From IMG/VR virus record IMGVR_UViG_2718218139_000014: a DNA stretch of 18,772 nucleotides; one strand, given 5' to 3'. Below, piece after piece: positions 1 through 18,772 of this stretch. A program made the translations under genes and the position numbers. Numbering within the stretch: position 1 is the stretch's first letter; the number at the start of each line of letters is the position of its first letter. The notes beneath the pieces were generated by a model. The model searched no databases. It was not told the DNA's origin and saw only the letters and a program-made list of their open reading frames with translations. This DNA comes from a virus (taxonomy: Duplodnaviria > Heunggongvirae > Uroviricota > Caudoviricetes).

Positions 1-1416
1 TTATTCGTCGTCGTACTGCGGCCCCGCATAGTTGTCGAAGCGCGACCATTGACCGTTAAAGGTCAGGCGTACCGTCCCGATTGGGCCGTTACGTTGTTTA
101 CCGATAATAATTTCCGCGATGCCTTTTAAATCACTGTTTTCGTGATACACCTCATCACGATAGATAAACATGATCAAGTCCGCATCCTGCTCGATAGAGC
201 CAGATTCACGCAGGTCGGAGTTGACCGGGCGTTTGTCGGCACGTTGTTCCAGAGAACGGTTCAACTGGGACAGCGCCACCACCGGCACGTTCAGTTCTTT
301 CGCCAGTGCTTTCAGCGAGCGAGAGATTTCTGCAATTTCCAGCGTACGGTTATCGGAAAGCGCCGGTACGCGCATCAGTTGCAGGTAGTCGATCATGATA
401 AGCCCGATGCCGCCGTGTTCACGGGCAATACGGCGTGCGCGGGAACGCACTTCCGTTGGCGTCAGGCCGGAGGAGTCATCGATATAGATATTGCGTTTTT
501 CGAGCAAAATACCCATGGTGCCGGAAATGCGCGCCCAGTCTTCATCATCGAGCTGCCCGGTACGGATTTTAGTCTGGTCAACGCGCGACAGCGACGCCAG
601 AGAACGCATCATAATCTGTTCTGAAGGCATCTCCAGCGAGAAGATAAGTACTGGTTTATCCTGCAACATCGCCGCGTTTTCGACGAGGTTCATCGCAAAT
701 GTTGTTTTACCCATCGACGGACGCGCGGCGACGATGATCAAATCCGACGGCTGCAAGCCAGCGGTTTTTTTGTTGAGATCGTCATAACCGGTGTTTACTC
801 CGGTAACGCCATCGTGTGGCTGCTGAAACAACTGCTCAATACGCGCCACGGTTGCGTCGAGCACATCGGCGATGTTCTTCGGCCCTTCGTCTTTGTTTGC
901 ACGACTTTCGGCAATTTTAAAGACGCGGGATTCAGCAAGGTCCAGCAGATCTTCGCTGGTACGCCCCTGCGGATCAAAACCGGCTTCAGCAATCTCATTC
1001 GCAACCGAAATCATCTCACGGACAACGGCACGTTCACGCACGATGTCCGCATAGGCACTGATGTTCGCCGCACTTGGCGTATTTTTTGACAGCTCTGCCA
1101 GATAAGCAAAACCACCGACGCTATCGAGTTGCCCCTGGCGTTCCAGCGATTCCGCAAGGGTAATCAGATCGATAGGACTACCGCTTTCCTGCAAACGCGC
1201 CATTTCAGTAAAGATATGGCAGTGTGGGCGGGTGTAAAAATCGTCTGCCACCACACGCTCGGCTACATCGTCCCAGCGTTCGTTATCCAGCATTAAACCG
1301 CCCAACACCGACTGCTCCGCTTCGATCGAGTGCGGAGGCACTTTCAGCCCGGCAACTTGTGGATCGCGTTCGCGGGGTTCAGCCTGCTGTTTGTTGAAGG
1401 GTTTATTTCCTGCCAT
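1..1416 (-). CDS. dnaB: Replicative DNA helicase DnaB, complete, 471 aa
   Basis: Full-length ORF on minus strand; translation begins MAGNKPFNKQQAEPRERDP and contains Walker A (ARPSMGKTT) and the conserved DnaB C-terminus; recognised from memory as E. coli DnaB; stop codon at window position 1-3. Confidence 0.96.
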   Translation of the reverse strand: MAGNKPFNKQQAEPRERDPQVAGLKVPPHSIEAEQSVLGGLMLDNERWDDVAERVVADDFYTRPHCHIFTEMARLQESGSPIDLITLAESLERQGQLDSVGGFAYLAELSKNTPSAANISAYADIVRERAVVREMISVANEIAEAGFDPQGRTSEDLLDLAESRVFKIAESRANKDEGPKNIADVLDATVARIEQLFQQPHDGVTGVNTGYDDLNKKTAGLQPSDLIIVAARPSMGKTTFAMNLVENAAMLQDKPVLIFSLEMPSEQIMMRSLASLSRVDQTKIRTGQLDDEDWARISGTMGILLEKRNIYIDDSSGLTPTEVRSRARRIAREHGGIGLIMIDYLQLMRVPALSDNRTLEIAEISRSLKALAKELNVPVVALSQLNRSLEQRADKRPVNSDLRESGSIEQDADLIMFIYRDEVYHENSDLKGIAEIIIGKQRNGPIGTVRLTFNGQWSRFDNYAGPQYDDE

Positions 1417-1498
1417 AGTGAATGGAGTTACCGAGATAAAGAATGGGTCGAAACTTTACCATATGAAGCAGACCCTGACGATACGTTCTGGAGGACAC

Positions 1499-2482
1499 AT
1501 GGCAACACGAATTGAATTTCACAAGCACGGTGGCCCGGAAGTACTTCAAGCCGTAGAGTTCACTCCTGCCGATCCGGCAGAGAATGAAATCCAGGTCGAA
1601 AATAAAGCCATCGGCATCAATTTTATCGACACGTATATCCGCAGCGGCCTTTACCCGCCGCCATCACTACCCAGCGGATTAGGTACCGAAGCGGCAGGCA
1701 TCGTGAGTAAAGTCGGCAGTGGTGTAAAGCATATTAAGGCAGGCGATCGTGTAGTCTATGCGCAGTCGGCGTTAGGCGCTTACAGCTCTGTGCATAACAT
1801 TAATGCGGATAAAGCGGCGATTCTGCCTGCGGCAATTTCTTTTGAGCAAGCTGCGGCATCCTTCCTGAAAGGCTTAACGGTTTATTATCTGCTGCGCAAA
1901 ACCTATGAAATTAAACCCGATGAACAGTTCCTGTTCCACGCAGCGGCTGGCGGCGTTGGCTTAATTGCCTGCCAGTGGGCAAAAGCCCTGGGCGCGAAAC
2001 TTATCGGCACCGTAGGAACCGCGCAAAAAGCGCAGAGCGCGCTAAAAGCGGGCGCGTGGCAGGTTATTAACTATCGTGAAGAGGATCTGGTCGAGCGGTT
2101 AAAAGAGATCACCGGCGGTAAGAAAGTGCGCGTGGTGTACGATTCCGTGGGCAGAGACACCTGGGAACGGTCGCTGGATTGCCTGCAACGCCGCGGCTTA
2201 ATGGTCAGTTTTGGCAACTCATCAGGTGCGGTTACCGGTGTGAACTTAGGCATTCTCAATCAAAAAGGCTCGTTGTATGTGACACGCCCTTCCCTGCAAG
2301 GCTATATCACCACGCGGGAGGAATTAACCGAGGCCAGTAATGAACTGTTCTCTTTGATTGCCAGCGGTGTGATTAAGGTCGATGTCGCCGAGCAGCAGAA
2401 ATATCCGCTGAAGGATGCGCAGCGTGCGCATGAGATTCTGGAAAGCCGGGCGACGCAAGGTTCCAGCCTGTTGATTCCATAA
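1499..2482 (+). CDS. qor: NADPH:quinone oxidoreductase (zeta-crystallin family), 327 aa
   Basis: ORF track gives a 363-aa frame, but the recognisable protein starts at MATRIEFHKHGGPEVLQ (ATG 1499) preceded by GGAGGA at about 1490-1495; divergent from dnaB as in E. coli; nucleotide-binding AAAGGVG motif present. Confidence 0.93.
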   Translation: MATRIEFHKHGGPEVLQAVEFTPADPAENEIQVENKAIGINFIDTYIRSGLYPPPSLPSGLGTEAAGIVSKVGSGVKHIKAGDRVVYAQSALGAYSSVHNINADKAAILPAAISFEQAAASFLKGLTVYYLLRKTYEIKPDEQFLFHAAAGGVGLIACQWAKALGAKLIGTVGTAQKAQSALKAGAWQVINYREEDLVERLKEITGGKKVRVVYDSVGRDTWERSLDCLQRRGLMVSFGNSSGAVTGVNLGILNQKGSLYVTRPSLQGYITTREELTEASNELFSLIASGVIKVDVAEQQKYPLKDAQRAHEILESRATQGSSLLIP

Positions 2483-2489
2483 AAGAAAT

Positions 2490-2520
2490 AGGGCTTCCAC
2501 CTGGGAAGCCCTTTCTTTTT
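2490..2520. terminator. Rho-independent terminator, likely bidirectional, between convergent qor and pspG
   Basis: Perfect 9-bp inverted repeat AGGGCTTCC / GGAAGCCCT with 5-nt loop, followed by TTTCTTTTT on the plus strand and preceded by an A-rich run (a T-run on the minus strand). Confidence 0.7.
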
Positions 2521-2647
2521 ATAGTTCGGCTGTATGTAGGGTACAGCACGATGAATCTGTTAGAGGCGCAATAGTGACAGATTTGATTATCAATTCCTAT
2601 TTTGTTCTAAGGATAAAACCTTAGGTTGTGATCATCCGCACAATCCC

Positions 2648-2890
2648 TTAGTAACGCCAGCGGTCATAACGCTGATATTTCGGCACTTTTGGTGCTTTAA
2701 TCGCCTTAATAACCCACACCACCGCAATCGCCAGTAGTAACCACGGCAGCAACTTAATCATCAATGCCAGCATACCGCCGAGGAACATAATGGCCGTCGC
2801 CACAACCAGCGCGGCGATAATGCCCAGCAACGAAACGCCGGTGACCATCAGCATGACAAAAAAGCCAATCACAAAAAGTAGTTCCAGCAT
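2648..2890 (-). CDS. pspG: Phage-shock protein G, small inner-membrane protein, 80 aa
   Basis: Within the 150-aa ORF-track frame, the start at MLELLFVIGFFVMLMVTGV (ATG 2890) with GGAGAG RBS gives an 80-aa hydrophobic protein matching PspG from memory; position between qor and dusA matches E. coli synteny. Confidence 0.88.
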   Translation of the reverse strand: MLELLFVIGFFVMLMVTGVSLLGIIAALVVATAIMFLGGMLALMIKLLPWLLLAIAVVWVIKAIKAPKVPKYQRYDRWRY

Positions 2891-2923
2891 GATGCTCTCC
2901 CAAATATGAAATCTCTTGCTGGC

Positions 2924-2941
2924 ATTACAAGAATCATGCCA
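2924..2941 (-). promoter_or_regulatory. Candidate sigma-54 (-24/-12) promoter for pspG
   Basis: Minus-strand sequence TGGCATGATTCTTGTAAT (TGGCA-N6-TTGTA) about 35 nt upstream of the pspG ATG; resembles the GG-N10-GC class, with a T at the -12 GC position; pspG is known to be PspF/sigma-54 dependent. Confidence 0.45.
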
Positions 2942-3023
2942 AAAATAATCTATTGATTTAACAGCAAAACGCCCCGCGACGGTGCGCAGGGCGTGGTGAA
3001 TTTGACTACTTTTTGGTGAAAAG

Positions 3024-4061
3024 TTAACGCTTATCCGCCACCAGTTTGAGCGCGTGTTCCAGCACATTAATGTCTGCACCCGCTTTATGGGCATTTTCAC
3101 TTAAATAACGCCGCCACTGCCGCGCGCCAGGAATACCCTGGAACAAGCCCAACATATGCCGGGTAATATGGCCGAGATACGTCCCCTGGCTGAGTTCACG
3201 CTCAATGTACGGATACATGGCGCGCACTACCGCCACCGGATCGGCATCGGTATCCGAGGAACCAAAGATCTCCCGGTCTACCGCCGCCAGAATACCCGGA
3301 TTCTGATACGCCTCGCGCCCGACCATCACGCCATCCATATGTTGCAGGTGTGCTTTGGCCTCTTCCAGCGACTTGATACCACCGTTAATCGACATTGTCA
3401 GATGCGGAAAGTCACGCTTCAGTTGATACACACGCGGATAATCGAGCGGCGGGATTTCACGGTTTTCTTTCGGGCTTAACCCCGAAAGCCAGGCTTTACG
3501 TGCGTGGATGATGAACATCTCACACTCGCCTTTGCCGGAAACGGTATTGATGAAATCGCAGAGAAATTCATAGCTGTCCTGGTCGTCGATGCCAATACGC
3601 GTTTTCACCGTCACCGGAATCGACACCACATCGCGCATCGCTTTCACGCAGTCGGCAACCAGCTGCGCATTACCCATCAGACACGCACCAAACATGCCGT
3701 TCTGCACCCGGTCAGACGGGCAGCCGACATTCAGGTTGATCTCATCATATCCGCGCGCTTCTGCCAGCTTTGCACACTGCGCCAGCGCCGCCGGATCGCT
3801 ACCGCCCAGTTGCAACGCTACCGGATGTTCTTCTTCACTGTACGCCAGATAATCACCTTTACCGTGAATAATCGCCCCTGTGGTCACCATTTCGGTATAA
3901 AGCAACGTATTGCGGGAAAGCAGACGCAAGAAATAGCGGCAATGTCTGTCCGTCCAGTCGAGCATAGGAGCAATGCTAAACCGAGAACTCCAGTAAGCGC
4001 CAGTTTTTTCAGGCATCACGCTGGTTTGATTAGTTTTCTGTGTTTCAGGATTATCGTGCAT
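3024..4061 (-). CDS. dusA: tRNA-dihydrouridine synthase A (TIM-barrel flavoprotein), 345 aa with longest start
   Basis: Translation contains conserved Dus motifs ([22 protein letters not shown], catalytic Cys region); an alternative start at MPEKTG (4016) is possible; the extreme 5' end lies next to the integrase and may be element-derived. Confidence 0.92.
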
Positions 4062-4094
4062 TTTTGAACATTTCAGGCTATTTTTCTCGCGTTA

Positions 4095-4129
4095 GGTTCC
4101 CGCACAGGTTCCCACGTTTTATGGGAACC
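4095..4129. repeat. Cluster of GGTTCCC motifs (two direct, one inverted) in the dusA-integrase intergenic region
   Basis: GGTTCCCGCACA-GGTTCCCACG direct repeats followed by the palindrome GGTTCCCA-cgtttta-TGGGAACC; lies between divergent dusA and int starts; candidate integrase/operator or att-arm sites. Confidence 0.4.
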
Positions 4130-5017
4130 CGAAATAACGAGGTCGTGTAATGGCGTACTATAACATAGAGAAACGACTAAAATCCGATGGCACACCACGC
4201 TATCGCTGTAATGTGATTATCAAAGAAAAAGGTGTTATCACTTACAGAGAAAGCAAAACATTCCCTAAACATGCTCATGCCAAAACATGGGGCGCACAGA
4301 AAGTGATGGAATTAGATCTATATGGCATTCCATCATCAAATGCTGTTGATGGACTTACAGTCCGTGACTTACTACACAAATATTTAAATGACCCAAATGC
4401 CGGAGGTAAAGCAGGCCGTACTAAAAGATATGTGCTGGAACTGCTTATGGATAGTGACATATCCGCGATCAAACTATCTGAACTGACAGAAAATGACGTA
4501 ATTGAACATTGCAGGCTAAGAAACAACGCTGGTGCAGGCCCAGCAACAGTCAGCCACGATGTTAGTTATCTTGGCAGTGTTCTGGATGCGGCAAAACCTG
4601 TATACGGAATCAATTACACATCAAACCCGGCGAAAAGCGCTCGTCCATATCTACTTAAACTCGGTTTGATTGGTAAATCAAACCGTCGTAATCGTAGACC
4701 AGCATCTGATGAACTTGACATGCTCATTGAAGGCCTTCAACAACGATCTACTCATAAATGCTCAAAAATTCCGTTCGTTGATATCCTCAAATTTTCTGTG
4801 TGGTCCTGTATGCGAATCGGAGAAGTATGCCGGTTACGATGGGAAGATCTCGACCAAGAACAAAAATCTATACTAGTAAGAGATAGGAAAGATCCACGTA
4901 AAAAGGAAGGTAACCATATGAAAGTTGCCTTGCTTGGGGAAGCCTGGGATATCTGAGGTAGCCTGAGTTTAACGGACACTCCTTCCTGAAATAGAATGGC
5001 ATCAGAAGGAGCTAATA

Positions 5018-5320
5018 ATGAGCAGAAAAACCCAACGTTACTCTAAAGAGTTCAAAGCCGAAGCTGTCAGAACGGTTCTTGAAAATCAACTTTCGATCAG
5101 TGAAGGCGCTTCCCGATTATCTCTTCCTGAAGGCACTTTAGGACAATGGGTTACCGCCGCCAGAAAAGGGCTCGGTACTCCTGGTTCCCGCACGGTGGCT
5201 GAACTGGAATCTGAAATTCTGCAACTGCGTAAGGCGTTAAATGAAGCTCGCCTTGAGCGAGATATATTAAAAAAAGCAACAGCGTATTTTGCACAGGAGT
5301 CGCTGAAAAATACGCGTTAA
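5018..5320 (+). CDS. IS3-family transposase OrfA (HTH DNA-binding), 100 aa
   Basis: [20 protein letters not shown]... with leucine-zipper-like C-terminus; AGGAG RBS upstream; contains the A AAA AAA slippery site at 5269-5275. Confidence 0.9.
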   Translation: MSRKTQRYSKEFKAEAVRTVLENQLSISEGASRLSLPEGTLGQWVTAARKGLGTPGSRTVAELESEILQLRKALNEARLERDILKKATAYFAQESLKNTR

Positions 5321-5355
5321 TCGAACAATGGCGACAACAATTTCCCATTGAAGCG

Positions 5356-6174
5356 ATGTGTCAGGTATTTGGTGTATCCAGGAGCGGTTATTACAACTGG
5401 GTACAGCATGAACCCTCAGACAGAAAACAAAGTGATGAGCGGCTAAAACTGGAGATTAAGGTGGCACATATCCGCACTCGCGAAACATATGGAACCCGGC
5501 GGCTCCAGACGGAGCTGGCAGAGAATGGCATCATCGTTGGTCGTGACCGACTGGCACGTCTTCGTAAGGAGCTAAGGCTACGCTGTAAGCAGAAACGCAA
5601 GTTCAGAGCGACTACGAACTCGAACCACAATCTGCCAGTTGCGCCAAATCTGCTGAACCAGACGTTCGCTCCTACAGCACCAAATCAGGTCTGGGTGGCG
5701 GACCTGACGTATGTTGCCACACAGGAGGGATGGTTGTACCTCGCTGGCATCAAAGATGTTTATACGTGCGAAATTGTCGGCTACGCCATGGGAGAGCGCA
5801 TGACAAAAGAGCTGACAGGTAAAGCCCTGTTTATGGCGCTCAGGAGCCAGCGCCCACCTGCCGGGCTAATCCACCACTCTGATCGAGGTTCACAGTACTG
5901 CGCATACGATTACCGGGTCATACAGGAGCAGTTTGGTCTGAAAACATCAATGTCGCGTAAAGGTAACTGTTACGACAACGCTCCGATGGAAAGCTTCTGG
6001 GGAACGCTGAAAAATGAGAGCCTGAGCCACTATCGTTTTAATAACCGGGATGAAGCCATCTCAGTAATACGGGAATACATTGAGATTTTCTACAATCGTC
6101 AGCGTCGTCACTCTCGTCTGGGGAATATCTCCCCGGCAGCCTTCAGGGAAAAATATCATCAGATGGCTGCTTAA
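5356..6174 (+). CDS. IS3-family transposase OrfB (DDE catalytic domain), 272 aa; expressed as OrfAB fusion by -1 frameshift
   Basis: ORF in -1 frame relative to OrfA, open from the slippery site; contains DDE-type motifs ([16 protein letters not shown], ...[14 protein letters not shown]). Confidence 0.9.
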   Translation: MCQVFGVSRSGYYNWVQHEPSDRKQSDERLKLEIKVAHIRTRETYGTRRLQTELAENGIIVGRDRLARLRKELRLRCKQKRKFRATTNSNHNLPVAPNLLNQTFAPTAPNQVWVADLTYVATQEGWLYLAGIKDVYTCEIVGYAMGERMTKELTGKALFMALRSQRPPAGLIHHSDRGSQYCAYDYRVIQEQFGLKTSMSRKGNCYDNAPMESFWGTLKNESLSHYRFNNRDEAISVIREYIEIFYNRQRRHSRLGNISPAAFREKYHQMAA

Positions 6175-6516
6175 AAAAAGAACAAATGGTAGTGTCCGCT
6201 ATTGCCAGTACACCTCAATCGTCCAGCGACAACCAAAAAAATCAGAATTCATTTTTCCATATAACAGCACTTCTGTTACCGCAGGATTTCAGAGGGTAAG
6301 AAGCAAATTAGGTATTAAAGATCTGCGATATCATGATTTGCGTAGAGAAGGGGCAAGTCGCTTATTTGAGGCTGGTTTTAGTATTGAGGAAGTCGCTCAA
6401 GTTACAGGGCATCGTTCATTAAACGTGCTATGGCAGGTATATACCGAACTGTATCCGAAATCTTTACATAATCGTTTTGAAGAACTCCAAAAGAGCAGAA
6501 ACAAGACCTCTTGACA

Positions 6517-6560
6517 CTGTTTATTTATACAGATAAAAATAACACTGTATACAAACACAG
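6517..6560 (+). promoter_or_regulatory. Two tandem LexA (SOS) boxes overlapping a candidate promoter of the DinI-like gene
   Basis: CTGT-N8-ACAG at 6517-6532 (CTGTTTATTTATACAG) and 6545-6560 (CTGTATACAAACACAG); TTGACA at 6511-6516 and TAAAAT at 6535-6540 fit a sigma-70 promoter with 18-nt spacer. Confidence 0.6.
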
Positions 6561-6575
6561 TATAGAGGGATTTTT

Positions 6576-6824
6576 ATGCGTATTGAAATCTGCATAGCCA
6601 AAGAGAAAATGACTAAAATGCCAAACGGTGCTGTGGATGCGTTAAAGGAAGAATTAACTCGGCGCATCAGTAAGCGTTATGACGATGTAGAAGTGATCGT
6701 AAAAGCCACCAGCAATGATGGGCTTTCTGTTACACGCACTGCAGATAAGGATTCTGCAAAAACATTTGTTCAGGAGACTCTGAAAGATACCTGGGAATCT
6801 TCTGACGAGTGGTTTGTTCACTAA
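6576..6824 (+). CDS. DinI-family (DNA-damage-inducible protein I-like) protein, 82 aa
   Basis: [11 protein letters not shown]...[11 protein letters not shown] parallels E. coli DinI (MRIEVTIAK...ETWESADDWFV) from memory; AGAGGGA RBS 5 nt upstream; LexA boxes upstream. Confidence 0.85.
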
Positions 6825-6984
6825 TAAACACGTAAATCGGTAACGGCTGGAAATCATTCAATACTAGCACTATCGAAAGTTCACCAGCCAACCGCAGTAC
6901 GTTCTTGCATACGAGGTGCCGCGTTTTACATGTCGTACCGAGAATTAATTTCATTTTACGAAAAGTTAACCCGCCATTGCTATC

Positions 6985-7626
6985 TTAATTTTTTAAAACG
7001 AAGTTACCTCTGTCAAGGTCAAAAGCACAATTATCTCTTCCTACAATCATTGAAACTGCGATTGACTCCCTGCTCAAAGGATGAGCCGCCCTTGTTTTAA
7101 CAAGATGTATTAATGCCATTTTATCATACAACATACAAACATTTGAATTCATTGAATTCCTCATAAATACCCCATCTTCTGGTTCACATAATGTAACAGG
7201 GCATGTTCGTAAGCTCTCTGGCACTTGCAATTGTGCACGCTCCACATTAAATGCACATACTTCAATTTTATCTAACAACTCCTCTAACTGGTAGTTAGAA
7301 AGCAAATCCATATTTTCGAGCATCTCAATTTCACGCAGTACTGTAACTTCACGGCTTGTCAAACTACCATGATTAAGTGTACGTTCAATATGTTCTATAT
7401 ATTGAAGGCCAATCTGGATATTATCATTCGATAAACCATCCTGGTTAAGACTTCCCATAAAATATCCATTTACCTGCATAGGTCGTATTGACACCATCAA
7501 CTCACCCAGTCTTATTTGAGCTTCTCCACGAATAGTCTGATTACGTATCTCAGACAGGGTTTCTTGAGGAATGTCAGACAAAAAACTAACCCCAGGTAAA
7601 ATATAAGGCGTTAAATCTACAGGCAT
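6985..7626 (-). CDS. nleG: NleG-family type III secretion effector (U-box E3 ubiquitin ligase, DUF1076), paralogue C, 213 aa
   Basis: C-terminal motif TCPVTLCEPEDGVFMRNS...AAHPLSRESIAVSMIV...RGNFVLKN shared with the two neighbouring paralogues; GGAGGGAGAGGA RBS; AT-rich gene and flanks. Confidence 0.78.
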   Translation of the reverse strand: MPVDLTPYILPGVSFLSDIPQETLSEIRNQTIRGEAQIRLGELMVSIRPMQVNGYFMGSLNQDGLSNDNIQIGLQYIEHIERTLNHGSLTSREVTVLREIEMLENMDLLSNYQLEELLDKIEVCAFNVERAQLQVPESLRTCPVTLCEPEDGVFMRNSMNSNVCMLYDKMALIHLVKTRAAHPLSRESIAVSMIVGRDNCAFDLDRGNFVLKN

Positions 7627-7707
7627 TCCTCTCCCTCCATTTTAATAACTTAATTTTGCTTTAGTAAAAAATAAAAGCACATAAAACTATATTTATATCA
7701 TTAATTA

Positions 7708-8337
7708 TCACTTACAACAAAAAGCTTCTCTTTTTGTATCAAAGTGACATTCGTCTTTTCTCATAATCATTGATTCTGTTATAGGTTCTCGACTCAGAGG
7801 ATGAGCTCCACCAGTTTCAACAAGTTGCACTAACGCGTCCTTATCATATAGAGAGCATATCTCAGCACCTTGTGAGTTTCTCATGAACACTCCATTCTCA
7901 GGTTTGTCCAGCGTTATCGGGCATGTCAAAAATGACTCCGGGCAAGAAAAGTGATTAGAATCCGTTCCAAATACACAAGAATTTATTTTTTCCATTAATA
8001 TTTTATTACCTGTTTTATTTTCTCTGTGTTCTGCCATGACACTCTGAAAATAGTTATTAACACTACTTAAAAAATCGACACCTCCATTTAATTGCCTTTC
8101 CAGAGCCACAGCCCTTCTATCCATTCGATGCTCACGCCCCAATAGCCTATCCAGTAAGCCTCCTCTCACCGGTTCAACTGAAAATCCATCCAGTAGTTGG
8201 ACATAGTGAACAGAATATTGGCCACTACCAATGGATATTCTTATTCCACTTTCAAGTCTGGCAGCATCCTGCAAAGACTGTACTCCTGCAGGAGATAATT
8301 GAGATATACTTGGGATACTTAAGGTGGTAACAGGCAT
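7708..8337 (-). CDS. nleG: NleG-family type III secretion effector (U-box E3 ubiquitin ligase), paralogue B, 209 aa
   Basis: C-terminal motif FLTCPITLDKPENGVFMRNS...GAHPLSREPITESMIM; divergent N-terminal half; AT-rich upstream region. Confidence 0.8.
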   Translation of the reverse strand: MPVTTLSIPSISQLSPAGVQSLQDAARLESGIRISIGSGQYSVHYVQLLDGFSVEPVRGGLLDRLLGREHRMDRRAVALERQLNGGVDFLSSVNNYFQSVMAEHRENKTGNKILMEKINSCVFGTDSNHFSCPESFLTCPITLDKPENGVFMRNSQGAEICSLYDKDALVQLVETGGAHPLSREPITESMIMRKDECHFDTKREAFCCK

Positions 8338-8409
8338 AAAAACCTCATTCAGTAATTCATATCAGTTTGCAGGATGTTTCATTAAATAAAATAAAGGGTA
8401 ATGTTCATT

Positions 8410-18772: not shown

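Follow-up and report, generated by a model that had tools for sequence, protein, structure and literature searches.

IS600 splits the integrase gene of a dusA-associated prophage remnant carrying nleG genes, with probable loss of excision

Main finding

The window analyzed here, i.e., the whole 18,772-nt stretch of the virus record IMGVR_UViG_2718218139_000014, carries a remnant of a lambdoid prophage at the 5′ end of dusA, and the integrase gene (int) of this remnant is split by a copy of IS600. The reading that we favor is that a dusA-associated integrase (DAI) brought the prophage to this site, and that the later transposition of IS600 into int deprived the remnant of its excision. We put the probability of this explanation as a whole at about 85%. 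The features on which it rests are collected in Table 1. The source contig of the window, PVMG01000001.1 of assembly GCA_003015325.1 (L014; its coordinates plus 3515 give those of the window), is identical to the window at all 15,257 overlapping bases.

Table 1. Positions of the dusA junction, the interrupted integrase gene, the two IS600 copies and the remaining prophage genes (window coordinates except for attR).
Feature	Position	Strand	Remarks
dusA	3024-4061	-	345 aa; Pfam Dus, E = 7.8e-105; hybrid gene
attL 21-mer CCTATGCTCGACTGGACGGAC	3948-3968	-	8-bp perfect core ATGCTCGA at 3958-3965
Element-derived dusA 5′ end	3966-4061	-	first 96 nt of dusA
dusA/int divergent intergenic region	4062-4149	.	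88 nt
int 5′ fragment	4150-4953	+	codons 1-268, includes R222; ATG at 4150
ATC target-site duplication, left copy	4951-4953
IS600 copy 1	4954-6217	+	1264 bp
IRL / IRR of IS600 copy 1	4954-4980 / 6191-6217		imperfect terminal inverted repeats, 27 nt, 70% complementary
orfA of IS600 copy 1	5018-5320	+	HTH_Tnp_1, E = 1.5e-20 (Pfam)
A7G slippery site	5269-5276		orfA/orfB overlap region of IS600 copy 1
orfB of IS600 copy 1	5356-6174	+	HTH_21 and rve (rve E = 3e-26; Pfam)
ATC target-site duplication, right copy	6218-6220
int 3′ fragment	6221-6514	+	codons 269-365 and stop; H306, R309, H332, Y342
DinI-like gene	6576-6824	+	Pfam DinI, E = 1.6e-18
nleG, three tandem type III effector genes	6985-7626, 7708-8337, 8410-8997	-	Pfam T3SS_NleG, E = 1e-43 to 1e-47
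Tail fibre, Lom, C-terminal fragment of tail-tip protein J (J′)	9375-12277	-	J′ ends at 12277
IS600 copy 2	12278-13541	-	inverted, identical to copy 1
DUF2303 gene without N-terminus (DUF2303′)	13542-14280	+	Pfam DUF2303, profile positions 26-269 of 269; early region begins
PrtN-family gene (PF11112)	17483-17755	+	L014 13968-14240; ORF intact
attR 21-mer CCAATGCTCGATAGGATGTAC	L014 15451-15471		outside the window, on the source contig

Insertion of IS600 into the integrase gene

IS600 copy 1 lies directly after codon 268 (Ile268) of int, and the truncated reading frame is ended straight after Ile268 by the TGA at 4954-4956, which is the first triplet of the element. When the IS and one ATC were removed, the fusion of 4150-4953 with 6221-6514 gave a 1098-nt ORF of 365 aa, which is one synonymous base apart from the uninterrupted int of Escherichia coli 2013C-4830 (L001:15151-16248). 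The protein encoded by the fused ORF is fully identical to WP_000332258.1, the intact 365-aa integrase of 2013C-4830. The int::IS600 allele is a simple insertion with a 3-bp duplication that splits the catalytic domain, as the earlier note had proposed from the 1264-bp IS and its perfect ATC repeat, both of which were recovered. A lone 3-bp repeat has a chance expectation of 1/64, and the simple insertion is shown far more strongly by the empty-site comparison with 2013C-4830 than by the repeat. The further statement that the int frame resumes across the IS holds in that the 365-aa ORF is restored, whereas the proposed join at 6218 had to be moved to 6221, because a join at 6218 duplicates Ile268. 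The outermost bases of the element, TGAGGT...ACCTCA, are of the TG...CA type. IS3-family elements transpose by copy-out/paste-in. A promoter and terminator scan of positions 3900-6700 gave no signal exceeding the shuffled expectation.

The fused integrase matched the Pfam family Phage_integrase (PF00589) with E = 1.1e-20, and alignment with 12 homologues, 58-82% identical to the query, showed that R222, H306, R309, H332, and Y342 are invariant. The R-H-R-H tetrad and the nucleophilic Tyr are present in the fused integrase and are split by the IS in the genome as it stands, with R222 upstream of copy 1 and H306, R309, H332, and Y342 downstream of it, in line with the placement of the IS before the HxxR/Tyr region that had been read from the sequence. 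NCBIfam returned only sub-threshold Xer and integron-integrase matches for the integrase, which indicates that this collection is without a specific DAI model. The 281-aa product P0119 was considered as an IS junction and rejected, being a frameshifted int allele. Three short Logan contigs matching the 268-aa fragment were likewise rejected as further int::IS600 cases and were not counted: two of them run on as ...ATCGT, i.e., the intact allele cut by the contig end, and the third stops exactly at ATC and is uninformative.

The inserted element, called IS600-like in the earlier note, was compared with the element of E. coli O121 RM8352 annotated as "IS3-like element IS600 family transposase", which served as the IS600 reference in place of the ISfinder entry. 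One mismatch was found over 1265 aligned nt (99.92%), and the element is IS600 proper. Its orfB scored 334.7 bits (cutoff 160; E = 7e-100) against the NCBIfam model transpos_IS3. The A7G slippery site in the orfA/orfB overlap region, and the RefSeq annotation of the RM8352 copy as "programmed frameshift", point to a putative joining of orfA and orfB by a programmed −1 frameshift, as is typical of the IS3 family. The transposase frames and the slippery sites are undamaged in both IS600 copies of the window. PMC9397093 likewise works with a target sequence of 3 nt for IS600.

The dusA junction and the attachment sites

The divergent arrangement of int and dusA reported earlier was confirmed, the gap measuring exactly 88 nt. 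When dusA was aligned with its K-12 counterpart, 18 differences fell within the 96 nt at its start (81% identity), and 10 of the 32 N-terminal DusA residues differ while the reading frame is kept; past the core ATGCTCGA, 73 of 74 nt are identical to K-12. Judged by this break in identity, dusA is a chromosomal 3′ part fused to a 5′ part supplied by the element. The earlier note had named identity of the dusA 5′ end with that of strains lacking any island as an outcome that would overturn its view; the 18 differing positions run counter to such identity, and attL was located at the break.

attR was sought within the window, and none was present there, the window stopping ~200 nt short of it. 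In the source genome, attR is intact, and the displaced dusA 5′ fragment is found 194 nt past the window end. This fragment equals K-12 over 115/115 nt up to the core, and then diverges into phage DNA. The two 21-mers agree in 16 of their 21 bases, and the core is common to attL, attR, and attB. The attL found here corresponds to the dusA site that serves phage 1720a-02 as attB in Citrobacter rodentium (PMC6328086). The span from attL to attR amounts to ~15.0 kb, of which the window holds the left 14.8 kb.

Membership of the integrase in the dusA-associated family

Among the DAIs that Farrugia et al. (2015; PMC4482086) list in their Table S1, direct alignment was made with the E. coli entry O157:H7 EC4115, whose int was taken from the island coordinates given there. 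The reconstructed integrase is identical to the EC4115 integrase at 364 of 365 residues, so the lack of relationship that could have undone the earlier proposal was not encountered. Identities of 98.1-99.7% were found with the integrases of mEp460, phiSTEC1575-Stx2k, and 1720a-02 (99.2% for the Int of 1720a-02). In addition, 80 related integrase loci were fetched from other species, and the 75 with enough upstream sequence were counted. A divergent dusA homologue was found 68-104 nt upstream (median 88 nt) in 55 of these 75 loci, and the remaining 20 are located at sites other than dusA, which agrees with the report of DAIs at non-cognate targets in PMC4482086. By sequence identity and gene context, the reconstructed integrase is a DAI.

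The dusA element of EC4115, listed in PMC4482086 as a 10,855-bp "phage remnant", is the closest described counterpart of the element studied here. The two share an int that adjoins dusA and is divergent from it, a dusA 5′ end supplied by the element, semi-conserved 21-bp attL and attR sequences, and a prtN-family gene at the far end; prtN is listed for E. coli dusA elements in Table S1 of PMC4482086. Their gene order also matches (int, dinI, three nleG, tail fibre, lom, J′, DUF2303′, yfdR ... prtN). They differ in that int is split by IS600 here and a second IS600 stands at the J′/DUF2303′ junction; the present element also extends 162 nt further into J and 320 nt further into DUF2303 than the O157 remnant does.

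The prophage remnant and the second IS600 copy

From the dusA side, the element consists of int::IS600, dinI, a capsid gene fragment, three nleG genes, tail fibre genes, lom, J′, and IS600 copy 2, followed by DUF2303′, early genes, the PrtN-family gene, a yafO-like toxin gene, and a 179-aa ORF. Strain 2013C-4830 carries at this dusA site a prophage whose tail module is complete, and the window is collinear with that prophage up to position 12277, inside J. At that point IS600 copy 2 joins J′ to the truncated DUF2303 gene. The flanks of this copy, CTG and TGG, show no target duplication, and since they differ, the copy marks a large internal deletion that comprises the head, lysis, and regulatory regions. 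The "island" of the earlier note does lie at dusA, yet it is better called a lambdoid prophage remnant of ~15 kb: it is heavily deleted, dead as a phage, and of a type catalogued in O157:H7. Complete and inducible phages of 43-47 kb, namely mEp460, phiSTEC1575-Stx2k, and the Stx2 phage 1720a-02 (KF030445.1), are unlike this remnant, which is without head, lysis, and regulatory genes and has an interrupted int. The remnant resembles 1720a-02 in its dusA site and in the phage-borne dusA 5′ end, and 1720a-02 needs Int for attP.

A 1275-nt inverted repeat, reaching 11 nt beyond the IS, was considered as a shared flank of the two IS600 copies and rejected, because only 7 of the 11 nt match (CAGATACAGCG vs. 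ATCGTCCAGCG), as expected of a chance extension. An inversion between the two copies was rejected as well, since copy 1 still stands between its two ATC repeats and the halves of int are in collinear order.

Distribution of the interrupted allele

Among 5426 complete E. coli genomes, int is present at a coverage of at least 80% in 728, the int::IS600 junction in none, and the J′::IS600 junction in none. The int::IS600 junction was found in two NCBI assemblies, GCA_003015325.1 and GCA_002486255.1. In the closest genomes the site is empty, with 99.9% identity, and IS600 has 25-29 matching places. The rarity of the junction (two NCBI assemblies, none of the 5426 genomes), taken together with the identity of the IS copies, suggests that the int::IS600 event was recent and lineage-specific.

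Consequence for excision and alternative explanations

The following course of events is proposed. A lambdoid prophage of the mEp460/1720a-02 type would have integrated at the 5′ end of dusA through its DAI, and would have supplied a substitute 5′ end, as is usual for the DAI family, so that dusA stays intact. IS600 would later have transposed into int between codons 268 and 269, making the 3-bp ATC duplication. The resulting 268-aa product would keep the DNA-binding N-terminal part and R222, and would be without H306, R309, H332, and the nucleophile Y342, so that strand exchange should not be possible and the remnant should hence be unable to excise. Excision of circular forms restoring wild-type dusA was demonstrated for the Acinetobacter and Pseudomonas dusA islands (PMC4482086), as was excision with restoration of wild-type dusA for phage 1720a-02 (PMC6328086). 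Deletion of int in 1720a-02, whose Int is 99.2% identical to the one reconstructed here, left no detectable attP (PMC6328086). We infer the loss of excision from this Δint result, from the attL, attR, and prtN-like ORF, which look intact and leave the IS in int as the sole visible lesion of the excision machinery, and from the fact that no second integrase gene is present within the element. The PrtN-family gene is assumed to be a candidate for the excision directionality factor. Loss of such circular excision with restoration of dusA is therefore to be expected here. A DAI-type integrase encoded at another locus of the same genome could still supply the function in trans, and int has up to 6 matching places in some E. 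coli genomes. The loss of viability as a phage is a separate matter, and is not due to the IS in int, because the genes between J′ and DUF2303′ are already gone.

The first alternative is that the IS insertion had no functional effect, having struck a remnant that was already fixed and inert in the course of neutral prophage decay. The whole stretch from J′ to DUF2303′, with the head, lysis, and regulatory genes, is missing, as this explanation would have it, and other decay alleles of int are known, e.g., the frameshifted one with the 281-aa product. Related remnants in O157:H7, which are as reduced and yet keep an intact int, also fit it. On the other hand, the excision module apart from int looks intact, including attL, attR, and the prtN-like ORF, so that before the insertion the remnant was probably still able to excise and be lost. 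As the two IS copies are identical, they do not tell whether the deletion or the insertion into int came first. We regard this alternative as possible but doubtful.

A second alternative takes the block as reversible, in that IEE would promote the excision of IS600 and restore int, giving a low-frequency on/off switch of mobility. IEE promotes IS600 excision in STEC, and lacZ was restored in this way in O121:H19 (PMC9397093). The intact transposase frames and slippery sites of both IS600 copies are consistent with such a switch, as is the richness of the lineage in IS600 (25-29 matching places per genome among the closest), and the duplication-less IS600 beside the deletion fits IEE-type or recombinational activity. 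However, no IS-cured sibling of the exact lineage was identified, the strains with an empty site may never have carried the insertion, and there is no sign of selection for reversion. Reversibility of the block is accordingly rated as rather improbable. The more specific idea that int::IS600 is a reversible lock, by which the stability of an effector-carrying element would be switched stochastically in IEE-positive STEC, appears more improbable still; if it were true, precise loss of IS600 would regenerate a functional DAI, and the nleG-bearing remnant could leave dusA.

A composite transposon formed by the inverted IS600 pair, which would have brought the int 3′ end, dinI, nleG, and tail genes to the site as its cargo, is highly improbable and was rejected: identical inverted copies do bracket 6.06 kb including the three nleG genes, but their outer flanks differ (ATC at 4951-4953 vs. 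TGG at 13542-13544), the int frame is taken up again exactly at the inner flank of copy 1, and the DNA between the copies is collinear, as a single block, with the intact 2013C-4830 prophage. An assembly artefact, in which a collapsed or misplaced repeat put the IS in int, is conceivable for a multicopy element with two identical copies 6 kb apart, but its probability is practically negligible in view of the perfect 3-bp duplication, the exact frame restored by removal of the IS, and the occurrence of the junction in two NCBI assemblies that are independent of each other, the locus lying on a 5.2-Mb contig in one of them.

Relation to previous work and significance

The DAI family, the dusA remnants and the dusA site of E. 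coli, IS600, and gene inactivation by IS insertion have all been described before. On the reading that the insertion abolished excision, int::IS600 would account for the likely chromosomal fixation of the nleG-carrying dusA remnant in this lineage. It represents one further case of IS600-driven prophage decay in STEC-type genomes; its value lies mostly in strain-level annotation, and its wider interest is low. Given its absence from the 5426 complete E. coli genomes, the int::IS600 junction can serve as a lineage-specific marker. The lacZ::IS600 allele of STEC O121:H19 (PMC9397093) is likewise a gene knockout by simple IS600 insertion in an IS600-rich STEC-type genome. Reversion through IEE is known for that allele, whereas it is only a possibility for int::IS600, and the gene hit there is metabolic, whereas the target here is a prophage integrase.

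A second IS600 copy marks an internal deletion of the prophage

Besides the copy that splits int, the dusA-associated tyrosine integrase gene, the window carries a second IS600 (copy 2; see table), which is identical to the int copy at every base and lies in the opposite orientation. Copy 2 lacks a target duplication, its flanking triplets being CTG and TGG. This copy joins the C-terminal fragment of the tail-tip protein J (J′) to a DUF2303 gene lacking approximately 29 N-terminal residues (DUF2303′). Since two truncated genes are thus connected by an IS without duplication, copy 2 marks the place where most of the prophage was deleted, either via recombination between two IS copies or through an IS-adjacent deletion.

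The two inverted IS600 copies bracket a trio of nleG-family genes. Homologous recombination between these copies would be expected to invert the 6-kb nleG-bearing block.

Features of the window and compared loci
Feature	Sequence	Position	Strand	Remark
IS600 copy 2	window	12278-13541	minus	flanks 12275-12277 and 13542-13544
Three tandem nleG-family genes	window	6985-8997	minus	type III effectors
YafO-toxin-family gene	window	17782-18216	minus	144 aa
179-aa ORF	window	18233-18772	minus	upstream of YafO-family gene; without Pfam match
IS600 of O121 RM8352 prophage	L002	16940-18206		
J′/DUF2303′ junction, O157:H7-type remnant	L003	11215-11228		compared with window 12116-13861

Comparison with the O157:H7 and O121:H19 prophages

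The J′/DUF2303′ junction in the O157:H7 dusA remnant is IS-free, and its deletion is nested around the position of the IS600 in the window, extending 162 nt further into J and 320 nt further into DUF2303. Such a nested, IS-free deletion would fit the removal of an IS along with flanking DNA, a pattern described for IEE, a factor promoting IS600 excision in STEC. Over the wider J′ flank, the window and the O157:H7 remnant share 92% identity; however, common ancestry is unproven, because part of J′ is quite diverged (78% over a 218-nt alignment, window 11900-12115). In O121:H19 strains, int is intact and an IS600 is located elsewhere in the same prophage, downstream of dinI and adjoining nleG7; IS600 has thus inserted into this region independently in different lineages.

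Other loci and alleles of the integrase

In a Logan contig (ERR11457806; L007), pspG, dusA and the 5′ part of int are arranged as in the window, while genes for an enoyl-CoA hydratase, a sugar transporter and an FAD-binding protein replace dnaB upstream of qorA; the contig breaks off precisely at the ATC insertion site of int. Protein P0001 (E. coli, 392 aa), an integrase allele with an internal tandem duplication of 27 residues (ELLMDSDISAIKLSELTENDVIEHCRL twice), is a further variant of the same gene.

Among the related integrases of other species (L016-L095), the distance between the dusA and integrase starts is tightly kept, ranging from 68 to 104 nt across 55 species with a median of 88 nt. 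This constancy suggests that the short intergenic region carries constrained functions, e.g., promoters or Int arm sites. Another 20 relatives within these loci, mostly from Xenorhabdus, Serratia, Providencia and Raoultella, do not adjoin dusA and must use other sites.

The YafO-family gene and the 179-aa ORF are located at the attR end of the element, where this pair is common in E. coli dusA prophages (13,697 blocks indexed in the collection).

Follow-up and report, generated by a model that had tools for sequence, protein, structure and literature searches.

The stretch of DNA analysed here, 18,772 bases long and referred to as the window, corresponds to the dnaB-qorA-pspG-dusA region in Escherichia coli genomes of the O157:H7 type, which have a lambdoid prophage, or what remains of one, integrated at dusA (Table 1). 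The 501 bases around the two LexA boxes described below are 100% identical to O157:H7 strains, e.g. PV15-279, in which the prophage is complete. In the window the dusA-type tyrosine integrase gene is split by a 1,264-bp IS3-family insertion sequence with orfA and orfB, TG...CA ends and a 3-bp target duplication (ATC); an intact 1,098-bp version is found in the O157:H7 strains 9000 and PV15-279. The 3' fragment of the integrase is followed by a promoter with two LexA boxes, a small dinI-like gene, a conserved hairpin and an intrinsic terminator, beyond which three effector genes run towards the dinI-like gene from the opposite side. An earlier reading made from the sequence alone had placed effector genes in this region, and these are indeed genuine nleG genes. 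Past them, the window holds tail-fibre, lom and J remnants as well as a second copy of the insertion sequence (approximately 12321-13477), which is inverted on the other strand and interrupts the tail (J) remnant.

Table 1. Features at and around the dinI-like gene, in window positions.
Feature	Position	Strand	Remarks
dusA	3024-4061	-	
dusA-type tyrosine integrase	from 4150	+	Split by the insertion sequence at 4954-6217
Integrase 3' fragment	6080-6514	+	dusA-type tyrosine integrase
-35 hexamer TTGACA	6511-6516	+	Perfect consensus; homology of the relatives begins exactly here
LexA box 1, CTGTTTATTTATACAG	6517-6532 (20-mer 6515-6534)		19.6 bits; half-sites invariant in 29 unique variants
-10 hexamer AAAAAT	6535-6540	+	18-bp spacer; from promoter scan, 10 of 12 consensus matches
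LexA box 2, CTGTATACAAACACAG	6545-6560 (20-mer 6543-6562)		21.4-21.7 bits; half-sites invariant
Shine-Dalgarno AGAGGG	6564-6569	+	Read from the sequence; 6 nt before the ATG (6576); conserved in relatives
dinI-like gene, 82 aa	6576-6824	+	PF06183, 67 bits; 1GHH/7YWA; C-terminal acidic helix motif WESSDEWF conserved
Conserved 3'UTR hairpin	6845-6889	+	Stem GGCTGG/CCAGCC; loop AATCATTCAATACT(A/C)GCACTATCGAAAG; from comparative alignment
Intrinsic terminator hairpin	6893-6927	+	CGCAGTAC...GTGCCGCG, then TTTT; covariation
Three NleG effector genes	6985-7626, 7708-8337, 8410-8997	-	PF06416; convergent on the dinI-like gene

The two boxes, which the sequence-only reading had reported as CTGT-N8-ACAG motifs overlapping a promoter, are present as described and are the only exact matches to this pattern in the window; shuffled versions of the window contain 0.28 matches on average, and two or more were reached in seven of 200. 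Their placement relative to the promoter elements is tight: box 1 follows directly on the -35 hexamer and fills the spacer between the -35 and -10 elements, the -10 hexamer sits between both boxes, and box 2 starts 5 bp past it. The stop codon of the integrase fragment, TGA at 6512-6514, falls within the -35 hexamer itself. Of the TTGACA/TAAAAT promoter proposed earlier, TTGACA stands, while TAAAAT does not occur literally, the sequence being T-AAAAA-T (6534-6540). Besides the -10 hexamer given in Table 1, TAAAAA at 6534-6539 is an alternative, with a spacer of 17 bp. Positions 2 (A) and 6 (T) of the -10 hexamer are kept across the relatives, including the AAACAT of the Salmonella copies. Judged from the -10 hexamer, transcription is predicted to start near 6547, i.e. 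underneath box 2, and the operators overlap the core promoter and start site as predicted here.

Both sites were scored with a symmetrised position weight matrix derived from 21-22 literature operators of E. coli K-12, of which the dinI operator alone was checked against the K-12 sequence. They are the two top-scoring matches of the window, and their scores fall within the range of known operators, the training sites spanning 12.8-27.1 bits. First-order Markov randomisations of the window yielded a site of at least 19.5 bits in three of 300 cases and a pair of such sites within 40 bp in none of the 300. The boxes thus have the form of operators of the Enterobacteriaceae LexA regulon: a 16-bp palindromic CTGT-N8-ACAG with an AT-rich centre and operator-like scores. 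The middle nleG gene contains a third LexA-like site, AACTGAAAATCCATCCAGTA (8176-8195, 16.4-17.1 bits), within its coding sequence and some 145 nt in from the start; a site as good appears in eight of 300 randomised windows, so it may be due to chance.

The open reading frame directly downstream of the boxes was likewise correctly recognised as DinI-like. It matches Pfam PF06183 across all 63 profile positions (E=1.6e-18; 67.2 bits against a cut-off of 24.2) and the structure of E. coli DinI (1GHH, E=2.2e-12), and its product aligns with the latter (1GHH/7YWA) from end to end at 47% identity. W73, E74, D77, W79 and F80, which make up a W-E-x-x-D-x-W-F motif, are invariant in 19 sequences including K-12 DinI. 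The 82-aa product is a true member of the DinI family. E. coli DinI binds RecA filaments and modulates their co-protease activity (work of Yasuda, Voloshin and Lusetti, as cited in PMC3121763), and homology suggests that the 82-aa protein may do the same. In Gifsy phages, deletion of the dinI homologue did not measurably change induction (PMC3121763).

Most of the segment 6508-6760 is present in 1,725 of 5,426 complete E. coli genomes (about 32%), with up to six copies per genome; enterohaemorrhagic O157 strains carry several. It also occurs in phage records, e.g. mEp460, the cdt-I phage, Stx1 and Stx2 phages, BP-4795 and others, and the authors of the mEp460 record annotated the same promoter with LexA unmentioned. 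The interval from the -35 hexamer to the intrinsic terminator (approximately 6511-6927) is shown by comparison to be a self-contained portable cassette: across some 170 fetched loci the similarity starts exactly at the -35 hexamer behind at least five unrelated upstream sequences, an alignment of the 3' flanks extends it about 100 nt past the stop codon in all contexts, and the adjoining cargoes vary, comprising tail fibres, cdt and bacteriocins among others.

Across the 29 unique ungapped promoter variants that 93 loci yielded, no change occurs in any of the 16 half-site columns, whereas four of 16 box-centre columns and nine of 21 other columns vary; such fixed half-sites with drifting centres are the pattern expected if the contacts with LexA are under selection. 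Further out, dinI-like genes of E. coli and Salmonella with 66-76% protein identity keep TTGACA and two LexA-type boxes of different sequence, and the operators are thus conserved in orthologous or paralogous promoters. The Salmonella copies among these distant relatives lie beside prfC, and the E. coli ones at other prophage-chromosome junctions. The box starts are 28 bp apart in the window and 26, 27, 28 or 29 bp apart in the relatives. This variable spacing, which is not in helical phase, speaks for two operators that act independently rather than for a cooperative complex locked in phase.

Several lineages deviate from this arrangement. Two loci (L164, L170) have the proximal box only, box 1 is degenerate (about 15 bits) in BP-4795 and the P0110-type copies, and some copies lack the promoter altogether (L151-L158). 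The last belong to a sub-lineage (L151-L158, L162 and L169) without the first 10 or so codons, the -10 hexamer and box 2, in which the upstream sequence reads CTGTTTATTT joined to GAGG. The 3'UTR element persists in the majority of those inspected (L153, L154, L156, L157, L158 and L162), and the sub-lineage as a whole looks like a set of promoter-deleted, decaying dinI-like copies.

Two neighbourhoods of the cassette deserve mention in their own right. In Salmonella enterica (L174-L177, 2438-5236) the strand that carries the dinI-like gene with tandem LexA boxes next to prfC also encodes, some 370 nt further downstream, an S-type bacteriocin with Cloacin and Pyocin_S domains, whose gene has a LexA-like box of its own (L174 3063, 17.6 bits). 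In BP-4795 (L005, 182-2994) the dinI-like gene precedes ORF84, labelled an 'avirulence protein', and the effector gene nleA4795, all on the same strand; box 1 is degenerate there, the conserved 3'UTR element is absent and no clear terminator was seen. In that phage, unlike in the window, SOS-driven read-through into effector genes is conceivable.

Downstream of the coding sequence, the transcript is predicted to end in two hairpins. The loop of the first, about 26 nt long, is near-invariant even at approximately 70% protein identity, and three of the six outer-stem pairs show compensatory changes. The terminator hairpin shows them at all six of its pairs among 49 distinct sequences. Over both hairpins 10 of 19 pairs carry compensatory changes, a level reached in none of 500 shuffles and lost in slid controls, in an alignment of these 49 sequences that was derived from, and so fitted to, the structural model. 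Between relatives with about 70% protein identity, the 3'UTR is 0.69-0.79 identical in nucleotides versus 0.72-0.76 for the coding sequence. We found 77 full-length copies of the element, Salmonella included; other dinI-like lineages have a plain terminator in its place. The terminator of the window is weaker than in the relatives: one pair is an A-C mismatch, the loop spans 15 nt and the T-run has no more than four T. A simple terminator scan found none between 6300 and 7100, a single-sequence fold (z of -1.1) did not bring it out either, and the terminator emerged from the comparative alignment alone. A search of Rfam with the 3'UTR and the whole window gave nothing at gathering score, with only chance-level matches at E values up to 10.

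A relic of this 3' end was encountered in the intergenic region between ecpE and ykgJ (NC_000913.3, about 304.2-304.4 kb; L003 3001-3169), where an unannotated segment present in nearly all E. coli genomes, K-12 included, matches window 6767-6934. It consists of the last 58 or so nucleotides of a dinI-like gene, the 3'UTR hairpin and the terminator, and scores 123 bits with model R1. The flank downstream of the relic recurs in some viral contigs (L130 type), pointing to an old prophage end at ecpE-ykgJ. For O157 genomes, RefSeq lists a minus-strand pseudogene fragment of 120 bp, named 'capsid protein', at a position equivalent to about 6835-6954; as it overlies the conserved, covarying hairpin and terminator, this annotation is probably spurious.

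Chromosomal dinI is a classic SOS gene, and the K-12 gene (b1061) offers the nearest comparison. The two belong to the same family and share the C-terminal RecA-binding helix motif; both are monocistronic, end in a terminator and are controlled by LexA boxes, as a prediction in the case of the window. The K-12 promoter, however, has a single box overlapping its own -10 element (TTGTCA-17-TATAAA), whereas in the window two boxes flank the -10 hexamer behind a perfect -35, and the 3'UTRs differ. In the K-12 dinI promoter (L171 3489-3560), the operator CTGTATAAATAACCAG has the same sequence as box 1 of some prophage or Salmonella dinI-like promoters (L159, L174), and what directly follows it, TATATTCAAC, corresponds to the interior of box 2 of the L159/L174 type. 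The K-12 promoter thus looks like the tandem version minus 13 bp (TTAAAAATAACTG), unless the change went the other way and gave rise to the tandem version.

Two operators on one promoter are also seen at lexA, recN and the colicin genes, and such two-operator SOS promoters are expected to be more tightly repressed and later induced than single-box genes. The window differs from them in spacing, with box starts 28 bp apart (26-29 bp in relatives) versus about 21 bp at lexA and overlapping boxes in colicin promoters, and in that each box covers a different promoter element.

Among prophages, the closest parallels are the Gifsy-1, -2 and -3 elements of Salmonella, where a LexA box precedes the dinI homologue and nalidixic acid induces it 4.6-23-fold (PMC3121763, PMC8072944). 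In the Gifsy operon of dinI, antirepressor (gfoA/gftA) and irsA, the dinI homologue comes right behind the LexA box and promoter with unrelated sequence upstream, as in the window (Lemire et al. 2011, PMC3121763). The Gifsy promoters, however, have one LexA box each (PMC8072944) and the window two; the Gifsy gene heads an operon in the early region whose antirepressor triggers prophage induction, whereas the dinI-like gene of the window meets a terminator straight away and, with cargo genes next to it, occupies the int/att end of the prophage. A search for a comparable antirepressor operon in the window came up empty: no conserved plus-strand ORF follows 6824, where the hairpin and terminator and then the convergent nleG come, and a 56-aa ORF (6930-7100) was dismissed as an antirepressor candidate, being located beyond the cassette end and overlapping nleG on the other strand. 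As cited in PMC3121763, the temperate phages 186 (Tum), PSP3 and Fels-2 (split tum) also have DinI-like sequence under LexA control, in their case fused to or paired with an antirepressor, while that of the window stands alone. Within E. coli, an evolved low-SOS strain showed joint changes of sulA, umuD, recN and the CFT073 dinI-like gene c0943 (PMC2817434). For Klebsiella dinI, LexA ChIP has been performed and the mRNA was found to also yield a small RNA, DinR (Ruhland et al. 2024, PMC10907235). As in K. pneumoniae, the dinI mRNA of the window, here with predicted LexA control, has a conserved, lineage-specific structured 3' end before its terminator. Unlike the window element, to which it is unrelated in sequence, DinR is chromosomal, bound by Hfq, processed by RNase E and pairs with ftsZ.

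Taken together, the scoring, the geometry, the conservation and the experiments on homologous promoters strongly support the central claim of the sequence-only reading, namely that a promoter repressed by LexA and inducible by SOS drives the gene of a DinI-like modulator of RecA, and we regard this as very probable. Under this interpretation, 6511-6927 would be a complete SOS transcription unit on a degraded lambdoid prophage at dusA, with a strong sigma-70 promoter that two LexA dimers would keep off as long as there is no damage. LexA on box 1, in the spacer, would block binding of RNA polymerase, and LexA on box 2, at the start site, would block initiation or escape; either operator alone would suffice to block the polymerase. 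Upon DNA damage, RecA-stimulated self-cleavage of LexA would free both operators, and an mRNA of about 380 nt would be made, which would encode the 82-aa protein and end at the intrinsic terminator before nleG. This protein would then bind RecA filaments via its acidic C-terminal helix and modulate their stability and co-protease activity, as its homology to E. coli DinI suggests, thereby tuning the SOS response and probably prophage induction too. For a promoter with two operators and a perfect -35, the known behaviour of the SOS regulon predicts a low basal level and an induction that is late and strong.

That the palindromes might be something other than LexA sites, i.e. chance AT-rich dyads or operators of a phage repressor, is highly improbable. 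Their centres, like the surrounding promoter DNA, are AT-rich, but the cores are exact, the scores are those of operators and top the window, and the half-sites stay fixed as the centres drift. Moreover, divergent relatives substitute other LexA-type sequences, one of them the 16-mer of the proven K-12 dinI operator, and the phages that carry the cassette have immunity regions unrelated to one another. A different proposal accepts LexA control and sees RNA, not protein alone, as the main regulated product: the structured 3'UTR (6845-6927) might act as or yield a regulatory RNA, as in the DinR analogy, or control mRNA stability. Induced by SOS, such an RNA would serve as a riboregulator or as an RNA-protein decoy, with up to six prophage copies per pathogenic E. 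coli genome; it would repeat the DinR principle in an unrelated sequence, spread horizontally by prophages. It draws on the 3'UTR being as conserved as the coding sequence, on its near-invariant loop and compensatory changes, on the many full-length copies together with the K-12 orphan between ecpE and ykgJ, and on the DinR precedent (PMC10907235). Against it stand the lack of a matching Rfam family, the plain terminators of other dinI-like lineages, the fitting of the covariation alignment to the model, and the possibility that the conservation partly reflects the recent spread of the cassette. Two candidate pairings were also rejected: the duplex of the 3'UTR with the ftsZ leader (-28.7 kcal/mol) is no better than the shuffled mean of -29.7, and the 8-nt complementarity between the loop and its own start region (GUAUUGAA/UUCAAUAC) is equalled in 12% of shuffles (p about 0.12). 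The literature searched held nothing relevant on a small RNA, its expression or its Hfq association at the 3' ends of O157 prophage dinI-like genes. On balance we consider an RNA product unlikely, if a tentative possibility worth keeping in view.

The remaining alternative concerns the neighbouring effectors: SOS-induced transcription might read through the terminator into the convergent nleG (6985-7626) and lower the effectors through antisense RNA or polymerase collision. The weakness of the hairpin and T-run, the empty terminator scan and the nleG stop codon only about 60 nt past the T-run speak for this; however, the hairpin and T-run are conserved and covary as a terminator in the relatives, and the many unrelated neighbours of the cassette reveal no selected link to nleG. 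We think this scenario improbable. The sequence-only reading had further suggested that the boxes may couple expression of the island and its effectors to DNA damage, a coupling of which the antisense scenario would be the inverted form, and this part is not supported: the nleG genes are convergent and lie beyond the terminator, the matrix scan of the window found no LexA-like site of at least 12 bits upstream of any of the three, and the literature searched contained nothing relevant on a link between NleG and LexA or SOS boxes. As the cassette is free-standing beside many different cargoes, the adjacency of the dinI-like gene and the effectors is incidental. The LexA-repressed promoter would thus explain the regulation of one small gene, and an extension to the NleG cluster is not supported.

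LexA control of prophage dinI homologues is already established in Salmonella, and the cassette of the window is a variant on this well-known theme, although we found no explicit description in the literature searched of its particular form, which combines a consensus -35 with a pair of strong operators on either side of the -10 and a conserved structured 3'UTR. The conserved 3'UTR element is a modestly new lead, as a possible prophage-borne SOS riboregulator. If LexA control holds true, each cassette-bearing lambdoid prophage would add an SOS-induced dose of a RecA modulator to its host. The authors of a study on Stx2a phages have speculated that the phage dinI, if expressed, would limit induction (PMC8456039). 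Such added doses could shape the strength and duration of the RecA-driven cleavage of LexA and of phage repressors, and hence the induction of Shiga-toxin phages after antibiotics.
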